Virus record (IMG/VR): IMGVR_UViG_3300046463_000548
Location: 89,707-153,706 of that record
Strand: one strand, 5' to 3'
DNA length: 64,000 nucleotides
Source of the DNA: a virus
Part shown: piece by piece, positions 1-64,000 of the stretch
Numbering within the stretch: the stretch's first letter is position 1
How the letters are laid out: each line of letters starts with the position of its first letter
Notes under the pieces: generated by a model
The model's database searches: none
The model's input: only the letters and a program-made list of their open reading frames with translations
Told to the model about the DNA's origin: nothing
Program-made: the position numbers and the translations under genes

Positions 1-252
1 GTTGTCTGCGCGGATACCCTGTTCCAACTGTGCGTACGACGCTTCGAATTTCTTCGCCTGCACTTCGGATGCGGAGATTGCCTGTGCGAATGTGGTTGCT
101 GCGAGAGACGAAAGACCGTTCAGGACCGAAGAGACTCGCGAGAAGTCTGCGGTGGATGCTCGACCCTGAACGATGTTGTTGAGTGACGAGCCTGCGCTGT
201 TTTGCAGGCTCTGCCATTTCTTTGATGCCTGATCACTATTGAACCCAGCCAT
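1..252 (-). CDS. N-terminus of a truncated tail protein, possibly tape measure (runs off window edge)
   Basis: Own translation from ATG at 252: MAGFNSDQASKKWQSLQNSAGSSLNN...QAKKFEASYAQLEQGIRADN, open to position 1; helical Ala/Ser-rich; follows baseplate-hub/chaperone-like genes. Confidence 0.5.
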   Translation of the reverse strand, partial: MAGFNSDQASKKWQSLQNSAGSSLNNIVQGRASTADFSRVSSVLNGLSSLAATTFAQAISASEVQAKKFEASYAQLEQGIRADN

Positions 253-255
253 CTT

Positions 256-408
256 TTACCCCACGTACTGTTTTCCTTCCTGTGCCGCTTTGATACGGTC
301 ATCCCGCCGCGCCTGTGCAGCATCGGAAAACTGCTGGAATTGATAGATAGGGGTGTCCTCGCTGATCTGAACGTGGTATTCGCTCAGAATCAGCAGATGC
401 CTATCCAT
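256..408 (-). CDS. Small tail/baseplate assembly protein (50 aa)
   Basis: ATG at 408 with AAGGAAG RBS; MDRHLLILSEYHVQISEDTPIYQF...; lies between hub-like gene and putative tape measure. Confidence 0.55.
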   Translation of the reverse strand: MDRHLLILSEYHVQISEDTPIYQFQQFSDAAQARRDDRIKAAQEGKQYVG

Positions 409-421
409 CACTTCCTTGGCG

Positions 422-1765
422 CTAGTTAGCGGGAAAGAAGCTGTGGGCAGCAAGCGAAAGCTTACTTTCGCTCATTGCACCACACCCCTTGCACTGGATT
501 TTTACGGTTTGATCTACGCCATAGTTACGAACTGCTTTGTCGTAGTCCTTAATTAGCTGCACCTGATCAGGAGTCGCGTTCTCAACGATGGCCACACGCT
601 GATCCAACGTCAGATGAAGCTCCTGATGTTGGATGTGCGTAGCCAACTGCGCGAGGAACGAAAACTCAGCACGCTGATCCGGGTCCTGCATCTTCGGATG
701 CTCTGCGAATTCGATTACATCGCGCATCGTCGGCGGACGAAACACCATGGTCGATGCGTCGCTGAAGTGATAAATCTCCGGGTCAGGAATCGTTTCGAGT
801 TCGGTGACTTTGACTGACGCGTTGGTGATGACTTGCGAAATCTCCAGCGACGATTCAGGAAGAACTGCCGCTTCGATTTCCGCGTAGTGCTCGTCCGTCA
901 TCTGGCCCGCGCGCACCATCGCCTGGAAGTCGATCAAGCGCAGACCATTCTCTACGCGACGTGTATGCTCCGGGTTCTTGCATCTCGTGGTGTGCACGAA
1001 ATTCGATTTCGTGAATGAGTTCTGACGCAGCCAGAACAGCACGAAGTAGAAATCAGGTAGCGTCAGTTCGAACGCGAGAGGCACGCCATTCCATGCCGGA
1101 TCACTCGTGTACAGAACAGAAGACACAGCCTCAACTACAGGCTGCAGCGACTGCTCGCGATGCGCCTTCTGGAGCTTGGCTATATGCTTGGCGAGAAACG
1201 GCTTTGCATAGAGGTCCTTGAACCCGTAAAAGGCGAAATGCGAGGGCAGACCCAGCGAGAATGAGGAACCATCCGCGACCGGTGTCTGAAACCCGGGCAT
1301 GGGATTGCCCACTTGATTTTGTGTATCCGGCGCGGTCTCGTGCTGTTGCATGGACTGATGGACCCACGAGAAATCATCGGCCGCTGGTACCTGCGGTTGC
1401 ACAGCCTGAGCAATCGGCCGTTGCTGCGTTTGCGGGGGCCGTGATTGAGCCTGTTGCTTGGCCTGCGGAGGAACGCGGTGCTGAACCATCGGAGACGGCT
1501 GCGGTTGAGCAGCCGGTGCTGCATGCGTTTGCGTTTGAGCCAGAGCCATCTGGTCCAAGCTCTGCGCGTGCATTGCAATGCCAGGACGCTGCGGCTGCTG
1601 TACACGGGGACCTTGGTCCTCAGTCGGCACCATCATCGGAACGCCCGGGAGCTTGATCGGCTTCGGAAAATGCGCGACGCTTTTCATGCGGTCCTGTTGG
1701 GCGCGTGCCAGTGCATCCTTTTTGTCCTGCGTAAATGGCATGAATTCTGTCTTCTTTTCAGACAC
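422..1765 (-). CDS. Baseplate hub assembly/tail chaperone protein (T4 gp26/gp51-like) with Gln/Pro-rich N-terminus
   Basis: 447 aa; LPS..FY, FRPPT..D, C-terminal CKGC and FF ending typical of this family; tail context. Confidence 0.55.
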   Translation of the reverse strand: MSEKKTEFMPFTQDKKDALARAQQDRMKSVAHFPKPIKLPGVPMMVPTEDQGPRVQQPQRPGIAMHAQSLDQMALAQTQTHAAPAAQPQPSPMVQHRVPPQAKQQAQSRPPQTQQRPIAQAVQPQVPAADDFSWVHQSMQQHETAPDTQNQVGNPMPGFQTPVADGSSFSLGLPSHFAFYGFKDLYAKPFLAKHIAKLQKAHREQSLQPVVEAVSSVLYTSDPAWNGVPLAFELTLPDFYFVLFWLRQNSFTKSNFVHTTRCKNPEHTRRVENGLRLIDFQAMVRAGQMTDEHYAEIEAAVLPESSLEISQVITNASVKVTELETIPDPEIYHFSDASTMVFRPPTMRDVIEFAEHPKMQDPDQRAEFSFLAQLATHIQHQELHLTLDQRVAIVENATPDQVQLIKDYDKAVRNYGVDQTVKIQCKGCGAMSESKLSLAAHSFFPAN

Positions 1766-1794
1766 GTTGTTAACTCCGGTTTATGAGCAAGAAT

Positions 1795-2949
1795 TTAGAG
1801 TGAGGCGAAGCCCGAACCAACGGCATTAATCCCGCGTTGAAGCAGGGCAGAGCCCGCGTTGGTTATCACTGAACCAAAGCTGTTGATGGTTGCGGTTATC
1901 GCGTTGTTAGTGCCGTTTTGAGCCACCGAGCCGGGAAGGATTGAACCCGCGTCCACCAGGTTCACGAAAACGTCCCCGACTTCGAAGGTCACTTGATTGA
2001 TGATCCGGTTGCTGTTGCCAGATTCCATGGCGTACGACTCAACGTTAGACGGCCAGCATTCGGTGTACTCGACAATCGCGAGAACGTTCGACGTAACGTC
2101 CAGCAGGTAGATGAAGATCGGAAACTTGTAGTCGGAAGGACGACCCCAACCACCTCCCATACTCGCTGCCTGATTAGCGGAGAACGGCGTGATAATCGCG
2201 TTCTGCCACGCCTGTATGTAGGTCAGCGCAACGTTTGATGAGTCCGCGTAGATTCCGAGACGCAAGCTGCCGACTGAATACTTCGCTGGGTACGCACGCG
2301 GGCGGCCCTCACGGAAAATGTGCTGAGCCTCAAACGTGCGGAAGGGCAGGGTAGCCTGCTCAACGTAGTACCACGGAAGCTGCGCGGCGTTAGATGTTGC
2401 AATCTGGCCGCCCAAGGCCGATGTCAACCCACCGGCCAGTGCTGAACTCAGGTTCGATAGAATCGAACTGGAAGTCGCATTGGATGCCGTCTGGTTCGAG
2501 CCGGGAGTAATCACGGGCATCTGCGCGTACCACGTGTACGCGAGCATAGGATCGGAGCGAGCTTGCGCACCAGCCAGATCGTAGCCCGGGTTGATACCGT
2601 TATTTGACGAGCTTTGGAAGGAGGTCCCGGGACTCGAAAGCACGGAGCCGGAAGACGCCATCCCACCTAAGCCGGATATAGCGGCCGAAAATGCGTTTGC
2701 CGGGGCCGAGGCGAGCGTAGAAACCGCTGCAGAGACATTCCCCGTGAGTAGGTCACCGGCTGCACCAACGACCGAACCTAAGGCCGATTTGACGGTATTG
2801 GACGCGGCACCTACGACATTGGATACAACTGTGTTCTTGGCGTTTGAAACGGCACCGGTAATGCCAGTCTTGATACTGTTGATCTGGCCTTTGGTATTTA
2901 CTTTGATTTGACTTTCGGCGGAAGATACTGCATCGGAGAGAAACGACAT
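1795..2949 (-). CDS. Tail tube initiator/tube-like protein (T4 gp54/gp19 fold)
   Basis: 384 aa; C-terminal YVEQATLP..., AWQNAI, YTECWPSNV, VTFEV pattern of tube-fold proteins; Ser/Ala/Gly-rich N-terminus. Confidence 0.6.
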   Translation of the reverse strand: MSFLSDAVSSAESQIKVNTKGQINSIKTGITGAVSNAKNTVVSNVVGAASNTVKSALGSVVGAAGDLLTGNVSAAVSTLASAPANAFSAAISGLGGMASSGSVLSSPGTSFQSSSNNGINPGYDLAGAQARSDPMLAYTWYAQMPVITPGSNQTASNATSSSILSNLSSALAGGLTSALGGQIATSNAAQLPWYYVEQATLPFRTFEAQHIFREGRPRAYPAKYSVGSLRLGIYADSSNVALTYIQAWQNAIITPFSANQAASMGGGWGRPSDYKFPIFIYLLDVTSNVLAIVEYTECWPSNVESYAMESGNSNRIINQVTFEVGDVFVNLVDAGSILPGSVAQNGTNNAITATINSFGSVITNAGSALLQRGINAVGSGFASL

Positions 2950-3029
2950 AGGGCAGACCTTTCAAAAGGTGCGCCCTAACAATGAATGACAGGCGTTTGA
3001 ACCTCTAACGCCTGTCTGTGCGTTAGGGC

Positions 3030-3072
3030 AAAAAAGAGGGCGGCAAACCCTCGAAGGTCTTAGCGCCGCCCT
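3030..3072 (-). terminator. Rho-independent terminator
   Basis: AGGGCGGC...GCCGCCCT stem followed by a T6 tract on minus strand. Confidence 0.75.
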
Positions 3073-3172
3073 TGATACAGTTACATGCAAGCCCCCTTCC
3101 CTATGGGAATTCCGTGGCCCTTGCTCAAAGCCAACTTGCATGCACCTGTTCGAGTTACTATGAAATTGGAGG

Positions 3173-3631
3173 TCAGTTGCCCCAGATCATCAACAACGCC
3201 GGGTCTACCGGGATATAGCCATTAGGTGCTGGTCTCAGCAGTGATATGGAATCCGGCGCGAGCCGCCCCTGCGGAGGCAAGTAATAGCCGTTGTTTCTGG
3301 CGTCATCAAGAACGACCATCTTGGGATCGGCCTTCGGCACGTACAGGTCACGCTGAATCAGCGTCCGTGTGTTTTCCACTTCTTCCGGCCAGTGCTCTTC
3401 TGTCCGATAGGCAATCCAGTCCTTGGCTAGTTCCGGCTTTACGAGCAGGGTCAATCCGAGTCCTGAAAGCATACGTTCCGGCTGCTTGTCGAGACCAACG
3501 ACCACCACCTCTGAGTACTGTTGACGGGCGTTAGCCAGCAGCGTAAGACAGTCGCGAAGCATCTGCCCTTCAACTGCTGGCGTGTACTTCGTGTAAGTCA
3601 CACCGATGTAGAAAATACGAGGCTTTTTCAT
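3173..3631 (-). CDS. Hypothetical protein
   Basis: 152 aa ORF coupled (ATGA) to upstream gene. Confidence 0.7.
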   Translation of the reverse strand: MKKPRIFYIGVTYTKYTPAVEGQMLRDCLTLLANARQQYSEVVVVGLDKQPERMLSGLGLTLLVKPELAKDWIAYRTEEHWPEEVENTRTLIQRDLYVPKADPKMVVLDDARNNGYYLPPQGRLAPDSISLLRPAPNGYIPVDPALLMIWGN

Positions 3632-3855
3632 CTCTTTGTCCCCTTAGCTAGGGCTCGCGCTTTCTCCAGCGGAACCAGATAGACGCGATCATTTGATGTC
3701 AGAGTAAATCGCACCAGGTCAGGATCAGAGGACTGACGAACTCCAAACTTTGTACCTTTCTCCAAAGTAACACTGCTCGTTATCTTCAACGACCGGCCGC
3801 TGTAAGTGAACCAGTCGAAGTTTTCCTCAGTTTTCTTCAGAAGGAAGCTGTACAT
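3628..3855 (-). CDS. Hypothetical protein
   Basis: 75 aa ORF overlapping portal stop (TAATG). Confidence 0.65.
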   Translation of the reverse strand: MYSFLLKKTEENFDWFTYSGRSLKITSSVTLEKGTKFGVRQSSDPDLVRFTLTSNDRVYLVPLEKARALAKGTKR

Positions 3856-5750
3856 TATTTGTAATTCCCAAAACCCGGAAGCGTTGCGCGGCCCAGCTTT
3901 TGCACGTTAGCCCGACGCAGCTTCTCCTGATAGTGCGGGTCACCATCGACCTTCTTCGCGATCTTCATAATCTGATCGTGCGCACGGTGGCGACGGTCTG
4001 CCATCGCCGCAGAAGGGATGTGCCGAACCTGATCGGTTTTCGTCAGCGCCCACGCATCACCCGAATCACCGAAGTCACGTGAAAGCAGGGGCTTGCGGTA
4101 CGCGCGTTGCTGCATGAGGTTTGCGCTCATCGACGTATGCTGGTTAGTCCGTTCGATCAATGCGGAGAGTTCCGGCTGCTCTGCGTCATCGATTTCACGC
4201 TCGTCATCATCGAACTCGTTGGAGAAATGATCCTCGCCCTCGTGCGATGTATCCTTGCCGGTGAATTCCTCCAGGCGCTGACGCAACACCTTGTCTTCAT
4301 CGAGGTCGCGTACCAGCGCGTCCGGGTCGATCTTTGCAGCGGCCATCCACATCTTGAGAGGGATAGGGACGCCCTTTTCCGAAGCCATTTCGAGCAGTTC
4401 CATCATGTTCTCTTCGCCCTTCGCTTCAAGCTCCTTGTGCCAGTGAAGCTGCGGCATCTTGAGGTTCGAACGGTTGGCGCGGTTGAACAGGAAGTCCACA
4501 ATCTTGCCGCTCTTCGCTTTGTTCTTCGGATCGACATACAGATCGTTGACCACAGCAATCAGCGGGAACAGCTTCGCGTAGAACACGCGGTCCGTCAGGT
4601 CTGTGCGGTAGCTATTCATCGTTTCGAGGAACGTTGAATATGCAGACTCTGCTGCCGCGTACGACGATTCGCCAGACAGGAACGACTCACTGATGCCCAG
4701 CGCCCGGAGCTTGTACGGAACAAGCACATCGGCCATGTCCGTCCACTTCCAGAAATCGCCACCTGGTCGGATGTCTGCAGCCTGCACCGAATTACGTGTC
4801 GAAATCCATCCGCCCAACGGGTCGAATTCGGCCTGCTGGAACTGCGATACGAGCGCCTGGAGTTCTTCGCCGGTCGGAGTCCAGTTGTCATCGCCAGCCG
4901 TCAGGTGAGTCATCGCGCGTTGACGACGCTGAGCCTCAACAAGCGTCCCACGGAACAGCGTCTTTTCGATCAGATACATCGGCAAGATGCGGTGCAAGTA
5001 GGACGTGTATGCGCGGTCCGTTGTTGAACGGCGCGGGACGAACAGTGTGGTCACCGGGTCCAGCGTGAACGCGCCCGACTTCAGCATGTCCAGGAACTGC
5101 GGAGGCATCGAGTCGAGATACTTCCGCGCGTACTCTGACGTGTCGTGCATGAACTGCTGTGTTGACTGTCCAACACGCACATTGATCGTCGGGTCGATAC
5201 CCCAGAACGGGGAGGGGATCACGGCGCAGGACAGCGCGTCATGAATCAGCGTGTCCATGAACTGCTTTGAACGGGGATCGAACACCAACGATCCACAGAA
5301 GAAACCATCAGTCAGGTGAGCCGTCGATATCGTAGGCATCATCTGGCGGAGGTTCAGTCGGTCTAACGCCTCTTCATAGAACTTCAGTTCTTTCTCTTCC
5401 AGACCGCGCAGTTCCCAATCGGAGAACGGAAAATGCGACTGGATGTCCACAGACGAACCCGCTGTGTTATCGAACAGATACATATCCCGGTAGAACAGGG
5501 CTAGGGTAGAGGTGTCGATCAGATGCGGGTCTGCCGGGATGATACCCGTCATGTAGTACTGGTAGTTCGACTGCCAAAACCCGTTCACGGACATTGATGC
5601 GCCGCCCGATGTTCCGCTCATACCCATGCTTGCGGTCACCTGCGTCATCGAACGCGGGGACGCACGGTGTACGATGGTGTTCCCCGGTGATTCGCCCATC
5701 ATGTTTATTGAGCCGTTTGTAACGCCCAAAATGCGCTTCTTGCTGTACAT
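3855..5750 (-). CDS. Portal protein (probable)
   Basis: ~630 aa from MYSKKR; RALGISESFLSGESSYAAAE segment resembles portal family; same block as terminase. Confidence 0.6.
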   Translation of the reverse strand: MYSKKRILGVTNGSINMMGESPGNTIVHRASPRSMTQVTASMGMSGTSGGASMSVNGFWQSNYQYYMTGIIPADPHLIDTSTLALFYRDMYLFDNTAGSSVDIQSHFPFSDWELRGLEEKELKFYEEALDRLNLRQMMPTISTAHLTDGFFCGSLVFDPRSKQFMDTLIHDALSCAVIPSPFWGIDPTINVRVGQSTQQFMHDTSEYARKYLDSMPPQFLDMLKSGAFTLDPVTTLFVPRRSTTDRAYTSYLHRILPMYLIEKTLFRGTLVEAQRRQRAMTHLTAGDDNWTPTGEELQALVSQFQQAEFDPLGGWISTRNSVQAADIRPGGDFWKWTDMADVLVPYKLRALGISESFLSGESSYAAAESAYSTFLETMNSYRTDLTDRVFYAKLFPLIAVVNDLYVDPKNKAKSGKIVDFLFNRANRSNLKMPQLHWHKELEAKGEENMMELLEMASEKGVPIPLKMWMAAAKIDPDALVRDLDEDKVLRQRLEEFTGKDTSHEGEDHFSNEFDDDEREIDDAEQPELSALIERTNQHTSMSANLMQQRAYRKPLLSRDFGDSGDAWALTKTDQVRHIPSAAMADRRHRAHDQIMKIAKKVDGDPHYQEKLRRANVQKLGRATLPGFGNYK

Positions 5751-5787
5751 GTGTTTAATCCTGTTGTTCGATGCACTCGTACACGGC

Positions 5788-6285
5788 TCATTGCCTTGAC
5801 CTTCGCGCGTATCGGTTAAAGTCGGCATTCCGGAAGGCCAAACGTATGCATAGGTTCAGCTTTGTGTCAGAGGCGATTTCTCGGTATTCCGCACGTTGAA
5901 CCATGCGCAGGGTGTACCTAGCGCTCGCACCGTTCTTGGCTATGAACTTACGGACAACGAAGATGCCAACGCCTTTCGGAATGTCGCCCTTGATCGTCTC
6001 GTAGGTCTTGGAACCAACTACGAAAAACAATTTATTCGAGTAGTCCAGATACTTGGGCCACTTACCTGCACGGTGATCCACGTAGAAATCAGCGGGGCAG
6101 CTTTTGATTTCGCAGATGACGACTTCGCCTTTCATGTTGACGGCGAGTAGGTCTGCACGCAGCGCCCCGCTTGGGTTTAATCCGACCTCCGCATTCACCG
6201 CATAGCACTTATCTGTGTAATACCTTCGCACCTGATCCTTCAGAAGCTGTGCGATATCCTTGCGGGTCATCTGTGTTTTGATCAT
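5788..6285 (-). CDS. MmcB-like PD-(D/E)XK endonuclease
   Basis: RADLLAV...ICEIKS..DF..D..KW..YLDYSNKLFFVV. Confidence 0.75.
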   Translation of the reverse strand: MIKTQMTRKDIAQLLKDQVRRYYTDKCYAVNAEVGLNPSGALRADLLAVNMKGEVVICEIKSCPADFYVDHRAGKWPKYLDYSNKLFFVVGSKTYETIKGDIPKGVGIFVVRKFIAKNGASARYTLRMVQRAEYREIASDTKLNLCIRLAFRNADFNRYARRSRQ

Positions 6286-6971
6286 CGTTGAAGGAACTTC
6301 ACCATGTCGTCTCGTATCTTTCCGTACTGATCCTGGAGGAACGCTGCGATACGTTCCCGGCTATCCAGTTGGACCTTTCGAAACTGTTTGTACTGTTCCT
6401 CGTCACCCACAACTTCCTTGGTATCGTGCGCAACCTTTGCATACTCGGTCATCACCTGCATCGCCATGTCCAGGAACGCGGGGCGCAAGATGTTTTCTGT
6501 TATGGCGACGCCTAGCGCGCCCCGATCCTTAGTTGATTGCAGATCGATCACAAGCTCGCGAATCGTCTGAACCAGCCCGTTGTACGAGTGGACACCGTAC
6601 CGGCCGTTCGACTCGTGAACGCCCTTTTCGACTTGCGCAATCAGGTTGATTGACGACTGAATCAGTCGCTTGTTGAGTTTGGAGATAGTGGAGTCATCAT
6701 CGTCACCAGACTCCAGCAATTCGACCATCTCTTCAGCGTCGTCACCGAAAACGGTGCGGAGATTGGCGAGGTTCGACGGAGCGTCTGTCGCTGCTTTCTT
6801 ACTCTTGCGCTCAGGCTCAACGATCACCAGTTCTGTGCTCGCTTTCTTTTTCTTCAGACGGGGTTGGTCGTCATCATCGTCATCCAGCGACATCGTGGGG
6901 CGCTTGCTCTTCGGCTTGCGATTAAGATTGAAGTCCTCATCGACTTCGACAGCAACAGACTTTTTCGGCAT
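6282..6971 (-). CDS. Hypothetical helical protein, small terminase candidate
   Basis: 229 aa, charged N-terminus and helical core; function inferred from position only. Confidence 0.4.
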   Translation of the reverse strand: MPKKSVAVEVDEDFNLNRKPKSKRPTMSLDDDDDDQPRLKKKKASTELVIVEPERKSKKAATDAPSNLANLRTVFGDDAEEMVELLESGDDDDSTISKLNKRLIQSSINLIAQVEKGVHESNGRYGVHSYNGLVQTIRELVIDLQSTKDRGALGVAITENILRPAFLDMAMQVMTEYAKVAHDTKEVVGDEEQYKQFRKVQLDSRERIAAFLQDQYGKIRDDMVKFLQR

Positions 6972-6974
6972 GGC

Positions 6975-7481
6975 TTAGACTTGGGAATCAGGGATCGGTA
7001 TTGCGATGCGATGCTCGTCGCACGTGAGCACCGGGAATCCGTTTGCGTGGGAGCGCTCCATCGGCTTGCGGCACTCCGGGCAGAGACCGGCACCGGCCAC
7101 GTCGGCGGACATGTCGATACGCGCGTGAACCTTGGACGCAGACGCTTCGAGCTTTTTCTGTTTGTCAGAGACGGTTGCAGATGCCGTCATAAATGCTGCT
7201 GGTATCTTCTTCATAATCAAGTCCTTTGGGGTGAATAAGGCATCCTGACGGGGCGTCATTCCGTCAGGACACGCGAGATACTGAATGGATGCCACGCCCA
7301 CCGAACCCCAATGGGGATTTGACCGTTCGGCGTCTAGCCTACGTAACTCCTGGCAGTAGTCCCTTCGCCACACAACGCCTAGGTGAGCAGCGGCTTTGGA
7401 GGCGAAATATTTCGGGTTTCTATGCCACTCGGTGATCGTTCCGTCTTTCAAGACACACCGTCCCCACACGTACCAGTTCAT
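6975..7481 (-). CDS. Hypothetical protein with C-terminal Zn finger (possible internal start at 7214)
   Basis: ATG 7481 overlaps upstream TGA; CPEC...C..H; AAGGA RBS before in-frame ATG 7214. Confidence 0.5.
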   Translation of the reverse strand: MNWYVWGRCVLKDGTITEWHRNPKYFASKAAAHLGVVWRRDYCQELRRLDAERSNPHWGSVGVASIQYLACPDGMTPRQDALFTPKDLIMKKIPAAFMTASATVSDKQKKLEASASKVHARIDMSADVAGAGLCPECRKPMERSHANGFPVLTCDEHRIAIPIPDSQV

Positions 7482-7993
7482 AATTGGGGCCCGGTGATCA
7501 CAGCTTCGTGGTTCAGACCGTGCACGATCAAAATACTGACCTTGGCAAACAACGTGTACGGCGGGTCGGCTTTGTCGCTGTTCCGGAACGGAGACATGAG
7601 CGGACAAACCGTAACGAAAATGCGGGGGCACACTTCGCCGCGAACCTGTTGGCGCATCATCGAGGTGATTGTCTGAATGATGGAGTGGGTGAATACGTGC
7701 GCTCGCGCTTCCTCATCTTTCGCAGATGTCACAACTTCCAGGCCGAACGGCAGCGGGGTATAGATACGACCGTCAACCTCATGTGTGGGCTGCTCACCCT
7801 CTCCAAGGATTGCGCAGTTGATACCCATATCGTTCAGTCCGGCCGTCACTACGTCGGGAAGGATTAGGCTCATCGGGTGGTACCGATGCATATCGACAAG
7901 CTTGAGTTCTGGCATCTTTGATTTTTGTCTTTGAATAACAGTTTCAGGGCTAACCCCGTCCACGGATGAATGTTGCGTGTGCCCGCAGTACAC
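7478..7993 (-). CDS. Hypothetical protein (start uncertain)
   Basis: ORF in co-oriented operon. Confidence 0.55.
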   Translation of the reverse strand: MYCGHTQHSSVDGVSPETVIQRQKSKMPELKLVDMHRYHPMSLILPDVVTAGLNDMGINCAILGEGEQPTHEVDGRIYTPLPFGLEVVTSAKDEEARAHVFTHSIIQTITSMMRQQVRGEVCPRIFVTVCPLMSPFRNSDKADPPYTLFAKVSILIVHGLNHEAVITGPQL

Positions 7994-8312
7994 TGACGAA
8001 CGTGTTCACCTGATAGGTGCCGTTCTCGATTTCAACAACGTGAATCTCACGGAGCGTCATCTTGTCCGTACCTTCAGTCGCGGCCTTAGCAAAGGCACTA
8101 GAGAAATCCCGCAGCAGATCACGCGCGACTTCAAAAGGCGTTGGCGTGTGATCGTAGCTTTTGGTCCACGGAAATTCTGGGCAGGTGATCCACTTGCCTC
8201 GTTCCGGACCTTTAGTCACGGACCAAGCGGAGACCATTCCGTCGTCCAGCCAGACCAACCTAACCCCTTGTTGATCTAGATATTCCTGAATCCGTTCGGA
8301 GTTCGTGATCAT
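7950..8312 (-). CDS. Hypothetical protein
   Basis: 120 aa ORF coupled to RuvC stop. Confidence 0.6.
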   Translation of the reverse strand: MITNSERIQEYLDQQGVRLVWLDDGMVSAWSVTKGPERGKWITCPEFPWTKSYDHTPTPFEVARDLLRDFSSAFAKAATEGTDKMTLREIHVVEIENGTYQVNTFVSVLRAHATFIRGRG

Positions 8313-8926
8313 GCTGAATCCCTTCGGATGCGCCGCTGCTTCGGGGGCAGGAGCGATGAGTTCTCCGCCTGCATCATGATCTTGTGCGGGTCATAATCGA
8401 GCAGCGAGCCGGTTCCCTTTTCCAGACCGAAGATGCCGATGAAACACGCGTCCAACTGGTGAGGGGTGATCGCGCATTCTGCGTACATCGCATCGAGAGT
8501 CAGCGGATCAAATCGCCTGTTCCAAGCGTTCTTCCAGGTAGCGGCTGTGATTGCCTTGATCGGCAGTCTGTAGCCCCCTAGAAGCCCGACCATGACCCCC
8601 ACGTATTCGATCAGGGGCCCAGACTGTCCGCGCGTCTGGAACCGCTCTACGACGATTCCATTAGGCTGGTACACCGCAACCCATTTGTCGATTTCGGCAA
8701 GGAAGTCGTTGCGCTGCTGACCGTACGCAACCAGATCAGAAATCGGCTTTGTTACCAGCGAGTTCGCAACGATCTTCACCTTGCCGTGTTCGTTGCACGC
8801 AACTACTGAAATTCCGCAGTTGCGCGAACCAGGGTCCAGAGCGAGCACACGTTTTGTTGCATCGAGCAAGCCCGAACTTTCCGGAAGTGTGTATTCCTTG
8901 TTCGGTTTTATTGGTTTTTTCGGCAT
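8309..8926 (-). CDS. ruvC: RuvC-like Holliday junction resolvase
   Basis: VLALDPGSRNCG, IVVERF, HQLDA catalytic motifs. Confidence 0.8.
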   Translation of the reverse strand: MPKKPIKPNKEYTLPESSGLLDATKRVLALDPGSRNCGISVVACNEHGKVKIVANSLVTKPISDLVAYGQQRNDFLAEIDKWVAVYQPNGIVVERFQTRGQSGPLIEYVGVMVGLLGGYRLPIKAITAATWKNAWNRRFDPLTLDAMYAECAITPHQLDACFIGIFGLEKGTGSLLDYDPHKIMMQAENSSLLPPKQRRIRRDSA

Positions 8927-8972
8927 CTCTTATAGACCTCAGGAAGATGCTATGAAATTAAAGCGAATCACC

Positions 8973-11183
8973 TCATCTGTAGCGCTGGCCGTAGCGGTTA
9001 GCCATACCGGAACGTGACGCAAATCCTGGCATTGGCATGCCCACTCGATTGCCGTCGTAGTTGTACTTTCGAGCCTCAGACAAGCGCTCCATGACCTTTT
9101 CGTTATGGATGCATTTAGTCAGCAGCACAATCGCCCGCCAGATATCGTCCGTGGTGTGTTCGCCCTTTTCGGGTGCCCGCGTCGGGCCCGCATCGCGAAC
9201 GGTCACTGCCTGCAACAGGAAGTGAGCCACGGGCTTATTCATCATTTCCGTACGGTAGTTCTCCACGCGTCCGTCCAAGATGAAATCGATGTCTATTTGC
9301 TGGACTGTCGGCAGTATCAGGTTCTTGTTCTCGAACATCGCACGTGTCGCCTCAAAGTCGGCACGCTTTGGCGAATACTGCTTTGGCAGGGTCCGGGGTT
9401 TTCCATCCGGATTCAAGCCCATGTCCTGACGTATGCGGTACAGCAAGTCAATCGACTGCCACTGGTCGGCACCGAGCCCCACGGCGTTCAGGTCCTTTGC
9501 CAACTTCAAAATCACTTCCTGATATAACAGGTTGAAGTTGATCTTTCGGCCGTCCGTAGGCATACATTCAAGAATCGTGGATACGATGGTCTTGCCCGTA
9601 TCGAAATCGTAGTGCCCACCAGTAATCACGAATGAGTTGTTGGTGTGCCCCGCGTCGATTGCGATCACGGAGGGGTAGCGGAACGTTCTGATCTTCTCGA
9701 TCTTTCCGTAGACCTCGCCCGCGATGTCGTACTGGTAAATGAAGTTGTGACTGTTGTTGCCGTTGACGAAAATTCCTTCCTTCATCGTAGACGGCTGGAT
9801 AAAACGCGAGTGCACCGCTGGAGGGTTCGCGCCCCAATCTCGCTCTGCTTTTTCATAATTAGAGTTATAAGCAGCGACGATCATTGGTGATTGTCGTGTG
9901 AAACCTGGGTTCACTTCCCAGGTTGGCAAGTTAATGCCTAAGATGGTTTCACGTCCTACGTCTGTCTCTTTCGATTCCTTCAGCAGGCGCATCATCTTGT
10001 CGCGCATGGAGTAGGGTGAGGACACATTGAAGAGAACAGGTTTCGGGCAGGTGAAGTAGCCTTGCTTCATCAGGCTCTCATACACCATGTTCATCGTACC
10101 GAGACTTGTGAAAAGCGATTTGTGAGCTTCGTCAGCGTTGGCACGCTCCGAAGTCTCGTCTTCTTCCGTGTCGCCCTTCGGCAAAGGGAAGAGACCCAAC
10201 TCGTCCAGACCGGCGAAGATTCGCGTGTCACCACGGAGAACCGTTGAGCGCGGTCCAGACGGGTAGATAAAGAGGTTCCGGTGGTGGAATCGCATGTACT
10301 CGGTTGATACCTTGTACAGTTCCTTGCCGTATTTCTCTTTGTAGTGATCCATGATTTCGAAGTACTGCTGGAACCACACAGAGTCTTCGATAATCTTTTT
10401 ATACGGTGCCCACATCAAACCACGGGCTTTGCCAAACGTCAGGCTGACGAACGTACCCGTAAGTTCGGTTGACGACTGCATCAGCTTTGTGAGCGTAGCA
10501 ATCGGCGGGAATTTCAGATGCTTGTGCGTCAAGTACGACGAGTACATGGCCAGAGTCAGCGACTTACCGGAACGCTGACCTAGGACGTTCGCCAACTGGA
10601 TATAGTCGTTCAGACCATACTTACGTTTCAGCAGACGCTTCGACCGGCCGCAGTCAGGACACTTTCCCTTTTCCAGCAGTACGAGGTGGCGGGTGAGCTT
10701 ACGGGTGTCGTAGTCCACCGGCACATTGTGGACATCTAGCCATTCTTTCTTCGAGCAGCAGGGGCACACTTCACCGAAGAGCATCAACCCAATCCACATT
10801 TGCCGTGCGAACGGTGGATTGATCTTCTCGCCAAGAAGGTTGAAGCAGTAATCGAAGAAGTTTTTCGCCATCTTCAGATCGCGAGTATCAATCTTCAGAT
10901 CGTGCAGGGTCCCGGTCTCGTGATCCTCCGCCTCGTGCATGTAGCGACGGATGTCGAAGTCATCAATAGGGGAGCCGTCCGTGTCGTACCCGCCATCCTT
11001 GATGATATATTCCGTGTCCTTAACTTCCTTGACCTTGACGCCCCTTGGTGTGCTCTTGATCCGCTTTTTCTGAATGTCCTCCATCTGACTATCCGACAGG
11101 AGCATCGGAAACAGAATGTCGGCTTTTGCCTTCATCAAGCGAGTCGTCGCATCGTCTACCTGGCTATAATCTACCTTTCTCAT
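8973..11183 (-). CDS. terL: Terminase large subunit
   Basis: Walker A GQRSGKS, Walker B AGLDELG, VSSP motif, nuclease IAIDAG and C-terminal DD. Confidence 0.85.
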   Translation of the reverse strand: MRKVDYSQVDDATTRLMKAKADILFPMLLSDSQMEDIQKKRIKSTPRGVKVKEVKDTEYIIKDGGYDTDGSPIDDFDIRRYMHEAEDHETGTLHDLKIDTRDLKMAKNFFDYCFNLLGEKINPPFARQMWIGLMLFGEVCPCCSKKEWLDVHNVPVDYDTRKLTRHLVLLEKGKCPDCGRSKRLLKRKYGLNDYIQLANVLGQRSGKSLTLAMYSSYLTHKHLKFPPIATLTKLMQSSTELTGTFVSLTFGKARGLMWAPYKKIIEDSVWFQQYFEIMDHYKEKYGKELYKVSTEYMRFHHRNLFIYPSGPRSTVLRGDTRIFAGLDELGLFPLPKGDTEEDETSERANADEAHKSLFTSLGTMNMVYESLMKQGYFTCPKPVLFNVSSPYSMRDKMMRLLKESKETDVGRETILGINLPTWEVNPGFTRQSPMIVAAYNSNYEKAERDWGANPPAVHSRFIQPSTMKEGIFVNGNNSHNFIYQYDIAGEVYGKIEKIRTFRYPSVIAIDAGHTNNSFVITGGHYDFDTGKTIVSTILECMPTDGRKINFNLLYQEVILKLAKDLNAVGLGADQWQSIDLLYRIRQDMGLNPDGKPRTLPKQYSPKRADFEATRAMFENKNLILPTVQQIDIDFILDGRVENYRTEMMNKPVAHFLLQAVTVRDAGPTRAPEKGEHTTDDIWRAIVLLTKCIHNEKVMERLSEARKYNYDGNRVGMPMPGFASRSGMANRYGQRYR

Positions 11184-11185
11184 GA

Positions 11186-11893
11186 TCAGTCCAGTTGTTC
11201 AGACTCTTCGCTGATTGGTTTTCGTTTAGGCTTCGACGTTACCGGCTGCGGCTGCGTTGATGCTGATCGGCGCTCCGGTTCTGTTGGGTGGAGTATCATC
11301 ACTTCCTTTTTGGGAGTGATCGAGCCGACGAGTTCAGGAACGAGCGTTTCCGGCACGCCCATGTATTTCGCGATGAACTGTGCCATCCGGTAGCCGTGTG
11401 CGTACCGCATCATTTTTTCGAACTGCGCGAACGGCTCCTGATCAATAGGGGCGTCCAGTGTTCGCTGAAGCACGTCCATCGCCTGCGTGGTGCCCGCACT
11501 GACAGCCAGCACCTTGGGACCCATTTCCTTCGTGAAGAAGGAATAGACCTTTTCAATGTTGGGCGTCAGCTTAGGCGGCAGTTCCTTCGCGTACAGCTTG
11601 AGCTTCTTTTCAACTTCGCCGTTCACCACTTCCAGAGTGGTTGGTTGCACGCCTTGTTTAAGCGTATCCACCGACTCAGCGAACGATGGGCTTAGATGAA
11701 AAAAGAAGCGCGAGCGTTTCTTTTGCTGCTTGTTCTTTTCGGGCTTTGGTTTGCGCTTCGGGGCAGGGTCATCTGCAGCACGCTTCGCTGACGGCGTTGC
11801 GTACGCAATGTTAGCAATGGCCGAAAGCACGTCATCTGCATCCTGCTCCTGCTTCCTTGTCTGAAGAACCAAATAACTGCTGCTTCCGGCCAT
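11186..11893 (-). CDS. Hypothetical protein
   Basis: 235 aa ORF between recombinase and terminase. Confidence 0.7.
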   Translation of the reverse strand: MAGSSSYLVLQTRKQEQDADDVLSAIANIAYATPSAKRAADDPAPKRKPKPEKNKQQKKRSRFFFHLSPSFAESVDTLKQGVQPTTLEVVNGEVEKKLKLYAKELPPKLTPNIEKVYSFFTKEMGPKVLAVSAGTTQAMDVLQRTLDAPIDQEPFAQFEKMMRYAHGYRMAQFIAKYMGVPETLVPELVGSITPKKEVMILHPTEPERRSASTQPQPVTSKPKRKPISEESEQLD

Positions 11894-11898
11894 TTCGT

Positions 11899-13317
11899 TT
11901 ATTCCTCGTCGCTCTCTGCGGTCTTGCCAGCCTGACGTGTCAGGCTGAACAGTTCTTCTGCCTTGCCGGACCGCATCTGTTTGAAACAGTATTTCCGCAA
12001 GTCAAACGGCTTGTAGCCGAGTTGATTACAGATTTCCGTTTTCTGTGCCTTGTCGCCCAGAATCCATTGCTTCAGAGTCAGCCAATGAACAGGCTTGGCT
12101 GTCGGTCCAAAACCGTCGATGTTGACCTTCAGCTTCTTGCGGTCGTTACCGACAATCTGTCCCGTCAACTGCATGTAGTACAGCGTGTCGAACACAGGAT
12201 CGATACCGCGAGCCTCACCCTTTTGGTCTTCAACCCAAAGGCGAATCCAGACCTTGCGATCTGGTAGCGAAAGCTTGTTCTTCTTGTTCTGGATACGCAC
12301 GTAGCGGTAGCGGTCCACGCCTTTACCATCGGCAGACTTCTCGATTTCGCGGCGCTCTTCCTTGTCCAACTGACCATTGAACGGAAAGCCTGAGGTCAGC
12401 GACGTGAACCATGAGCGCGCGTCACTGTAAAACTTGAGCGCGTTACCGCACGCTTCCTTTTCCTTCGGTCCATACATGGCCATCGGAATTTCGCGCAACT
12501 GGTTCAGGCCGTACAGCGCGACCATCTTGTCAGCCATGCGCGCCTTGATCCGGGGCAGGTGCTTTGCGTAGAATCGTGCGTGAACACCCAGCGAGTTATC
12601 TACTTCTTCCTCGTCGTTCGAATCCGGATTCAGCGCAGGCCACGAGTCCATAATGATCAGGCCCTGGAGTTTGCCGTCTTTGGCTTTAACCCACAGACCC
12701 TTACCGTATTTCCGGCGCATGGTTGCATCTGCAACATCGCCTACCATCGCTTTGTGTTTCTTGTTGTCCTCATCGAACACGAGCCACCACTCATCACCAA
12801 CGTAGCGCTTGTCCGGTAGCATCTTCAGCGTCGAGTGAAACCAGTTGAAGAACCGTTCGCCAGACTTCGGGCTCATGTAACGAACGCGAGGTGTGATCAC
12901 CCACTTGCCGCTGGTCTTGTCCTTCTTGCCGAAGAGTTGGTCGGTCGTGAGGTTCACGCCCATCGTGCGCAGAATGTTCGACACGTACGGAATCGAATTG
13001 CGCGTTGAGCCTTCTGCGTCGGCAAAGACGATCATGTCGATGTTTTCCTGCACGGCCGATGCCATCACGTTCACTGCCGCAGTCGTCTTCGATGACTGCT
13101 CGAAGCCCGCGCCACCGTACATTGCCGGACGGACACCGCCACCCAACAGGTGGTCATAACACAGCAGGCCGGTTGACATCGGCTCCGAGACATCATTGAT
13201 GTCTGTATCGAGACCTTGCCGAGCACCGACCTCGTCAAGCGTGTCGTTGATCATCCCCGAAATATCGAAGTATGATGTTTCCTGTGTTGCTTCTTTCGCA
13301 ACTTTTTTCGTCGCCAT
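11899..13317 (-). CDS. recA: RecA/UvsX-like recombinase
   Basis: STG..YD..LGGG, GFEQSSKTT, IIMDSWPAL, LNQLR, GNALKFYSDAR. Confidence 0.85.
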   Translation of the reverse strand: MATKKVAKEATQETSYFDISGMINDTLDEVGARQGLDTDINDVSEPMSTGLLCYDHLLGGGVRPAMYGGAGFEQSSKTTAAVNVMASAVQENIDMIVFADAEGSTRNSIPYVSNILRTMGVNLTTDQLFGKKDKTSGKWVITPRVRYMSPKSGERFFNWFHSTLKMLPDKRYVGDEWWLVFDEDNKKHKAMVGDVADATMRRKYGKGLWVKAKDGKLQGLIIMDSWPALNPDSNDEEEVDNSLGVHARFYAKHLPRIKARMADKMVALYGLNQLREIPMAMYGPKEKEACGNALKFYSDARSWFTSLTSGFPFNGQLDKEERREIEKSADGKGVDRYRYVRIQNKKNKLSLPDRKVWIRLWVEDQKGEARGIDPVFDTLYYMQLTGQIVGNDRKKLKVNIDGFGPTAKPVHWLTLKQWILGDKAQKTEICNQLGYKPFDLRKYCFKQMRSGKAEELFSLTRQAGKTAESDEE

Positions 13318-13341
13318 TCAATGCACCTGAGTTTGGGGTAC

Positions 13342-13382
13342 AAAAGAAAAGGCCCGCAGCCCTCAAGAGAGGGTCACGGGCC
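13342..13382 (-). terminator. Rho-independent terminator
   Basis: GGCCCG..CGGGCC stem with inner CCCTC/GAGGG, followed by TTTTCTTTT. Confidence 0.75.
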
Positions 13383-13406
13383 GGGTTTCAATCGAGGGAC
13401 TAACGA

Positions 13407-14912
13407 TCAATCGTCTAGGTCGTCGTCATCCTCATCACGGGCAGGCTTACGCTTCGAACTGCGCTTAGGAGCGGGTTCGTCGTCTTCATCTTCATCCGGA
13501 TCGGGACGGCGTTTCTTCGAGGTGCGCTTCGGTGCCGGTTCGTCGTCTTCGTCTTCGTCATCGCGGGACGCTTTGCCACGCTTCTTGGGCGGCTCGTCGT
13601 CTTCATCTTCGTCGTCTTCATCCGGATCAGGGCGACGCTTCTTGTTCGACTTCGACTTGGCGCTCACGCCTTCGTCGTCCTCGTCTTCGTCTGAATCGTC
13701 ATCCCCGTCATCGTCGTCTTCCTCAGAGGCACGTTTTGAGCGACCCTTGGCTGAACTGGCGCTGCTTGTGCCGGTCTTGCCTTTGCCACGACGCGGTTCA
13801 TCGTCATCATCGTCTTGATCGTCATCGTCTTCATCCTCATCGCGCGATGATTTCGAACCACGCTTCTTGGGCGGCTCATCCTCATCGTCCAGATCGTCGT
13901 CATCGTCATCACGCGACGGCTTACCGCGCTTTTTCGAAGCGGGTTCGTCGTCGTCATCCTCATCCTCATCCGGGTCGGGGCGGCGCTTGCTGCTACGCTT
14001 GGGGCGATCTTCTTCGTCCTCGTCTTCATCTTCGTCAGATGAACGACGCTTGCTGCGCTTCGGCTGCTCGTCCTCGTCGTCCTCGTCTTCGTCACGCTTC
14101 TTCGAACGTTGCTTGCGCTTCGGTTCGTCATCGAGTTCGATACCGGCGCGTTTGCAGAACCCTTCAAAGTCGCGCTTGACTTCTTCGTCGGTCTGCTCGG
14201 TGACCAGATTCGACGTGTCGTAGCGGAGAAGTGCCAGTTCTTCTTCGGTCAGCGGCGTGCGCTCGCCCAACTGAATCTGATACTGATCAGCCGGTGACTT
14301 CTCACCGTCGTAATAGATGCGAACATCGCAACCGTATGCTTCGTCGGCAACGCTGTAGGCTTTGCTACCTGACTTCTTCGAACGAACGACGTTCAGCCCC
14401 TTGAGTTCCTTCACCTTCTCAACGAGTGAAGGGGGCATTGCAAACACCGTCCATGGCGTCCACGTGTCCGAATCCTTGTCCTTGAATCCCGACTCGCGCT
14501 CTGCACGCGTGGGCTTCGTCAGAGTTGACGGAGCCTGACGTTGTGCCGAGCGCAACAGGAAGTCCGCATAGAACTTCTTGTTGATCTGGATCGTCATCTT
14601 CTCTTTCGCTACACCCTCGTCCTTCTCTTTCTGCCAGAGCGCGAACCAAGGATCGTAGATCGTGGAATCGAACGAGCCAGACTGCGGGTCCCACGAGCGA
14701 AGATTGACCGGGAATTTCCCCTTGCCGCCGCCGTCCTTCTTCTTGTAATTAACCCAGCCGGTTGCATAGCTGTTCAGTCCGCCATACAGTCGCCCCGTTA
14801 CCCATTTCTTTTCAGGAAGCTTGAGTAGGTTGACCAGGTCAGTTACCTTGACCTTTTCTGAGCGCGAGTTTGTCTTAGCGTCGTCAAAAGAGACGCTTCG
14901 TTGCTTAGCCAT
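13407..14912 (-). CDS. Single-stranded DNA-binding protein (gp32-like, probable) with long acidic/basic repeat tail
   Basis: Globular N-terminal ~260 aa (G.DVRIYY...YQIQ), then D/E and K/R blocks ending DDDDLDD; next to RecA-like gene. Confidence 0.6.
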   Translation of the reverse strand: MAKQRSVSFDDAKTNSRSEKVKVTDLVNLLKLPEKKWVTGRLYGGLNSYATGWVNYKKKDGGGKGKFPVNLRSWDPQSGSFDSTIYDPWFALWQKEKDEGVAKEKMTIQINKKFYADFLLRSAQRQAPSTLTKPTRAERESGFKDKDSDTWTPWTVFAMPPSLVEKVKELKGLNVVRSKKSGSKAYSVADEAYGCDVRIYYDGEKSPADQYQIQLGERTPLTEEELALLRYDTSNLVTEQTDEEVKRDFEGFCKRAGIELDDEPKRKQRSKKRDEDEDDEDEQPKRSKRRSSDEDEDEDEEDRPKRSSKRRPDPDEDEDDDDEPASKKRGKPSRDDDDDDLDDEDEPPKKRGSKSSRDEDEDDDDQDDDDDEPRRGKGKTGTSSASSAKGRSKRASEEDDDDGDDDSDEDEDDEGVSAKSKSNKKRRPDPDEDDEDEDDEPPKKRGKASRDDEDEDDEPAPKRTSKKRRPDPDEDEDDEPAPKRSSKRKPARDEDDDDLDD

Positions 14913-14949
14913 CTGGAAAGTCCTTTGAGGGGAGGGTTACACTATTTAT

Positions 14950-15315
14950 TTACTGCGGAGCAACCGGTTTCATGTGCTCAACACAACTCGTTAAATCTCG
15001 CAACATGTCCAATAAAATCCGCCGTTGTTCAGCAGCGTCCTGCGTTTGAAGCACAGCGTTGAGAGAGACAACCGTTGCTTGAAGCACTGCCTGCTGCTGA
15101 ACGGAGCGCTCATATGCCTTAAGCTTGATTTGCTCAGTGATCAGCGAAACGACGGCGGCCATTTGCTGGTCGTTCAGTTTGTCCATGAGCAGGCGACCCG
15201 CTAGCTCTTCAGCTTGCTTCGCCCGCATCGCATAGTTGGAGACGAGGCTCTTCATCGCAGCTAGCGACAGTTCAAGTGAGGCTTCGCGGCTGTTGTTGCG
15301 TGACTGGAATGTCAT
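14950..15315 (-). CDS. Hypothetical coiled-coil protein
   Basis: 121 aa ORF coupled to sigma gene. Confidence 0.65.
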   Translation of the reverse strand: MTFQSRNNSREASLELSLAAMKSLVSNYAMRAKQAEELAGRLLMDKLNDQQMAAVVSLITEQIKLKAYERSVQQQAVLQATVVSLNAVLQTQDAAEQRRILLDMLRDLTSCVEHMKPVAPQ

Positions 15316-16286
15316 GCATCCTCCAGAACAAACATTCGGAGTATTTCGCGATGCTCAGGACTGACGGTCTCAGGTATGCCCATGGACGCGCGGAGTATCC
15401 CCAGAGGGTCGAGCGGCTTCGTGATGTGCGCAACGTGCTCGATCAACTCTGAGGAAGTGTCTTGCTCGCAGTAGCCGATTACGTCTGAGACGGAATCTCC
15501 AAGCTCTTCAACCAGAGACTCATACGACTGATCGTTCTGTGTCTTGGCTAACTCAGCTACTTCGGATCGGCCGCTCTTAAACCAGTTCTGAATGAACGTC
15601 GTGAGAACACCCTGACGCGCGTCGCACCGGTCAATCGCCCGCGATGTCACCATGAGATAAATCTGCACAATGTCATCGAGCTTGATGTAGTGGTTGTAGT
15701 CCTTGTACGTGGCTTGGGCGGAGTTCAGCGCCAACCGGTAATACTTCTCGGTGATCATCTCCTTCCACTTTTGCGCCTTCTCATACCAGTACTTGACCTG
15801 GAGAATGCAGTTGTAGAGTGAGCCGCCCGTGCGCAGACCAACGGCGCGTTCCATCTGCCACATTTTCGATTTGCGGATCGTCGTGTCCATCTCGACAAAC
15901 GGCGAATGCAGCTTCTCGTAGCCTGCCAGGCAGCGTAGGAAGACCAGGATCAATCCGAATGACAGACCACGGTTCAGGAACATCTTCTTCGCGTGCTCGC
16001 GCGCCTTAACCGTATCCTGCGTTGTCACCAGATTGAAGAGATGGATGGGCAGCTTCGAGCGGTCGTCGCTGGAAAACTTGGTGCTCGATTTGAGCGTCTG
16101 GTTGGAGACAACCTTAGCGATGTAGTTATTGAAGAAAGCTGGACACTCATCGTGTATCGGGGATAGCGCGTTCCATAGGAACATGTCCAGCGTCTGCAAA
16201 TATTCCAAGCTGAGAAGATTCTTTTCGATCTTCTCCCGTATGTTCTTCAGCTTGGAAAATGATTCTGAATGTTCATAGTCCTTCAT
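15312..16286 (-). CDS. Phage sigma70-family sigma factor
   Basis: DDIVQIYLMVTSRAIDRCDARQGVLTTFIQNWFK aligns by eye to sigma region 2 (DLIQEG..GL..AV.KFD..RG..FSTYA.WW); no clear region 4. Confidence 0.65.
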   Translation of the reverse strand: MKDYEHSESFSKLKNIREKIEKNLLSLEYLQTLDMFLWNALSPIHDECPAFFNNYIAKVVSNQTLKSSTKFSSDDRSKLPIHLFNLVTTQDTVKAREHAKKMFLNRGLSFGLILVFLRCLAGYEKLHSPFVEMDTTIRKSKMWQMERAVGLRTGGSLYNCILQVKYWYEKAQKWKEMITEKYYRLALNSAQATYKDYNHYIKLDDIVQIYLMVTSRAIDRCDARQGVLTTFIQNWFKSGRSEVAELAKTQNDQSYESLVEELGDSVSDVIGYCEQDTSSELIEHVAHITKPLDPLGILRASMGIPETVSPEHREILRMFVLEDA

Positions 16287-17113
16287 TTTCTACCTTTCGA
16301 TGCCGGACCACGGTTCGCGCGTCCCGGTGCGGATTTCGAGCTTGGCGCTCGCATTGCTGCGGGTGGCGGTTTCACGGCTACGGGCTTCGGTGCTGTTCTG
16401 GGGGCAGTCATCATCGCAGGGGGTGCTGAGCGCGGAGGCTGCGACTTAACGGCTGGTGATTTCTTCGCTGGCGGGTTCTGCATTGACTTCGGAAGCGTGG
16501 ATTGTTTCTTGCCCGGTTTCACTGAACGCTGAACATTCTTCGGCGTGTTGATCTTCACGGGCTTGATCAGTTGCTCCTTGCGTTTGCGTTCTTCCTCTTC
16601 CTTCCGGCGCTTCAACTCGGAAGGCGGAACCTGAATCTCAGGCACACCGATGGGCGACTGGCCCTTCTTAGGAGGCTTCGGTCTTGGCAACTGATCTTTG
16701 ATCTTGTTGTACAGAGCAACAAGGTGCTTGCACTGAGCGGGCCGCATTTGTGGGTTGCGGATCACTGGCAGTTCGCCGTTCGAATATTCGATGTCGGCCG
16801 CCTGCTTGTGATTCAACGCGACTTCCCAACGGTATTTGAAGTCAGCACACGAGCACGAAACAATCACGTGTAGATACGTGTCGAGAAAGATGATGACGGT
16901 CACGTACCGGTTTGGCTTTCCGTTCTTGCCCGTCTTGTTCTTTACGAATTTCTGCTTGTAGTGATCCCAGACCTTTGTTGAGTAGGATGCGGAGGCAACA
17001 TAGCCACGTCCCAGCGAATCCCAGCCCTTTTTCTGGTGCACGATCTTTACGTACTTTGCAGACTCGTGGCGACGTTTGTTAACTCTTTTGACAATCTGGG
17101 GCAGCGTTAGCAT
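16283..17113 (-). CDS. SWIM zinc-finger protein with basic Pro-rich tail
   Basis: VSCSCADF.YRW...CKH. Confidence 0.7.
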   Translation of the reverse strand: MLTLPQIVKRVNKRRHESAKYVKIVHQKKGWDSLGRGYVASASYSTKVWDHYKQKFVKNKTGKNGKPNRYVTVIIFLDTYLHVIVSCSCADFKYRWEVALNHKQAADIEYSNGELPVIRNPQMRPAQCKHLVALYNKIKDQLPRPKPPKKGQSPIGVPEIQVPPSELKRRKEEEERKRKEQLIKPVKINTPKNVQRSVKPGKKQSTLPKSMQNPPAKKSPAVKSQPPRSAPPAMMTAPRTAPKPVAVKPPPAAMRAPSSKSAPGRANRGPASKGRK

Positions 17114-17168
17114 AGTTACCTCTAATGCCTTATGTAGAACATCAAATTACGCTGCCCCGTGCTTCGCT

Positions 17169-18230
17169 CTATGCTTCGTACAAGAAGGTTGTGCCTCCGA
17201 CAAGTTTGCGATTCGCAGACGTTGACTGAACAAAAACCGTGTACTTGCTTGTATCAAAACCTGCATCCCGTGGATTCAGATTGATAGATGCACCATGGGG
17301 CAGACCCAACACCTCACGAGCAGCCGCACCCTCGAACAGGTCACCGGTCTCGCGGTCGAGAATCAGGACTTCTTTCGATGCCTGAATCGTTTCGCGCTTG
17401 GTGAATTCGTAGAAGCCACGACCGATCTTGAAAACAAGGCCGTTATCGAGCACGAACTCCTTGATAGCTCGGTCTGTCGTGACTGGAATGCGTTGGAATC
17501 GCGATGGGTCTGTAGCACGGGCATCGACCGAAGCGAACGTGCCGGTTGCCGGATCACGCTTCATCACCTTGTCGAAGATCGCGGACAGCGAACGGGTCAT
17601 GCGCTTTTCGGCTACGACTTCGGCCTCGTACGTCTGTACCGCTTCCGGACTCACCTGGCTGTAGGCAAGCGCAACCAGCATTTCCGTCGCTTCGCTAAAC
17701 TGCGAGAGACGCAGGTGGGCACCACCAGTTGTCGCTGCAATCGTCTGGTAGAAAGATTCGGCGTACCGGTTGTTGAGAGCCTGCACGCCGTGGATCACGA
17801 CACCCAGATCGAGCAGCGCTTTCGCTTCGGCTCTCCAGTCGATATGTCCAGGGTTATGCGCAAGCATGTGCGGCACATCGTCCCCGATCATGATCAACAG
17901 ACGACGCGAGTCGGGCGTCCACTGCATTTTCGTGCGGGCCTCTTGAAGCACCAGTTCGTAGCATTCGGGCGCGTCACCGCCGTGGGTAGCTTCGACGTTC
18001 TTGACGAAATATGAAACGGCGTTCGGATCGTTCGTCAGTTGCAGGTGCTTCGTCACGTAGGTCCGACCCGCGTCGCAGTAGTCACCGTGCGCGATGATGC
18101 CAACGCGCAGATTGGGAACTTCCTTGAACAGCCGGGTAGCAGTCGCGTCCACACGACGGCGCACCTCAGACAGGCACGGGTACATTGAACCCGTTGTATC
18201 GAAGCTCAGAACAATGTCAATCGGTTGCAT
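17169..18230 (-). CDS. von Willebrand factor A domain protein
   Basis: DTTGSM MIDAS, GGDAPECYE, IGDDVPH. Confidence 0.85.
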   Translation of the reverse strand: MQPIDIVLSFDTTGSMYPCLSEVRRRVDATATRLFKEVPNLRVGIIAHGDYCDAGRTYVTKHLQLTNDPNAVSYFVKNVEATHGGDAPECYELVLQEARTKMQWTPDSRRLLIMIGDDVPHMLAHNPGHIDWRAEAKALLDLGVVIHGVQALNNRYAESFYQTIAATTGGAHLRLSQFSEATEMLVALAYSQVSPEAVQTYEAEVVAEKRMTRSLSAIFDKVMKRDPATGTFASVDARATDPSRFQRIPVTTDRAIKEFVLDNGLVFKIGRGFYEFTKRETIQASKEVLILDRETGDLFEGAAAREVLGLPHGASINLNPRDAGFDTSKYTVFVQSTSANRKLVGGTTFLYEA

Positions 18231-18255
18231 TTATTCTCCAGGGAAGGGAGTTCGA

Positions 18256-18312
18256 TCAGAACAGGCGGAAGAACACGCCGAACCACAGCATGCAAATTGT
18301 GTAGAAGCGCAT
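18256..18312 (-). CDS. Tiny hydrophobic peptide (18 aa)
   Basis: MRFYTICMLWFGVFFRLF; TGATG overlap with upstream small ORF. Confidence 0.35.
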   Translation of the reverse strand: MRFYTICMLWFGVFFRLF

Positions 18313-18443
18313 CAGATGACCCTCACATGCTTGTAGATAAACGCGCAGGCCGCGCCTATCTGCTGCCCACACGACCAGATACCGCTGATCCCCGACCATA
18401 AGATCACGGCGAGGATCAGCCCCCGCTGAATATGGCGCTTCAT
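18312..18443 (-). CDS. Small membrane protein (43 aa)
   Basis: MKRHIQRGLILAVILWSGISGIWSC...; ATGA overlap with thyX stop. Confidence 0.5.
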   Translation of the reverse strand: MKRHIQRGLILAVILWSGISGIWSCGQQIGAACAFIYKHVRVI

Positions 18444-19381
18444 TTCGCTGTCCCGTAAAGAGCCACGGTCTTGCCGTACACTTGGCGCATCGCCTGGATC
18501 GAGCCAAGACGCTCCAAGATGTCGCGGTGCTGGAACCAGCCGCCTGTGAAGTTGCGGCAGGAGCCGTTAACCTCCGCACCGTATGCTTGGTGCTCGGTCG
18601 GTGAGGCGTGAAGTGGCTTGGACTCAACGAGCCGCTCATAGAGCGCAATATCTGAATCGCGCGAGGGATTTTTCTTGTCGTGAGTCAGATACGAAACGCG
18701 TGCGCAGCGTGCGGCCGACATCGCCAAAAGGTCACTGACGGGAACATGCATACGCTCTTCGAGCGAGATGTATGGCAGGTGCCAGTTGCGTGCGTCGGAG
18801 CCGTTTGATGCGTATTTCACGACGCGCGGCTTTGACGCTTCGTAGGCCGTGATCATCGTGTGTGCCAGGTCTTGAATGTCCGGCTGCGCGTCTTCGTGGT
18901 CACGCAGTTCGTACCAGTTCTCCCATTCCGTAGCGGTAGCTACGACAGAGATTCGGGAATACGGCTCCAGATGTCGATTCACGATCTGTTTGTGGTAACC
19001 GGCTTCTGAGAACGCTTCAGCCCAGTTAGCAGAGTGCGCGGCTGCACGGTCCCACGCTTCCTCGCGGGTCAGGAGTTCGCCCGTCATCGGATCGGCCACG
19101 AGGTTAGTGCACTCTTCGTGTGCTTGCATACCCGGTTGGTTCTTCCCCCAGTGCACGGGCTTTGCCGCATCCGTGCGTACTTCTTCGAGCAGCTTCGCAG
19201 TCGGGATGGCCCGCGACGAGGAAGCATTGCGCGAGAAGACTCGGTGAGTTAAGAACTCCGCATGGACGGCACGCCAGTAGCGTAGCTGGAACGTGAGCAG
19301 TTCTTTGCCGGTGTGTCCGTTGATCGAGTGTTCGATGACTGATACGAGTGCGGCTTTGCCTTGGAAGGTTTGATAGTTCAT
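18440..19381 (-). CDS. thyX: Flavin-dependent thymidylate synthase
   Basis: EFLTHRVFSRNASSSRAIP motif, HKQIVNR.LEP, AQPDI, HASPTEH. Confidence 0.85.
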   Translation of the reverse strand: MNYQTFQGKAALVSVIEHSINGHTGKELLTFQLRYWRAVHAEFLTHRVFSRNASSSRAIPTAKLLEEVRTDAAKPVHWGKNQPGMQAHEECTNLVADPMTGELLTREEAWDRAAAHSANWAEAFSEAGYHKQIVNRHLEPYSRISVVATATEWENWYELRDHEDAQPDIQDLAHTMITAYEASKPRVVKYASNGSDARNWHLPYISLEERMHVPVSDLLAMSAARCARVSYLTHDKKNPSRDSDIALYERLVESKPLHASPTEHQAYGAEVNGSCRNFTGGWFQHRDILERLGSIQAMRQVYGKTVALYGTAK

Positions 19382-20739
19382 TTCTTCTCTTTGTTGAACA
19401 AGTTTTGAGTTTTGGTTTCAGCCGTTTTTCGAGCGTGCTTGATCCGGGCCCGTGAAATCTCGACGTACTCTGGCGTCATGTCGATACCCGCGAATTTGAA
19501 ACCTTCGAGCATGCAGGCTTTGCCCGTCGAACCTGAGCCCATGAAGGGGTCAAGCACAATTCCGTTGGGTGGAGTTACGAGTCGGACCAGATATCGCATC
19601 AAGTCTGTAGGCTTGACTGTGGGGTGAATATTGGCTCTTGGAAGATTCGGATTTTTAGCCGCATCTTTTGACCACCCACCGCCCCCGCCGTCCTTACTAG
19701 CTATGTGTGCCTTGGACTTCTTTTCAAAACTTTCCAGTCCGTCGTCACGATCTTTCTTTGATGCCTTGGCGCAGTAGAAGAACCGTGCGGCTGACCCGCT
19801 GTCCGCATGAAAGGCACCCGCCACACGCTCCCGAACACCCGTAACGTTTCCGACACTTGCTCTGCTTTTCTCAGTTCCACGTACGGGGGCTGCCGCACCG
19901 CGCTCTCCAAACTTGGCGAATGCTTCTACCACTTCATCTGAACCATCGTGGATGATGTTAGCGGGCCATCTTCCGAGGTTTGAAGGGCCTTCGCGGTCTA
20001 CGGTGTCACCTTGCTGTCCTGGCACCGCCGTCAGCTTCTTGGAGGGTCCTCCCCAACCGGGGGTACCTATCTTCGGCGCAATACCTTGGGGCCAACCAAC
20101 ACGACACGCATCAACGTTCACAGCACCCGTTCTGTGCGTCAGCACATTGTTAGCTACTGTTCCTTTGAAAGGTTTGCGCGCAACACAGATGGGCTCGTGT
20201 GCCGGTTTAAGTGCGGTGCCCCACCCGTCCCATTCTTTTGCTTCATCGGTTGCGGCTGCTGTAATTTTGAGCGTTTGCGCGCCACGCATTGATTCAGTCC
20301 AGACATCTTGTGCGAACGTGCCAGCCCCGCCTATCCCAGCGCCTTTTCGGGTGCCGATAACTTTGCGTTCAGCACCGGCTGCTTTGTCCAGAGCCTTTCC
20401 AACATTCTGCGATTTTGGAAACCCACTTCCGTAAAGCCACATAATCTGGTCACGAATTTCGAAACCCGCATCTTCGATTGCGCACACCATCCGATGGTAG
20501 GTACGCGATCCGCTGAACGCTAGAAGATGTCCACCCGGTTTCAGAACTCGAAGTGCTTCTTTCCACAGATCGACGTTGTTGGCTATCCCCGATTTGTCCC
20601 AACCTTTTCCCATGAATCCGAGTTCGTACGGCGGATCACAAACTATCGAATGCACGGAGTTAGAGGGTATGGTTTTTAGAACTTGTTCGGACTTCCCCAG
20701 GAACAACTGATATCTTGAACACTTATACTTTGGTTTCAT
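19378..20739 (-). CDS. DNA N6-adenine/N4-cytosine methyltransferase (beta class)
   Basis: CDPPY, HPTVKP, LDPFMGSGSTG. Confidence 0.9.
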   Translation of the reverse strand: MKPKYKCSRYQLFLGKSEQVLKTIPSNSVHSIVCDPPYELGFMGKGWDKSGIANNVDLWKEALRVLKPGGHLLAFSGSRTYHRMVCAIEDAGFEIRDQIMWLYGSGFPKSQNVGKALDKAAGAERKVIGTRKGAGIGGAGTFAQDVWTESMRGAQTLKITAAATDEAKEWDGWGTALKPAHEPICVARKPFKGTVANNVLTHRTGAVNVDACRVGWPQGIAPKIGTPGWGGPSKKLTAVPGQQGDTVDREGPSNLGRWPANIIHDGSDEVVEAFAKFGERGAAAPVRGTEKSRASVGNVTGVRERVAGAFHADSGSAARFFYCAKASKKDRDDGLESFEKKSKAHIASKDGGGGGWSKDAAKNPNLPRANIHPTVKPTDLMRYLVRLVTPPNGIVLDPFMGSGSTGKACMLEGFKFAGIDMTPEYVEISRARIKHARKTAETKTQNLFNKEKK

Positions 20740-21463
20740 ATTCGAACGGCTGGAGTAGGTCTGGTTGGACCACGATGAACTGCGCACGCGACGAGTCAGA
20801 GCCCGGGTTCTCATTCACCCACTGCATGTTTCTGTCCAGTGCCATATCCGTGAAGATCAGGCGACCGTGAACCTCCAGGATCAGGCCAACCTTCTTGAAC
20901 TGAGCGGGAGGGACAATCGCGTCCTTTTGGAACGTCTCGAAGTCATCGCTCAGAAGCTGAGCGGTGCTTGCGTCAACCACAATGTGCTGCACTTCGGGCA
21001 TCGATATACGCTTGAGGAACTCGTCTGTCGTCGTGAAGTCGAGCCGTTTCACGTTTGCCGGGAAATGTTTGTAGCGGTAATGCTGTCTATGGCTCATAAT
21101 TTCCTCGTAGTGGTCAACGCTTAAGAGCCAGTCACCTTCTTTTTCAAGCCGCCTGATGGGAAACACGCCACGAAATGCGAAACCGTCCACCAGGAAATCA
21201 AGCTTGGCCTGATAGGTAATCTCACCGAGTCGGTGGCCCATGAAGTAACTGAGCAGACACTCCAGGTGTTGAACAACGTTTCGATCTAGAGGGTCGAAAT
21301 TGATAACGACTGTTTTATCCCGCGCAGGGTGTTGAAACGGAAGGGGCCGTCTGAACGCAACTAACTCGGAGGTCCCAAGCATCAAACCTAGAACGCCTCC
21401 GCGCAGTTCGTAGCCTTCTTCAAATGCTTGTTCCGGTTGGTCCGGTAATCTGACTAGGCGCAT
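20723..21463 (-). CDS. Hypothetical protein
   Basis: 246 aa ORF in operon. Confidence 0.6.
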   Translation of the reverse strand: MRLVRLPDQPEQAFEEGYELRGGVLGLMLGTSELVAFRRPLPFQHPARDKTVVINFDPLDRNVVQHLECLLSYFMGHRLGEITYQAKLDFLVDGFAFRGVFPIRRLEKEGDWLLSVDHYEEIMSHRQHYRYKHFPANVKRLDFTTTDEFLKRISMPEVQHIVVDASTAQLLSDDFETFQKDAIVPPAQFKKVGLILEVHGRLIFTDMALDRNMQWVNENPGSDSSRAQFIVVQPDLLQPFEYETKV

Positions 21464-21809
21464 AGGCGATTCCGCGTGGATGTTGAATGACGCAGTCCAT
21501 GAATCTCTGACGGAACGACTCAGGAATGTCTGGGTGTTGCTTGACGAATTGGAGCAGGAGGTTCTTCACCTGGAGTGCAATGGCTCTTGGATCAGAGCCG
21601 TCCCAGATAAACGCATCAGTGAACTTGAGGTGGTGACCTCTGCGCGTTGATTCGAAGGCGAACTTGCAGGAGGCTTGAGGTCTTCCGACTGTTCCGTGGA
21701 TGTTGAGGAAAGCGCGGCCCGAATTCATGTTCATTGAGTAACTGAAAGACGTTACGTCAACGGTCATCGCACCCTGCTTCTCATCTTTGAACGTAAATTT
21801 TGTTCCCAT
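21420..21809 (-). CDS. Hypothetical protein
   Basis: 129 aa ORF. Confidence 0.55.
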   Translation of the reverse strand: MGTKFTFKDEKQGAMTVDVTSFSYSMNMNSGRAFLNIHGTVGRPQASCKFAFESTRRGHHLKFTDAFIWDGSDPRAIALQVKNLLLQFVKQHPDIPESFRQRFMDCVIQHPRGIAYAPSQITGPTGTSI

Positions 21810-22021
21810 TGTTTGTAGTATTTCCGTTCGATTCGTTTTTGTATGTGAGCACCGCGATTGTCGTCAGGTGGATCAAACAATGGTTGGCACTGCTCAGCCT
21901 CAAAGACTTTCGCTTGTTCGACAAGAATTTTTGCGATGCTCTCTGACAAAGGGGATGGCCCCACAACGAGGATTGGCGTTCGATCACGTTGTGGTGAATC
22001 TTTCGGCTTCTGGTCCATCAC
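21764..22021 (-). CDS. Hypothetical protein
   Basis: 85 aa ORF. Confidence 0.5.
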   Translation of the reverse strand: MMDQKPKDSPQRDRTPILVVGPSPLSESIAKILVEQAKVFEAEQCQPLFDPPDDNRGAHIQKRIERKYYKQWEQNLRSKMRSRVR

Positions 22022-22307
22022 TATCTCCGTTTGTCCACTGGCTAAGCCGCTCCCGCTCCTGTTCTACCCACCAGTCAGGCGGTCGCACATCTATGTTCAA
22101 AAATCCACTTTGTATGGACTCAGGCGGGTTGTTTGATTCGTCGCATATCAGGATGTATTGAAGCGGTTCGATTGAACCCTCGTTCTTCCACTTCTCCAGC
22201 AACTGATGCGCACGGTTGGTGATTTCACGCAGCAGCATTGGACTGATGGGTTCAGAGAGGAATTCATCAACTAGCAAGTCGCGCAGGTACTGAGCGTTGA
22301 CTGACAT
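21984..22307 (-). CDS. Small protein resembling tail-sheath C-terminal domain
   Basis: FLSEP...YILICDESNNPPESIQSGFLNIDV. Confidence 0.55.
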   Translation of the reverse strand: MSVNAQYLRDLLVDEFLSEPISPMLLREITNRAHQLLEKWKNEGSIEPLQYILICDESNNPPESIQSGFLNIDVRPPDWWVEQERERLSQWTNGDSDGPEAERFTTT

Positions 22308-22553
22308 CTAGCGCCTCCCAGTCCGAGCACGTGCTCGCTTCTTGTCTCGAGGGAGGGCTTTACGAAGCGCTCGATTTTTACGTCGAGCTTCTTCGGGGCG
22401 CTCCCAGCTATTGCCGTGGTACACGATCCATCCAGAAGCGCCCTCCGGTGGTGCGGGAAGTGTTAGGGTCAGAGTGTTCGATTCCGAGTCTGTGCAATCG
22501 GGAAGCTCTCTCCAACCGTTGCCGAAGGTCACATGCGTTGTCCTGAATTCCAC
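22308..22553 (-). CDS. Hypothetical basic-tailed protein (copy 1)
   Basis: Ends KKRARARTGRR. Confidence 0.55.
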   Translation of the reverse strand: MEFRTTHVTFGNGWRELPDCTDSESNTLTLTLPAPPEGASGWIVYHGNSWERPEEARRKNRALRKALPRDKKRARARTGRR

Positions 22554-22798
22554 TAGCGCCTCCCGGTACGAGCGCGTGCCTGCTTCTTGCGCTTATGCAG
22601 AGTCTTTCGATAGGCGCGCATACGCAAGCGCCAGTCTTTCATCCGCTCCCAGTCGCGGCCCGTGTAGATGATGTATTCGGTAACACCTTCAAATGGATTG
22701 AACGTCAGCTCTATTTCGGGTTCTTTAGAAGGCGCGCTGAAGTACGTCATTCGCGCTACTTCTCCTATCTCGCCGCTGATCAGGTCACTTGGACTCAT
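22553..22798 (-). CDS. Hypothetical basic-tailed protein (copy 2)
   Basis: Ends KKQARARTGRR. Confidence 0.55.
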   Translation of the reverse strand: MSPSDLISGEIGEVARMTYFSAPSKEPEIELTFNPFEGVTEYIIYTGRDWERMKDWRLRMRAYRKTLHKRKKQARARTGRR

Positions 22799-23807
22799 TT
22801 TGTGTTCTCACATGGGACAGCGATTTCTCCACGAGAGCGACGATAGACTTCGGAAGCTTCACACCGGTCAGGTGCAGAGATACGGACTCAGCAAATAGCT
22901 CAGCGACGCTCTTTGTGGCGTACTCGGTGACCAGCGGCTTCAGGTCGTTCATCGAGACGCCTGACACGGGCCACACCTCGCGGATGTCGTCTTTGAACCC
23001 GGCTTCGAACAAAACGTCCAATTCCTTGATCGAGAGCTTGTGCTGCTGCTTGATGTGCTTCAGTATCCACTTCAGGGCGAGTGAATTTTCTTCGTCCAGT
23101 TGACCCTTGAAATCAGATGGGAGGTCCTCCTGTGACAGAAACTGGTCTAGCAACTCAGTGCACACTTTCTTGCCGATGTCTTCGACCAGGATCGTTGAGT
23201 TGTACAATTGCACCCACTGACCACGCAGCGACTTCGAGTGCAGAAACTCGCGGTCCATGTGGTGTGCGTGCTCGTGCAGGATGACCCACAGATAGTCTTT
23301 CGGCTCAACCATTTCCGGCCGGAAGATGAAGCGGTGCGGATTCTTTTCGGGATCGCGCGAACGCTTGTACATACCGCAATACTTCTCGCCGTTGTAGCGC
23401 TGGATTTCCCAGATGCTCGATTCCGGCTGAATCGTAAAGTCCAGACGCTGTTGCTTGAGAACGCGTGCGGCTTTATCGAATGACTTGAAGATGCGTTCAG
23501 CGACTTCCTGTTCTGGTTTATAGAACCAGTAAAGGGTGCCAAACTGATCATGCGTCTTGCGACCCTTGTACAGCGTCGTCAAATCGCAGTCGTACGCTTT
23601 GCCCGGTCGTGGGCTGCGCCCAAGATTTATGATGATGTCTTTGGTCGGAACCTCAACGGTTTTACGCAGGGCGCGCACATGAGAATCCTTTTCGAGGGCC
23701 CCCACGACAATCCCTTGATCAACACCGGACACCTTGAAAAGAAAATTCTTGCCGCTATCGCCAGTACTGGCAATGACGTAGTCACCACTTTCGAATTTGG
23801 ACATCAC
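22785..23807 (-). CDS. Zincin-like metallopeptidase
   Basis: LHEHAHHMD (HExxH) and TEYATKSVAELFAES third-ligand motif. Confidence 0.7.
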   Translation of the reverse strand: MMSKFESGDYVIASTGDSGKNFLFKVSGVDQGIVVGALEKDSHVRALRKTVEVPTKDIIINLGRSPRPGKAYDCDLTTLYKGRKTHDQFGTLYWFYKPEQEVAERIFKSFDKAARVLKQQRLDFTIQPESSIWEIQRYNGEKYCGMYKRSRDPEKNPHRFIFRPEMVEPKDYLWVILHEHAHHMDREFLHSKSLRGQWVQLYNSTILVEDIGKKVCTELLDQFLSQEDLPSDFKGQLDEENSLALKWILKHIKQQHKLSIKELDVLFEAGFKDDIREVWPVSGVSMNDLKPLVTEYATKSVAELFAESVSLHLTGVKLPKSIVALVEKSLSHVRTQNESK

Positions 23808-23819
23808 ACAGACCTATAG

Positions 23820-23853
23820 AAAAAGGCCCGAACCTTGTTTCAGGATCGGGCCT
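23820..23853 (-). terminator. Rho-independent terminator
   Basis: AGGCCCGA..TCGGGCCT stem plus T-tract. Confidence 0.75.
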
Positions 23854-23875
23854 CGTACACGGAGCAGACGGGCAC

Positions 23876-24976
23876 TTATTGGGCCATCACCTGAACAACG
23901 GGAGCTTGCGGAACGACAGGGATCACAATCGGTTGCGGAACCGGCTGCGGCTGAATCGTGATCGGCGTCTCGACCACTTCCGGGGCGGGTGCGGGCGCTG
24001 CGACTTCGGCAGGGATCAGAGCTTCAGTGACCACTGCGGGAGCCTCCACGGCTGCTTCCGGTGCTCCTGCGACCGTTTCTTGCGCGGCCAGGATCGTAGC
24101 CGGATCGAACTCGCTTTCTGCGGAGCTAACAACGGGCTGCGCTGCCACGGGGCCAAGCTCCACAGCTTCCACGCCCGGGGTAGGTGCCGTATCGAGCGTC
24201 TTGTTCGCCGTGCCCACCAGAACCGCAGCGTACAGGCCGTTCACCGAGTATTCAGGAACGATGCCGATCCATGCGTCCCACACGATTTCGTCACGGCGGA
24301 ACTTCGTCAGGACCGTGAAGTAATCGACCGTGTTGACTTCTGTTGACGGGTGGAACACTTCGCGCAGCGACTCTTCCGTGATGTTGCCTTCGAGCGGGAA
24401 GAGCAGCTTGTGTTCGGTCAGGTCGTATTGTTCGTTGGGCGAGTTCGAGTACAGAACGACTGCCTGCGACAAGTCTTCAGCCGTCAGCTTCGGCATGCGA
24501 AGGTCCGGATTCTGAGAGATTGCGAACGACACGCTCAGGTGCGTCGGCTCTTCGTTGCTCGCGGTCAATTCGCGCAGCATCTGCTCCGCAAGCGTCTCGT
24601 CGGAGTTTGCCGTGGCCGGTGCGCGAACGATCAACGAATCTTCGTCTTCGCCGTCGTCCGTGATTTGGATTACCGCGTCGTCTTCGTCTTCAAGGGTGCT
24701 GTAATCAGCCGGGTTGAAGACGATCAGGCGATTCAGGCGCTGTTCAAGCTCGCCATCGACGTTGTAGAACTGGTAGACCTTCAGAAACTTGTCCACGTCA
24801 CGGTTGTACACGTTGCCTTCAACGTCCGTGTAGATGACCTGTGGCGGATGGTCTTCCTGTGTTTTCGGGCTCAGGGTCAGGTTCGTCAGGAACAGGAATT
24901 TGACCTGGCTACCGTCCTTGCGCATCCATACACTGCCTTTTGACAGTTGCAAATCGAGGTTTTCGTTAGACGACAT
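23876..24976 (-). CDS. Hypothetical protein, DUF1653-like N-terminus, Ala/Pro/Glu-rich tail
   Basis: PPQVIYTD..GNVYNR..DKF pattern. Confidence 0.6.
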   Translation of the reverse strand: MSSNENLDLQLSKGSVWMRKDGSQVKFLFLTNLTLSPKTQEDHPPQVIYTDVEGNVYNRDVDKFLKVYQFYNVDGELEQRLNRLIVFNPADYSTLEDEDDAVIQITDDGEDEDSLIVRAPATANSDETLAEQMLRELTASNEEPTHLSVSFAISQNPDLRMPKLTAEDLSQAVVLYSNSPNEQYDLTEHKLLFPLEGNITEESLREVFHPSTEVNTVDYFTVLTKFRRDEIVWDAWIGIVPEYSVNGLYAAVLVGTANKTLDTAPTPGVEAVELGPVAAQPVVSSAESEFDPATILAAQETVAGAPEAAVEAPAVVTEALIPAEVAAPAPAPEVVETPITIQPQPVPQPIVIPVVPQAPVVQVMAQ

Positions 24977-25018
24977 TCTAAAAATCCTTTAGGGAAGGGG
25001 TTACGCCTGCTTCATTAG

Positions 25019-25393
25019 TTATTTACTCGTCGCAGGTGCATCTTTCGCAGGTATTTGTGCACCCGCTTTCACGTTTATATTCAACAACTTAGAGGTCAGT
25101 CGCACGTATCTGGCAAAGCGTCCGGAGCAGTCGGTATAAGCGTTTGCCCATGCAGAAATGGGGTCCAACGTGTCGCTTTCTGAGTACGGCCGGGTGTCAA
25201 GCAAAGCCATCGGCGTGCACGGTGCGATTAGCTGCTCGTCAATCGTTACGGACTGCTTGTTAGCCACGGTGGCCGGTAGGTCAGGGGCCACAGGTTTAGG
25301 CGGGGCCATTGAGCAGCCGCTAACAAGCACGGACACGCCAACAACAAAAAGTGCAAGTGCCACCAGCACTAGATCGCTCTTCTGTAGCTTCAT
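25019..25393 (-). CDS. Outer-membrane spanin (o-spanin) lipoprotein
   Basis: Signal peptide with lipobox VSGC, Pro-rich, Cys pair; coupled to i-spanin. Confidence 0.7.
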   Translation of the reverse strand: MKLQKSDLVLVALALFVVGVSVLVSGCSMAPPKPVAPDLPATVANKQSVTIDEQLIAPCTPMALLDTRPYSESDTLDPISAWANAYTDCSGRFARYVRLTSKLLNINVKAGAQIPAKDAPATSK

Positions 25394-25800
25394 TGAGATG
25401 CCCCGATAGGTGCTGAGGCAGGCGACTCAGCTTTCAGTATGTTGTTGATCGCTTGGACCGTTGGCAGAGACCAGCCGCACGATTTCGCTGTTTGCGGATT
25501 GGCTTCGCGATACTGCGTGACAACGCGCGACCGGGTAGTCATGGCCGCGAACGTAGCTGAGGCTGCGTCGGCGCGTGCGGCCTGCGCGTCACTCTCGAAC
25601 TGCTCCAGCTTGCCGTTGTTTGCTGCAACCTGGAGATTGTTCGCATCGACCATCTTGTTGATTGTGGTTTGCTGCGTGTCCCAGGCCACTTGATAGCCCT
25701 TGCTGTAGCCGTGACTCGAACCGGCCTCAAACGCACCGAGTAGGATCGCTAGGACTGCGACAAGGGGTAGCACGTACTTCAAAAGTAACGTTCCAATCAT
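25390..25800 (-). CDS. Inner-membrane spanin (i-spanin)
   Basis: N-terminal TM helix, coiled coil, C-terminal Cys; ATGA overlap with primase. Confidence 0.7.
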   Translation of the reverse strand: MIGTLLLKYVLPLVAVLAILLGAFEAGSSHGYSKGYQVAWDTQQTTINKMVDANNLQVAANNGKLEQFESDAQAARADAASATFAAMTTRSRVVTQYREANPQTAKSCGWSLPTVQAINNILKAESPASAPIGASQ

Positions 25801-26840
25801 TCCTGCACCTCGCATGAGAAGTACTTCGATTTGATACGGTCGATAATCCACGCGGGACAGTTGCCGGGATCAAACAAATCAACCCCGTCCTCTTTCGCGC
25901 GTTTCGACGGTTCCGGATAGTGCGCATATAGCTGGTATGGCGAACCCTTCACGGCCCACAACCTGATGGCCACAACGTCGAAGAAATTCCTTAGCTGGGG
26001 TTTCAATTTGTCGGTTGCGTCGATGCCCGCGTCGTCACCGTCCATCATCAAAATGATGCGTTCGACTCCTGAGATTTCCAGCAGACGGGACTTCTTGTCC
26101 GACCATGACTGGGTGCCGAAAATACACACAGCAGGAATGCCCGACATAATCAAACGCAGCGCATCTCGCTGACCTTCGACCAGCACCAGCGTGTTCAATC
26201 CCATGTCCTTCATCATCTGCAACGACAGATCGAATGGCCACAATCCGCGCGATTTTGACCAGCCGTCGTGATCGATGGCAGCGGCCAGCAGGTAGGAGGG
26301 TTTGTCCTTTTTCTTCTTCAGACGTGCGAGAAAGAAGCCTTCGGTTTCACCCTTGACGACGACCGGGAAATGAATAAATTTTTCGGTTCCCCATTTTTCA
26401 TATTCTTCGAACCACCGATAACAAAAACGAGCGCCAAGCTCGATCAGGAGATTCGTGGGTATCTGACGCCAGAATTTGTTTCGGGGAAGCTTCGAGAACT
26501 TGAATTTGTCCTTGCGATATTTCTCTTGGACAGTGAGCATCGATAGACCTTTGCTCATTAACAGGTCCATCGCTTCCTCATCCTTGGGCGGCCCCTTGGT
26601 GTAGGGCTGCAGTCCCAAGCGAGGTGCAACTTCGTCCCACGTAGCACGAGCAGGGCACGCAAAGCATTTGAAACGGCCTAGTCCACGTTCCCCTAACCAG
26701 ATGCTGCCTGAGGGCGTCCGCTCGCTGTGGTAGGGGCACAGGATCATCACCCGGTTACCTGCGTCTTTCTTCTGCCCCGCGTACCGTGCTAGCTGATCAC
26801 GGATGAAGTTGTATTTATTCTGCCGATCAATCGCGTCCAT
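25797..26840 (-). CDS. dnaG: DNA primase
   Basis: CPYHSERTPS...CFAC zinc finger; TOPRIM LVEGQRDAL and DGDDAG. Confidence 0.85.
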   Translation of the reverse strand: MDAIDRQNKYNFIRDQLARYAGQKKDAGNRVMILCPYHSERTPSGSIWLGERGLGRFKCFACPARATWDEVAPRLGLQPYTKGPPKDEEAMDLLMSKGLSMLTVQEKYRKDKFKFSKLPRNKFWRQIPTNLLIELGARFCYRWFEEYEKWGTEKFIHFPVVVKGETEGFFLARLKKKKDKPSYLLAAAIDHDGWSKSRGLWPFDLSLQMMKDMGLNTLVLVEGQRDALRLIMSGIPAVCIFGTQSWSDKKSRLLEISGVERIILMMDGDDAGIDATDKLKPQLRNFFDVVAIRLWAVKGSPYQLYAHYPEPSKRAKEDGVDLFDPGNCPAWIIDRIKSKYFSCEVQE

Positions 26841-27564
26841 TTTCCGTTTTCCGTCTAGGCGGAAGCACATCTAGATTCGGGTTCTTGTACAGCACCGCTT
26901 CGAGCGCGTTAAACGCTTTCAGCAAGCCATCGGTTTCCGTGAACGTGTTGCCCCACGAGTACCAGCGTGAGCACAGACTTTGCGTGTGGATGAACAACGG
27001 CCGGTTGTAGATCGCGGGGTACCGATAGAACACGTACCGCGTTGGCTCCTGATCGCGGATTTCCGGAATCCAGGAGTCGTCCGTCGAAAACAGCAGCCTC
27101 ACAGACTTATTTACTACGTCGTAGCAGCCCGTGAGGTGTAGCGGAACTTTTTCGGCCAGGACAATGAAGTACGAGTGATCCGACTGGTTGTTGATGATCG
27201 CTAGATACGGATCGTCTAACAGCAACCGAACATCCGACATCATCTGGTTGAGCTTGTACAGATTGCGTGCGCCTTCGAATCTTGAATCTATTTCCGTCAG
27301 CAACTCTTTGAGCTTGGTTGTGATGGTCGCAGATGCCGGACCGGATTCAGATATCACCGATACAGTGAGATACTTGTTGCGCTGGGGGATCGCAACAACG
27401 TCCTCTGTCTTGTTCAGACTGGATATGAGCAGGGAATAGATACCGCGAAATCGGGATTCGGTGTGAGCCCCGTGTTTCGTCTGTTCGTCCCTGAAAACGG
27501 GGAACGGTTTTACTGGCGTTGTTGCAGCCAGCATCACCGAGCCATAGACAGATGACTCTTGCAT
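26827..27564 (-). CDS. Hypothetical protein
   Basis: 245 aa ORF with RBS. Confidence 0.65.
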   Translation of the reverse strand: MQESSVYGSVMLAATTPVKPFPVFRDEQTKHGAHTESRFRGIYSLLISSLNKTEDVVAIPQRNKYLTVSVISESGPASATITTKLKELLTEIDSRFEGARNLYKLNQMMSDVRLLLDDPYLAIINNQSDHSYFIVLAEKVPLHLTGCYDVVNKSVRLLFSTDDSWIPEIRDQEPTRYVFYRYPAIYNRPLFIHTQSLCSRWYSWGNTFTETDGLLKAFNALEAVLYKNPNLDVLPPRRKTENGRD

Positions 27565-27585
27565 AGGGGAACCTCTGAGGGCTGG

Positions 27586-27957
27586 TTAATTCGTGGCGAG
27601 CATCTGGGGGACGGTGATCGCGCGGTTGCGGACCGTTCCACCAAAGAGGTGCGCGAGTTCGACGGGATTCTCAATCTCTGAATCCATGAGCACGTCAATT
27701 ACGTCGAATATCAGTAGCTCGCGCTGATCGGCCGTAGAGGCAAAAAACATCGTTGAGTACAGTTCCTGCTCAAAGACGTAAGTGCCTCTAGGCTCAGATG
27801 CGTCGTATGACGTGATGGTGAGTTGCATGTCGAACACGCCGCTAACCTTCGTCACAAACAGCAGATACGTGATGGGCGTGTCCTGCTTCTCCGCATCAAA
27901 TATCTGCCATTCATCATCACCAACCCGATCTACTGTGTATCGGGCCTGTGCTGTCAT
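27586..27957 (-). CDS. Hypothetical protein
   Basis: 123 aa ORF coupled to polymerase stop. Confidence 0.65.
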   Translation of the reverse strand: MTAQARYTVDRVGDDEWQIFDAEKQDTPITYLLFVTKVSGVFDMQLTITSYDASEPRGTYVFEQELYSTMFFASTADQRELLIFDVIDVLMDSEIENPVELAHLFGGTVRNRAITVPQMLATN

Positions 27958-30900
27958 GCTTCTACTTCCTCCTTAATTGCGTCCCTGATCTGTGCGTCAA
28001 GATCGGGAACGTTCAGCAGCGGGAAATTCTTCTGGAGCCAACGGCGCGTATCCTTCATCGTCCACGGCTTGAGAATCTTCTCTAAAACTTCGGACTGTGT
28101 GCCTTCGAGCACGCCTAGTTCCTCCGAGTCCTTCAGGGTTGATTTCAGACCGGAAATGAGGTTAGGCAACGACCAGTCCCACTTGTAGGTCTGTGCGTCG
28201 TGTGCCCCGATTTCGATTTCGATTTCGGGCTCGACCGTGAACTCGATGTTGAAGTCTTCGAGGTACGCTTGAGTCACGCCATACGTCGCCTGGTATTGCA
28301 GAATGTGGATGAACGGAATCACCATTTCGTAGGGGACGCTGTAGTAATTTGCGTCGTGCACAGTTCGATTGAACAGAACACGCCAGTCCCAGTTGGTCCC
28401 ATCGAGGCTTAGCCACTCCTTGAAGCGTCGCAGGTGCATGTAGTAAGCCTTCATGATTTCCCGCCCAGCCTTCACCCCAATCTCCGACGCCATACCCTGC
28501 ACTGGAGCGTTAGAACCACGCCGCACCTGTTCCGCAACGATTGCCCGGTTCTCTGTCATGGCCGCAGGCAGGAAGCGACGACGGCCGTTAGGCGCGTAGA
28601 CGTAATACTCGTTTTCTGCCATCTCCTGCATCTTCTTGGTCCAACGCGCGCCAGCTTTGAATTCCTTGAACATCTTGTCGATGATGTCCTGCGCGTAGCC
28701 CGTGCGATCTTCTTCGAGCAGGGCGGTCAGTTTCAGGTCAAGCTCTTCGAGCATCTTGTTGATTTCGATCAGACGCTTGCTGTCCTTCGTGACCAGCGAT
28801 TCTTCGTAGAGCGCGGAAATCTTGCCCTTCAACGAATCCATGTCACCCTTCTTCGTGTCGATACCAAGGGTCTTTGCTCCCTTGCCGTACAGCACGCCGA
28901 ACACAACGGCCTTCACTGCATCACGGAGCGGGTGATCCTTGTCCACCAACTGACCGAAGAACCGCAGCACGTTCAAGATGTGAATGTCACCTTTCTCCTT
29001 GATCGCCTTCTTGTTCTCGTCTGTCGGGTTCTTGATGAAGTCCTGACGCAGCTTCTGGCCTGCACGGAACGCTTCGGCCAATACCTTGTCCCCAGCGATA
29101 ATCGACCACACGCGAACTTCGTGAGCAGAGTAGTCGTACCGGATCATCAGGTACCCTTTCTTCGCCACGAACATGCGCTTGATGATCTTCGCGAGCTTCC
29201 CGCGCGATGGAATCTGCTGAAGGTTCGGACCCATCGAAGCTAGACGGCCGGTGACCACGGCCCAGATCGAGTAGTCTGGTCTCAGGTGATTGTCGAACGC
29301 CGCGTCGATGTTCACGGTGAGCCGCTTGTACCACCCCTTGACGTAGGTGGACATCAACTTGTGCAACGCTTGAAATTCACCGTACAGCGAGATGATCTTG
29401 TTCGTGTCCTTGTAGTGAGCAACGAACGCTTTGTCGATGGCCGGTGCGCCCGTAGCAGTCTGAGATAGCGGCTCTAGCCCCAGGATATCGAGAAAGAGCT
29501 TCCGCTTGTGGAGCGGCTTCGTCAGCTTGAACATCCAGGTTGCTGCGACATTCTTGAACCCTAGTCCCGCAGACTTGAATCCCGACTCGTTCAGCAGTTC
29601 CTTGTTTGCCTGCTTTACTTCCCGATGGACCTTGAACTCGCCTTCCGCCCGTGTCAGTTCCTTCTGGAGTGGCGACTCCGCACCGAGCAGGTGCTTCAGG
29701 TACGATTTCTGGATCAGAGACCCGTCCTGCTTCAAATGCGATAGCTGGTGAGCGGTGTCGCCCATCTGGCAGAGCATGTGCCGCAGGTAATACGGCTTGT
29801 AGTTCTGCCCAGCAATCTCCATGAACGACGAGCGGCGTATCTGCTCTTTACGTATGTGGAAAATCGACACAACGTCAGTCGCAGCGTACGCCAGAAAGTC
29901 TTTGGATGACGGATCGGTCGAACCGGTGTTCGAACGTTCCTCTTTCGAGAATGCGGCCTTGAAATAGAAGTCGTTGCCGTACGAGCAGTAGATCGGCCGC
30001 AGACCACCGAACTTCGAACTGTCGTTTGCTGCTTCATCGCGGATCGACGTGACGTGATTAAGCGCCGAAATGTTTTCGTCTAGCTCGTGCTCGCCAAACG
30101 TCACTTCCCAAACGTCGTGCCAGATGATCGGAATCTTCAGGCATTGTCTGATCACACGCAAATCAAACATGCCGTTCATCGTTATGAGAAGCTTGCGATC
30201 CTCGTAGTCCTTCGAGAACCGTTTTTTCAACTCACGTTTTATGTACAGACGCTCGTCGTCCGTCCAGTGCACCAGCGGGTGATCAACAGGAATCACGTAG
30301 CCGGTTTCTGGCGCGTGGTCCATACAGAACTGGATCGTATATATTCGATTGAACAGGACCGACAGGTTACGTGTTTCCGTGTCTACCGCGATGATCCGCG
30401 CTTCATCGAAACGGCGCATCACCTGGTTGAATTTCTCAATCGTATCTACATACTTTGGCTTTGCCTGTATGTGCGAGAGATTGTGCGGCATCCTTCCGAT
30501 AAACAGATTCATCAGATGCCGACACCAGAACCCTAAGAGGTTTGCGTACTCGCCGTCCTTCTCCATGAGTTTGAAGAAGTCCAGGGTCGATACCACTTTC
30601 AGATCGAGCCCCTGGACCTTCAGTTCGTGGACCCACCCACGTTTGTATTGTGGGTGTTCGATCATCGGAAATAGCGCACGCATCGCCTGATCGCCGGACA
30701 CCAGGATGTGTGTCGGCTTGATTTTCTGAATCAGCTTGTGGATGCGTTCGGCAAACAGGCCCTCAGCCTCACGGCGATGGCCCGGACTCAAATGCAGATG
30801 TCGGAACGCGTTGAAGTTGGCAACCGTGTAAGCCGCTTCAGGTAGCCCCTTCTTCTGGTAGGGAACCGACAGCTTCCGTGCGTATTTGATAGCGTTCTTC

Positions 30901-31097
30901 ACCGGGGTCATCGTGTCCTGATGACCAAGCATCTCGCCTTCTTTCAGGTCCCGGATGTCTACCGTCTGCATCACGACCAGGACGCGGGTCTTTGAGTCAC
31001 CCCACGTCCTACACTGCTTGATGCCTAGCCCGTAAGGCTCGCGTTTGGCGAACGCTTCGGTTTGTATGTCAAATGCAAATGCCCGCTCAAGCAACAT
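27954..31097 (-). CDS. polA: Family A DNA polymerase with 3'-5' exonuclease and extra N-terminal (UDG-like) domain
   Basis: Exo I VDTET, Exo II NGMFD, Exo III YAATD; TGRLAS..PNLQQIP; motif A DYSAHEVR; motif B R..VKAVVFGVLYG; motif C VHDA. Confidence 0.92.
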   Translation of the reverse strand: MLLERAFAFDIQTEAFAKREPYGLGIKQCRTWGDSKTRVLVVMQTVDIRDLKEGEMLGHQDTMTPVKNAIKYARKLSVPYQKKGLPEAAYTVANFNAFRHLHLSPGHRREAEGLFAERIHKLIQKIKPTHILVSGDQAMRALFPMIEHPQYKRGWVHELKVQGLDLKVVSTLDFFKLMEKDGEYANLLGFWCRHLMNLFIGRMPHNLSHIQAKPKYVDTIEKFNQVMRRFDEARIIAVDTETRNLSVLFNRIYTIQFCMDHAPETGYVIPVDHPLVHWTDDERLYIKRELKKRFSKDYEDRKLLITMNGMFDLRVIRQCLKIPIIWHDVWEVTFGEHELDENISALNHVTSIRDEAANDSSKFGGLRPIYCSYGNDFYFKAAFSKEERSNTGSTDPSSKDFLAYAATDVVSIFHIRKEQIRRSSFMEIAGQNYKPYYLRHMLCQMGDTAHQLSHLKQDGSLIQKSYLKHLLGAESPLQKELTRAEGEFKVHREVKQANKELLNESGFKSAGLGFKNVAATWMFKLTKPLHKRKLFLDILGLEPLSQTATGAPAIDKAFVAHYKDTNKIISLYGEFQALHKLMSTYVKGWYKRLTVNIDAAFDNHLRPDYSIWAVVTGRLASMGPNLQQIPSRGKLAKIIKRMFVAKKGYLMIRYDYSAHEVRVWSIIAGDKVLAEAFRAGQKLRQDFIKNPTDENKKAIKEKGDIHILNVLRFFGQLVDKDHPLRDAVKAVVFGVLYGKGAKTLGIDTKKGDMDSLKGKISALYEESLVTKDSKRLIEINKMLEELDLKLTALLEEDRTGYAQDIIDKMFKEFKAGARWTKKMQEMAENEYYVYAPNGRRRFLPAAMTENRAIVAEQVRRGSNAPVQGMASEIGVKAGREIMKAYYMHLRRFKEWLSLDGTNWDWRVLFNRTVHDANYYSVPYEMVIPFIHILQYQATYGVTQAYLEDFNIEFTVEPEIEIEIGAHDAQTYKWDWSLPNLISGLKSTLKDSEELGVLEGTQSEVLEKILKPWTMKDTRRWLQKNFPLLNVPDLDAQIRDAIKEEVEA

Positions 31098-31132
31098 GGG
31101 TTGATCCTTAGTTCGAACTCTCTACTTGCTAT

Positions 31133-31852
31133 TTACTGCGGGCAAAGCGCTTCATTGCGGTGTTGAGCGATGTCGTCCCCTAACGCCAGCAGACAGTCGT
31201 TGAGGAAAGTTGACTGCATGTACTGCCCATGCTCGGTGTACATACGGGCACCAGTCAGGAACTTGCTAGTCTGTTCGATGAACCGATCATGATCAGACAT
31301 GAAGTTGAAACCCATCTCCAAGCCCAGACCGATTGTCAGTTGACGACCTTCGGCTGAATAAATCATCATCAGATCGGCGTCACGCATGCACTGATGCATG
31401 AGCGAAGCGGGTTCGCGGGGAAAGGTCCCGTTGGAGAACTCCGTGCAGCGGATGGTGTCGATCACCTTCGCGAGCGTTGAACTGGAGACCACGTCGTGTA
31501 GCCGGTACTGCGCGAAGCGGGTCGCGCGGTTGATGTTCTCGCGGTCGGACGTGCGGCCTCCGCTGTGATTGTGGTCATGGAACAGCGCAGCGAGGACGAG
31601 CGCGGGGATGCTGGTATCTAGCAGGGGGCCTGGGCTGTTCATGGCGCACGAGTGGGCCCAGTAAACACAACTCAACTCGTGGTGCAGATTGTGGTATGGG
31701 TTCTGCGTGTGCGTGCCCGATTGCGCGAGAAGCATGAGGGTACTGAAATCATCGGGGAAGTAATGCGAGAGAATATTCAAACCCTCAACTGAGGGTTCGA
31801 GTGCCACCTCGTCCGAGATTAGCGGGATGATCCGGGTGTTTTCGTTAGTCAT
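31133..31852 (-). CDS. HD-domain phosphohydrolase (class I PDE-like motifs)
   Basis: NPYHNLHH, ALFHDHNHSG, RDADL. Confidence 0.8.
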   Translation of the reverse strand: MTNENTRIIPLISDEVALEPSVEGLNILSHYFPDDFSTLMLLAQSGTHTQNPYHNLHHELSCVYWAHSCAMNSPGPLLDTSIPALVLAALFHDHNHSGGRTSDRENINRATRFAQYRLHDVVSSSTLAKVIDTIRCTEFSNGTFPREPASLMHQCMRDADLMMIYSAEGRQLTIGLGLEMGFNFMSDHDRFIEQTSKFLTGARMYTEHGQYMQSTFLNDCLLALGDDIAQHRNEALCPQ

Positions 31853-32849
31853 TTTTGAGTTTGAGCAGGTGAGGGAGGATCATTGATGCGACGTGTTGCA
31901 TCAGAGGAACAACCACTGAATTACCGAACTGCTTGTAGGCACGTGTGTCGGAGACTGGGATTACGAATGAATCGGGGAATCCCATCAGGCGCGCGCACTC
32001 GCGGGGTGTCAGCTTGCGTGGGTTCATCGAACCACGGCTAACGAGAATTTCGGAGCCGTCCTTGTAGTAGCGGGCACTCAGCGTACGCGCGACATCTGAC
32101 GGTCCGACGACCGAGCAGCCGAACCCGTTACCCGCGTCCTTGTGCTTCTGTGCGTAACCCTGAAGGAACGCCCACAGTTTGTCGCTCAGGACGTAGCGCG
32201 GATTAATGCCACCCGGAACGATGAAACGGTCGTCCACGGGCTCGGACCGTCTGTGTAGTACCTGAGCCATAGTGACGCCATCCGTAGTCGGTAACGGCTT
32301 CTGATCGAAGGAGAAGGGCACGGGCCTGCGGAACCCAACGATCACAATGCGCAGCCGCTTCTGCGGTGTGAAGTGCTGGCCGTTCAGCACGCGATAGTGC
32401 ACGTCGTAACCAAGATCGGTCAGCGTCTGGTAGATCACGCGGAACGTGTTGCCGCCGTCGTGGGACAAAAGATTGCGGACGTTTTCAAGCATGAACGCGT
32501 GAGGCTGCTTGTGCTTGATGATGCGTGCAACATCGAAGAAGAGGGTGCCGCGCGTCTCGTCTTCGAACCCGTGCTTGCGGCCCATCGAATTGTTTTTCGA
32601 TACGCCTGCAATTGAGAACGGCTGACACGGAAACCCTGCAACCAGCACGTCATGGTCTGGAATAGAGGACGCTTTGATCTTCGTGATGTCCCCATGGATC
32701 GGATCGTCACCGAAGTTAGCGCGGTACGTCTGCTGTGCGTAAGAGTCGAACTCAGAGGTGAACACGCATTCACCACCCACGTTTTCAAACGCAGTGCGGA
32801 GCCCGCCGATCCCTGCAAACAGGTCAATGAACGTAAATTTTCTATTCAT
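31845..32849 (-). CDS. dcm: DNA cytosine-5 methyltransferase, Dcm/EcoRII-like
   Basis: DLFAGIGG, GFPCQPFS, LENV, PQKR.R, TLSARYYKDGSEIL, QFGNSVVVP. Confidence 0.92.
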   Translation of the reverse strand: MNRKFTFIDLFAGIGGLRTAFENVGGECVFTSEFDSYAQQTYRANFGDDPIHGDITKIKASSIPDHDVLVAGFPCQPFSIAGVSKNNSMGRKHGFEDETRGTLFFDVARIIKHKQPHAFMLENVRNLLSHDGGNTFRVIYQTLTDLGYDVHYRVLNGQHFTPQKRLRIVIVGFRRPVPFSFDQKPLPTTDGVTMAQVLHRRSEPVDDRFIVPGGINPRYVLSDKLWAFLQGYAQKHKDAGNGFGCSVVGPSDVARTLSARYYKDGSEILVSRGSMNPRKLTPRECARLMGFPDSFVIPVSDTRAYKQFGNSVVVPLMQHVASMILPHLLKLKND

Positions 32850-33052
32850 GCTCTTTTGTTCCACAGTTCGACTGCCTCTCTCTCGCGCTCCCCAACCGGT
32901 CCCGATGCTTCGGGCCCCAGAGCCCCGCATTTTGAGCAACGGACGCACCAGAACGAGAACCCGAAGCCAACTTCATAATTTTCAATTTCGTTGAGGCTAC
33001 CTTTACCGTTATCGAATGGGCACGGAAGGATGGAAGGGAGCTTAGACTTCAC
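32846..33052 (-). CDS. Lar-family restriction alleviation-like protein
   Basis: LPCPF...C..CGA.GP...A...WN.R. Confidence 0.65.
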   Translation of the reverse strand: MKSKLPSILPCPFDNGKGSLNEIENYEVGFGFSFWCVRCSKCGALGPEASGPVGEREREAVELWNKRA

Positions 33053-33248
33053 GAACGATCCTCAGGGCCTCAACACGCTGGATATCCAGGCGACCCTCCG
33101 GAGTGCTTACGTTCATTAGCAAGCGCCACGACCCGTCGGGCAGTTTGTCTAGATGGATGAATTCCTTTTCAACGGCGGGCGTCGCGAACTTCGACAGGTC
33201 TAGCAACAGGTGAAGGTCAGGACCTTCAATCTTGATCGAGCGTTTCAT
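33042..33248 (-). CDS. Hypothetical protein
   Basis: 68 aa ORF coupled to upstream gene. Confidence 0.55.
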   Translation of the reverse strand: MKRSIKIEGPDLHLLLDLSKFATPAVEKEFIHLDKLPDGSWRLLMNVSTPEGRLDIQRVEALRIVREV

Positions 33249-33946
33249 TTCGCGGGTGCCCTCTTGATGCGCGACAGGAAATCGGGATACTTCGAAAGAA
33301 GCTTCAGGTGGACTAGAGCCTGATTCTCTGCATCGTTGAGCGCTGTGTGTTGAGCTTCAGACGTGGGCCATTCGAGTTCATCGATATACAGAATGCCTAG
33401 CGTCCGGAAGTCGATCTTCTTCTTGTAATGCCATGGCGCAGAGCCCCACATCGATTCCAGAACAGGCAGATCAAAGTCGTTGCCGTTGGCAGACATGTAG
33501 AGTTCGGTCGGGTCGTCCAGTTCTAGCGAGCACTGAACATCTGCATAGAACCTGCAGAACTCGGCTAGCGATTCGGCCACTGTCATTCGGTCGCGGGAGG
33601 CAACGTCGCGACGTGCGCTTTCTGACTGCTGGAGCCACCAGAAGAACGCATCTTGTTCCGGCTTCCTACCGGAGTCGAACTGCTCCTGTAGCTCGATAAA
33701 CGCTTCGAAGCGCTTAAACACCCCGAACGTGAGGTTGTAGGCAACGGCACCAATACTCAGGACCGGGGCGCTCGACTTTAGCCCCATAGTTTCGCAATCG
33801 ATCATGATGAACGAGCGGTCACCAGCGCCTTTAATTCCGTTTGTCATTATCTGTTCTTTTATGAGCATGACGATTCGCCGGTCTTCTTCCGGATCGTCGT
33901 AAATGGTTGTTTGCAACTCAGTCACCCAGCAGTCGATCTGCTGCAC
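33245..33946 (-). CDS. DEDDh 3'-5' exonuclease (start may be 33847)
   Basis: MIDCETMG, ANGNDFD, DFRT, HTALNDA. Confidence 0.8.
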   Translation of the reverse strand: MQQIDCWVTELQTTIYDDPEEDRRIVMLIKEQIMTNGIKGAGDRSFIMIDCETMGLKSSAPVLSIGAVAYNLTFGVFKRFEAFIELQEQFDSGRKPEQDAFFWWLQQSESARRDVASRDRMTVAESLAEFCRFYADVQCSLELDDPTELYMSANGNDFDLPVLESMWGSAPWHYKKKIDFRTLGILYIDELEWPTSEAQHTALNDAENQALVHLKLLSKYPDFLSRIKRAPAK

Positions 33947-34259
33947 GCACGATGACTTTCACGGCCTTGTCGTCGTACAGCTTTTCCATATGTGGGTCTT
34001 TGATGCAGGTGACTTCCAGCCGCTGACCAATGTGCTTTTCGGTCCAGTCCTGGATAATCTTGGTTTTCTCTTCAACCGTCAGTTCGTCGTCTTCAGCGAC
34101 ACGTGCTGTGAATATCTTGACAGTCTTGCCCTGCGCGAGATAGCGCTTGATCAACGCCACGATCTTCGGTACGGGCTCACCAATGTGTTCCGAGCCTTTC
34201 CAGCCATCGTAGTAGGCCGTCGTGTTGTCCAAATCGAAACCGATCCAGCCGTCACTCAT
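33918..34259 (-). CDS. Capless HAD-superfamily hydrolase
   Basis: WIGFDLDNT, IFTAR, LYDDKA. Confidence 0.75.
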   Translation of the reverse strand: MSDGWIGFDLDNTTAYYDGWKGSEHIGEPVPKIVALIKRYLAQGKTVKIFTARVAEDDELTVEEKTKIIQDWTEKHIGQRLEVTCIKDPHMEKLYDDKAVKVIVRAADRLLGD

Positions 34260-34770
34260 GTCCCGCTCCGATATAAACAGGTATTGTCTGTTCAGCTAGC
34301 TTCATCCCTTCAGGGGAGATAGCGACGCTTGCGTTGTGCCGAAGTACATTCAATTCTTCGGGGCTGATCCAGGCATCAGGCTGACTTGCCCTAGGCCATT
34401 TGATCAATACCTCGTCTTCAATTGCACGTGCGAATTGACGCCATCCCCAAAGCTTCGCGAAGCTATCCAGACCACCGGGCATCGACTGCGCAACCGTGTC
34501 GATATCTGGATCGGAGAGTCGTGGCGGGTCTGCTTGGGGAGCAAGTTCCGGTTTGCTATCGGAAAGCTTCCTGATGTTCCAGGCTTCACCAATGTTGAAT
34601 GTCATATTGCGTGCGTACGAGAATTTCGGGCCCGTAGCTCCGCACCCGGTACACACGCAAAATAGATTGACGGCAGGTTGACCTTCGTAGCCCACTGTTA
34701 CGCCCTGCGAACCGCAGAAAGGGCATGAGTCAAAGACCGTTTGTGGTTGTTCCATCGATAGTGTTTCCAT
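34252..34770 (-). CDS. Protein with Lar-like N-terminal zinc ribbon
   Basis: CPFCG...CTGCGATGP...AWN.R. Confidence 0.6.
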   Translation of the reverse strand: METLSMEQPQTVFDSCPFCGSQGVTVGYEGQPAVNLFCVCTGCGATGPKFSYARNMTFNIGEAWNIRKLSDSKPELAPQADPPRLSDPDIDTVAQSMPGGLDSFAKLWGWRQFARAIEDEVLIKWPRASQPDAWISPEELNVLRHNASVAISPEGMKLAEQTIPVYIGAGHE

Positions 34771-36375
34771 TTAATCCTCCGCTAGAACGAGAGCCATCGA
34801 TTCAGAGGCTCTGGTTGCTGCTGTATAAAGATGATTCCAACGCTGATCGGCGAACACCTGTGATTCGTCAATGACCAGCGTCTTTCCGAATTGCGAGCCC
34901 TGCAACTTGTGCACGGTCCCCGCGTATGCGAACGTGAACGCGTCGGTTCCTGCAATGTCCTTCCAGTAGGGTTCGGGCAGACTCTCATCGAAGTGATGAG
35001 TCGAACACACTGTGTCGATAATCACGGGTGAGCCATTCGCATCGAACAGGTCAAGAGCACGGACCTTGAAGTGCAGACCCTCAACGCGCGTAGCTTCGAA
35101 CCCAAGTTCTGGCCTACGGTGGTCTATGAGCTTCATCATCGGCTTGATTTCAGGCGTGGAGCACGTCCACTGCGTACCGTTCAGGAAGCCGTTCTGCTTG
35201 TTGTTCTTCGTGCACATCAGCTTGTCGCCGCGCACAGGGAACTGCGTATCAACGTCGAATTTCCCGCTCAGGATTCGGTGGCGTCGATTCAGGGTGTGTC
35301 GCGTGCGGTTCAGTCCAACGATGACCTGATCGCTGCCGATGATCATTTCATCGGTGACCTTGAAGCCGGGGCGGTACACGCGAGATTCGCCGTATCTACC
35401 GGGCTTTGGTAATCGCCCGTTGCGAATCTCTGTCGCTAGCCAGATCAACGGATTTTCGGCCGCTACCCGCTCCACCTCTGTTAGGGTGATGTCTGCGTCG
35501 CCACGCGTGAAGAATCCTTCGCCCTTGATAGGCTTCACCTGACCGGGGTCTCCCAGCACGAGAATCGGGATACCGAACGAAAGTAGATCAGCCCCTAGCT
35601 CGTCATTGACCATAGACATTTCGTCACAGATCAGCAGCTTCGCCTCGCACAGCGGAGACTCAGGGTTTAGGGTGAATCCCTTCGCCTTGCCCGTTACGTA
35701 ATCGATAACTGGCTTGTAGATCAGCGAGTGCAGGGTAGATGCACCTGCACAGCCTTTTGACGCTAGGACAGACGCAGCTTTGCCGGTGTATGCAGCGAAC
35801 AGGACTTGCCCTCGTTCGCCACCGGACTCGCCGTTCTCGATACACCACGCAATCTCTTTGGCTAGTGTCGTCTTGCCGGTGCCCGCGAAACCGAACAGCC
35901 TGAAAACCTGCTTGCGACCATTTGACTTGTACCACTTGAATACAGAGCGCAGCGCTTTCGACTGCTGCCCGTTCCACTTCAGATTGGGTCTATCGGCTAC
36001 AACGTGCGAGCCGACTGCCGCGATCCCGCCGAACAGTTCGTCTAACGTTGGGTCGGGTACCGGTTGCGGTGGTTCGTCGTGCTTTGAAGGTTCCCAAAAA
36101 TCCGCAGGATCATTGAGAACAAACGCGGTGATCAGGTCGTGCAAAAGAAGATAGCGCGAGTCCTCTTTCAACACAGGAGGATCGCGCTTCTCAAGTACAG
36201 ATCGTCTTCGAAAAATGTTGTGTGGATCAGCTTCAAGGTGGACCATGCAGGAAGAAAATACGATACGTGTAGTTTGCTTCTGCAGGTCCAATACCTGGTC
36301 AGTCGTCAGAGTCGTTCTGAGTGCAGCATCTTGGATGAGCGAACGAGTAACGCTTTTTGTTTTGTTCCGTAACAC
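34771..36375 (-). CDS. RecD/Dda-like SF1B helicase
   Basis: GFAGTGKTT, AYTGKAA, DEMSMV, LGDPGQ, TVHKLQGSQF, YTAATRA. Confidence 0.9.
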   Translation of the reverse strand: MLRNKTKSVTRSLIQDAALRTTLTTDQVLDLQKQTTRIVFSSCMVHLEADPHNIFRRRSVLEKRDPPVLKEDSRYLLLHDLITAFVLNDPADFWEPSKHDEPPQPVPDPTLDELFGGIAAVGSHVVADRPNLKWNGQQSKALRSVFKWYKSNGRKQVFRLFGFAGTGKTTLAKEIAWCIENGESGGERGQVLFAAYTGKAASVLASKGCAGASTLHSLIYKPVIDYVTGKAKGFTLNPESPLCEAKLLICDEMSMVNDELGADLLSFGIPILVLGDPGQVKPIKGEGFFTRGDADITLTEVERVAAENPLIWLATEIRNGRLPKPGRYGESRVYRPGFKVTDEMIIGSDQVIVGLNRTRHTLNRRHRILSGKFDVDTQFPVRGDKLMCTKNNKQNGFLNGTQWTCSTPEIKPMMKLIDHRRPELGFEATRVEGLHFKVRALDLFDANGSPVIIDTVCSTHHFDESLPEPYWKDIAGTDAFTFAYAGTVHKLQGSQFGKTLVIDESQVFADQRWNHLYTAATRASESMALVLAED

Positions 36376-36402
36376 AGGCGGTCCTCACTGTGGCCTTTCG
36401 GT

Positions 36403-36906
36403 TTAATGTAGGTATGCTGGCACCTCATCGTCGGATTCTTCGTCCATGCCCAGGACCGTGTCCGCGTCAGAATCCAGATCGACAGTGCGCTGAGTCGGGA
36501 CCTTGGACATCGAGCGCATTTCGTAGATCAGATGGCGCTGAACAAACTCTTCAAGCGCCTCTTCGGGCAGATCGTCAGGCAAGTCATCTGCATCCGGGAT
36601 AAACGCAAGCGCCTGCCGGAAGATCAGAGCGCGCTGCCACTCTGGATGAGGAAGTACCGTGTACACAAAATCAATGAACCGATCTGTGTATATCTCCATA
36701 GCAAACTTTCGGTGCATGTAGGAAGCCGATGGAATCTGCTTGGCCTTCGCTATGTTTTCTTCGGTGAATTGAGGGCACTCCTTGATAAAGCCGCCGTAGT
36801 GCACGGCTCCAAGGAAATCAGCATCGGCTAGCGCTGGGTCATCTACGTCAACCAGGACCAGCAACTTGTCTACATCCGCATGGCTCATCGTCATAACTAA
36901 CCTCAA
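36403..36906 (-). CDS. Hypothetical acidic protein
   Basis: 167 aa ORF. Confidence 0.6.
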   Translation of the reverse strand: MRLVMTMSHADVDKLLVLVDVDDPALADADFLGAVHYGGFIKECPQFTEENIAKAKQIPSASYMHRKFAMEIYTDRFIDFVYTVLPHPEWQRALIFRQALAFIPDADDLPDDLPEEALEEFVQRHLIYEMRSMSKVPTQRTVDLDSDADTVLGMDEESDDEVPAYLH

Positions 36907-36951
36907 CTGAAAGTGGTACCTCTAAATGGGCACTACCATCAAATTCGGAGG

Positions 36952-37341
36952 CTAGTCTTTGCTCAGGAGCTTCATGTCTACGTCGATTACGTCCGGGTCC
37001 GATTCAATCAGGCGCGGTGCATACCGATGATGTGACGGCCCACTCAGCGCTGGCGTTCGCTCTACGCTAGGAGCGGCCTGCATGACCACACACCCGCCGA
37101 TGTTGAACGTTGGGTTCGCCCGCTCACCGTCCCAAGACATGTACGATTTTCGAATCGGAACAGTGCACTGAAACCACATCGAAGGGCGGTCCAGTGTATG
37201 AAAGCAGTCGCCCACCGTCACCTGCGATAGGTACGCCTCGAAAATCTGGTTGCCCCGGAATATCTCTACGAGCTTATCGTTGTAGCCTTGTCTGTGATGC
37301 CCAAGAGCGTGCTCTTGCTTCTTCTGGATATCCTGGCCCAT
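36952..37341 (-). CDS. Hypothetical protein
   Basis: 129 aa ORF with RBS. Confidence 0.6.
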   Translation of the reverse strand: MGQDIQKKQEHALGHHRQGYNDKLVEIFRGNQIFEAYLSQVTVGDCFHTLDRPSMWFQCTVPIRKSYMSWDGERANPTFNIGGCVVMQAAPSVERTPALSGPSHHRYAPRLIESDPDVIDVDMKLLSKD

Positions 37342-37351
37342 GATTTACCCT

Positions 37352-37729
37352 TCAATGGCGCGTCTGTGGTTCGAAATCTCCTAGTGAAGATTCGACCTTC
37401 GAACCAGCCGTGTCCGCTACGTGCTGGAATTCTTCTTGCATGCTCAGCGGCCCGACGTTCGGGTGTTGTTCGCGAATACCCTTGAGGATGCCTGCGACGA
37501 CATCTGGAGCGTTCGATAGTGCGCTGCTCTTGAGCAGAGAATCGGCGTAGTTTGCGGCCCAGATCGTGAGGATTCGCAGTTCGTGACGAGTGATCTTGAG
37601 GTCCAGCATTTCGCGGAGGTCGGCGGGAATTCCTGCAGAACCGCAGTGAGGGCAAGACGTGGCTGTCGCTGTCTCTTCGGCCGTAAAGGTGGTTCTGCAT
37701 TCCACGCACAGAATGTATTTCTCTGTCAT
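37352..37729 (-). CDS. Zn-ribbon protein
   Basis: CVEC...CPHC; GGAGA RBS; GTAAATA motif at 37771. Confidence 0.65.
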   Translation of the reverse strand: MTEKYILCVECRTTFTAEETATATSCPHCGSAGIPADLREMLDLKITRHELRILTIWAANYADSLLKSSALSNAPDVVAGILKGIREQHPNVGPLSMQEEFQHVADTAGSKVESSLGDFEPQTRH

Positions 37730-37829
37730 TGTGTTCTCCGTTTTAACGGGGGCAAATACCCCTCACTTCTTATTTACGACAGTGCAGCAAGAAAGGGAAG
37801 CTGACTGGAAGTACGGGATCGACAGACGC

Positions 37830-37866
37830 AAAAAAGGGGAGTCGGATTTTAGTTTCCGCTCCCCTT
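37830..37866 (-). terminator. Rho-independent terminator closing the large ncRNA unit
   Basis: AAGGGGAG.CGGA..TCCG.CTCCCC followed by T6. Confidence 0.8.
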
Positions 37867-38483
37867 GCTATTTTCTTTCTTCTGAACACTTCATAGTCAA
37901 ATGTGCAGGAGAAAGAGCGAATGCAGAAATCGTAGCTGAATCTGCATCCGCACTTCGGACGTTAATCCCAATCACATAGAGCAAGTCATCAAGGCTAGTT
38001 ACGATAACAAGAAAAGCCGACCCTCTACCGCTGAGGTACTCACCTCCCAAGATCACTTCAGCCGACAAATGATCTAGGGCAGGTGAGACGGGATTCGAAC
38101 CCGCGTCTTTCGACTTGAACCAGTGCTCTCATCCATTGGGTGCACTGGCAACCTTCCGCCTGCTTTAAACTGCGATTGCTTAATACAATGAGATTTGGGT
38201 AATACGATCAATGAAAGTTGCCGCTCGCTGCCGCACGTCTACCAATTCCGTCACCTCTGCACCAAACACGCTGCCATACTCAAAACCGGGTTATCGAGAA
38301 CCGGCTCTGATTAGAGCAGACGACCCAAACTTTTCCCAAGAAAAGATCGCTACCGTGGGAATCCACCTCCCGTCGAGAAAGGTGGCACGACTACATACAG
38401 CAGCGTGTTTGGTGCAGAGGGGTGGAGTCGAACCACCACTGAGCTTCTACTATCAACGATAACGATCAACGCTACCCATTCTC
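37830..38483 (-). ncRNA. Large structured ncRNA with two circularly permuted tRNA-like (YrlA-like) modules
   Basis: Promoter motif 38484-38490; two T-arm/acceptor/D-arm units in permuted order (38190-38483 and 37969-38178); terminator 37830-37866. Confidence 0.75.
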
Positions 38484-38490
38484 TATTTAC
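38484..38490 (-). promoter_or_regulatory. Phage promoter motif GTAAATA (representative of at least 17 copies)
   Basis: Minus: 14947, 25020, 27108, 31130, 37771, 38484, 39520, 42621, 47128, 48830, 51257, 53446; plus: 53902, 54796, 57229, 61351, 63043. Confidence 0.7.
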
Positions 38491-38681
38491 TGCTGACTCT
38501 TGGAATCAAATCTGAACGTGACCTGAATTTCAACAAGCCCAGTCGTCTCGTCAGCTTCCGCGTCCTCCATTGCAGGGGCAATCGGATAACAATCCGTGAA
38601 GGTCATTTGCCTGTCATCTGTCGTTAGCACCGTGAGATTCGGCCCTTCCCACCACAAACGTTTGACGCGGAGTTCGACCAT
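38487..38681 (-). CDS. Small hypothetical protein
   Basis: 64 aa ORF starting 2 nt after upstream stop; its stop overlaps the GTAAATA motif. Confidence 0.55.
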   Translation of the reverse strand: MVELRVKRLWWEGPNLTVLTTDDRQMTFTDCYPIAPAMEDAEADETTGLVEIQVTFRFDSKSQQ

Positions 38682-38683
38682 GA

Positions 38684-39478
38684 TTAAATCTGGTTGCTGG
38701 CTGGCGGATTACGCAGCGGCTCAAGGATCACTGCAATCAGGTCGCGGCCGATGTTCTGCGTCATCACAGGCACCGAGTTCGCGCGGGTCCGAGCCTGCTT
38801 AACAGCCGTGATCAGTTCGTCCAGAGTCGCGATAACCTGCGCCTTCTGGATTGCGGTCGTCGCGCCCGACACGTTTTCCTGCGTGAACGTGCCGATGATC
38901 TTGTCGCTGGTCACTTCCTTGACCTGTGCCGGGTGCTTGTCCGAGTGCGGGTACAGGACCACGGGCACAGTCTGCTTTTCGGTCTTGGTCGTGATCGACG
39001 GATGTGCTGCCTTCCACGTACCGGCTTGTGCCGCGTTGGGGTCGATGCGCCAATCCTTCGATGCGTCGAGCGTCGGGATTTGCATCGCGAGCTTGCGCAG
39101 TTCGCCCAGACGCACTTCGAGACCCATCAACTCATCGACCGGCACATTCTCCGCGAATGTCTGTCCACGGAATTCGATGTTGGCGAGAGCGGTCGTGTTG
39201 GTCAGGTTCTTCGACGCCAGAACGTCTTCGGCCTTCGCCCAGTAGCTCAGGAAGTAGTCCAGAGTCGTGAGCACCGTTGTCGGCAGCGTCTTATCCTGGC
39301 GCGCGGCCTTTTCGAGGTCTTCGTTGTTCGGATCGTCACCGAGCAGCTTCAGGGTCTTCGTGAAGCCCGTGAAGTAGTTGTCACCCTTTTCAAATTTCGT
39401 CAGGGTGTCCTTAGCCATCGCGTCGCGCGAATTTGTTGCCGTCTTTTCAGCGGCCAACAGTTCATGAAGTTGAGCCAT
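38684..39478 (-). CDS. Uncharacterised helical protein upstream of the large ncRNA
   Basis: 264 aa from MAQLHELLAAEK; IPTLD, HPAQVKEV..D..IG, AVKQAR.RAN; own GTAAATA motif at 39520. Confidence 0.8.
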   Translation of the reverse strand: MAQLHELLAAEKTATNSRDAMAKDTLTKFEKGDNYFTGFTKTLKLLGDDPNNEDLEKAARQDKTLPTTVLTTLDYFLSYWAKAEDVLASKNLTNTTALANIEFRGQTFAENVPVDELMGLEVRLGELRKLAMQIPTLDASKDWRIDPNAAQAGTWKAAHPSITTKTEKQTVPVVLYPHSDKHPAQVKEVTSDKIIGTFTQENVSGATTAIQKAQVIATLDELITAVKQARTRANSVPVMTQNIGRDLIAVILEPLRNPPASNQI

Positions 39479-39559
39479 GTGTGTTTGTATGAGCAAGAGT
39501 TATGGGGCCTTACACTTCTTATTTACTGGAGCATCCGCGTTTCCGCACAATTATTTTAG

Positions 39560-39587
39560 TTGACGGTCTGTGCATTGCGTGTACAAT
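39560..39587 (+). promoter_or_regulatory. Sigma70-type (early) promoter
   Basis: TTGACG-16 nt-TACAAT with AT-rich upstream, before the plus-strand island. Confidence 0.65.
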
Positions 39588-39624
39588 CGTTTCTGTGGTG
39601 ATGACGAGCGAACTGGGGAACGAA

Positions 39625-39819
39625 ATGGCTACGAAGAAGAGACTGACACCGGCACAAAAGGCTGCGTTGAAGGCGTACGAATACGCTTTGAGGCAGGAAG
39701 ATCGTTACCTTGGTTCTGTGTTCGTTACGCCTCAAGGTCAGCGCGATGTCGAAGCGAAGACGAAGGCAGCATACGACCACTGCAAGTCGTTGGGCATGAC
39801 GCACGAGCACGGTCTTTGA
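39625..39819 (+). CDS. Small putative early protein
   Basis: MATKKRLTPAQ..., GGGGA RBS. Confidence 0.65.
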   Translation: MATKKRLTPAQKAALKAYEYALRQEDRYLGSVFVTPQGQRDVEAKTKAAYDHCKSLGMTHEHGL

Positions 39820-39843
39820 AACAAAACGAATCGGAGGGGCGGA

Positions 39844-40146
39844 ATGGAGCAATTGACATCGTTCGAGCTAACCCTGCACCCGTTCCAAGCGGTTACAGTG
39901 ACCCCCTTAGACGGCTCCACTCAGGTCACTGCAAGCGTGAAGGTTCGAGGACAACGATATTTTCTGAGCTTCGGTATCAAGTGCAGGGATGCCGTTCCGG
40001 CAGTCGCCGCCTTTTCGAGCAGGATAGAGACATTCTGCGGTAAGCCGGTGCGTAGCAAAGCAAATATTGAACTAGAGGGCTTGATGGATACTCTGAAGGA
40101 AGCGGCTCTTAAGGCAGTAGGCACCAACCTGAAGGGGGAGCTATGA
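39844..40146 (+). CDS. Small putative early protein
   Basis: 100 aa, GGAGG RBS. Confidence 0.6.
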   Translation: MEQLTSFELTLHPFQAVTVTPLDGSTQVTASVKVRGQRYFLSFGIKCRDAVPAVAAFSSRIETFCGKPVRSKANIELEGLMDTLKEAALKAVGTNLKGEL

Positions 40147-40325
40147 CTTTCGAAGAATGGATGCAGCGGCCGGTGTACGTTGCTCAGTGTAAGACTGCGA
40201 CGCTGGCCGGGGAGTTGGGAATCAGCGGCTACTATTTCCGCAAGCTACCGGCGTACCGAAGCGAACAGGACAAGGCTGACCGAAAACTGATAGCGGACGC
40301 GATGCGCAAGCAGCGCAAGAAGTAA
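40143..40325 (+). CDS. Small putative early protein
   Basis: 60 aa, GGGGAG RBS, ATGA coupling. Confidence 0.6.
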   Translation: MTFEEWMQRPVYVAQCKTATLAGELGISGYYFRKLPAYRSEQDKADRKLIADAMRKQRKK

Positions 40326-40341
40326 CGGGCAAGCCTGCTGA

Positions 40342-40704
40342 TCACTTCAATCGCAGCGTGTACTGCAGGCTTCGCCAGTGTGGAATCAACCCTTCGATCA
40401 TCTCGAAGTCTTTGAACAGCAGTTCCATCTTCATGTGCCGGGGCCGATCACGCAGCCACTTACTGCGTGCACGTGCCATGCGTTGGTACCCCTCGCTCTT
40501 CTCGTAGAACAGCCACCCCCAACGGTCATTGAACATCGCGCCATCGAAGTCGCGCGATTCAGGAGCGACCTCTCCGAACATCGAGCAGGACTGATCGCGT
40601 ACACGACGGAATAGGGGCTCTTCCAAGGCAGTGAACTCGATACGCGCATCCACTAGCCACGGTACCCCAAGCAGCCGCTCCTGATCCATTCTGACAACGT
40701 TCAT
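40342..40704 (-). CDS. Hypothetical protein
   Basis: 120 aa, GGAGA RBS. Confidence 0.6.
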   Translation of the reverse strand: MNVVRMDQERLLGVPWLVDARIEFTALEEPLFRRVRDQSCSMFGEVAPESRDFDGAMFNDRWGWLFYEKSEGYQRMARARSKWLRDRPRHMKMELLFKDFEMIEGLIPHWRSLQYTLRLK

Positions 40705-40725
40705 CGGTATTCTCCGGGCCCGGAT

Positions 40726-40761
40726 AAAGGAAAAGCCCCATCAAATCGCTTCGAGGGGGCT
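40726..40761 (-). terminator. Terminator after tRNA-Gln
   Basis: AGCCCC..GGGGCT followed by TTTCCTTT. Confidence 0.65.
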
Positions 40762-40767
40762 GGGATG

Positions 40768-40845
40768 TGGCAGGGGGTACAGGATTCGAACCTGTGCATG
40801 CTGGGATCAAAACCCAGTGCCTTAACCGGACTTGGCTAACCCCCA
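40768..40845 (-). tRNA. tRNA-Gln(TTG)
   Basis: Cloverleaf, CTGGG-TT TTG AT-CCCAG, encoded CCA. Confidence 0.92.
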
Positions 40846-40860
40846 ACTGAAACAAACTAC

Positions 40861-40992
40861 TGGTCGGAACAGCAGGAATCGAACGCTGCGTCATCCTCTC
40901 CCTACCGGGCTTCAAGACACATGCGGTGTGCATGAGTGCATGCTGAATTGTGGGTCCCGGCGAGGATTACTCTACCTTTGAGCTATGCTCCG
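40861..40992 (-). ncRNA. tRNA-Pro-like RNA with a 63-nt structured insert in place of the anticodon loop
   Basis: CGGAGCA/TGTTCCG-A-CCA acceptor, TAGCTCAAAGGTAGAGT D-arm, ATCCTC/GAGGAT stem, bulged T-arm. Confidence 0.75.
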
Positions 40993-41081
40993 AGTGAAAC
41001 AGGGTGAGCGTGCGTGCGCTCAAGAAGTGGCGAGTTTCAGGCGGGCCTCTATGTTGTGTTGCTCGCACGCTCAAAACTTAC

Positions 41082-41369
41082 TTACGAAACGACGCCCATG
41101 ATTTCAGCTTCTTGGAAAAGCGTCAGTTCTTCACCGTCAACCTCTACCGGGTAACCAGCGTTCGGATCGAAGTGAACGATGTCACCGACCTTCACTATCA
41201 TAGGTACGACGCGGCCGTCAGCCACGAAATGACCGGCACCGACTGCAACGACTTCGCCCTGATCGGGACGCTGCTCGCGGTTGGAAGGGATCACGATGCC
41301 TGAGGCAGTCGTCTGCGGCTTAACAGTGACACGGACCAGCAGGCGAGCATACAGCGGTTGAAACGGCAT
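41082..41369 (-). CDS. groES: Co-chaperonin GroES
   Basis: PLYARLLV...TTASGIVIP...GEVVAVGAG...VKVGD.V.F. Confidence 0.92.
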   Translation of the reverse strand: MPFQPLYARLLVRVTVKPQTTASGIVIPSNREQRPDQGEVVAVGAGHFVADGRVVPMIVKVGDIVHFDPNAGYPVEVDGEELTLFQEAEIMGVVS

Positions 41370-41398
41370 TTTGTACCTTTGATTTGAGCAAGAAACTT

Positions 41399-41474
41399 TG
41401 GCTCCATAGCCTGGGCTCGAACCAGGGACCACACGATTAACAGTCGCGTACTCTACCAACTGAGCTACTATGGA
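41399..41474 (-). tRNA. tRNA-Asn(GTT)
   Basis: Cloverleaf, CT GTT AA loop, CCA. Confidence 0.92.
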
Positions 41475-41493
41475 ACAGACGAGAACTTAATTC

Positions 41494-41579
41494 GTATAGG
41501 CGGTGATAATCGAAGCCAGCGGGCCCGCTAGGAGGCGCGTACAAGGAAGACGCGCTACGACGATCATCACCGCCTATAC
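41494..41579 (-). ncRNA. Three-way-junction RNA between tRNAs
   Basis: 14-bp perfect outer stem GTATAGGCGGTGAT/ATCACCGCCTATAC with two inner hairpins. Confidence 0.5.
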
Positions 41580-41591
41580 AAACTTGAGGGG

Positions 41592-41723
41592 CGGAGACTT
41601 ATCGTCTCCGACTTCTTGTGCCGACAGCAGGTAGCTAATCCGCTGAATACCTGTAGATTCAGGTTGTCCTGGTGCGCTAGACAATGCAGGCTCCGTTTCC
41701 AGAGCGTTGCAAGCGTGACCGGC
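41592..41723 (-). ncRNA. Multibranched, possibly pseudoknotted RNA after tRNA-Asp
   Basis: GCCGG/TCGGC outer stem, GCTCTG-GAAA-CGGAGC, TTGTCT/GGACAA, CTGAAT/ATTCAG, CAGGTA complementary to TACCTG. Confidence 0.5.
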
Positions 41724-41729
41724 GAATTC

Positions 41730-41805
41730 TGGCGAGGTGTAGGGGATTCGAACCCCTGACATGCGGATAGACAATCCGCTGCTCTACCAACTGAGCTAAC
41801 ACCCC
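41730..41805 (-). tRNA. tRNA-Asp(GTC)
   Basis: Cloverleaf, GCGGA-TT GTC TA-TCCGC, CCA. Confidence 0.9.
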
Positions 41806-41823
41806 TTTACTGATTGAAACTCG

Positions 41824-41982
41824 AAGGTCGGGCAGGATTCGAACCTGCGGACGGTATGGGAAAGTCGGACCTTCGACACCGATAGCCTGATCAGGAGCAA
41901 CCGCCTACGCGTTGATGCTCTGGTCAGACAGTCCCAACCCGTTCTTGTCTCGGTCACCATTAAGCCACTCTGGCACCGACCC
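41824..41982 (-). ncRNA. tRNA-like RNA with a ~110-nt domain replacing the anticodon/variable arms
   Basis: GGGTCGG/CCGACCT acceptor, CCAGAGTGGCTTAATGG D-arm, GCAGG-TTCGAAT-CCTGC T-arm; no encoded CCA. Confidence 0.7.
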
Positions 41983-41991
41983 TCACAACTC

Positions 41992-42249
41992 TTAAGCTCC
42001 GTGCGGCGTCAGCCTTACATGCCCGTCGTCGCTAAGTACTGCCCGCCACTGATCACCACCGTGAGACTTTGGCGTTCGCATGATGTAGTGAACAGCATCA
42101 CGTGTCCGGTACCCGCTGAGGATGTGTACAGGAGGGTCCCAGCGCGCTTCGTTATCTCGCATTTCCGACACGGTCAGCGCCCGTGGCCAGGGCCAACTCT
42201 GCGGTTGCGTGACACCAAAGCCGAATATCGAAGACACCTCAACTTGCAC
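41992..42249 (-). CDS. Hypothetical protein
   Basis: 85 aa, GAGGTGA RBS before GTG. Confidence 0.55.
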   Translation of the reverse strand: MQVEVSSIFGFGVTQPQSWPWPRALTVSEMRDNEARWDPPVHILSGYRTRDAVHYIMRTPKSHGGDQWRAVLSDDGHVRLTPHGA

Positions 42250-42273
42250 GGATCACCTCGTCAAAACGTTTAG

Positions 42274-42358
42274 TGGTGGGTGCGGAAGGATTCGAACCTT
42301 CGAAGGCAGAGCCGCCGGATTTACAGTCCAGCCCGTTTGACCGCTTCGGTACACACCC
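42274..42358 (-). tRNA. tRNA-Tyr(GTA)
   Basis: Cloverleaf with long variable arm, CT GTA AA, CCA. Confidence 0.93.
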
Positions 42359-42394
42359 ATTACTAAATGTTCCAATTACTACGGCCCAAAGAGT

Positions 42395-42511
42395 TGGGCA
42401 TCCCCGGGAGGACTCGAACCTCACAGCGTCCCGTAACTGCTTTCGCAGCGCGAGACACGTCGGACCGAAGTCCGCACATACAGGCTACCAATTACCTGCA
42501 TACAGGGGTAC
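42395..42511 (-). ncRNA. Anticodon-less tRNA-like RNA with tRNA-Sec-like proportions
   Basis: Long acceptor ending CCA, 6-bp D-stem, CGGAC-TTCG-GTCCG in anticodon position, long GAAA-capped variable arm, GAGG-TTCGAGT-CCTC. Confidence 0.7.
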
Positions 42512-42520
42512 TGATACAAT

Positions 42521-42608
42521 TGGCGGAAGCGGTGAGATTCGAACTCACGGATAGTTTCCCATCGCCGGTTTTCAAGACCGGTGCCTTAAACCCCTCGGCC
42601 ACACTTCC
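42521..42608 (-). tRNA. tRNA-Ser(TGA)
   Basis: Cloverleaf, CT TGA AA, long variable arm, GCCA. Confidence 0.93.
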
Positions 42609-42626
42609 CCTTCACTAACCTATTTA

Positions 42627-42779
42627 CTACAGCGCTTCGGTTTCCCGAAACTTTCTTTGCAAATCTTTCTGCTGTGCCCGACGCTGCTTCGACTGAACGT
42701 TGCGCCCGTGCTTTCCACGCTCGCGAAACATCATCTCTGCAATCATCGGGTTGCGCGGCTTCATCAGATTGTCCACCAC
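42627..42779 (-). CDS. Small basic protein (50 aa)
   Basis: Own translation ...MKPRNPMIAEMMFRERGKHGRNVQSKQRRAQQKDLQRKFRETEAL; AAGGT RBS. Confidence 0.55.
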   Translation of the reverse strand: MVDNLMKPRNPMIAEMMFRERGKHGRNVQSKQRRAQQKDLQRKFRETEAL

Positions 42780-42794
42780 GTTACCTTTTCAAAT

Positions 42795-42871
42795 TGGAGG
42801 CGGTACCCAGATTCGAACTGGGGAACCAAGGATTTGCAATCCTGGACCTTAGACCACTCAGACATACCGCC
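42795..42871 (-). tRNA. tRNA-Cys(GCA)
   Basis: Cloverleaf, TT GCA AA, U73-CCA. Confidence 0.9.
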
Positions 42872-42882
42872 GTATTTAAAAC

Positions 42883-42959
42883 TGGTGGGCCGTGCCTGAC
42901 TCGAACAGGCAACCAACGAATTATGAGTTCGCTGCTCTAACCGCTTGAGCTAACGGCCC
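42883..42959 (-). tRNA. tRNA with CAT anticodon (Ile2-like; Met not excluded)
   Basis: GGGCCGT acceptor, CT CAT AA loop, ACCA; no initiator features. Confidence 0.88.
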
Positions 42960-42961
42960 AC

Positions 42962-43174
42962 TTACAGAATGAATAACAGTTCCCTGAGCTTGCCGTTCTG
43001 CTCCAGCAATACCTTGCAACCCGCGTCTCGCTGCTTCTGCAAGAAGCTCTCGGTGCTGATGGCCCTGCGTACGGCTTCTGACAGGCTGATGCTTTGCGAT
43101 TCCGCTAGATACTGGAGAGCGTCAGCCACGTCCGGTGCGAGGTCTGCGTTCAATCTCACTTTCTTCGTCTTCAT
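42962..43174 (-). CDS. Ribbon-helix-helix (CopG-like) DNA-binding protein
   Basis: VRLNADL...L..LAE...ISLSEAVRRAI. Confidence 0.7.
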   Translation of the reverse strand: MKTKKVRLNADLAPDVADALQYLAESQSISLSEAVRRAISTESFLQKQRDAGCKVLLEQNGKLRELLFIL

Positions 43175-43304
43175 TTTCTGCCCCGATTCGGTGTTGTAAC
43201 TGAGGCGATTTTACGGAGCAGTGAAGCGACTGTGTGATCGGTGTTCTACTAGGAGTACCGCAGAGCAGGTAAGTCTTTGATTCTACAAGTAGCACCTGCA
43301 ACAT

Positions 43305-43910
43305 CTATTGCGGTTCGAACGTGAACTTTTCCAGGAACTCTGAAACCGGACGCGACCATATGGCACCAGCTTCGTCACGGTACACGACAGTCGGAACGAA
43401 ATCCGGCTTTGTCGAGCGTTCGTTCGACACGATGAGAACTTCGTATTCGTTGCCAGTCTTCAGGTGCGTCCACTTGCGGCCTGCTCGCAGATTTTCAGGA
43501 ATCGGCGCGGGGGCACGGACTGCAGCCACGTTTACGACTTCCGCGCCTTGCACAAACGTGGTCGTAAATTCCACGCAGTCACGGGTTGCGACGAGTCCGA
43601 TTTTGCCATCGTCAACGTTCAAGCCTTTGGTGAAGCGTGCAGCGATGTCCTGAAGCTCAGCCTCGGTCGGGGTCCACGAGTCGTTGCCTGCCGTGATGTG
43701 AAGCAGCGTGCGTACTTTGTCTGTCATGTTCGATCCTTCGTTCAGTCCTTTCTTGTAGGACTGGAAAATTGCGTCTGCTAGGCATGGAACATCCCAAGGA
43801 CGCTTGTTGATAAACAAGGAGGCGATTGAGTTGGCTTCGCTCATGCACCACGCGGGGATTCCGTGAAACGTTCCGTCATCTCTGGCGTTGAAACCTTCGG
43901 GCATCGTCAT
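43305..43910 (-). CDS. Hypothetical protein with C-terminal DUF1653-like domain
   Basis: WTHLKTGNEYEV...VVYRD..G.IWSRPVSEF. Confidence 0.7.
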   Translation of the reverse strand: MTMPEGFNARDDGTFHGIPAWCMSEANSIASLFINKRPWDVPCLADAIFQSYKKGLNEGSNMTDKVRTLLHITAGNDSWTPTEAELQDIAARFTKGLNVDDGKIGLVATRDCVEFTTTFVQGAEVVNVAAVRAPAPIPENLRAGRKWTHLKTGNEYEVLIVSNERSTKPDFVPTVVYRDEAGAIWSRPVSEFLEKFTFEPQ

Positions 43911-44079
43911 AGATCAAGAAATGTTTTGTAGAAGGACTCGAACTGCTTTTCGCATTCGATGATTGCCATCTGCTCAGCGTCCGGCCGTCCCTTCAATAGT
44001 TTGCGTCTGCGCCGGATGTCCTCGAAGTCCAGAAGCATAGACTTGTAGAATTCCGGATCGAAGAAATCACGGTTGGATA

Positions 44080-44361
44080 TCAGCACCATACGACTTTGTT
44101 TTCGCGCACGAAGTAGTGCGAGTTGCACGGCATCTGGAAATTGCCGATAGAAGGGGAGAGCGTCACCTTGCCGTCGATGTTCGTCATGGACCAGCCGGTG
44201 TACGGATTGTGAATCGGCGTGACCGTCTGTTGGTTACACCAGCCACACGCACACAGGTGGATTGCTACCCCGTATTTCTCGGATATGTACAGCTTGCCTT
44301 GTTCGAGTTCGGAGTCGATAAGCTCAACGAAAACAGGCTCCAGTTCAAACAGCTTGGTCAT
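44080..44361 (-). CDS. DUF6527-like protein
   Basis: HLCACG.C, VTLSPSIGN...CNSHYFVR. Confidence 0.7.
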   Translation of the reverse strand: MTKLFELEPVFVELIDSELEQGKLYISEKYGVAIHLCACGWCNQQTVTPIHNPYTGWSMTNIDGKVTLSPSIGNFQMPCNSHYFVRENKVVWC

Positions 44362-44415
44362 TCGTGCCTCACAGAATGAAACAGGCTGCTACCTGTTGAG
44401 GGCAGCAGCCTGCGT

Positions 44416-44688
44416 TCAAAAGTCCGGATAGACTCCGGTATCCAGAAACTCATGCCAGCGGTTGTATGCGCGGTTAGCCAGTTCATCCGAGTCGGACACC
44501 TCGTCAAAGTACGCGCGTTCGTCAAACGATTCTTCGCTGCGTTCGATGCGAGTGAGTAACCGTTCTTCTATCTTACGAACGAACCGGCGTTCGCGCTGCC
44601 GATGCTTTGGGCTGGGTCCACAGCACGGGCAGTGGTAGCCGCCCGGACCGTAACTGATGAGTTTGTGGTGATAGCCTTTTGCTTTCAT
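44416..44688 (-). CDS. Small basic Cys-containing protein
   Basis: GPGGYHCPCCG then Arg-rich helix; GGAGG RBS. Confidence 0.65.
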   Translation of the reverse strand: MKAKGYHHKLISYGPGGYHCPCCGPSPKHRQRERRFVRKIEERLLTRIERSEESFDERAYFDEVSDSDELANRAYNRWHEFLDTGVYPDF

Positions 44689-44757
44689 GATTGCCTCCAT
44701 TAGATGATCTAATGTCGCTTCATGATCGCCTCCTTAAAAGTCGTTACTCTTCAGTAT

Positions 44758-44973
44758 TTAGTCTCTAGTCCGATACTCATCTGGGTACAGAGCAGACATC
44801 GCCACCACGGAACAGTACGAAGCGCACCGCTCATCCGCTAGGCCCAGGTTCATTGCGTCGGCTATCAACAGTAACGCCCTGCGTGTGCGCGTAGGCGCAT
44901 GCGGTTCATTCGTTACTGACTTCACCAAGTCCACGCACTTCGCCTGTATAGCTGCGTCGGTACTCCAGACCAT
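44758..44973 (-). CDS. Hypothetical protein
   Basis: 71 aa, AGGAG RBS. Confidence 0.55.
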   Translation of the reverse strand: MVWSTDAAIQAKCVDLVKSVTNEPHAPTRTRRALLLIADAMNLGLADERCASYCSVVAMSALYPDEYRTRD

Positions 44974-44976
44974 AGC

Positions 44977-45195
44977 TCAACTCCTGTAGAAACCCATGTC
45001 GATGAAATCAGAGTTGTTCAGGCCAAAGTACTCGAACTCTGCGTACGCCTTGTCTGAAATCTTCACGGGCTGGCCATTTGCGCCCAGCCATTCGATGTCT
45101 TTGAGTTCGTGCTTGTTCACAGAACGCAGGAACTTGCGCGCGTTGAGCACGTCCTGAACGTTGATCTTGACCTTTTCCTTGGGTTTCTGTGCCAT
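44977..45195 (-). CDS. Hypothetical protein
   Basis: 72 aa ORF after tRNA-Pro. Confidence 0.6.
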   Translation of the reverse strand: MAQKPKEKVKINVQDVLNARKFLRSVNKHELKDIEWLGANGQPVKISDKAYAEFEYFGLNNSDFIDMGFYRS

Positions 45196-45213
45196 GCTTC
45201 TCTCTTGTATGTG

Positions 45214-45290
45214 TGGTCGGAGATACAGGATTCGAACCTGTGACCCCTTGATCCCAAATCAAGTGCGCTACCAGACTGCGCTAATCTCCG
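45214..45290 (-). tRNA. tRNA-Pro(TGG)
   Basis: Cloverleaf, TT TGG GA, C1-G72, ACCA. Confidence 0.93.
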
Positions 45291-45296
45291 AATGAA

Positions 45297-45420
45297 CGCC
45301 CACTCCCCTGAATTTGCAGCAGGGGGCTAGACGCTCGGATGTTTCACCGAACGCAACTACCGCGATGTTTCACCAGGCGCGGTGTTCCTGGATGACCTGA
45401 AAGTCGGACAATCAGGTCAC
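45297..45420 (-). ncRNA. Multi-hairpin RNA between tRNA-Gly and tRNA-Pro
   Basis: Four hairpins; GGTGAAACATC repeated at two hairpin tips. Confidence 0.45.
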
Positions 45421-45425
45421 GGGGA

Positions 45426-45501
45426 TGGAGCAGGATACCGGGCTCGAACCGGTGACCGACAGCTTGGAAGGCTGCGACTCTACCAACTGAGTTAATCCTG
45501 C
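45426..45501 (-). tRNA. tRNA-Gly(TCC)
   Basis: Cloverleaf, CT TCC AA, TCCA. Confidence 0.92.
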
Positions 45502-45507
45502 GTTACC

Positions 45508-45702
45508 TTAGAGACGTCGCGCTTTGAGCGCGGCTTGCAGCAATGACCTACGTGACTGCCAGAAGCGGCGCTGCGTAGCTTCCGATAGATAAGAAGCGCC
45601 TTGGCCCATCTCATAGTTCATCGCGTAGTCGGCCGCTTCCTGCGCTGCGGCCTTCAGTTCTTCGTCTGACATCGCGTCGATGTTCAGTGGTCTGGTGTCC
45701 AT
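45508..45702 (-). CDS. Hypothetical protein
   Basis: From MDTRPLNIDAM; start estimated. Confidence 0.5.
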   Translation of the reverse strand: MDTRPLNIDAMSDEELKAAAQEAADYAMNYEMGQGASYLSEATQRRFWQSRRSLLQAALKARRL

Positions 45703-45950
45703 CTGGTTAAACCCTTGGCTACTAGATAAGGGACCGACGACACATGTCGGTACGTGCGTTTGCTGCGTTTGGCCATTTCCCACACGCATTCCATACCCGC
45801 ACACACCGCGTGCAACTTCAGCGCCTCGTCACGCAACATAAATACATGATCGCGATTGTGGAAATGGCGCTCGCACACGTGGCACCGATCCTTGGTGAAC
45901 GCGGGCGGAAACTTCCGGTTGAACAGAAACGTACGGATGAACTTGATCAT
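45684..45950 (-). CDS. Hypothetical Cys/His protein
   Basis: CHVC...H..C; 88 aa. Confidence 0.5.
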   Translation of the reverse strand: MIKFIRTFLFNRKFPPAFTKDRCHVCERHFHNRDHVFMLRDEALKLHAVCAGMECVWEMAKRSKRTYRHVSSVPYLVAKGLTRWTPDH

Positions 45951-45963
45951 TGCGTGTTCCGTG

Positions 45964-46041
45964 TGGTGCCCCGTGACGGATTCGAACCGCCAACCATCGC
46001 ATTACAAGTGCGCTGCTCTACCAGTTAAGAGCTAACGGGGC
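45964..46041 (-). tRNA. tRNA-Thr(TGT)
   Basis: Cloverleaf, CT TGT AA, ACCA. Confidence 0.9.
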
Positions 46042-46068
46042 ATCAGACTCACATCTCAGCGAGTCCTT

Positions 46069-46326
46069 TTAAATTGCGGCCAGTGCGTCGAACTTGCGCT
46101 TACGGTTCTGGAAGTCAACTTGGATCACGTTGCTTGGAGGCGGGATGATCCCGTCGTCCTTCATGGCTGTGATGATCTTCCGATGAAGTTCCTCAGCCTT
46201 CTTGGTAACCAGGGAGCCAGCATTCGAACTGGTGAGGAACGCGGGTCCCCATCGGTGCTCAGAACGAAGCGTGTCGCCGTTTCGTTCAACGTATTCAAAC
46301 GAGATGATGAAGTTACCGTCGATCAC
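46069..46326 (-). CDS. Hypothetical protein
   Basis: 85 aa, AGGA RBS, NVIQVDF motif. Confidence 0.6.
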   Translation of the reverse strand: MIDGNFIISFEYVERNGDTLRSEHRWGPAFLTSSNAGSLVTKKAEELHRKIITAMKDDGIIPPPSNVIQVDFQNRKRKFDALAAI

Positions 46327-46347
46327 GCTTTGTCCTATACCAGAAAG

Positions 46348-47085
46348 TTAGTTTGCCAGGTTGTCCACGTCGCCACCGGACACTACCGACGAGTACGCGC
46401 AGTCCATGCTCGTCGCACCCGCAGCCGTAGCTACGAAGTAGTTGGCCGTTGACGCATTCAGCGCTGATTTCGCGAAGCCTCGCGAGCGAAGCGACGACGG
46501 ATCGAACTGCACTGTGTTGCCCGTCTTCACGCCCAGGTTCTTCGTGAAAAGATCAAGCTGCCCACGCGGGCCCATGACCGTCACAGTCCAGCGGCCGGTT
46601 GCGTTCAGTTCTTCGATCATGGACTTCAGTTTCGAAGCCGTGTAGCGACGTGACACGTTCTCGTCGCCGTCCGTGAAGATTTGCAGCAGGAACTGTGCGC
46701 TCGCGTCGGCACCCTCGAAATTACGCGACAGTTCGAGCGCGTAGCCGATAGCGTCATACAGAGCAGTCATGCCGCGTGGAGCGTAATTCGAGCGATGGAG
46801 GCGCGTGGCGCGGTCAGGCGTCGATTCCTTGTACTCTGCCTTCACCTTATCCGCGTCCGAGAACGTGATGAGGGTGGCGGTCGTCTTTGCGACGCCTTCC
46901 TTCTGCTGGGACAGGATGTCGAGATTTTCGTTGAAGGCACCAATCGTGATGTCGATACCGGTGTCCATGGAACTGGATTTGTCCAGCACCTGAATCACGT
47001 GCACGATCTTCGAACCGACAGCCTGCGCTTTCTTCGCCTGCAACGTTTGCAGGATTTGTTCTTCTTCGGGGGTCAAGCCTGACAT
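46348..47085 (-). CDS. vWA-domain protein
   Basis: LDKSSSM, GMTALYDAIG, FTDGDENVS. Confidence 0.85.
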   Translation of the reverse strand: MSGLTPEEEQILQTLQAKKAQAVGSKIVHVIQVLDKSSSMDTGIDITIGAFNENLDILSQQKEGVAKTTATLITFSDADKVKAEYKESTPDRATRLHRSNYAPRGMTALYDAIGYALELSRNFEGADASAQFLLQIFTDGDENVSRRYTASKLKSMIEELNATGRWTVTVMGPRGQLDLFTKNLGVKTGNTVQFDPSSLRSRGFAKSALNASTANYFVATAAGATSMDCAYSSVVSGGDVDNLAN

Positions 47086-47116
47086 GCGTTTCTCCGTTCT
47101 GTTAAGTTTCCGGGTC

Positions 47117-47386
47117 TTACACTTGGCTATTTACTAGACCCTGAGCCAATTCGTGAAAGTTAATTCTCACGACCTCTCGAAAGTTGTAGGACGTGGTTGA
47201 GAGCGCGACGAAGCAGCGTAGGGCGCTCGCCGCTGACCCGGGGACTGTGAAGCGTGGATCGTTGGACCAGCGCTGCAGGGTCCGCTGACTCACGCCCAAG
47301 AGCGACGCGACTTCACGCTTTGTCAGATTCAGATGCTTGACGATCAGGTGCATCTCCGCACCCGTCATTTCCATGCTGCTGCTCAT
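47117..47386 (-). CDS. XRE-family HTH protein
   Basis: LNLTKREVASLLGVSQRTLQRW. Confidence 0.75.
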   Translation of the reverse strand: MSSSMEMTGAEMHLIVKHLNLTKREVASLLGVSQRTLQRWSNDPRFTVPGSAASALRCFVALSTTSYNFREVVRINFHELAQGLVNSQV

Positions 47387-47678
47387 CTAATTCTCCCAAC
47401 TGTTCTGCGTACTGCACTAACCATCTACGCTCTTCGAGAGTAAGCCTTTCACCCTTGAACCAAGCATGACGACGAGTATTGCCGCAACCAGAACATGAAC
47501 ATAGCTGAGGCGTATGTACGACCATACCCAACTGCTTAGCTTCCATCGGCTCACGCGCGACAGGAGGACCATCCACACCGGAGGGAGCGCACCAACGAGG
47601 ATAACCCCAGTAATTACGGCGATTACGCTTGAGTCGCTGCACATGATGGCGGCGTTCCGCACGATTTGAGACTCGCAT
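47313..47678 (-). CDS. Hypothetical basic Cys-motif protein
   Basis: RAERRHH..R, TPQLCSCSGCGN.RR; GGAGA RBS. Confidence 0.65.
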   Translation of the reverse strand: MRVSNRAERRHHVQRLKRNRRNYWGYPRWCAPSGVDGPPVAREPMEAKQLGMVVHTPQLCSCSGCGNTRRHAWFKGERLTLEERRWLVQYAEQLGELDEQQHGNDGCGDAPDRQASESDKA

Positions 47679-47807
47679 TTTGCTTCTCCAACCGTGCCCC
47701 CTGCGGTGGACCCGCAGACCCGGAGCACGGCGTGAAGAAAGCTCGATACTGTTTAGATGTGTTCATCTCTACTATTCCTTTTTGTGAGCGGGGTAGGCTA
47801 TCGGCAC

Positions 47808-48275
47808 TTAAATTACTGTGAAGTCGTCCTTCGACTCAAGTGCAGCGACGAGACCTTCCACGGATTCAGGAGGTACTATCTTGAGTTTGCGGAACTCCGC
47901 AAACGCCAGACGTTGAGCATTGCGGGCCGATGCCGCACGATGGTTGTAAATGTCCTCTTGGCGGCTCTTACGCAGGAGGAACGACTCCAGGGCTTCAGCC
48001 TTTGTCGGGAGTGCGTAACGCTTGCGCGCGGTCAGCAATACGAATCTCTTCTCACCGAATCCCATGGAGAGCCACACGCCTTTGGGTGTACGCTTGATCA
48101 CAGGATACGTCCGATGTACGAGTTTGTGGGTACCCACGCCTATCGGGTCATCGAACTCGTCTAGCATGGGAGCGTAGTGTTGATCGTCATAGCGATGGAA
48201 CACTTCATTAGTTTCGTTCGTGTGCTCGGTGTGGGGTGAGGCAAACGACGGAGCCTCAACAATTTTCACGCTCAT
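47808..48275 (-). CDS. Hypothetical protein
   Basis: VIKRTPKGVW...RKRYALPTKAEALESF pattern of a common phage family. Confidence 0.65.
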   Translation of the reverse strand: MSVKIVEAPSFASPHTEHTNETNEVFHRYDDQHYAPMLDEFDDPIGVGTHKLVHRTYPVIKRTPKGVWLSMGFGEKRFVLLTARKRYALPTKAEALESFLLRKSRQEDIYNHRAASARNAQRLAFAEFRKLKIVPPESVEGLVAALESKDDFTVI

Positions 48276-48283
48276 TTGTAGAC

Positions 48284-48610
48284 CTACCTGTCGTAGTATT
48301 GTTCTAGCGTCAGCCCGAAATATTTGCTATCTGATTCGAACCGCGAACCAACGATCACGTAGCTACCGCAAGTTTCGTCCACCGTATCAGACGAGTCGTC
48401 AAGAATCGCATCGGTCTGGAACGCGCGTAGCTTTTCAACGAACGCGCGCCAGAATTTTTCATGTGGGTAGCCGTCGCTCGATTGCAATATCTCGTCGCTG
48501 AGATTTAGTCTGCGGTTTCCCGCGTCGTCGTTTTCGAGTACGAGCGACCACTTGTTCAGGAACACGATTTCTTTGCGGGTATGACTCACCGCGTAGTAGA
48601 GAACACCCAT
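48284..48610 (-). CDS. Hypothetical protein
   Basis: From MGVLYYAV with GGAGA RBS. Confidence 0.6.
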   Translation of the reverse strand: MGVLYYAVSHTRKEIVFLNKWSLVLENDDAGNRRLNLSDEILQSSDGYPHEKFWRAFVEKLRAFQTDAILDDSSDTVDETCGSYVIVGSRFESDSKYFGLTLEQYYDR

Positions 48611-48627
48611 GAATTTCTCCGGTTGAG

Positions 48628-48709
48628 TCGGGAGAGTGCAGGAATCGAACGCTGCATCTTTTGCCCAGGCGTAGGCAACTGTAAAGGCCACTCCACTACC
48701 TCTCCCCAA
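48628..48709 (-). ncRNA. tRNA-like RNA with non-canonical anticodon loop and bulged T-arm
   Basis: GGGAGAG/CTCTCCC acceptor, GAGTGG D-loop, TTGCC/GGCAA stem with 8-nt loop, T-arm identical to the RNA at 40861. Confidence 0.6.
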
Positions 48710-49019
48710 GTCAGGCAGCACACCGCTTTGAATCCAAGGTAGCGAACGGCTTGCGCCGCACGATATGTGACCCGTGGTTTATCAAAAAGTGGTTAAAGGA
48801 ACGGTGCGCTGTTCATCCCTGACAATTCGTATTTACGGGAGCCCAGCGGATTTCTCTGAAACTATTTGCAGATTGGCGTCGCTTGCCCCCGCAAGATAAC
48901 GGCGGGCGACGAGGTTGAGCGGGTTGGTAAGTGACGGCGTAATGATCACTACCCAAAACGATTTCGTGAGTTTCAGCGTGTCCAATAACTCGAAATTGCC
49001 CTTGCCGTCATATTTGCGA

Positions 49020-49223
49020 TCACGCTCGTAGGAGGCCGATCATCCCGTTACTCAGGTTGTAGATTTTCAAATCGGGATGTTTCTCCTGATAAGCAGCACA
49101 CAGTGCGCCAATCTCGGAGTCAGCGCGTTCCGCCGATTCCCTGTCCACAGCGCGCAGAACAATCGCTTCGAACCCTTCCTTGAACTCCAGGTGCCCTCGC
49201 ATAAACTCAATGTTCTCTGACAT
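49020..49223 (-). CDS. Hypothetical protein
   Basis: 67 aa, TGATG coupling. Confidence 0.55.
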   Translation of the reverse strand: MSENIEFMRGHLEFKEGFEAIVLRAVDRESAERADSEIGALCAAYQEKHPDLKIYNLSNGMIGLLRA

Positions 49224-49762
49224 CAGATCGTGCCCTCGGATTCGAGGGCCGATGCGCGACGCGATTTCACGTCTGCCTCGAACTCAGCGAGTTGCAGATA
49301 GTTCTGCGGACCGCGCACGGGGAACCGGCCGATTTCGATTCCGTTGTCGGACATGTACAGCACGTCCTCTGTCCGGTTGTGCCACCACTGGTAGAGGTGC
49401 GTTTCGCGCGGAATTACCCCACCACCATCTGCTGATTTGCCTTCTTCGTCCTGTGCGAACGAATCGTTGTAGCGAAGAGCCACGTCTACGCCACGAAGGT
49501 CGTAGCCCTGCTGGAACCCTTCGAGCAAAACCAGATCGCGCATATGCTCTTCGATCCAGTGAATCGGGTTCGAGCCCTTGAAGTGAAGCGAGCGCGCTTC
49601 GAGTTCGGACAGCGGGTAATGACGGAAGACTTTGAACTGCGCATCCTGTGCGCTCGGTGCCTCGCCGTGGAACGGCAGGCGGAAGCATGTGCCTTTTGCA
49701 TACACGTTCAGGCGGTTGTTCTCGAAGCTGAGCGAGAGGTTGATGGTGAGGCTGTTGTTCAT
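49223..49762 (-). CDS. Hypothetical protein
   Basis: 179 aa, ATGA coupling. Confidence 0.65.
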   Translation of the reverse strand: MNNSLTINLSLSFENNRLNVYAKGTCFRLPFHGEAPSAQDAQFKVFRHYPLSELEARSLHFKGSNPIHWIEEHMRDLVLLEGFQQGYDLRGVDVALRYNDSFAQDEEGKSADGGGVIPRETHLYQWWHNRTEDVLYMSDNGIEIGRFPVRGPQNYLQLAEFEADVKSRRASALESEGTI

Positions 49763-50124
49763 TTCTTTTCCTTCGGTGGTGGTAACTGGATACCTTTACT
49801 TTCGACCTGGTTGAATTCCGTCTTGCCTAGCACACCCGCATAATCCTCAACGTCTTCAACCTGCTGATGTGTGAACGCCAAAATCTCCACGTGACGCCAA
49901 GCGCTCTGTATCTGATGGATGGGTGCCGTCTCCATCAGCGCAAATGACATTTGCAGGAAATTCCGGAGCTTCGCTAGGTCCTCAATCGAGACCGTGCCCT
50001 TTTCGATGTCGCGCATCACGCGCATCACGTTGGTCCGGTAAGTCTTGATGTAGGAGGCGTGATTGATGATCTGGCCGTTCTCGGCTTGACTCAACTTCTT
50101 TTGTGACTTCTTCGCTGCTGTCAT
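49759..50124 (-). CDS. Hypothetical protein
   Basis: 121 aa ORF. Confidence 0.65.
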   Translation of the reverse strand: MTAAKKSQKKLSQAENGQIINHASYIKTYRTNVMRVMRDIEKGTVSIEDLAKLRNFLQMSFALMETAPIHQIQSAWRHVEILAFTHQQVEDVEDYAGVLGKTEFNQVESKGIQLPPPKEKK

Positions 50125-50134
50125 TGTCCGGCTC

Positions 50135-50428
50135 TTAGCTCGTGCTCTTAACCGGCGTAACGAAGGCAGCTACGCCCGACAAGAATCCAACATACTGCTC
50201 GAAGGTCATCGGCAGTTTGGTCCGACTACCTGTCACCGTATTTTCGATCACGACAGTCACACCGTCCTTGCCGATAGTGTGGGACCTGGTATCAGTCCAG
50301 ATTTTCAGGGGTGTAGGCTTCGAAGGCTCCACGTGCTTCGGTTTAACCTTCTTGCCTGTTTGCAATTTTTCGTTGGTTTGCTCCCGGATAATCGCGGGAA
50401 GCAGGGGAGACTTCGAGCCCGTTCTCAT
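50135..50428 (-). CDS. Hypothetical protein
   Basis: 97 aa, TAATG coupling. Confidence 0.6.
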   Translation of the reverse strand: MRTGSKSPLLPAIIREQTNEKLQTGKKVKPKHVEPSKPTPLKIWTDTRSHTIGKDGVTVVIENTVTGSRTKLPMTFEQYVGFLSGVAAFVTPVKSTS

Positions 50429-51222
50429 TACTGACCTTCGACTTGCGGTGCGTTCTCTACGGCGGTCTCTTCAGGCTGCACGTACTCTTCGACATCAACC
50501 GTGTGGACAGGCGGCACCGACAGGTAGTTGACGTACACATCTGACAGTGCGCGCCAGACTTTGCCGTCCGTCGAATCAACGAAATGGAACACATCGCCCT
50601 CGTTGAGTTCGGTGAAGATCACTGGTTCACGCGGCGCACCGTCTTCGACGTGCTTAATGATCCACTGGACCGGATCAGACACGGCAGGGAGCTTCGAGCG
50701 CAGCGATTTAACCAGACTCAGGAAGAGGGCGCTCTTCGTTTGCTGATCGGCGGGCAAATCTGCGAAGGGCACCAAATCCGGATGCTCCTTCAGTTCGGCG
50801 CTTTCTTCAGGGCCGTATTTCCAACCGTCCTTGATGAGAGCCTCCAGCCAGGTCTGGTGATTTTGCTGCGGAGTCGGATCGTAGCGGAGCGCCGAAATCA
50901 CAGCGCGGATCACGTCGCTGCGGACTTCAATCGATGATCCATGCCAGTGTGCCGAGCGCTCGCCAAGGGCGTTGCTGTAGTCGGCAGTCGTGTCGAAGGC
51001 GATGCGCGCGATGTCTTCCACGCTGAACAGCGGGTAGACGTAGACACCCGAAATTTGTGCCGCGTCTTCGATCTGAATGTTGTGAATCGTCACGTCCGAA
51101 GGCGTCACGAAAATCGAATCTTTCTGATCGTTGTGGACCAGTGCCGCGATCTGCTCACCGACCTTTTGTTGTTGAGCAGGGGCCATCGACGCGGGCACCT
51201 GGATGTGGATGATACGTTTCAT
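50428..51222 (-). CDS. RyR-repeat domain protein
   Basis: H..W......GWKYG......K.HPDLVPFADLP...Q.K. Confidence 0.75.
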   Translation of the reverse strand: MKRIIHIQVPASMAPAQQQKVGEQIAALVHNDQKDSIFVTPSDVTIHNIQIEDAAQISGVYVYPLFSVEDIARIAFDTTADYSNALGERSAHWHGSSIEVRSDVIRAVISALRYDPTPQQNHQTWLEALIKDGWKYGPEESAELKEHPDLVPFADLPADQQTKSALFLSLVKSLRSKLPAVSDPVQWIIKHVEDGAPREPVIFTELNEGDVFHFVDSTDGKVWRALSDVYVNYLSVPPVHTVDVEEYVQPEETAVENAPQVEGQ

Positions 51223-51255
51223 TCAATTCTCCAATAGATAAGTGTGTTCCACTTT

Positions 51256-53430
51256 CTATTTACTAGAGGTGTTGTAGTACGCCTGAAAGTGCGCGTCGAG
51301 TGTTGAGCGTTCAACCTTCCATTGCGTCTTGATCGCTTCAAAGTCTGCTTCGAGTTTTGGCACCCGTTCAGAGTTTTCGCGGCGTGCCCGGGCAAGTGCT
51401 GCGCTCAGGGATTTGTACTTGCGATAGATTTCCGAGTGCTGCTTGTAATACGCGTCGCGCGCCATATTGCGTGCGCGCACATCTACGCGATCCTTGTACG
51501 CGCGTTCCTTGATTCGAACTGACGGCCGCTCTCTACGTTTGCGCTGTCGAGCCTTCGCATCTTCATCAACCAGGTGGTACGTCACGTCCTTCAGCGGAAT
51601 TCCGAAGTGTGAGGGTGGGACTAACTTCGGGAGCATCCCAAGCTGAGCACGCACCTTCATCGCGAGTTTCTTCTCTGTCACGATCAACAGAGGTTCGACC
51701 GTTGACCGCGTATCCCGAATTGCGCAACGCGTGAGCGACTGTATGCACTGATCGAGCGTGTGATCTAGGTCCGCGTTATATAGCGGGCAGAGTTGCGCGA
51801 ACAATTCCTTCACTTCAGGTGCCGCGTTCAGCGTCGCAAGAAATGCGATTGTCGGATGCCTCAGAAATCTGTTGAGCCCGTGGCTTTGCATCGGAAGCTC
51901 ACGAACCTTCGCTCCGAACATCGGTTTAATCTCTGTCGCGAAATATCGCATCTCGCGATTCTGGATGCCGCGATCACCAACGTTCACGGTGACCGGTACA
52001 GGCAGAATCTCGTAGCCCTTTTCGCGCTGCCACTTGCGACTCATGTAGGAAGCACACCGCACGTACCACTGGAGTGGGGTGTTGTCGCCCACGAGCCCGG
52101 GAAGCTTGCGCAGATGCTTTACGATCTGTTTGTCGATTGGCTGCGGGTCGGGAAATCCGGATTCAACGTAGCGCGATGCGACGCGCAGGGGCAGAAGTTT
52201 TCCGCCTGTCTCGGTCTTGCGTTCGAGCACCAACTGACGATACGTAGAGAAGAAATCGGACAGATCGAAATCAGACTTCGGGCTGAATACAGAACTGTCG
52301 ATCATCACGCCGGACTTCAGATGGTTCTGTGCAAACTCAGAATACGTACTGACGTAGGTGATCGAAGTCTTCGCGTAGCGGGCCATCACTTTCTGTACAC
52401 GCTTCGGGTTGACGATTTCGTCCGTCGCGTTCTTCAGCATGATGTACGAGTGATCACCCTCGAACGTGGCACGCGCTAAACGTTGACGAAATTCCTTCGC
52501 GCTCTCGTCTGAGCTTCTGCTCGATACATCGCGCGTGCGTAGAAGGTGATACATCTGCGAATTCTCAAAGAACGCAGAGAGCAGCGTGCACTCTTTCCAA
52601 CCGAAGAAAATCTGATACGGGACCAACAGCACCTGCATGCGTATGGTCATCAACTCGTCGTCATCCTCTTCATCGTCACGAATCGAGATTTTTCCGTACA
52701 GGTGGACCGACTCGTCGTCCACTGTCTGAAGAAGATTGAGCAGACGTTCGCGCAGTTTCCGCAAACCCTTGTTGTCACCGAACAGAGCATCGAATTCTGC
52801 TGTGTCCAGTTTCTTGCGCGGCCGAAGTCTTGAATACGATTCGGGGGTTGAGGGAGTGAAGTCCAGGAAGCGCGTGTTGATCGCGTTCGCCAGAGAGAAG
52901 GGCATCTTGAAATCGTACTTCGACACGTTGCACTTACGCGCCTCATCGAAGATCACGGAAATTTCGGCACGTCTCTCGAATTTCGGATTGCCGTCCTGAT
53001 CGTAACCATGGGGCAAGTTCGATACGAACGTAGCGTGCGTGATCAGGAACACTGAACCGCTCTTCATCTGCTGTGTTGGCAATCCGTACTGATCCGATGT
53101 TCCGTCGAGAGCCGTCCGAATCTGATTTCCTGTTCGATCACCCGTTCCCGACAGGATCAGCTTCACCTGATTTTTCATCTGCTGAGGTGTTAGCTCGCGT
53201 TCGAGGACCGTATGAACTTCGCGCAATAACTGGTGAGTGGGTGCAACGTAAAACGTGATTCCTGATTTTCCTTGTACGCGTTGAATCAGTTGTTTGATCG
53301 CCCAGAGAGTCTTGCCTGTGCCTGGGAGGACGGATGCGTACCGGACAACGGACGCCCGCTGTTGCAAAAGTTTGAGGTCGGAAGCCATGAATCGAGGTGC
53401 CTGATAGAAGCGTAAATACGGCGTTAGCAT
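51256..53430 (-). CDS. SF2 helicase-like protein, possible origin-binding/initiator
   Basis: PGTGKT, YVAPTHQL, LITHA, IFDEAR, GLNRF, QSLTRCAIR; basic C-terminus. Confidence 0.7.
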   Translation of the reverse strand: MLTPYLRFYQAPRFMASDLKLLQQRASVVRYASVLPGTGKTLWAIKQLIQRVQGKSGITFYVAPTHQLLREVHTVLERELTPQQMKNQVKLILSGTGDRTGNQIRTALDGTSDQYGLPTQQMKSGSVFLITHATFVSNLPHGYDQDGNPKFERRAEISVIFDEARKCNVSKYDFKMPFSLANAINTRFLDFTPSTPESYSRLRPRKKLDTAEFDALFGDNKGLRKLRERLLNLLQTVDDESVHLYGKISIRDDEEDDDELMTIRMQVLLVPYQIFFGWKECTLLSAFFENSQMYHLLRTRDVSSRSSDESAKEFRQRLARATFEGDHSYIMLKNATDEIVNPKRVQKVMARYAKTSITYVSTYSEFAQNHLKSGVMIDSSVFSPKSDFDLSDFFSTYRQLVLERKTETGGKLLPLRVASRYVESGFPDPQPIDKQIVKHLRKLPGLVGDNTPLQWYVRCASYMSRKWQREKGYEILPVPVTVNVGDRGIQNREMRYFATEIKPMFGAKVRELPMQSHGLNRFLRHPTIAFLATLNAAPEVKELFAQLCPLYNADLDHTLDQCIQSLTRCAIRDTRSTVEPLLIVTEKKLAMKVRAQLGMLPKLVPPSHFGIPLKDVTYHLVDEDAKARQRKRRERPSVRIKERAYKDRVDVRARNMARDAYYKQHSEIYRKYKSLSAALARARRENSERVPKLEADFEAIKTQWKVERSTLDAHFQAYYNTSSK

Positions 53431-53956
53431 GATGCCTACACTTTCTATTTACTGCTCGAATGTTAGAAGCGTCACGGTGGACTTTATATATACAAACGAA
53501 TCTAACATCGTGCTACGCACAACCTTCAGAAAGTGTTTGAGGTCATGAACGCGTGATAGTCCCTAGATCGAGCAAAGAACAAAGAGAATTCGAACCGCAG
53601 GAGCGAAGCGACGCGGAATGAGGTGGAGCGGAGCGATCACCTCTCATCGAGGAAGCAGGGACCTTTCTTGCTTTCTGGATTCGATGAGAAAGTGTGCAAC
53701 TGAGCACTTCGGCGCATGCGCGCCTTCGCGCTCTATTCCGTGCACAGAGTCAACGCTACGCGTTTGTGAATTCTTCTTTTCCTTTTTCTCTCCGCTCCCC
53801 TGTTGGTCCACGACGCGTCAGGAATCGAAGGGCACGTCAGGAGCTTCGCTAACGCCGTTTTCACGCTTCTACCCGCGCTCTCGTATATGTATTACGCGCG
53901 AGTAAATAAAAGGGTGAGAAGGTCCGTCTTCATCATTCATCTTTATAGGTACGCAA
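53431..53956. other. Non-coding strand-switch region with divergent promoter motifs; candidate replication origin
   Basis: No convincing ORF; GTAAATA at 53446(-) and 53902(+); AT-rich patch and GCGAAGCG/CTTCGC-type elements. Confidence 0.4.
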
Positions 53957-54787
53957 ATGAATCACGTATTGAAATACATACACGGCGTTGAAACGCTGGA
54001 GTACGAAATCCCCTGTCCCGGTATGTACTGGGCGGATCGCACTACTCACCTGATGGTCAGGGTCGTGAAGTTCGAGGAAGCATCGCAAGATATGTTTCCG
54101 AAGTCTGCCGTTCACCTCGAAATTGTTCGTTCTCGCGTTCCGTTCTCGCTCACGGTTGAGGAATTGCGGAAGAATTACGTCCGTATTTCGACGCCCCCGT
54201 CAGAGAAGCCCTTTGCGTGGCTCCGGAAATTCTTCGAAAAGCGCCGGACCCTTTCCGTCCGTGACCTCGAACGGACCCCGCAAGACAAGTTGGAGCATCT
54301 GTACGTAATGAACGGGTTGACTGTTGAATCGTTTATGAAGCATCGCACGTTCACCAAGATTCCGTTCCCGATTCCGAAACAAATCATTCCGATACGGAAG
54401 CCTGAAGCTGGGGCCCGCTTCCTGTCGCTCTCAGTGTGGGAGTCGTGGGCACCGGTTGATCTGCTAGAGCAGTACGATCCATCAACAATTCTCGCCTCGA
54501 AAGAATTCCGGGATGCTGTCGCGGTCGGTAGCTTGTACGTACTTTCCGAAAAATACGCGAAGCGCTTGCTATCTCAGCAAGAGACGCAGGCAGAGATTGA
54601 GCGCCTGGCCCAAATGCAGCAATTCATCGCGAACTTCCAGCCGTCCTTTCGCGCCGTGGCTAACGGCCCGACCGACAACCAACCGGCGCACTATGCGGAC
54701 CTCGAAGCGGACCACAACACCTCCGGTCCCAACACTTTGTCGAAGAACGTCGAAATCATGGGCGATTTCGGCCGTCATCTGTCCTGA
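53957..54787 (+). CDS. Hypothetical protein (C-terminal half paralogous to 57351-58058)
   Basis: W.P.D...L.S.EFR..V..G...IS...AKRL shared. Confidence 0.7.
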   Translation: MNHVLKYIHGVETLEYEIPCPGMYWADRTTHLMVRVVKFEEASQDMFPKSAVHLEIVRSRVPFSLTVEELRKNYVRISTPPSEKPFAWLRKFFEKRRTLSVRDLERTPQDKLEHLYVMNGLTVESFMKHRTFTKIPFPIPKQIIPIRKPEAGARFLSLSVWESWAPVDLLEQYDPSTILASKEFRDAVAVGSLYVLSEKYAKRLLSQQETQAEIERLAQMQQFIANFQPSFRAVANGPTDNQPAHYADLEADHNTSGPNTLSKNVEIMGDFGRHLS

Positions 54788-54853
54788 CGCAGCAAGTAAA
54801 TAAAAGTCGTGGGACGCGCGGCGCGTCCTTTGACTGATACAAGGGTGAAACAG

Positions 54854-55885
54854 ATGCAGGCAATCGGGATCGGGGATTTGCACTTAACGGATATTGCGGG
54901 CACCGGAGGTCTGGCGAAATACATCGAGCAGCCAGACCTGATGGTGTGCAACGAAGTGCGGAACGTTTTGAAGTATGCAGAGAATCAGGGGATCACCGAA
55001 ATCTTTCAGTACGGCGATGTTTGCCAGAATCCGCGCATGTCGTACGAAGCGATGCTTTCCCTGTTTGATCTGCTCACGGAGAACACGCAGTTCAACTTCC
55101 ACATCATCGTAGGCAATCACGATATGTACGGGGAGACACCGCAAACCGGTCACTCTCTCCAGGTCCTGCAAAAGATGTTGATGGGTTACGACCACGTACG
55201 AATCTACACCAAGCCTCGCACAATCAAATACGGGAAGGGAAGGGACGTTGGGGTTCGGTTTCTACCGTATCCGTCTGAAGACTTCGACACGTCTGCGCTC
55301 AACATCTTCCACAAGGAAGTGTACGGCTGCTCGAACGATGCGGGGCGCGTCCATAAGGATGACGGCCTGTCGAAGTCGAAAGCAGTCACGTGTGCCGGAC
55401 ACATCCACACTGCACACCGGGTGCGAAATACATATTACTCAGGCACGTTGTACCAGACGAACTTCGGTGAACGTCTGCCCAAGTATTTTCACCACATCGA
55501 ATTTAACAGCGCCAAGGATTACGAAATCCAGTTGATCGAGCACGCGCCGAAATTCAAGCTCCACAACGTCGTGTTGCAGACGCGCGATGACCTTGCGCTG
55601 ATCCCGAAATCGGAATTCGATCTGGTGAAGCTGGTGATCCAGGATGGCTGCGATGTGTCTGGCTCCGACTATGCGCACCTGCAAAACGTCGTTGAGCACA
55701 AGAACTTCAAGACGAAAGACGAACTGAAGGCCGTCCTTCTCGAAGACCTGACCGAAGGCAAGGAACTGAAGATCAAGACCGAAGAGTTCTTTCAGTCATG
55801 GGTGGAGTCTCTGGACGTTGAACCAGCAATGCGCGAGCGCGTTGTATCTGTGCGTGAACGTGTTCTTACCAAGGTGAAGTCATGA
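54854..55885 (+). CDS. Mre11/SbcD-like metallophosphoesterase nuclease
   Basis: GDLH, YGD, GNHD, GHIH, YSG...Q.NFGE. Confidence 0.85.
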   Translation: MQAIGIGDLHLTDIAGTGGLAKYIEQPDLMVCNEVRNVLKYAENQGITEIFQYGDVCQNPRMSYEAMLSLFDLLTENTQFNFHIIVGNHDMYGETPQTGHSLQVLQKMLMGYDHVRIYTKPRTIKYGKGRDVGVRFLPYPSEDFDTSALNIFHKEVYGCSNDAGRVHKDDGLSKSKAVTCAGHIHTAHRVRNTYYSGTLYQTNFGERLPKYFHHIEFNSAKDYEIQLIEHAPKFKLHNVVLQTRDDLALIPKSEFDLVKLVIQDGCDVSGSDYAHLQNVVEHKNFKTKDELKAVLLEDLTEGKELKIKTEEFFQSWVESLDVEPAMRERVVSVRERVLTKVKS

Positions 55886-56295
55886 GTAGTCCGCTTCCGA
55901 AATTCCGTATGTTCCAGCAGCGGTCGCAATCATTCCTGTTACTCCACACCAACCCGGCTGACGCGCAGCCGCTAGCGGTTTCTTCGGTGCAGCACGCGCA
56001 TGACCTGAATGTGTTCGGAGGGTGGGACGCAAAAGCCGATGAGTTTGCTTTTCTCTATCACTATCTCTTCGAATACATGGGTCCGATGATCGTGTGTGGT
56101 GTGGACAACGTAGGCCTGGCGCTCGATAGGTTCGGAGACACGATCAACGATTTCATCGCCATCAGCCAGTTGAGTGACGACCAGATTATCAATTGCGTTG
56201 CAGCGCTGGATAAAAGAAGAACAGGTGTTTTGCACCTGCTTCACCAGAAGCCCCCGGCCGCACCGCTCGTTGAATACCGGGAACTTAATCTATGA
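55882..56295 (+). CDS. Hypothetical protein
   Basis: 137 aa, ATGA coupling. Confidence 0.65.
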   Translation: MSSPLPKFRMFQQRSQSFLLLHTNPADAQPLAVSSVQHAHDLNVFGGWDAKADEFAFLYHYLFEYMGPMIVCGVDNVGLALDRFGDTINDFIAISQLSDDQIINCVAALDKRRTGVLHLLHQKPPAAPLVEYRELNL

Positions 56296-56939
56296 GACAG
56301 GATGAAGTGCAACTAGACGTGCTGCAGATGAACTTGCGTCTGCGGCACTCGTATTACTGGTACCTGGGCCAGCACATAGGTCTGACCGCAGGGGGTCCTG
56401 ATCACATGCCTCCGAACCTGGACAGGGCAGATCAGGATAGCTGGATCGGGGGCTACCGGGAAGGACTGAAACAACGTGAAGATCAAAAGAACGGGAACCG
56501 AGCAAAGATGAAACACATGATTGGCGTAGCCGCCGTGCTCTTTGACGACAAGGGCTCGATACTGCTGGAGCACCGTGCCAAAGACCCCGGGTCTGGGCTG
56601 TTCGTTCTTGCGGGTGGAAAGCTGGATGAGCCCGACCCTCGCGATGGTGTATCGCGTGAAGTGAAAGAAGAGCTAGGGCTTGAGATTCATCCATCGCGCT
56701 TCACTCCCGTGTATTCGGGATTCGACACAATGGGCGATGGAACGCCCTTGATCATGCTGTATTTCGCTGCCCGCATCGAGCGGGGAACAGAGCGGAATAT
56801 GGAGCCCAACAAGTGTCACGGACTGCGTTGGTTCCGTCCTTATCTGCTGCCTACCGAAGAAATGTGGACCAATGATCGAAGCGCGATTTCCTACGCTGAC
56901 ACGATCTTCGATTTCCGACGCATGGGGATGTATCGATGA
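56292..56939 (+). CDS. Nudix hydrolase with Rmf-like N-terminal segment
   Basis: GGKLDE.....GVSREVKEELG Nudix box; N-terminal SWIGGYREG. Confidence 0.8.
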   Translation: MRQDEVQLDVLQMNLRLRHSYYWYLGQHIGLTAGGPDHMPPNLDRADQDSWIGGYREGLKQREDQKNGNRAKMKHMIGVAAVLFDDKGSILLEHRAKDPGSGLFVLAGGKLDEPDPRDGVSREVKEELGLEIHPSRFTPVYSGFDTMGDGTPLIMLYFAARIERGTERNMEPNKCHGLRWFRPYLLPTEEMWTNDRSAISYADTIFDFRRMGMYR

Positions 56940-57214
56940 AACCTGAGCGCGGTACATGGTGTGTCGTGATTGAACAGCAGTTGATGACTGCGACATGTCC
57001 ACTACCAAAAAACGGCTGCATGTGGAAACACGCAGTCAACGGACGCTGCACCTACGACCAAGAATTTGCCGAATCTCTCACTGATCCAAAGCTTGTGAAG
57101 AATCCGGTTGGAGAATTCGCGAATCACGTCGGTTTGGGTGCTCTAGACCCCGATATCGTGAAAATCATCAAGCGCTCGCTGGTTTCTGCAGTGAAAAAAG
57201 AGATCAGTACGTAA
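56936..57214 (+). CDS. Hypothetical Cys-rich protein
   Basis: 92 aa, ATGA coupling. Confidence 0.6.
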   Translation: MKPERGTWCVVIEQQLMTATCPLPKNGCMWKHAVNGRCTYDQEFAESLTDPKLVKNPVGEFANHVGLGALDPDIVKIIKRSLVSAVKKEIST

Positions 57215-57350
57215 TTACATATGCGCGAGTAAATAATAAGTAGAGGATAAGTATTCAACTCTATGAGTACGCACCACAAGATGTGCGGCTCCTTGCTCTG
57301 TCACACCCCTTCCCGAATACACAAATCCCTGGTTATTTTTGGAGTTAGCA

Positions 57351-58058
57351 ATGAAATCAATCCCACTGTCAGAACTGGACGTAAAGGACACACGCGGCCC
57401 CATCTGGATCGTGAACACCGCAGCGCAATCAAAGTATCGCGTTACCGGCCAACTGATCATCAGCATTCCGTCGCTGAATGGCGGCAAGGAAGAAGCGCTG
57501 ACTGTTCCGTATACGTGGTTGCCGATGGACGCAGCAGCACACTTCCCGCGTGATCGCCTGCTCGTGTCCACGGAATTCCGCAAGTCAGTGATCAACGGCT
57601 TGGTCACGATCATCTCCGCGAATGATGCAAAACGTCTGGAAGAAACGGAAGGCGCGGACGAAGAACGCGAGCGTCTGAGCGAACTGGATGAAATCGTCCG
57701 TCAGCAGTCGTCAGCCCGTTCGATCAGCGACGCGAATGTGGAAATCAACGGTCAGCAGCAAGGCAAGGGCGAGGACTCGGAAACGGTTTCGATGTTCGGT
57801 TTCGATGAGACACCGTCGATTGCCAAGCAACTGGCAGGCAAGAAGAAACCGTCCGTGGACGATTCCGGCTTCACGAACCAGTTCCTGATGTTCGCGAACA
57901 AGGTCAAGGAAGACACGGACATGGGCGCGCTCAATCAAATCCGTGCGCGCTCGAAATTCACGCGCAAGGAAATCCGCTATCTGGCGGATCACCTGAGCAA
58001 CCACCCGAAGACGCAGAAGCAACTTCAGGCGCGCATCGCTGCGTTCGAAAAGGCGTAA
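57351..58058 (+). CDS. Hypothetical protein
   Basis: GGAG RBS; GTAAATA motif at 57229. Confidence 0.75.
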   Translation: MKSIPLSELDVKDTRGPIWIVNTAAQSKYRVTGQLIISIPSLNGGKEEALTVPYTWLPMDAAAHFPRDRLLVSTEFRKSVINGLVTIISANDAKRLEETEGADEERERLSELDEIVRQQSSARSISDANVEINGQQQGKGEDSETVSMFGFDETPSIAKQLAGKKKPSVDDSGFTNQFLMFANKVKEDTDMGALNQIRARSKFTRKEIRYLADHLSNHPKTQKQLQARIAAFEKA

Positions 58059-58123
58059 GCCTCCTGTTTTCTCCCAGAGGTTCATAAATACCCAGCGGAG
58101 ACTTTAACCAATGGGAGCAACCC

Positions 58124-58624
58124 GTGTCCGAGAGTCCCCAGTACGACATCATCAACAAGTCCAAGCACTACAACCAGCATCCGTCAGGTGTCGAGTGTAT
58201 CGAACTGGCTGAGCGTCTGTCTTTCTGCGCTGGCAACGCGTTCAAGTATGTGTTCCGGCGCGGTGAAAAGGATGATCCTGTTCAAGACCTGAAGAAAGCG
58301 ATCTACTACCTGAATCGCGAGCGCTACCAGATGGAGAATCTGATCCGCTGGCTGAGCAAGCAGGACGCTGACGCCATGATCGTCAATGACCACTTCACCC
58401 GCACCGACTATGCGAACATCGCGACGCTGCTCGAAACAGAGCCGAACAAGCGGGCCTGTGCTGTGTACTCACGAGTCTTCACGGGCGGAGTGAAGATCGA
58501 CTACTACATACAATCGCTGGAGTACGCGGCCGGGTATGTACGTGACATGATCGCGGAAATCGAGAATCCTCGCGCCGTGATCGAGCAGCCGGAATTCGGT
58601 GAAGCCACTGCAACAGAAATCTAA
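58124..58624 (+). CDS. DUF3310 (T7 gp1.7 nucleotide kinase-like) protein
   Basis: HYNQHPSGVECIE, GNAFKYVFR.G.K, DLKKAIYYL. Confidence 0.8.
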   Translation: MSESPQYDIINKSKHYNQHPSGVECIELAERLSFCAGNAFKYVFRRGEKDDPVQDLKKAIYYLNRERYQMENLIRWLSKQDADAMIVNDHFTRTDYANIATLLETEPNKRACAVYSRVFTGGVKIDYYIQSLEYAAGYVRDMIAEIENPRAVIEQPEFGEATATEI

Positions 58625-58629
58625 ATGTG

Positions 58630-58678
58630 TTGCACAATACGTCAGTGGCTGATAGTATGGCTTTGCACAATACGTCAG
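58630..58678 (+). promoter_or_regulatory. Sigma70-type promoter within a 16-bp direct repeat
   Basis: TTGCAC-17-TAGTAT; TTGCACAATACGTCAG at 58630 and 58663. Confidence 0.55.
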
Positions 58679-58759
58679 CTACTGGCTGTATGTAACGGAT
58701 GGTCCGGTTTCTATACTTGACCTCCTTGATACCTACCTCCCTATGAAACGGAGCGCACA

Positions 58760-59107
58760 TTGAAGCAAATCAGCAACCAAACGGTTATCCAGCAGGCTGA
58801 CCGCTACCACGACCTCCAACGCAAACACCGCGATCTGATGGCACAGGCACGTGAAGCCGAAGCCGAAATGCGAAAAATTTACCCGGCTCTGATCAAGGCC
58901 GCACAAGGCCAGGATTTCAGCTTTCCCTCCGCCGACGAGTACATGAAAGTGTGTGAAATCAATCAAGTAGAGGGACCTGAGGACGTTCCAAAGATGCGCG
59001 AGATGCTGCTGAAGCTGCGCCGGAAAATCCCGATGACAACAAAAACTTCGGTCGTTGTTCGATATTTAACGGACGACGAGGTGCAAGAATCGGATTCGGA
59101 GCAGTAA
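58760..59107 (+). CDS. Hypothetical protein
   Basis: 115 aa, GGAG RBS before TTG. Confidence 0.65.
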   Translation: MKQISNQTVIQQADRYHDLQRKHRDLMAQAREAEAEMRKIYPALIKAAQGQDFSFPSADEYMKVCEINQVEGPEDVPKMREMLLKLRRKIPMTTKTSVVVRYLTDDEVQESDSEQ

Positions 59108-59194
59108 ATGGGTATATGGGGACTGCTGTCGCTGTGCGTCGCTTTCCTCTGGGCCGTGTTCGGCATCGTCTATTTCATGGTGCCGAACAGATAA
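59108..59194 (+). CDS. Tiny membrane protein (28 aa)
   Basis: MGIWGLLSLCVAFLWAVFGIVYFMVPNR directly after upstream stop. Confidence 0.45.
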   Translation: MGIWGLLSLCVAFLWAVFGIVYFMVPNR

Positions 59195-59214
59195 ATTGAT
59201 CACGGGGGTGGTAA

Positions 59215-59415
59215 ATGCAAGTTGGTCTCCTGTTGCTGATCCTGCTGTCTGATTCATTTGCCTTCGGGCTACGCGCAAGCTGGGGCTACCCGACAGACCT
59301 AGCGGTCGCGTGGGTGCTTGGCTCGCTGCTTCTCATGTCCCTGCCTTACTTCAGAAAGCCAAAATGGACGGACGACTCAAAGTGGTTAAGCTCAGGTCAA
59401 GACCTCTGGTCGTGA
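59215..59415 (+). CDS. Small two-TM membrane protein
   Basis: Two hydrophobic segments. Confidence 0.55.
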   Translation: MQVGLLLLILLSDSFAFGLRASWGYPTDLAVAWVLGSLLLMSLPYFRKPKWTDDSKWLSSGQDLWS

Positions 59416-59578
59416 CTGCGCATCGCGTATCCGATTTCAAAATAGAAATACGCGTGCTCCACTCACGGAGCAACAAGCTTCTGAAGTCTGTACCGTACTT
59501 TACGAACTCGAATCGTAATGCGCGGGATATCTGCACGCGTTACATACACAAGCACTATCCACAAACGGGGTCTGCAAA

Positions 59579-59917
59579 ATGAATGTTCGGCGCTTCAAGA
59601 ATTCCTTTCTTACTTTCTTCTTCGCTGCGGCCTTATTCGTTGCGTGGCTCGCGGAGCAGTCTTCGAGCCTTTATCAGCAACGAATGACGCTGCTGATCAG
59701 CGTCCTGATGCTGATGTTGTGCATTGCCCTGGCCCTGGCTATTTCAATGCCAGAACAGCCGAAACGGCCCAAAGCGGCGCGCTCGTCCCTGACACCGGAG
59801 CAGCAACGCAATGCCGCGATGTTCCGCCATCAACCGGCCAGCGCTCAGTTTAAGGTCCGCATGTTTTACAACGAGCAACTGCAGCGCACAGGCAGCAGGG
59901 TCCACCGTCAAGCTTAA
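59579..59917 (+). CDS. Two-TM membrane protein
   Basis: Two hydrophobic segments, basic tail. Confidence 0.6.
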   Translation: MNVRRFKNSFLTFFFAAALFVAWLAEQSSSLYQQRMTLLISVLMLMLCIALALAISMPEQPKRPKAARSSLTPEQQRNAAMFRHQPASAQFKVRMFYNEQLQRTGSRVHRQA

Positions 59918-59926
59918 TCAACCGTA

Positions 59927-60388
59927 TTGGGTAGTGAAATGAGTGAAGAAATGCAGCAGCCGCCCGAATTGCAGTTCCTGGAGCTAATCCGACAGTTGAA
60001 CGCAGAACTGCCACAGCATCTGAAAGATTATCAAGCGGACGCCTATAGAAGGCCCTCATTTGGAGAGCAGCCTAATCACACCGACCAAGCGCTTGCCATC
60101 TTCTTTCACCACATCGCGTTCGAAACATTCAGTGCGTTTGAGCGCGTGCGGCTAGAAGCCGATGGTGCAGAGGGTGGTGACTTCCCCGAAATCAAGTCGC
60201 CTGTCGTTCGTAACTTCTGGAGTCGCGTTGTAGAGCAGCGCACAGCGTCTCGTGACCGGCGCGCAGCGGAGATTCTGAACGCGCTGACTGAGGAAGACCG
60301 TCGCGCACTCATTCAAGCTGGTGTCCGCTTTCCATCTCCAGCAAAGCCTGTATCCACTAAGCACAGATCGACACGAAATATGTATTGA
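59927..60388 (+). CDS. Hypothetical protein
   Basis: ~150 aa ORF. Confidence 0.65.
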   Translation: MGSEMSEEMQQPPELQFLELIRQLNAELPQHLKDYQADAYRRPSFGEQPNHTDQALAIFFHHIAFETFSAFERVRLEADGAEGGDFPEIKSPVVRNFWSRVVEQRTASRDRRAAEILNALTEEDRRALIQAGVRFPSPAKPVSTKHRSTRNMY

Positions 60389-60420
60389 CACTCTGTGCAT
60401 GGCTGTTTAAAGTGTCAATA
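60383..60420 (+). promoter_or_regulatory. Sigma70-type promoter overlapped by a 10-bp inverted repeat
   Basis: TTGACA-17-TAAAGT; TATTGACACT-N18-AGTGTCAATA. Confidence 0.65.
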
Positions 60421-60492
60421 ACGGTGAGCGAAACAGAAAAGCGAACCGATAAGAAAATCCCAAACCACTCCTTATGAAACGGAGAAGAACAA

Positions 60493-60882
60493 ATGCAAAT
60501 CTTCAAAAGCAAGCTGGCTAAAACCGAAACCGCAACCGTTCAACTGAACGCTGACGAAATCGCGAAGTTGAAAAACGCGCTCGGCACTGCACCGGAAGCA
60601 ACGAAGATTAACCTGATCAACGGCGTATCGATGCGCCAACTGCCGAACCGCTGGTTCACGGTCGAAGCAGACAGCGCTCCCGTGTCGAAGGTCGAACGCA
60701 TCGAAGCTGCGCTGCAACTGATCGAAAAGTGCGTGGTGCACAACTATTCACTGAACGTGGAAGCGCCGGATGCCGACGAAGCAGAAAAGCCGGTTCAAGA
60801 AGTCGTACACGGCGGTGGTCGTTCGCACAAAACCCCGCCGTCGCAATTGCTGATCCAGATGTTTAGTCGCCTGTCGTTCTGA
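60493..60882 (+). CDS. Hypothetical protein
   Basis: 129 aa, GGAGA RBS. Confidence 0.7.
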   Translation: MQIFKSKLAKTETATVQLNADEIAKLKNALGTAPEATKINLINGVSMRQLPNRWFTVEADSAPVSKVERIEAALQLIEKCVVHNYSLNVEAPDADEAEKPVQEVVHGGGRSHKTPPSQLLIQMFSRLSF

Positions 60883-60959
60883 TCGACTCACAGCATTACT
60901 TCTAACGACGGCTCTGAAACACGGGCCGCCTGTGTAAAACCTCACTGGAGAAGTACCTC

Positions 60960-61307
60960 ATGTTCAATATCCTCGGTTCCTTCGCGAACGCAAAGAAGCC
61001 CAAGACCGTCGAAGCCTGCGCCGAATACGTCAAAGGTCACTGGGTTGTGTTGGTCCGCAATGCTGGTCACAAGAACTGGGTGCCGGTTCTGGATCACCAG
61101 AAGCAGATTTCCGACCACGATGCTTTTGGCGAAGTGATCCATACGCGTGCGTCAATCATGACGTTCGGAACTAAGGCCCAAGCTGACGACTATATCCGCG
61201 TTTCGATTCCGGAAGCGGCCGAACACCGCGCGCAGCGCAGGCCGTCCAAGGAACTGGTGAATTTTTCGATTCCTTCGGGATCACGGGATTCCATGATCGC
61301 TGCCTGA
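60960..61307 (+). CDS. Hypothetical protein
   Basis: 115 aa, GGAGA RBS. Confidence 0.7.
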   Translation: MFNILGSFANAKKPKTVEACAEYVKGHWVVLVRNAGHKNWVPVLDHQKQISDHDAFGEVIHTRASIMTFGTKAQADDYIRVSIPEAAEHRAQRRPSKELVNFSIPSGSRDSMIAA

Positions 61308-61395
61308 CTCGTGAACTGTGTGGAGCGGGTGGGCGATTTGCCCACCTTCAGTAAATAAGATAGTAGAACCCTCCACATTTCACTGTAGGTAGCCT

Positions 61396-61677
61396 ATGCA
61401 GAATTCAGTTCCTGCGGTCGGGACCGAAATCCCGATTGTCGAAGGATCACTGGTCTTGAGCCGTGATCAACGCACGCAAGTGTGCCGTATCAAATACCAA
61501 AAAGATTCCGAAGACTGGGTTATGGTCCCCGCCCGCCTGAATCGACACGGATCGCTCATCAATCACGGACTGCTCGTGTTTCTGAACAGCCAAGCGACAG
61601 CGTCCAACACCCACATCCGAATCACTGCGATCCAACCAACCGGGAAAGGTGCTTATGCCAGTCCCGCTACGGTTTGA
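61396..61677 (+). CDS. Hypothetical protein
   Basis: 93 aa after GTAAATA motif at 61351. Confidence 0.6.
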   Translation: MQNSVPAVGTEIPIVEGSLVLSRDQRTQVCRIKYQKDSEDWVMVPARLNRHGSLINHGLLVFLNSQATASNTHIRITAIQPTGKGAYASPATV

Positions 61678-62344
61678 CCTCGTAGCTGCCGACAGATCAA
61701 AGCTTAGTCTAGGTGCCCTGGCGGAATACCGCAAACTCAGGGCGCTAATCCCCCGGGAACGTGAGAAGTATTATCGGGTACACCAGCAAACGCTGCGTGT
61801 AGCGAACCTCTATTACGACCAACACGACCAGCGTGACTACGTGGTGCGGCTGCGCTTAAGCGTGCGCAACGCAACGCGGGGCTCTGTGCCGTCCTCAGGA
61901 ATGAGCACACCCACAGTCGCGGGCTACGTCACGAGCGGCACAGAGCAGCTATACAACGCAGAGCAGCACCTACTTTCTGCGGCCTATCGCAAAGTTCGTT
62001 CTCTGGTTCATCCCGACTCCAGTAAATTAAAGAATAGCCAAGAGCTATTTCAGTTAGTGAACGCAGCGTATCACCTGCGTGACCTGACGTTTTTACAGGA
62101 GACGTACTTTACGCTGGCTAAAGCGCACGATCTGTTCTGGCAGCAGACGGACGGTCTCGATTACGTAAAGCAGGAACTGGAGCGACCGAAGGCTAGCCTT
62201 CGCATCCTTCAGGCGTCTCCTGAATTCCGTATCTCGCAATTACATATGACTCGCAAGTTCGATGACGCGGCAAAGCTCGCTGATCTTCGTATCAAGCAGC
62301 TAATTGTCGAACTGACTGCCGAGCTTCATTCGCTGCTCACGTAG
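61655..62344 (+). CDS. J-domain (DnaJ-like) protein
   Basis: AYRKVRSLVHPD...LFQLVNAAY. Confidence 0.75.
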   Translation: MPVPLRFDLVAADRSKLSLGALAEYRKLRALIPREREKYYRVHQQTLRVANLYYDQHDQRDYVVRLRLSVRNATRGSVPSSGMSTPTVAGYVTSGTEQLYNAEQHLLSAAYRKVRSLVHPDSSKLKNSQELFQLVNAAYHLRDLTFLQETYFTLAKAHDLFWQQTDGLDYVKQELERPKASLRILQASPEFRISQLHMTRKFDDAAKLADLRIKQLIVELTAELHSLLT

Positions 62345-62370
62345 TTCACCCATCTATTCAGAGGTATCAA

Positions 62371-63027
62371 TTGAAATCCACTACCAAGGTGAGTGGCGGG
62401 AATCTCACGCCCCTCGAAAAAGCACGTCTCGCGCGTGCTGCCAACAAGGCAAACGGCACAACGTCTACAGCTACACGTTCGGCGCTGCCCATCTACGAAG
62501 CGCCCGCAGATTTCACCCCGCACTTCCTGGAAGTGGTGGTGCGCACTGAGAAAGACGGTCTGTTCGCCACGGGCATCCGTGCGACTCGCTTCAAGGGTCG
62601 CTATGACCCGAACGCGGAAGACAAGAAAAAGTTCGATATGGCTGCGTACGACCAGACAACGATCATGGGAATCATGGCTCGCCTGTCGGCCGTCACGTTC
62701 AAGCCGACCAACGAGAACAAGTATCCCAAGTCGCCTAAAGAGCGCATTGGTCTCAAGGGTTCCTTCCGACTCCCGGCATCAACGAGCTTCAAGCTGATCA
62801 TGCGCGTTGGACGCCGCTCCGCCGATCAAGCACTGATGGTCGGCATCAAACAGATCAAGCAGGGCATCAAGAAAAACGGCGTGATGACTGCCATCACGTT
62901 GCCGAACGACGACCCTGTGTATCGGTTGCTTCGTCGCGCTACGCGGTTCCTGCCCGCTGCATTCGCGAATGTTCAGCAACCGCCTGCAAAGCGCCGCACG
63001 AAGAAAACCACAGAGTCCAACGAGTGA
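62371..63027 (+). CDS. Hypothetical basic protein
   Basis: 218 aa, GAGGT RBS before TTG. Confidence 0.7.
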   Translation: MKSTTKVSGGNLTPLEKARLARAANKANGTTSTATRSALPIYEAPADFTPHFLEVVVRTEKDGLFATGIRATRFKGRYDPNAEDKKKFDMAAYDQTTIMGIMARLSAVTFKPTNENKYPKSPKERIGLKGSFRLPASTSFKLIMRVGRRSADQALMVGIKQIKQGIKKNGVMTAITLPNDDPVYRLLRRATRFLPAAFANVQQPPAKRRTKKTTESNE

Positions 63028-63150
63028 AATTCGAAGTCTCTAGTAAATAAGCTTGTGAAGGCCCTTCGAGGTTCCCCGCATTCAGGACGGATGCAAGGGT
63101 TGCCGGTCCCCACTCCGCAGACCGGTACTGCCTATCTTTGAGGAAATCAA

Positions 63151-63921
63151 ATGGCAAAGAAGAACGCTGCAACTGCCGCTGCACCGAAAGCATCGGCTAT
63201 CGGTTTGGCTGTCTACGCTCAGGTCACAGCCAAGGTTCTGGCTGATGGCGCACCGAAGGACGGTGCCTACTTCGGTGAAGGCGGTCTGGTGATCCCGCGC
63301 ACGAATGTTATCACGGTCGTGGGCAAGACGATTTACTACCGCAAGCTCGAACTGATCGGCAGCATTAAGGAAGTCACGATCAAGAACGACGTTGTGATCT
63401 ACATCACGGACGCAGGTCCTGTGATCGCGCTCAACCCGGCTGATCTTCACATCGGTGAAACTCTGAGCGCGCCGGTCGCTGCTGTTGCTGCTGAATCGGA
63501 CAGCGACGAAGAGGAAGACGACCAAGACGACGAACCGGCACCGGCTCCGAAGAAGCGCGGCGCTAAGAAGCCCGCTGTCGCTGCTGACGAAGACGACGAA
63601 GACGAAAATTCGGACAACGACGACGAAGATGAAGACGACGAACCCGCTCCGAAAAAGCGCGGCAAGAAAGTCGTTGACGAAGACGACGAAGACGACGAAC
63701 CGGCACCGAAGAAGCGCGGTAAGAAGGTCGTAGACGAAGACGACGAAGACGAAGATTCGGACAACGACGACGAAGACGAAGACGACGAACCGGCACCGAA
63801 GAAGCGTGGCGCCCGTAAGCCCGCTCGTGACGAAGATGAAGATGAAGACGACGAACCCGCTCCGAAAAAGCGTGGCAAGCCGTCGCGCGATGAAGACGAA
63901 GACGAAGAAGAGATGTTCTAA
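63151..63921 (+). CDS. Hypothetical protein with acidic/basic repeat tail
   Basis: Five DDEPAP(AP)KKRG units; GAGGA RBS. Confidence 0.75.
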   Translation: MAKKNAATAAAPKASAIGLAVYAQVTAKVLADGAPKDGAYFGEGGLVIPRTNVITVVGKTIYYRKLELIGSIKEVTIKNDVVIYITDAGPVIALNPADLHIGETLSAPVAAVAAESDSDEEEDDQDDEPAPAPKKRGAKKPAVAADEDDEDENSDNDDEDEDDEPAPKKRGKKVVDEDDEDDEPAPKKRGKKVVDEDDEDEDSDNDDEDEDDEPAPKKRGARKPARDEDEDEDDEPAPKKRGKPSRDEDEDEEEMF

Positions 63922-63936
63922 GTAGCCGTCTGCGTT

Positions 63937-63980
63937 GGGGTAGGGAGCACCTGTATTGCAGGAGGTTCCCTGCCCCTTTT
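63937..63980 (+). terminator. Rho-independent terminator
   Basis: GGGGTAGGGAGC..GTTCCCTGCCCC followed by TTTT. Confidence 0.7.
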
Positions 63981-64000
63981 GCGTTCGAAACATACATGGT

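What the first reader, a model, noticed from the sequence alone, without database searches (positions are those of the whole stretch)
38190..38483. Module 1: Leu-like permuted tRNA with internal ACCA and a 149-nt domain on the acceptor stem
Seen: a perfect 21-bp inverted repeat (38254-38274 / 38400-38420) extends the acceptor helix through ACCA and pairs the CCA with TGGT. The 149 nt between CCA and G1 fold into several hairpins (CCACCTTTC/GGGAGGTGG, GCTCT/AGAGC). The D-arm GGAATTGGTAGAC and A73 are tRNA-Leu-like. Known: bacterial LeuRS relies little on the anticodon, and permuted tmRNA is matured by excising such a segment. Inference: either it is processed to a two-piece chargeable RNA plus a released small RNA, or the CCA is deliberately masked.
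Basis: partly seen in the sequence, partly recalled or inferred. Interest (0 to 1): 0.72.

Follow-up and report, generated by a model that had tools for sequence, protein, structure and literature searches.

The report
Leu-type tRNA mimic with expanded cap
The flagged stretch is a real back-to-front, leucine-type tRNA look-alike, but it is one domain of a larger phage RNA that always sits beside one unknown protein gene (DUF7873), and its 149-base "extra domain" is a clade-specific outgrowth at the tip of its closed acceptor arm.

Summary
Observation confirmed. On the minus strand there is a T-arm (38437-38421), a 3' acceptor strand plus ACCA (38420-38410), 149 nt, then the matching 5' acceptor strand (38260-38254) and a tRNA-Leu-type D-arm. 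The 21-bp perfect inverted repeat is real.

It is not a free-standing permuted tRNA gene. It is module 1 of a roughly 500-nt non-coding RNA (about 38480-37990) with two tandem tRNA mimics. They have the YrlA/Y-RNA topology: T-arm, loop-closed acceptor stem, D-arm.

This RNA lay beside the DUF7873 gene in every locus with enough flanking DNA:
- 32 IMG/VR loci
- 55 metagenome loci
- Klebsiella phage FBKp24
- Vibrio phage D505
- a Calothrix chromosome

None of the six phage records checked encodes Ro60.

The acceptor and T stems covary fully. Module 1 is a class II, Leu-type tRNA opened in its variable arm, and A73 occurs in 24 of 26 such modules. Its anticodon arm is degenerate in the window.

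The 149 nt is an expansion in the tip loop of the cap hairpin. Three of four phiRSL1-clade genomes have it (141-153 nt); phiRSL1 has 30 nt. One relative carries an HNH endonuclease gene at the same spot in module 2.

Processing and charging remain untested. This scan has found the same RNA family before on other DNA.

The parts
38484..38492 (-). CAGTAAATA promoter-like motif just 5' of the RNA
   Evidence: The motif occurs 26 times in the window (up to 1 mismatch) against 5.2 expected. Copies lie at 38484-38492 and, before the DUF7873 gene, at 39520-39528. It is conserved before the RNA in phiRSL1, L008 and L048. Promoter function is inferred.
38470..38478 (-). 5' strand of the helix that closes module 1 (TGGGTAGCG); pairs with 38196-38206
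   Evidence: It covaries with relatives: window and L048 TGGG/CCCA, phiRSL1 TAGAGG/CCTCTA, L008 ACAGG/CCTGT (sequences). The helix is predicted in the MFE folds.
38421..38437 (-). Module 1 T-arm (GGTGG TTCGACT CCACC)
   Evidence: T-stem covariation.
38410..38420 (-). Module 1 acceptor 3' strand CCTCTGC, A73 and CCA
   Evidence: All 7 acceptor pairs covary across 14 modules.
38261..38409 (-). Cap of the acceptor arm (149 nt): helix extension (38400-38409 with 38261-38274, continuing with G.U pairs) plus a roughly 110-nt three-hairpin expansion
   Evidence: Fold. phiRSL1 has 30 nt here. L008 has 147 nt and L048 has 141 nt, with shared ends TGCTGTATGT...GAGT; the window and L048 also share CAGAGCCGG inside. 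No Rfam match at E <= 10.
38254..38260 (-). Module 1 acceptor 5' strand GCAGAGG
38235..38253 (-). U8 G9 and the Leu-type (class II) D-arm ACG GAATTGGTAGA CGT
   Evidence: The same D-arm type occurs in module 1 of most relatives.
38220..38234 (-). Degenerate hairpin in the anticodon-arm position (GCGGC AGCGA GCGGC; G.G mismatch, 5-nt loop)
   Evidence: Relatives have 5-8-bp hairpins here with UUCG, GCGA, CAAG or 7-nt loops. The un-permuted window sequence is not called a tRNA; that of phiRSL1 is.
38196..38206 (-). 3' strand of the module 1 closing helix (CGTATTACCCA)
   Evidence: See the 5' strand above. The block CGTATTACC is invariant in A1.
38016..38114 (-). Module 2: GTCGA/TCGGC stem, T-arm 38104-38088, closed acceptor CTCACCT/AGGTGAG with a 35-nt cap, D-arm 38036-38022
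   Evidence: YrlA (RF02553) scores 30 bits here, and 32 bits over the full model in phiRSL1; both are below the gathering score of 69. R1 scores 66.9 bits. The 31-39 pair is compensated in phiRSL1.
37995..38015 (-). 3' tail with the conserved TTATCGTAAC block and AACTAG, which pairs with CTGGTT at 38118-38123
   Evidence: Invariant in A1. Present in L008, L012 and L014.
38684..39496 (-). DUF7873 gene, the constant neighbour of the RNA
   Evidence: Pfam PF25283, E = 5.5e-65. The RNA lies next to it in all loci with enough flank.

Best explanation
The stretch is the first of two tRNA-mimic domains of a roughly 500-nt phage non-coding RNA (about 38480-37990, minus strand). The RNA appears to be transcribed from its own CAGTAAATA-type promoter, immediately after a DUF7873 gene.

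Module 1 is a class II, leucine-type tRNA that has been circularly permuted. Its ends lie in what was the variable-arm loop, and that arm continues into a long closing helix. Its acceptor stem is closed by a hairpin instead of ending in free 5' and 3' ends. In the window its anticodon arm has decayed to a short hairpin, so it cannot decode.

What is conserved is the tRNA elbow (T-loop and D-loop), the 7-bp acceptor helix, A73, and a helical cap that continues the acceptor stem. The 149 nt is that cap. It consists of a helix extension that pairs the ACCA, plus a three-hairpin outgrowth inserted in the cap's tip loop. The outgrowth is specific to part of the phiRSL1 clade and evolves fast.

Inferred mechanism: the RNA works as a Y-RNA-like scaffold. 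It presents two tRNA-shaped heads to tRNA-binding proteins and acts together with DUF7873, taking the place that Ro60 holds for YrlA. The cap outgrowth is a peripheral, tolerated appendage, not a catalytic or coding part.

Shown here: the anatomy, the covariation, the linkage to the gene, the distribution of cap lengths, and the absence of Ro60. Inferred: transcription, binding to DUF7873, and function.
For: Homology and structure:
- The locus is homologous to a phiRSL1 intergenic gap. Both modules are present there, and both acceptor stems and both closing helices show compensatory changes.
- The T-stem and acceptor are 100% paired in 14 modules, and all 7 of the 7 acceptor pairs have changes on both sides. 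The covariation score is 0.92 against 0.23 in shuffles and at most 0.14 when the pairing is slid.
- The topology equals that of the Rfam YrlA model: 30-32 bits, E = 7.7e-5 in phiRSL1.

Linkage to DUF7873:
- All 32 IMG/VR loci found with the DUF7873 protein carry 1-2 such modules next to the gene.
- 46 of 55 eligible metagenome loci pass a strict pattern scan. The other 9 are found by covariance model R1, some of them upstream of the gene.
- The RNA is also present in Klebsiella phage FBKp24, Vibrio phage D505 and Calothrix NIES-22.

No Ro60 or RtcB:
- No TROVE/Ro60 in the window's own record, phiRSL1 or four relatives estimated 91-100% complete. No RtcB in the window's own record.

Leu type:
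- A73 in 24 of 26 modules with a Leu-type D-arm.
- The un-permuted phiRSL1 module 1 is called a class II tRNA by ARAGORN.

The cap:
- Cap length ranges from 5 to 153 nt in module 1 and from 7 to 498 nt in module 2.
- The outgrowth sits in the tip loop of a 12-13-bp cap hairpin, whose tip reads AUUC-N3-5-GAGU in many relatives.
- The outgrowth is shared by the window, L008 and L048 and absent from phiRSL1.
Against: - There are no transcript, end-mapping, binding or processing data for any member.
- DUF7873 has no recognisable fold or RNA-binding motif: AF2 pLDDT 86.8, Foldseek and VIA-align found only generic helical matches, and no PDB sequence hit. The partnership therefore rests on adjacency alone.
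- NCCA sits exactly after the 7-bp acceptor in about half of the non-Leu modules and in 6 of the 26 counted Leu-type modules, besides the window's own. That is easier to explain if a 3' CCA end is made at some stage, which favours the processing rival.
- The outgrowth has persisted in three diverged genomes with conserved ends, which hints at a function of its own.
Confidence: 0.6

Rival explanations
1. Two- or three-piece maturation. The cap is opened: RNase III could cut the long helix, or RNase E the AU-rich tip. RNase P then cuts 5' of G1 (38260), and exonucleases trim back to ACCA. Module 1 becomes a split tRNA-Leu-like molecule held together by base pairing, with a free CCA end that LeuRS could charge. 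The roughly 125-nt outgrowth is released.
For: - M. smegmatis YrlA has a 7-bp acceptor, is cut by RNase P in vivo and in vitro, and gains CCA; both halves stay in the RNP (PMC4201824).
- All modules here have 7-bp acceptors.
- NCCA at positions 73-76 occurs in 46 of 96 non-Leu and 6 of 26 Leu-type modules, against about 1 in 64 by chance.
- A73 is present in 24 of 26 Leu-type modules. From established knowledge, A73 is a major LeuRS identity element, and bacterial LeuRS ignores the anticodon.
- Caps tolerate 5 to 498 nt, including an HNH gene, as the intervening segment of permuted tmRNA genes does.
- The Rfam beta_tmRNA model matches the T-arm/acceptor/cap region at positions 86-151.
Against: - In the window, A73 and CCA lie inside a perfect helix of about 34 bp. 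A paired leader and trailer is a poor RNase P substrate (established knowledge).
- In the four closest genomes the CCA varies (ACCA, AUCA, GCCA, ACGA) while the pairing is kept by compensation, so the closed helix is what is selected.
- Most Leu-type modules have tiny 5-7-nt caps without CCA.
- There are no processing data.
Confidence: 0.25
2. The 149-nt segment is a decaying remnant of a mobile insertion, for example a homing-endonuclease cassette that once sat in the cap tip. It is neutral baggage with no function of its own.
For: - L008 (and L046, L047) carry an intact HNH endonuclease ORF in the tip of the module 2 cap, between the same kind of flanks: TGTAT... and ...AGTATA.
- The interiors of the three module 1 outgrowths share almost no sequence.
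- phiRSL1 does without it.
Against: - tblastn of the HNH protein against the three outgrowths gives nothing significant (best E = 0.04 over 18 residues).
- No ORF remnant is visible.
- The outgrowths are strongly structured in the window (z = -7.6).
- The window and L048 keep a 9-nt block at the same position.
- No other copy exists in the genome.
Confidence: 0.3
3. It is a true circularly permuted tRNA-Leu gene, as in Cyanidioschyzon, or a two-piece tmRNA, which after processing takes part in translation.
For: The order of the halves is permuted. ACCA, A73 and the Leu-type D-arm are present. The beta_tmRNA model gives partial hits.
Against: - There is no anticodon loop in the window: a 5-nt loop on a stem with a mismatch. 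ARAGORN finds no tRNA in the un-permuted sequence and reports no tmRNA.
- There is no G3.U70 pair; position 3-70 is A-U.
- No tag reading frame was noticed when reading the sequence; this was not searched for systematically.
- Relatives cap the anticodon-position hairpin with UUCG or GNRA tetraloops.
- No bulge-helix-bulge splicing system is known in bacteria (established knowledge).
Confidence: 0.03
4. It is non-functional debris of tandem tRNA genes in the tRNA island.
For: It lies at the edge of a tRNA cluster. Junctions between adjacent tRNA genes give weak matches to model R1.
Against: The acceptor stems covary fully, and the architecture and its linkage to DUF7873 are kept across very distant phages and a cyanobacterium.
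Confidence: 0.02

Closest known systems
YrlA (Y RNA-like A, Rfam RF02553), the Ro60/Rsr-bound tRNA mimic of bacteria and mycobacteriophages (Chen et al. 2014, PMC4201824)
   Same: Same connectivity: T-arm, loop-closed acceptor-like stem, D-arm, all closed by a helix made from the flanks. The M. smegmatis form has a 7-bp acceptor and is cut by RNase P and given CCA. Several Y RNAs can lie in tandem.
   Different: - No Ro60/TROVE gene in the six phage records checked.
- The Rsr-binding motif GNCGAAN0-1G is present in the window's module 2 (GTCGAAAG) but not conserved in relatives.
- Scores are 30-32 bits against a gathering score of 69.
- Two heads sit in one RNA.
- Module 1 is a full class II tRNA shape opened in the variable arm, not in the anticodon stem.
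- The constant neighbour is DUF7873.
- Caps are long (12-13 bp, up to 153 nt).
Two-piece tmRNA from circularly permuted ssrA genes (Rfam alpha_tmRNA, beta_tmRNA, cyano_tmRNA)
   Same: The gene order is T-arm, acceptor 3' strand, CCA, an intervening segment of variable length, then the acceptor 5' strand. The intervening segment is excised in tmRNA.
   Different: No G3.U70 alanine identity, no tag ORF noticed (not searched for systematically), no pseudoknot series. ARAGORN reports no tmRNA. The Rfam hits cover only model positions 86-151 at 20-25 bits (gathering score 84).
Circularly permuted tRNA genes of Cyanidioschyzon merolae and other algae and archaea
   Same: The 3' half is encoded upstream of the 5' half, and the acceptor strands are joined by a linker.
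   Different: Those mature into ordinary decoding tRNAs through a circular intermediate made by the bulge-helix-bulge splicing machinery. Here there is no usable anticodon loop, and the ends run on into a larger RNA.
The DUF7873-associated double tRNA-mimic RNA noted earlier by this scan on other DNA (e.g. e1-2703945, e1-3443960)
   Same: Same gene-RNA cassette, same two-module plan, same absence of Ro60.
   Different: This copy has a 153-nt cap on module 1, where most relatives have 5-33 nt, and an ACCA buried in a perfect 21-bp repeat.

Membership tests
YrlA (RF02553) | Score at or above Rfam's gathering score (69 bits) | tested here: not met
   Module 2 scores 30.1 bits in the window and 32 bits in phiRSL1. 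Module 1 gives no YrlA match.
YrlA (RF02553) | tRNA-like domain in the order T-arm, closed acceptor-like stem, D-arm, closed by a flank helix | tested here: met
   (full-length alignment to the model).
YrlA (RF02553) | Encoded next to, and bound by, a Ro60/Rsr (TROVE) protein | tested here: not met
   No PF05731 match in the window's own record (63% complete), in phiRSL1, or in four relatives estimated 91-100% complete. Binding cannot be tested here.
YrlA (RF02553) | Conserved 5'-strand motif GNCGAAN0-1G of the Rsr-binding helix (PMC4201824) | tested here: inconclusive
   The window's module 2 has GTCGAAAG at 38114-38107. phiRSL1, L008, L009, L010 and L011 have other sequences at that place.
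Canonical tRNA-Leu | Contiguous cloverleaf with a 7-nt anticodon loop carrying a Leu anticodon | tested here: not met
   The order is permuted. The hairpin in the anticodon position has a 5-nt loop and a G.G mismatch. There is no Rfam tRNA match. ARAGORN finds nothing in the un-permuted sequence.
Canonical tRNA-Leu | A73 and a class II D-arm (3-bp stem, GAAUUGGUAGA-type loop) | tested here: met
   A73 in 24 of 26 Leu-type modules of relatives.
Permuted tRNA genes (Cyanidioschyzon type) | Matures to a decoding tRNA through a bulge-helix-bulge junction and a circular intermediate | tested here: not met
   There is no anticodon loop, and the flanks form a long ordinary helix. Circularisation itself cannot be tested here.
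Two-piece tmRNA | G3.U70, a tag reading frame, and detection by ARAGORN or the Rfam tmRNA models | tested here: not met
   Position 3-70 is A-U. ARAGORN reports no tmRNA. beta_tmRNA scores 24 bits against a gathering score of 84 and matches only partly.
DUF7873-associated double tRNA-mimic RNA (scan-defined, not published as far as I could find) | One or two permuted tRNA-like modules directly beside a DUF7873 gene | tested here: met
   DUF7873 at E = 5.5e-65. The modules begin about 250 nt downstream. The same arrangement is seen in all loci with enough flank.
DUF7873-associated double tRNA-mimic RNA (scan-defined) | The RNA and the DUF7873 protein form a particle | not testable with these tools
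   Only adjacency is shown. The protein fold is uninformative.

The most novel reading that the evidence does not exclude
Module 1 is matured by host tRNA enzymes (RNase III or E, RNase P, exonucleases) into a split, anticodon-less tRNA-Leu mimic. Its freed ACCA end is leucylated and used, together with DUF7873, for something other than decoding. The excised, fast-evolving 125-nt cap domain is released as a separate small RNA.
Probability: 0.12. Interest if true: 0.85.

Novelty: new variant of a known kind. Interest (0 to 1): 0.66.

Why it matters
Y-RNA-like tRNA mimics are so far known only as partners of Ro60. This RNA has the same topology, but in every locus examined it sits next to a different, uncharacterised protein. 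The cassette occurs in cultured phages of Ralstonia, Klebsiella and Vibrio and in a cyanobacterial chromosome; a protein search also found the gene in phages of Gordonia, Rhizobium and cyanobacteria, whose flanks were not examined. That points to a second, Ro60-independent way of using tRNA mimicry during infection.

This copy adds three things:
- The first head is specifically leucine-type (A73 and a class II core).
- The acceptor cap is an evolutionary hot spot that takes up 140-150-nt structured outgrowths and even a homing-endonuclease gene.
- In the closest genomes the helix that buries the CCA is kept through compensatory changes while the CCA itself varies.

Cultured relatives (phiRSL1, FBKp24) make the question testable.

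Tried and rejected
- **Rfam.** Gathering-threshold and E <= 10 scans gave nothing on the 149 nt, and only sub-threshold YrlA and beta_tmRNA hits on the module cores.
- **Exact-pattern scans of IMG/VR.** Two conserved module 2 blocks found only phiRSL1. GCAGCGTGTTTGRTGYAG also hit L006, which is a chance match inside a coding region. The pattern CTGCTGTATGTA-N88-117-GAGTATGG found only L008's contig and L043, a match inside an HNH gene. About 3 chance matches are expected, so I treat L043 as chance.
- **blastn of the region against phage records.** Only phiRSL1 matched, and not over the outgrowth.
- **DUF7873 function.** I tried Pfam, PHROGs and NCBIfam, a PDB profile search, an AF2 model with Foldseek against PDB and BFVD and with VIA-align wide, and the ESM Atlas. 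No informative relative was found; the best Z of 9.1 covers only a helical hairpin.
- **Genome-contig scan with the DUF7873 alignment.** It used a single peptide pattern and returned one locus (Calothrix), so it says little about the bacterial range.
- **Model R1 hit at window 41779-41848 (40.6 bits).** This is a junction between two adjacent tRNA-type genes whose acceptor strands do not pair. It is not a third module.
- **MAFFT/RNAalifold on the three outgrowths.** L048 was misaligned, so there is no usable consensus for the interior.
- **Burroughs and Aravind 2016 (PMC5062991).** An earlier check named it as the nearest idea in print. The library does not hold it, so I could not verify what it says.
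- **Wang et al. 2026 preprint on bacterial tRNA mimics.** It concerns other families: skipping-rope, DUF2693-FD and salivarius-1.

Full report
**What is in the sequence**

All features lie on the minus strand.
- The perfect 21-bp inverted repeat 38254-38274 / 38400-38420 is real.
- Reading 5' to 3', the parts are:
  - a T-arm GGTGG-TTCGACT-CCACC (38437-38421)
  - the acceptor 3' strand CCTCTGC (38420-38414)
  - A73 and CCA (38413-38410)
  - 149 nt (38409-38261)
  - the complementary acceptor 5' strand GCAGAGG (38260-38254)
  - U8 G9
  - a D-arm ACG-GAATTGGTAGA-CGT (38251-38235) of the tRNA-Leu class II type
- The helix continues through ACCA and beyond for about 34 bp and ends in three hairpins. 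The fold is far more stable than shuffles (-98.7 kcal/mol, z = -7.6).
- ARAGORN's 'tRNA-Asp(atc)' at 38410-38493 is an artefact built on the 3' half. The Rfam tRNA model does not match it.

**It is one domain of a larger RNA**

- The window belongs to a 153.7-kb IMG/VR phage record related to the Ralstonia jumbo phage phiRSL1.
- The stretch 38500-37990 is homologous to an unannotated 484-bp gap between ORF269 and ORF270 of phiRSL1.
- Both genomes carry two modules with the same plan.
- Module 2 comprises a T-arm (38104-38088), a closed acceptor CTCACCT/AGGTGAG, and a D-arm (38036-38022). It aligns to the whole Rfam YrlA model in phiRSL1: 32 bits, E = 7.7e-5, gathering score 69. In the window it scores 30 bits.
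- The YrlA consensus has exactly this connectivity: T-arm, loop-closed acceptor-like stem, D-arm, closed by a helix made from the flanks. So the 'permuted tRNA' topology is the Y-RNA-like one.
- Between the two phages, both acceptor stems, the module 2 anticodon-position stem (GTCGA/TCGGC against CCTGA/TCGGG) and the module 1 closing helix (TGGG/CCCA against TAGAGG/CCTCTA) change by compensation. L008 has ACAGG/CCTGT at that closing helix.
- MFE folds of the whole RNA recover two cloverleaf-like junctions.
- A CAGTAAATA motif is five-fold enriched in the window (26 matches against 5.2 expected). It lies just 5' of the RNA and also before the upstream gene, so the RNA probably has its own promoter.

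**The constant partner gene**

- The gene immediately upstream (38684-39496) is DUF7873 (PF25283, E = 5.5e-65).
- Using it as bait gave 32 IMG/VR loci and 80 metagenome loci.
- A strict pattern scan looked for a T-arm, 7 paired acceptor positions and a D-arm. It finds one or two modules beside the gene in all 32 IMG/VR loci and in 46 of the 55 metagenome loci with at least 450 nt of flank.
- Covariance model R1 was built from 14 modules. It finds modules in the other nine loci, in four of them upstream of the gene.
- The cassette is also present in three further records:
  - Klebsiella phage FBKp24. There, the annotated 'tRNA-Sup-TTA' ends exactly at the ACCA of module 2 and is probably the same kind of miscall.
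  - Vibrio phage D505.
  - The chromosome of Calothrix brevissima NIES-22.
- On alignment A4 the T-stem and acceptor are paired in 100% of cells. All seven acceptor pairs show changes on both sides. The covariation score is 0.92 against 0.23 for shuffles and at most 0.14 for slid partners.
- No TROVE/Ro60 is encoded in the window's record, phiRSL1 or four relatives estimated 91-100% complete. No RtcB is found in the window's record.
- DUF7873 is mostly viral, absent from 14 control genomes, and has no informative fold match.

**What module 1 is**

- In most two-module loci the first module has the D-arm UG-GCGGAAyUGGyAGACGC. A73 is present in 24 of 26 such modules, and the window's own module adds another.
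- After the D-arm comes a 5-8-bp hairpin in the anticodon-arm position. Then comes a helix whose partner strand lies just 5' of the T-arm, in the place of a class II variable arm.
- I joined the two halves of the phiRSL1 module through that helix in silico. ARAGORN then calls a 91-nt class II tRNA with a 7-nt loop.
- The same operation on the window gives nothing. The hairpin there is GCGGC-AGCGA-GCGGC, with a G.G mismatch and a 5-nt loop.
- Relatives cap this hairpin with UUCG, GCGA or CAAG.
- Module 1 is therefore a Leu-type tRNA shape opened in the variable arm, closed at the acceptor end, and not able to decode.

**What the 149 nt is**

- Cap length, from N73 to the 5' acceptor strand, is the most variable feature of the family. 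It runs from 5 to 153 nt in module 1 and from 7 to 498 nt in module 2.
- In a large subgroup the cap is 27-33 nt and forms a 12-13-bp hairpin stacked on the acceptor. Its tip often reads AUUC-N3-5-GAGU.
- The window's cap keeps this helix, extended to a perfect 21-bp repeat, and carries about 110 extra nucleotides in the tip loop.
- The same is true for L008 (147 nt) and L048 (141 nt). These, with phiRSL1, are the closest relatives by DUF7873 identity (56%, 59% and 67%).
- The three outgrowths share their ends (TGCTGTATGT... and ...GAGT). The window and L048 also share CAGAGCCGG at the same position. Otherwise their sequences do not match.
- phiRSL1 has only 30 nt here.
- There is no Rfam match, no other copy in the genome, and no similarity to phage records.
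- In L008, L046 and L047 the module 2 cap tip holds an intact HNH endonuclease gene. No trace of that protein is detectable in the module 1 outgrowths.
- I read the 149 nt as helix extension plus a clade-specific, fast-evolving expansion segment at a site that tolerates insertions.

**Closed or cut?**

- Chen et al. (PMC4201824) showed that M. smegmatis YrlA, the one with a 7-bp acceptor, is cut by RNase P in vivo and in vitro and receives CCA, and that both halves stay with Rsr. All modules here have 7-bp acceptors.
- NCCA follows the acceptor in 46 of 96 non-Leu modules and 6 of 26 Leu-type modules. That is far above chance and argues that a CCA end matters in the family.
- Against cleavage in this copy: A73 and CCA are buried in a perfect helix of about 34 bp.
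- In the four closest genomes the sequence at positions 73-76 varies (ACCA, AUCA, GCCA, ACGA), while pairing with the 5' side is kept, partly by compensation.
- I therefore put the closed scaffold first (0.6) and two-piece maturation second (0.25). RNase III opening the long helix would be the step that reconciles the two.

**Comparison and novelty**

- The closest known family is YrlA. The topology matches, but three features do not hold: the Rfam threshold and the Ro60 neighbour are not met, and the Rsr-binding motif is not conserved in relatives.
- It is not a decoding permuted tRNA and not a two-piece tmRNA.
- I found no paper describing the DUF7873-RNA pair. The 2026 preprint on bacterial tRNA mimics treats other families. 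Burroughs and Aravind 2016 could not be read.
- This scan has already reported the same family on other DNA in at least 112 genomes, with the same reading.
- New here are the Leu-type statistics, the cap expansion shared by three phiRSL1-clade genomes, the homing-endonuclease gene in a cap, and the compensated helix over a variable CCA.

Noticed in passing
L008:4386-4859 (also L046, L047): An intact HNH homing-endonuclease ORF (PHROG HNH families, E = 6e-32) sits inside the tip of the module 2 acceptor cap, on the same strand as the RNA. The two acceptor strands are 498 nt apart.
   Followed up: partly
window 38484-38492, 39520-39528 and 24 other sites: The motif (C/T)AGTAAATA occurs 26 times (up to 1 mismatch) against 5.2 expected. 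Two of the sites lie just before the DUF7873 gene and just before the RNA. It is a candidate phage promoter element shared with phiRSL1, L008 and L048.
   Followed up: partly
window 38410-38493 (-); L039:2518-2597 (Klebsiella phage FBKp24): tRNA finders miscall the 3' half of a permuted module plus upstream sequence as a tRNA. In the window it is ARAGORN 'tRNA-Asp(atc)'. In the FBKp24 record the annotated 'tRNA-Sup-TTA' ends exactly at the module's ACCA.
   Followed up: yes
window 38450-38470, 38203-38212, 37998-38007; the same places in relatives: Short (T)ATCGT(T/A) repeats recur in the 5' leader, in the middle after module 1 and in the 3' tail of the RNA in many relatives. They lie partly inside the long closing helices. 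Their role is unknown.
   Followed up: no
L055:1263-1341, L079:904-1010, L081:444-550, L096:1312-1442: In some metagenomic lineages a module lies upstream of the DUF7873 gene rather than downstream, so the RNA is not simply a 3' UTR.
   Followed up: no
   Followed up: no
window 40861-40992, 41821-41982, 42395-42511 (-): First-reader notes list further odd tRNA-like elements in the same tRNA island. I looked only at 41779-41848, which is an ordinary junction between two tRNA-type genes and not a third permuted module.
   Followed up: partly
window 38487-38681 (-): A 64-aa ORF with no family match lies between the DUF7873 gene and the RNA. phiRSL1 has a hairpin there instead. Its stop codon lies inside the CAGTAAATA motif.
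   Followed up: partly

Follow-up and report, generated by a model that had tools for sequence, protein, structure and literature searches.

A DUF7873 gene of a phiRSL1-like phage adjoins an RNA with two permuted tRNA-like modules, a candidate Ro60-independent ribonucleoprotein

Introduction

To our knowledge, Ro60 is the only partner protein known so far for Y RNAs with tRNA-like domains. In the 64,000-nt stretch of viral DNA analyzed here (the window; positions 89,707 to 153,706 of IMG/VR record IMGVR_UViG_3300046463_000548), an RNA containing two circularly permuted tRNA-like modules lies 3′ of a gene for a DUF7873 protein. An initial annotation of this DNA had proposed that protein and RNA form a ribonucleoprotein (RNP) analogous to the Ro60–Y RNA particle with a different protein. 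The question is whether the two genes belong together, and if so, whether such a particle is the best account of them.

The window comes from a phage related to phiRSL1, a Ralstonia jumbo phage, and the two share 70% DNA identity across the stretch. The source viral record is 153.7 kb long and judged 63% complete, and the gene strand switches near 53.5 kb in the window.

Results

The protein belongs to DUF7873

The gene occupies 38684–39478 (−) and encodes 264 amino acids plus a stop codon from the ATG at 39478, while the open reading frame, 38684–39496 (−), gives 270 aa from a TTG at 39496. The initial annotation had correctly placed this 264-aa protein, with the residues it quoted, upstream of the RNA on the same strand. 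Residues 1–252 match positions 1–242 of the 244-position Pfam profile DUF7873 (PF25283) at 220 bits (E 5e-65), and a six-frame search scores the same protein at 219.5 bits; the curated cut-off is 27 bits, well passed across the full profile. DUF7873 is the only Pfam domain found in the protein, with no TROVE or vWA domain. ORF270 of phiRSL1, annotated as hypothetical, is 67% identical to it.

PHROGs and NCBIfam gave nothing useful with this protein, an ESM Atlas search returned DUF7873 clusters only, and our literature search found no paper naming DUF7873. A profile search collected 2630 clusters at 50% identity, bearing out the earlier impression of a widespread family. Among the 150 clusters listed of these, the lengths are 243–280 aa, and no fused or longer forms occur.

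An AlphaFold2 model of the 264-aa protein (pLDDT 87, pTM 0.60) contains long helices, as the earlier description of a helical protein had it, but also a long β-hairpin, which that description had missed. The hairpin tip is the invariant DKHPAQVK. Structure prediction and Foldseek had been suggested; with Foldseek, the model matched nothing at E ≤ 0.001 in PDB and BFVD, and a profile search of PDB sequences gave nothing significant. The top match of VIA-align (3kdq_A, Z 9.1, rmsd 7.0) was set aside as within the range usual for helical models. The fold searches found no known nuclease, transferase or RNA-binding fold for DUF7873, and Ro60 is absent from their lists, which is a missing match and no more.

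Invariant polar residues of the family are H182, Q185, N94 and N234, and E121 and D192 are near-invariant. Several Lys and Arg and four aromatic residues are also conserved. The conserved Lys, Arg and aromatic residues would fit a local RNA-binding face as well as a catalytic site.

Incidentally, a DUF7873 homologue at 2995–3711 of locus L036 has an in-frame stop after codon 13, with both RNA modules downstream intact. A recoded codon, a sequencing error or decay into a pseudogene could explain this.

The RNA consists of two permuted tRNA-like modules

The RNA 3′ of the DUF7873 gene is ~520 nt long, is on the same strand, and comprises two circularly permuted tRNA-like modules, each in the order of T arm, loop-closed 7-bp acceptor stem and D arm. 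When both strands of the window were scanned, only these two permuted modules were found, at 38235–38437 and 38022–38104 (−). The predicted fold is stronger than that of shuffled controls, with a z of −6.2 for a 508-nt stretch. Encoded CCA is present in many module copies across loci.

Domain A (38190–38483, −), delimited by scanner, sequence and fold, is a tRNA-Leu-like permuted module. Its T arm (38421–38437) is followed by the acceptor 3′ strand CCTCTGC (38414–38420) and then ACCA. An insert of ~153 nt (38261–38413) closes the acceptor stem, whose 5′ strand GCAGAGG (38254–38260) leads to a D arm of tRNA-Leu type (38235–38251), all on the − strand and with a flanking closing stem besides. 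ARAGORN mistook the 5′ part of domain A for a 'tRNA-Asp(atc)' at 38410–38493. The acceptor-closing insert is ~150 nt both here and in phage locus L006 (4027–4170) versus 10–30 nt in phiRSL1 and most relatives; its ends are conserved (CTGCTGTATGTA ... GAGTATGG), and its middle is divergent and branched.

Domain B (38010–38118, −) is matched with 57.3 bits (E 7e-14) by R1, a covariance model that we trained on 44 phage modules, phage RNAs only. On the − strand, its T arm (38088–38104) and acceptor 3′ strand CTCACCT (38081–38087) are followed by a 35-nt closing loop, the acceptor 5′ strand AGGTGAG (38039–38045) and the D arm CCTCAGCGGTAGAGG of GCUCAG type (38022–38036). The variable loop of this domain is tRNA-like, and its closing helix resembles an anticodon stem but lacks an anticodon loop. 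Sequence comparison shows that a putative 3′ tail of the RNA (37950–38009, −) is conserved with phiRSL1 (TTATCGTAACTAG ... GATTGGG).

A common short repeat was considered as a protein-binding track and rejected. ATCGT occurs four to five times here and in a few close relatives, and no word recurs throughout the loci.

The gene and the RNA are linked across phages and bacteria

For the survey of phages, a scanner was set to require, besides a T arm and a D arm, a 7-nt 3′ strand that finds a perfect 7-bp partner within 300 nt. A module is present at each of the 41 phage loci examined, at 40 of them according to the scanner; L006, missed by the scanner, shows both modules by eye. For 35 phage loci whose proteins are 28–67% identical to the window protein, the scanner reported a same-strand module 50–260 nt past the stop codon in 34, and a second module at +250 to +340 in about twenty. 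Modules were also found in 6/6 further cultured phages (of Rhizobium, Gordonia twice, Arthrobacter, Pseudanabaena and Rhodococcus), in which the DUF7873 gene lies inside an annotated tRNA cluster, beside an unannotated gap.

When R1 was applied to 57 bacterial DUF7873 loci, 53 were matched, 51 of them directly downstream of the gene, and all 100 matches at E ≤ 0.01 were on the gene's strand. Because these 57 loci had been chosen via the HPAQV motif, two further samples were drawn by the Pfam model alone. In an actinomycete order, the gene is present in 42 of 151 genomes, and the RNA is directly downstream in 30/30 loci fetched. In Myxococcota, 13 of 201 genomes have the gene, and the RNA is adjacent in 11 of the 12 full-length genes. 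Thus, in the Pfam-only samples combined, the RNA adjoins 41/42 full-length genes. A few loci (L047, L051 and L170) have no RNA nearby.

The pairing itself is conserved. In 55 bacterial matches, 99.8% of the T-stem and acceptor-stem cells of the alignment pair, compared with 67% when shuffled and 43–52% when the partners were slid. Two-sided changes number 201 versus 49 in shuffles, for an alignment fitted to the model and hence somewhat favourable.

Gene and RNA co-occur in phages of at least six host groups and in many bacterial phyla, with one conserved order as a rule. The linkage is beyond chance by a wide margin in the phage, the motif-picked bacterial and the Pfam-only samples, as the initial annotation had expected of the homologues.

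Genome-wide co-occurrence of protein and RNA was also tried with R1 and abandoned, because the model also matches tandem tRNA genes, tRNA arrays and genuine Ro-type modules; it scored in 110 of 121 cyanobacterial genomes. In the genome of L051, seeming RNA copies on other contigs are an ordinary tRNA array. In the Solirubrobacterales genome of L047, two tandem permuted modules (L133, 2280–2560), tetraloop-closed and each preceded by the repeat GGGCCGGAGTTCGAYGGTTATCGG, sit on a different contig from the partial DUF7873 match of that genome. A 215-aa ORF upstream of these modules has no Pfam match.

We consider that the DUF7873 protein and the adjacent RNA might constitute a Ro60-independent RNP. 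Judged from sequence, this reading stands at about an even chance, and it is weighed below against three others.

The RNA is a gene of its own

A promoter-like word, AGTAAATA, is located at 39520–39527 (−), 42 nt before the DUF7873 ATG, where the initial annotation had noted a motif belonging to the gene. It had overlooked a second AGTAAATA at 38484–38491 (−), at the 5′ edge of the RNA. The window contains 16 copies versus 0.49 expected, and every copy is on the strand of the local genes. GTGTAAG usually follows a few bases after AGTAAATA, and the extended word AGTAAATA-N4-5-GTGTAAG precedes genes, tRNAs and the RNA, for example at 42621–42628 (−) and 53901–53908 (+). Its overrepresentation, its strand match and the usual GTGTAAG nearby make the word very likely a phage promoter, and probably the one used by this phage group. 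It is also found before the RNA in phiRSL1 and L006.

Between the DUF7873 gene and the RNA lies a single ORF, a putative orphan of 64 aa (38487–38681, −), and no terminator-like site was found on the − strand, both in agreement with what had been noted before. The 64-aa ORF has no match in Pfam, PHROG or NCBIfam and no database match other than itself, and it is missing at the same place in phiRSL1. The link does not rest on co-transcription for want of a terminator, given that the RNA here carries a promoter word of its own and that some bacteria encode it on the other strand.

Three myxobacterial genomes have the neighbouring RNA inverted relative to the gene, with a divergent arrangement in L171 and L174 and a convergent one in L173; in the close relative L172 the layout is the usual one. 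In the cyanobacterial locus L135, a Uma2-family gene and another ORF are inserted between the gene and the RNA, which is 1.9 kb off. Other bacterial neighbours differ by lineage, and none other than the RNA is conserved; in Nostocaceae, for example, the genes around the pair are for a transporter, for homocysteine synthesis and for FtsH. Because of its own promoter word, its opposite strand in three genomes, the inserted genes in L135 and the lack of any other shared neighbour, the RNA is a separate gene and not the 3′ end of the DUF7873 gene. The inverted loci are an added argument for the RNA acting in trans. Since the bacterial neighbours are unrelated, the pair is a self-contained two-gene unit.

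These layouts bear on the possibility that the RNA is a cis-acting or processing element without protein contact, serving as RNase P/RNase Z punctuation, as a transcript stabiliser, or simply as extra members of the tRNA cluster. Such an element would explain why the RNA is usually directly downstream on the same strand with no terminator, and its 7-bp acceptor stems and many encoded CCA would suit it, as a stem of this kind is an RNase P target in M. smegmatis YrlA (PMC4201824). On the other hand, the RNA has a promoter word of its own, it is still adjacent when placed on the opposite strand or 1.9 kb off behind inserted genes, and the pairing persists in bacteria without a tRNA cluster there. 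We regard this explanation as quite unlikely.

Ro60 is not the neighbour of this RNA

No TROVE gene was found in the 153.7-kb record, although at 63% completeness this phage may encode a Ro60 elsewhere. TROVE is missing from seven of eight complete phages with the pair (phiRSL1, KpLz-2_45, Vibrio phage D505, Gordonia phages Ronaldo and Phendrix, Arthrobacter phage Mimi and Pseudanabaena phage PA-SR01), and only Rhizobium phage RHph_Y65 has a TROVE gene, ~5.5 kb from DUF7873. The protein beside the RNA is other than Ro60, as had been proposed.

The likeness to Y RNA, which had also been claimed, holds for module B, which matches Rfam YrlA (RF02553) with 30.1 bits (E 2.7e-4), over model positions 23–85 only and below the gathering score of 69. 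The Ro60-binding motif GNCGAAN0-1G precedes 6 of 136 modules, equal to the 4.4% background, and the intended positive control, cyanobacterial loci beside a probable Ro60, likewise gave 0/18. GTCGAAAG occurs before module B here and not in phiRSL1.

In M. smegmatis YrlA, RNase P cuts the 7-bp acceptor stem, and CCA is then added (Chen et al. 2014, PMC4201824). The RNA here resembles YrlA in its tRNA mimicry: both have T and D arms and a loop-closed acceptor stem, which here is of 7 bp as in the M. smegmatis RNase P substrate. In both systems the RNA gene lies beside one protein gene, usually on the same strand, and tandem RNAs occur. However, the neighbour here is DUF7873, with ~250 aa of helices and a β-hairpin, instead of a 500-aa TROVE ring with vWA. 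GNCGAAN0-1G does not seem to be conserved, with the positive control lacking it too, and the Rfam score is under the gathering cut-off. A TROVE gene within ~4 kb on the same strand, which our test of YrlA membership also asked for, was not present. Moreover, two complete tRNA-like domains share one locus here, the first Leu-like with discriminator A.

Eleven cyanobacterial loci (L122–L132), matched by R1 in genomes without DUF7873, show another arrangement, with a single permuted module between a 66-aa ORF (11/11 loci) and a ~480-aa protein (10/11). On the strength of a weak C-terminal vWA match and of PDB sequence matches to TROVE proteins only, this protein is taken as a probable divergent Ro60, missed by the Pfam TROVE model in a six-frame search. 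As such modules lie beside a probable Ro60 as well as beside DUF7873, RNAs of this shape would serve two different neighbouring proteins.

Could the RNA be an ordinary YrlA for a Ro60 of the host or encoded elsewhere, with DUF7873 a bystander? The YrlA match of module B, the two genes carried together by RHph_Y65 and the similar cyanobacterial modules beside the probable Ro60 are in its favour. The phages lacking TROVE and the Ro60-binding motif at background frequency (with its equally empty positive control) go against it, and adjacency in ~97% of loci across phyla is not expected for a bystander. We consider this reading very improbable.

Comparison with other RNA–protein modules

Permuted, two-piece tmRNA, which acts with SmpB, also has the T arm and acceptor 3′ strand ahead of the acceptor 5′ strand and D arm, and the RNA weakly matches Rfam beta_tmRNA and tmRNA_permuted. 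However, these scores are far under the cut-offs (24.4 vs 84 bits and 11.4 vs 47 bits), and the module A acceptor stem GCAGAGG/CCTCTGC has A3-U70, not the alanine identity pair G3-U70. Neither a tag reading frame nor pseudoknots were detected in the RNA, and ARAGORN called no tmRNA.

Burroughs and Aravind reportedly described, in 2016, an SPFH/Band-7 module with a 'novel tRNA-like molecule'. As reported, it shares with the present pair the idea of a Ro-independent tRNA-like RNA with another protein partner, in RNA-repair contexts of phages and bacteria. However, Band-7 occurs in only one of five complete DUF7873 phages and not in this record, and RtcB is absent here, which ruled out both as general partners. 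A 2026 preprint on three tRNA-mimic families concerns other RNAs.

Type III toxin–antitoxin systems (ToxIN) are similar in being two-part modules of a protein gene and an adjacent structured RNA gene in bacteria and phages. Their RNA is a short-repeat array upstream of the toxin, whereas two tRNA-shaped domains, usually downstream, are found here, and no toxicity or nuclease fold is known for DUF7873.

By analogy with these systems, DUF7873 might be an enzyme or toxin acting on tRNAs or tRNA-like substrates, with the RNA as its substrate, decoy or inhibitor. The invariant His, Gln and two Asn (H182, Q185, N94 and N234) could equally suit an enzyme, and the near-invariant E121 and D192 add to this. 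So do the tRNA mimicry of the RNA, the two-gene module without another conserved partner and the location in phage tRNA clusters. Against this, Nostocaceae have one copy of the gene, at a constant chromosomal site among housekeeping genes, unlike mobile toxin–antitoxin modules; the RNA is not a tandem short-repeat array upstream of the gene as in ToxIN; and no known nuclease or transferase fold was found. An enzyme or toxin is, in our estimate, unlikely.

Discussion

A possible particle and its role

In the RNP reading, which we favour, the partner of DUF7873 would be the neighbouring structured RNA with its two tRNA mimics, loop-closed at their acceptor stems and devoid of an anticodon loop. 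The protein would bind it probably via the invariant DKHPAQVK hairpin tip together with the conserved Lys, Arg and aromatic residues. Points against this reading are that the family is slightly acidic and not basic (median pI 6.0), that the protein matches no known RNA-binding fold, and that a few loci have no RNA nearby.

The particle may present its tRNA-shaped domains to tRNA-handling enzymes. RNase P and 3′-end processing could then act on the closing loops, which is plausible because of the 7-bp stems and the frequent encoded CCA, by analogy with M. smegmatis YrlA. The pair is always inside the tRNA cluster in phages, therefore a role in the tRNA pool is suggested. The pair might sustain that pool during infection, by way of quality control or protection or by titrating a tRNA-directed factor. 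A fuller version would be a widespread Ro60-independent RNP of thousands of bacterial and phage lineages, in which RNase P and trimming open the stems into CCA-ended split tRNA-like pieces, and by which phages safeguard or manipulate the tRNA pool. We put this version forward tentatively, as somewhat short of an even chance.

If the reading is true, tRNA mimics of the Y RNA kind have a second, unrelated partner protein, and the particle, if formed, would represent a class of RNP that is new, and common in bacteria and phages. The linkage ties an uncharacterised, fold-orphan family of ~2,600 clusters at 50% identity to an RNA of that shape about as tightly as any gene pair in comparative genomics, and this tie spans jumbo phages, small phages, cyanobacteria, actinomycetes, myxobacteria and planctomycetes. 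Because the phage pair is always among tRNA genes, it is relevant to the ways in which phages shield translation when the host attacks tRNAs.

Other features near the locus

A stretch of ~164 nt at 41822–41985 (−), upstream of tRNA-Asp(gtc), contains the perfect T arm GCAGGTTCGAATCCTGC and a ~90-nt interior enclosed by the 7-bp acceptor pairing GGGTCGG/CCGACCT. A large insert in a tRNA or tRNA-like gene could account for it. Neither ARAGORN nor Rfam tRNA made a call at this place, and R1 scores 38.9 bits there by joining the T arm to the next tRNA.

On the other side, a few kb downstream of the RNA, a RecD-like SF1B helicase gene (34771–36375, −) adjoins a gene (34252–34770, −) for a protein with a Lar-family restriction-alleviation domain, matched at E 2e-7, below the cut-off.
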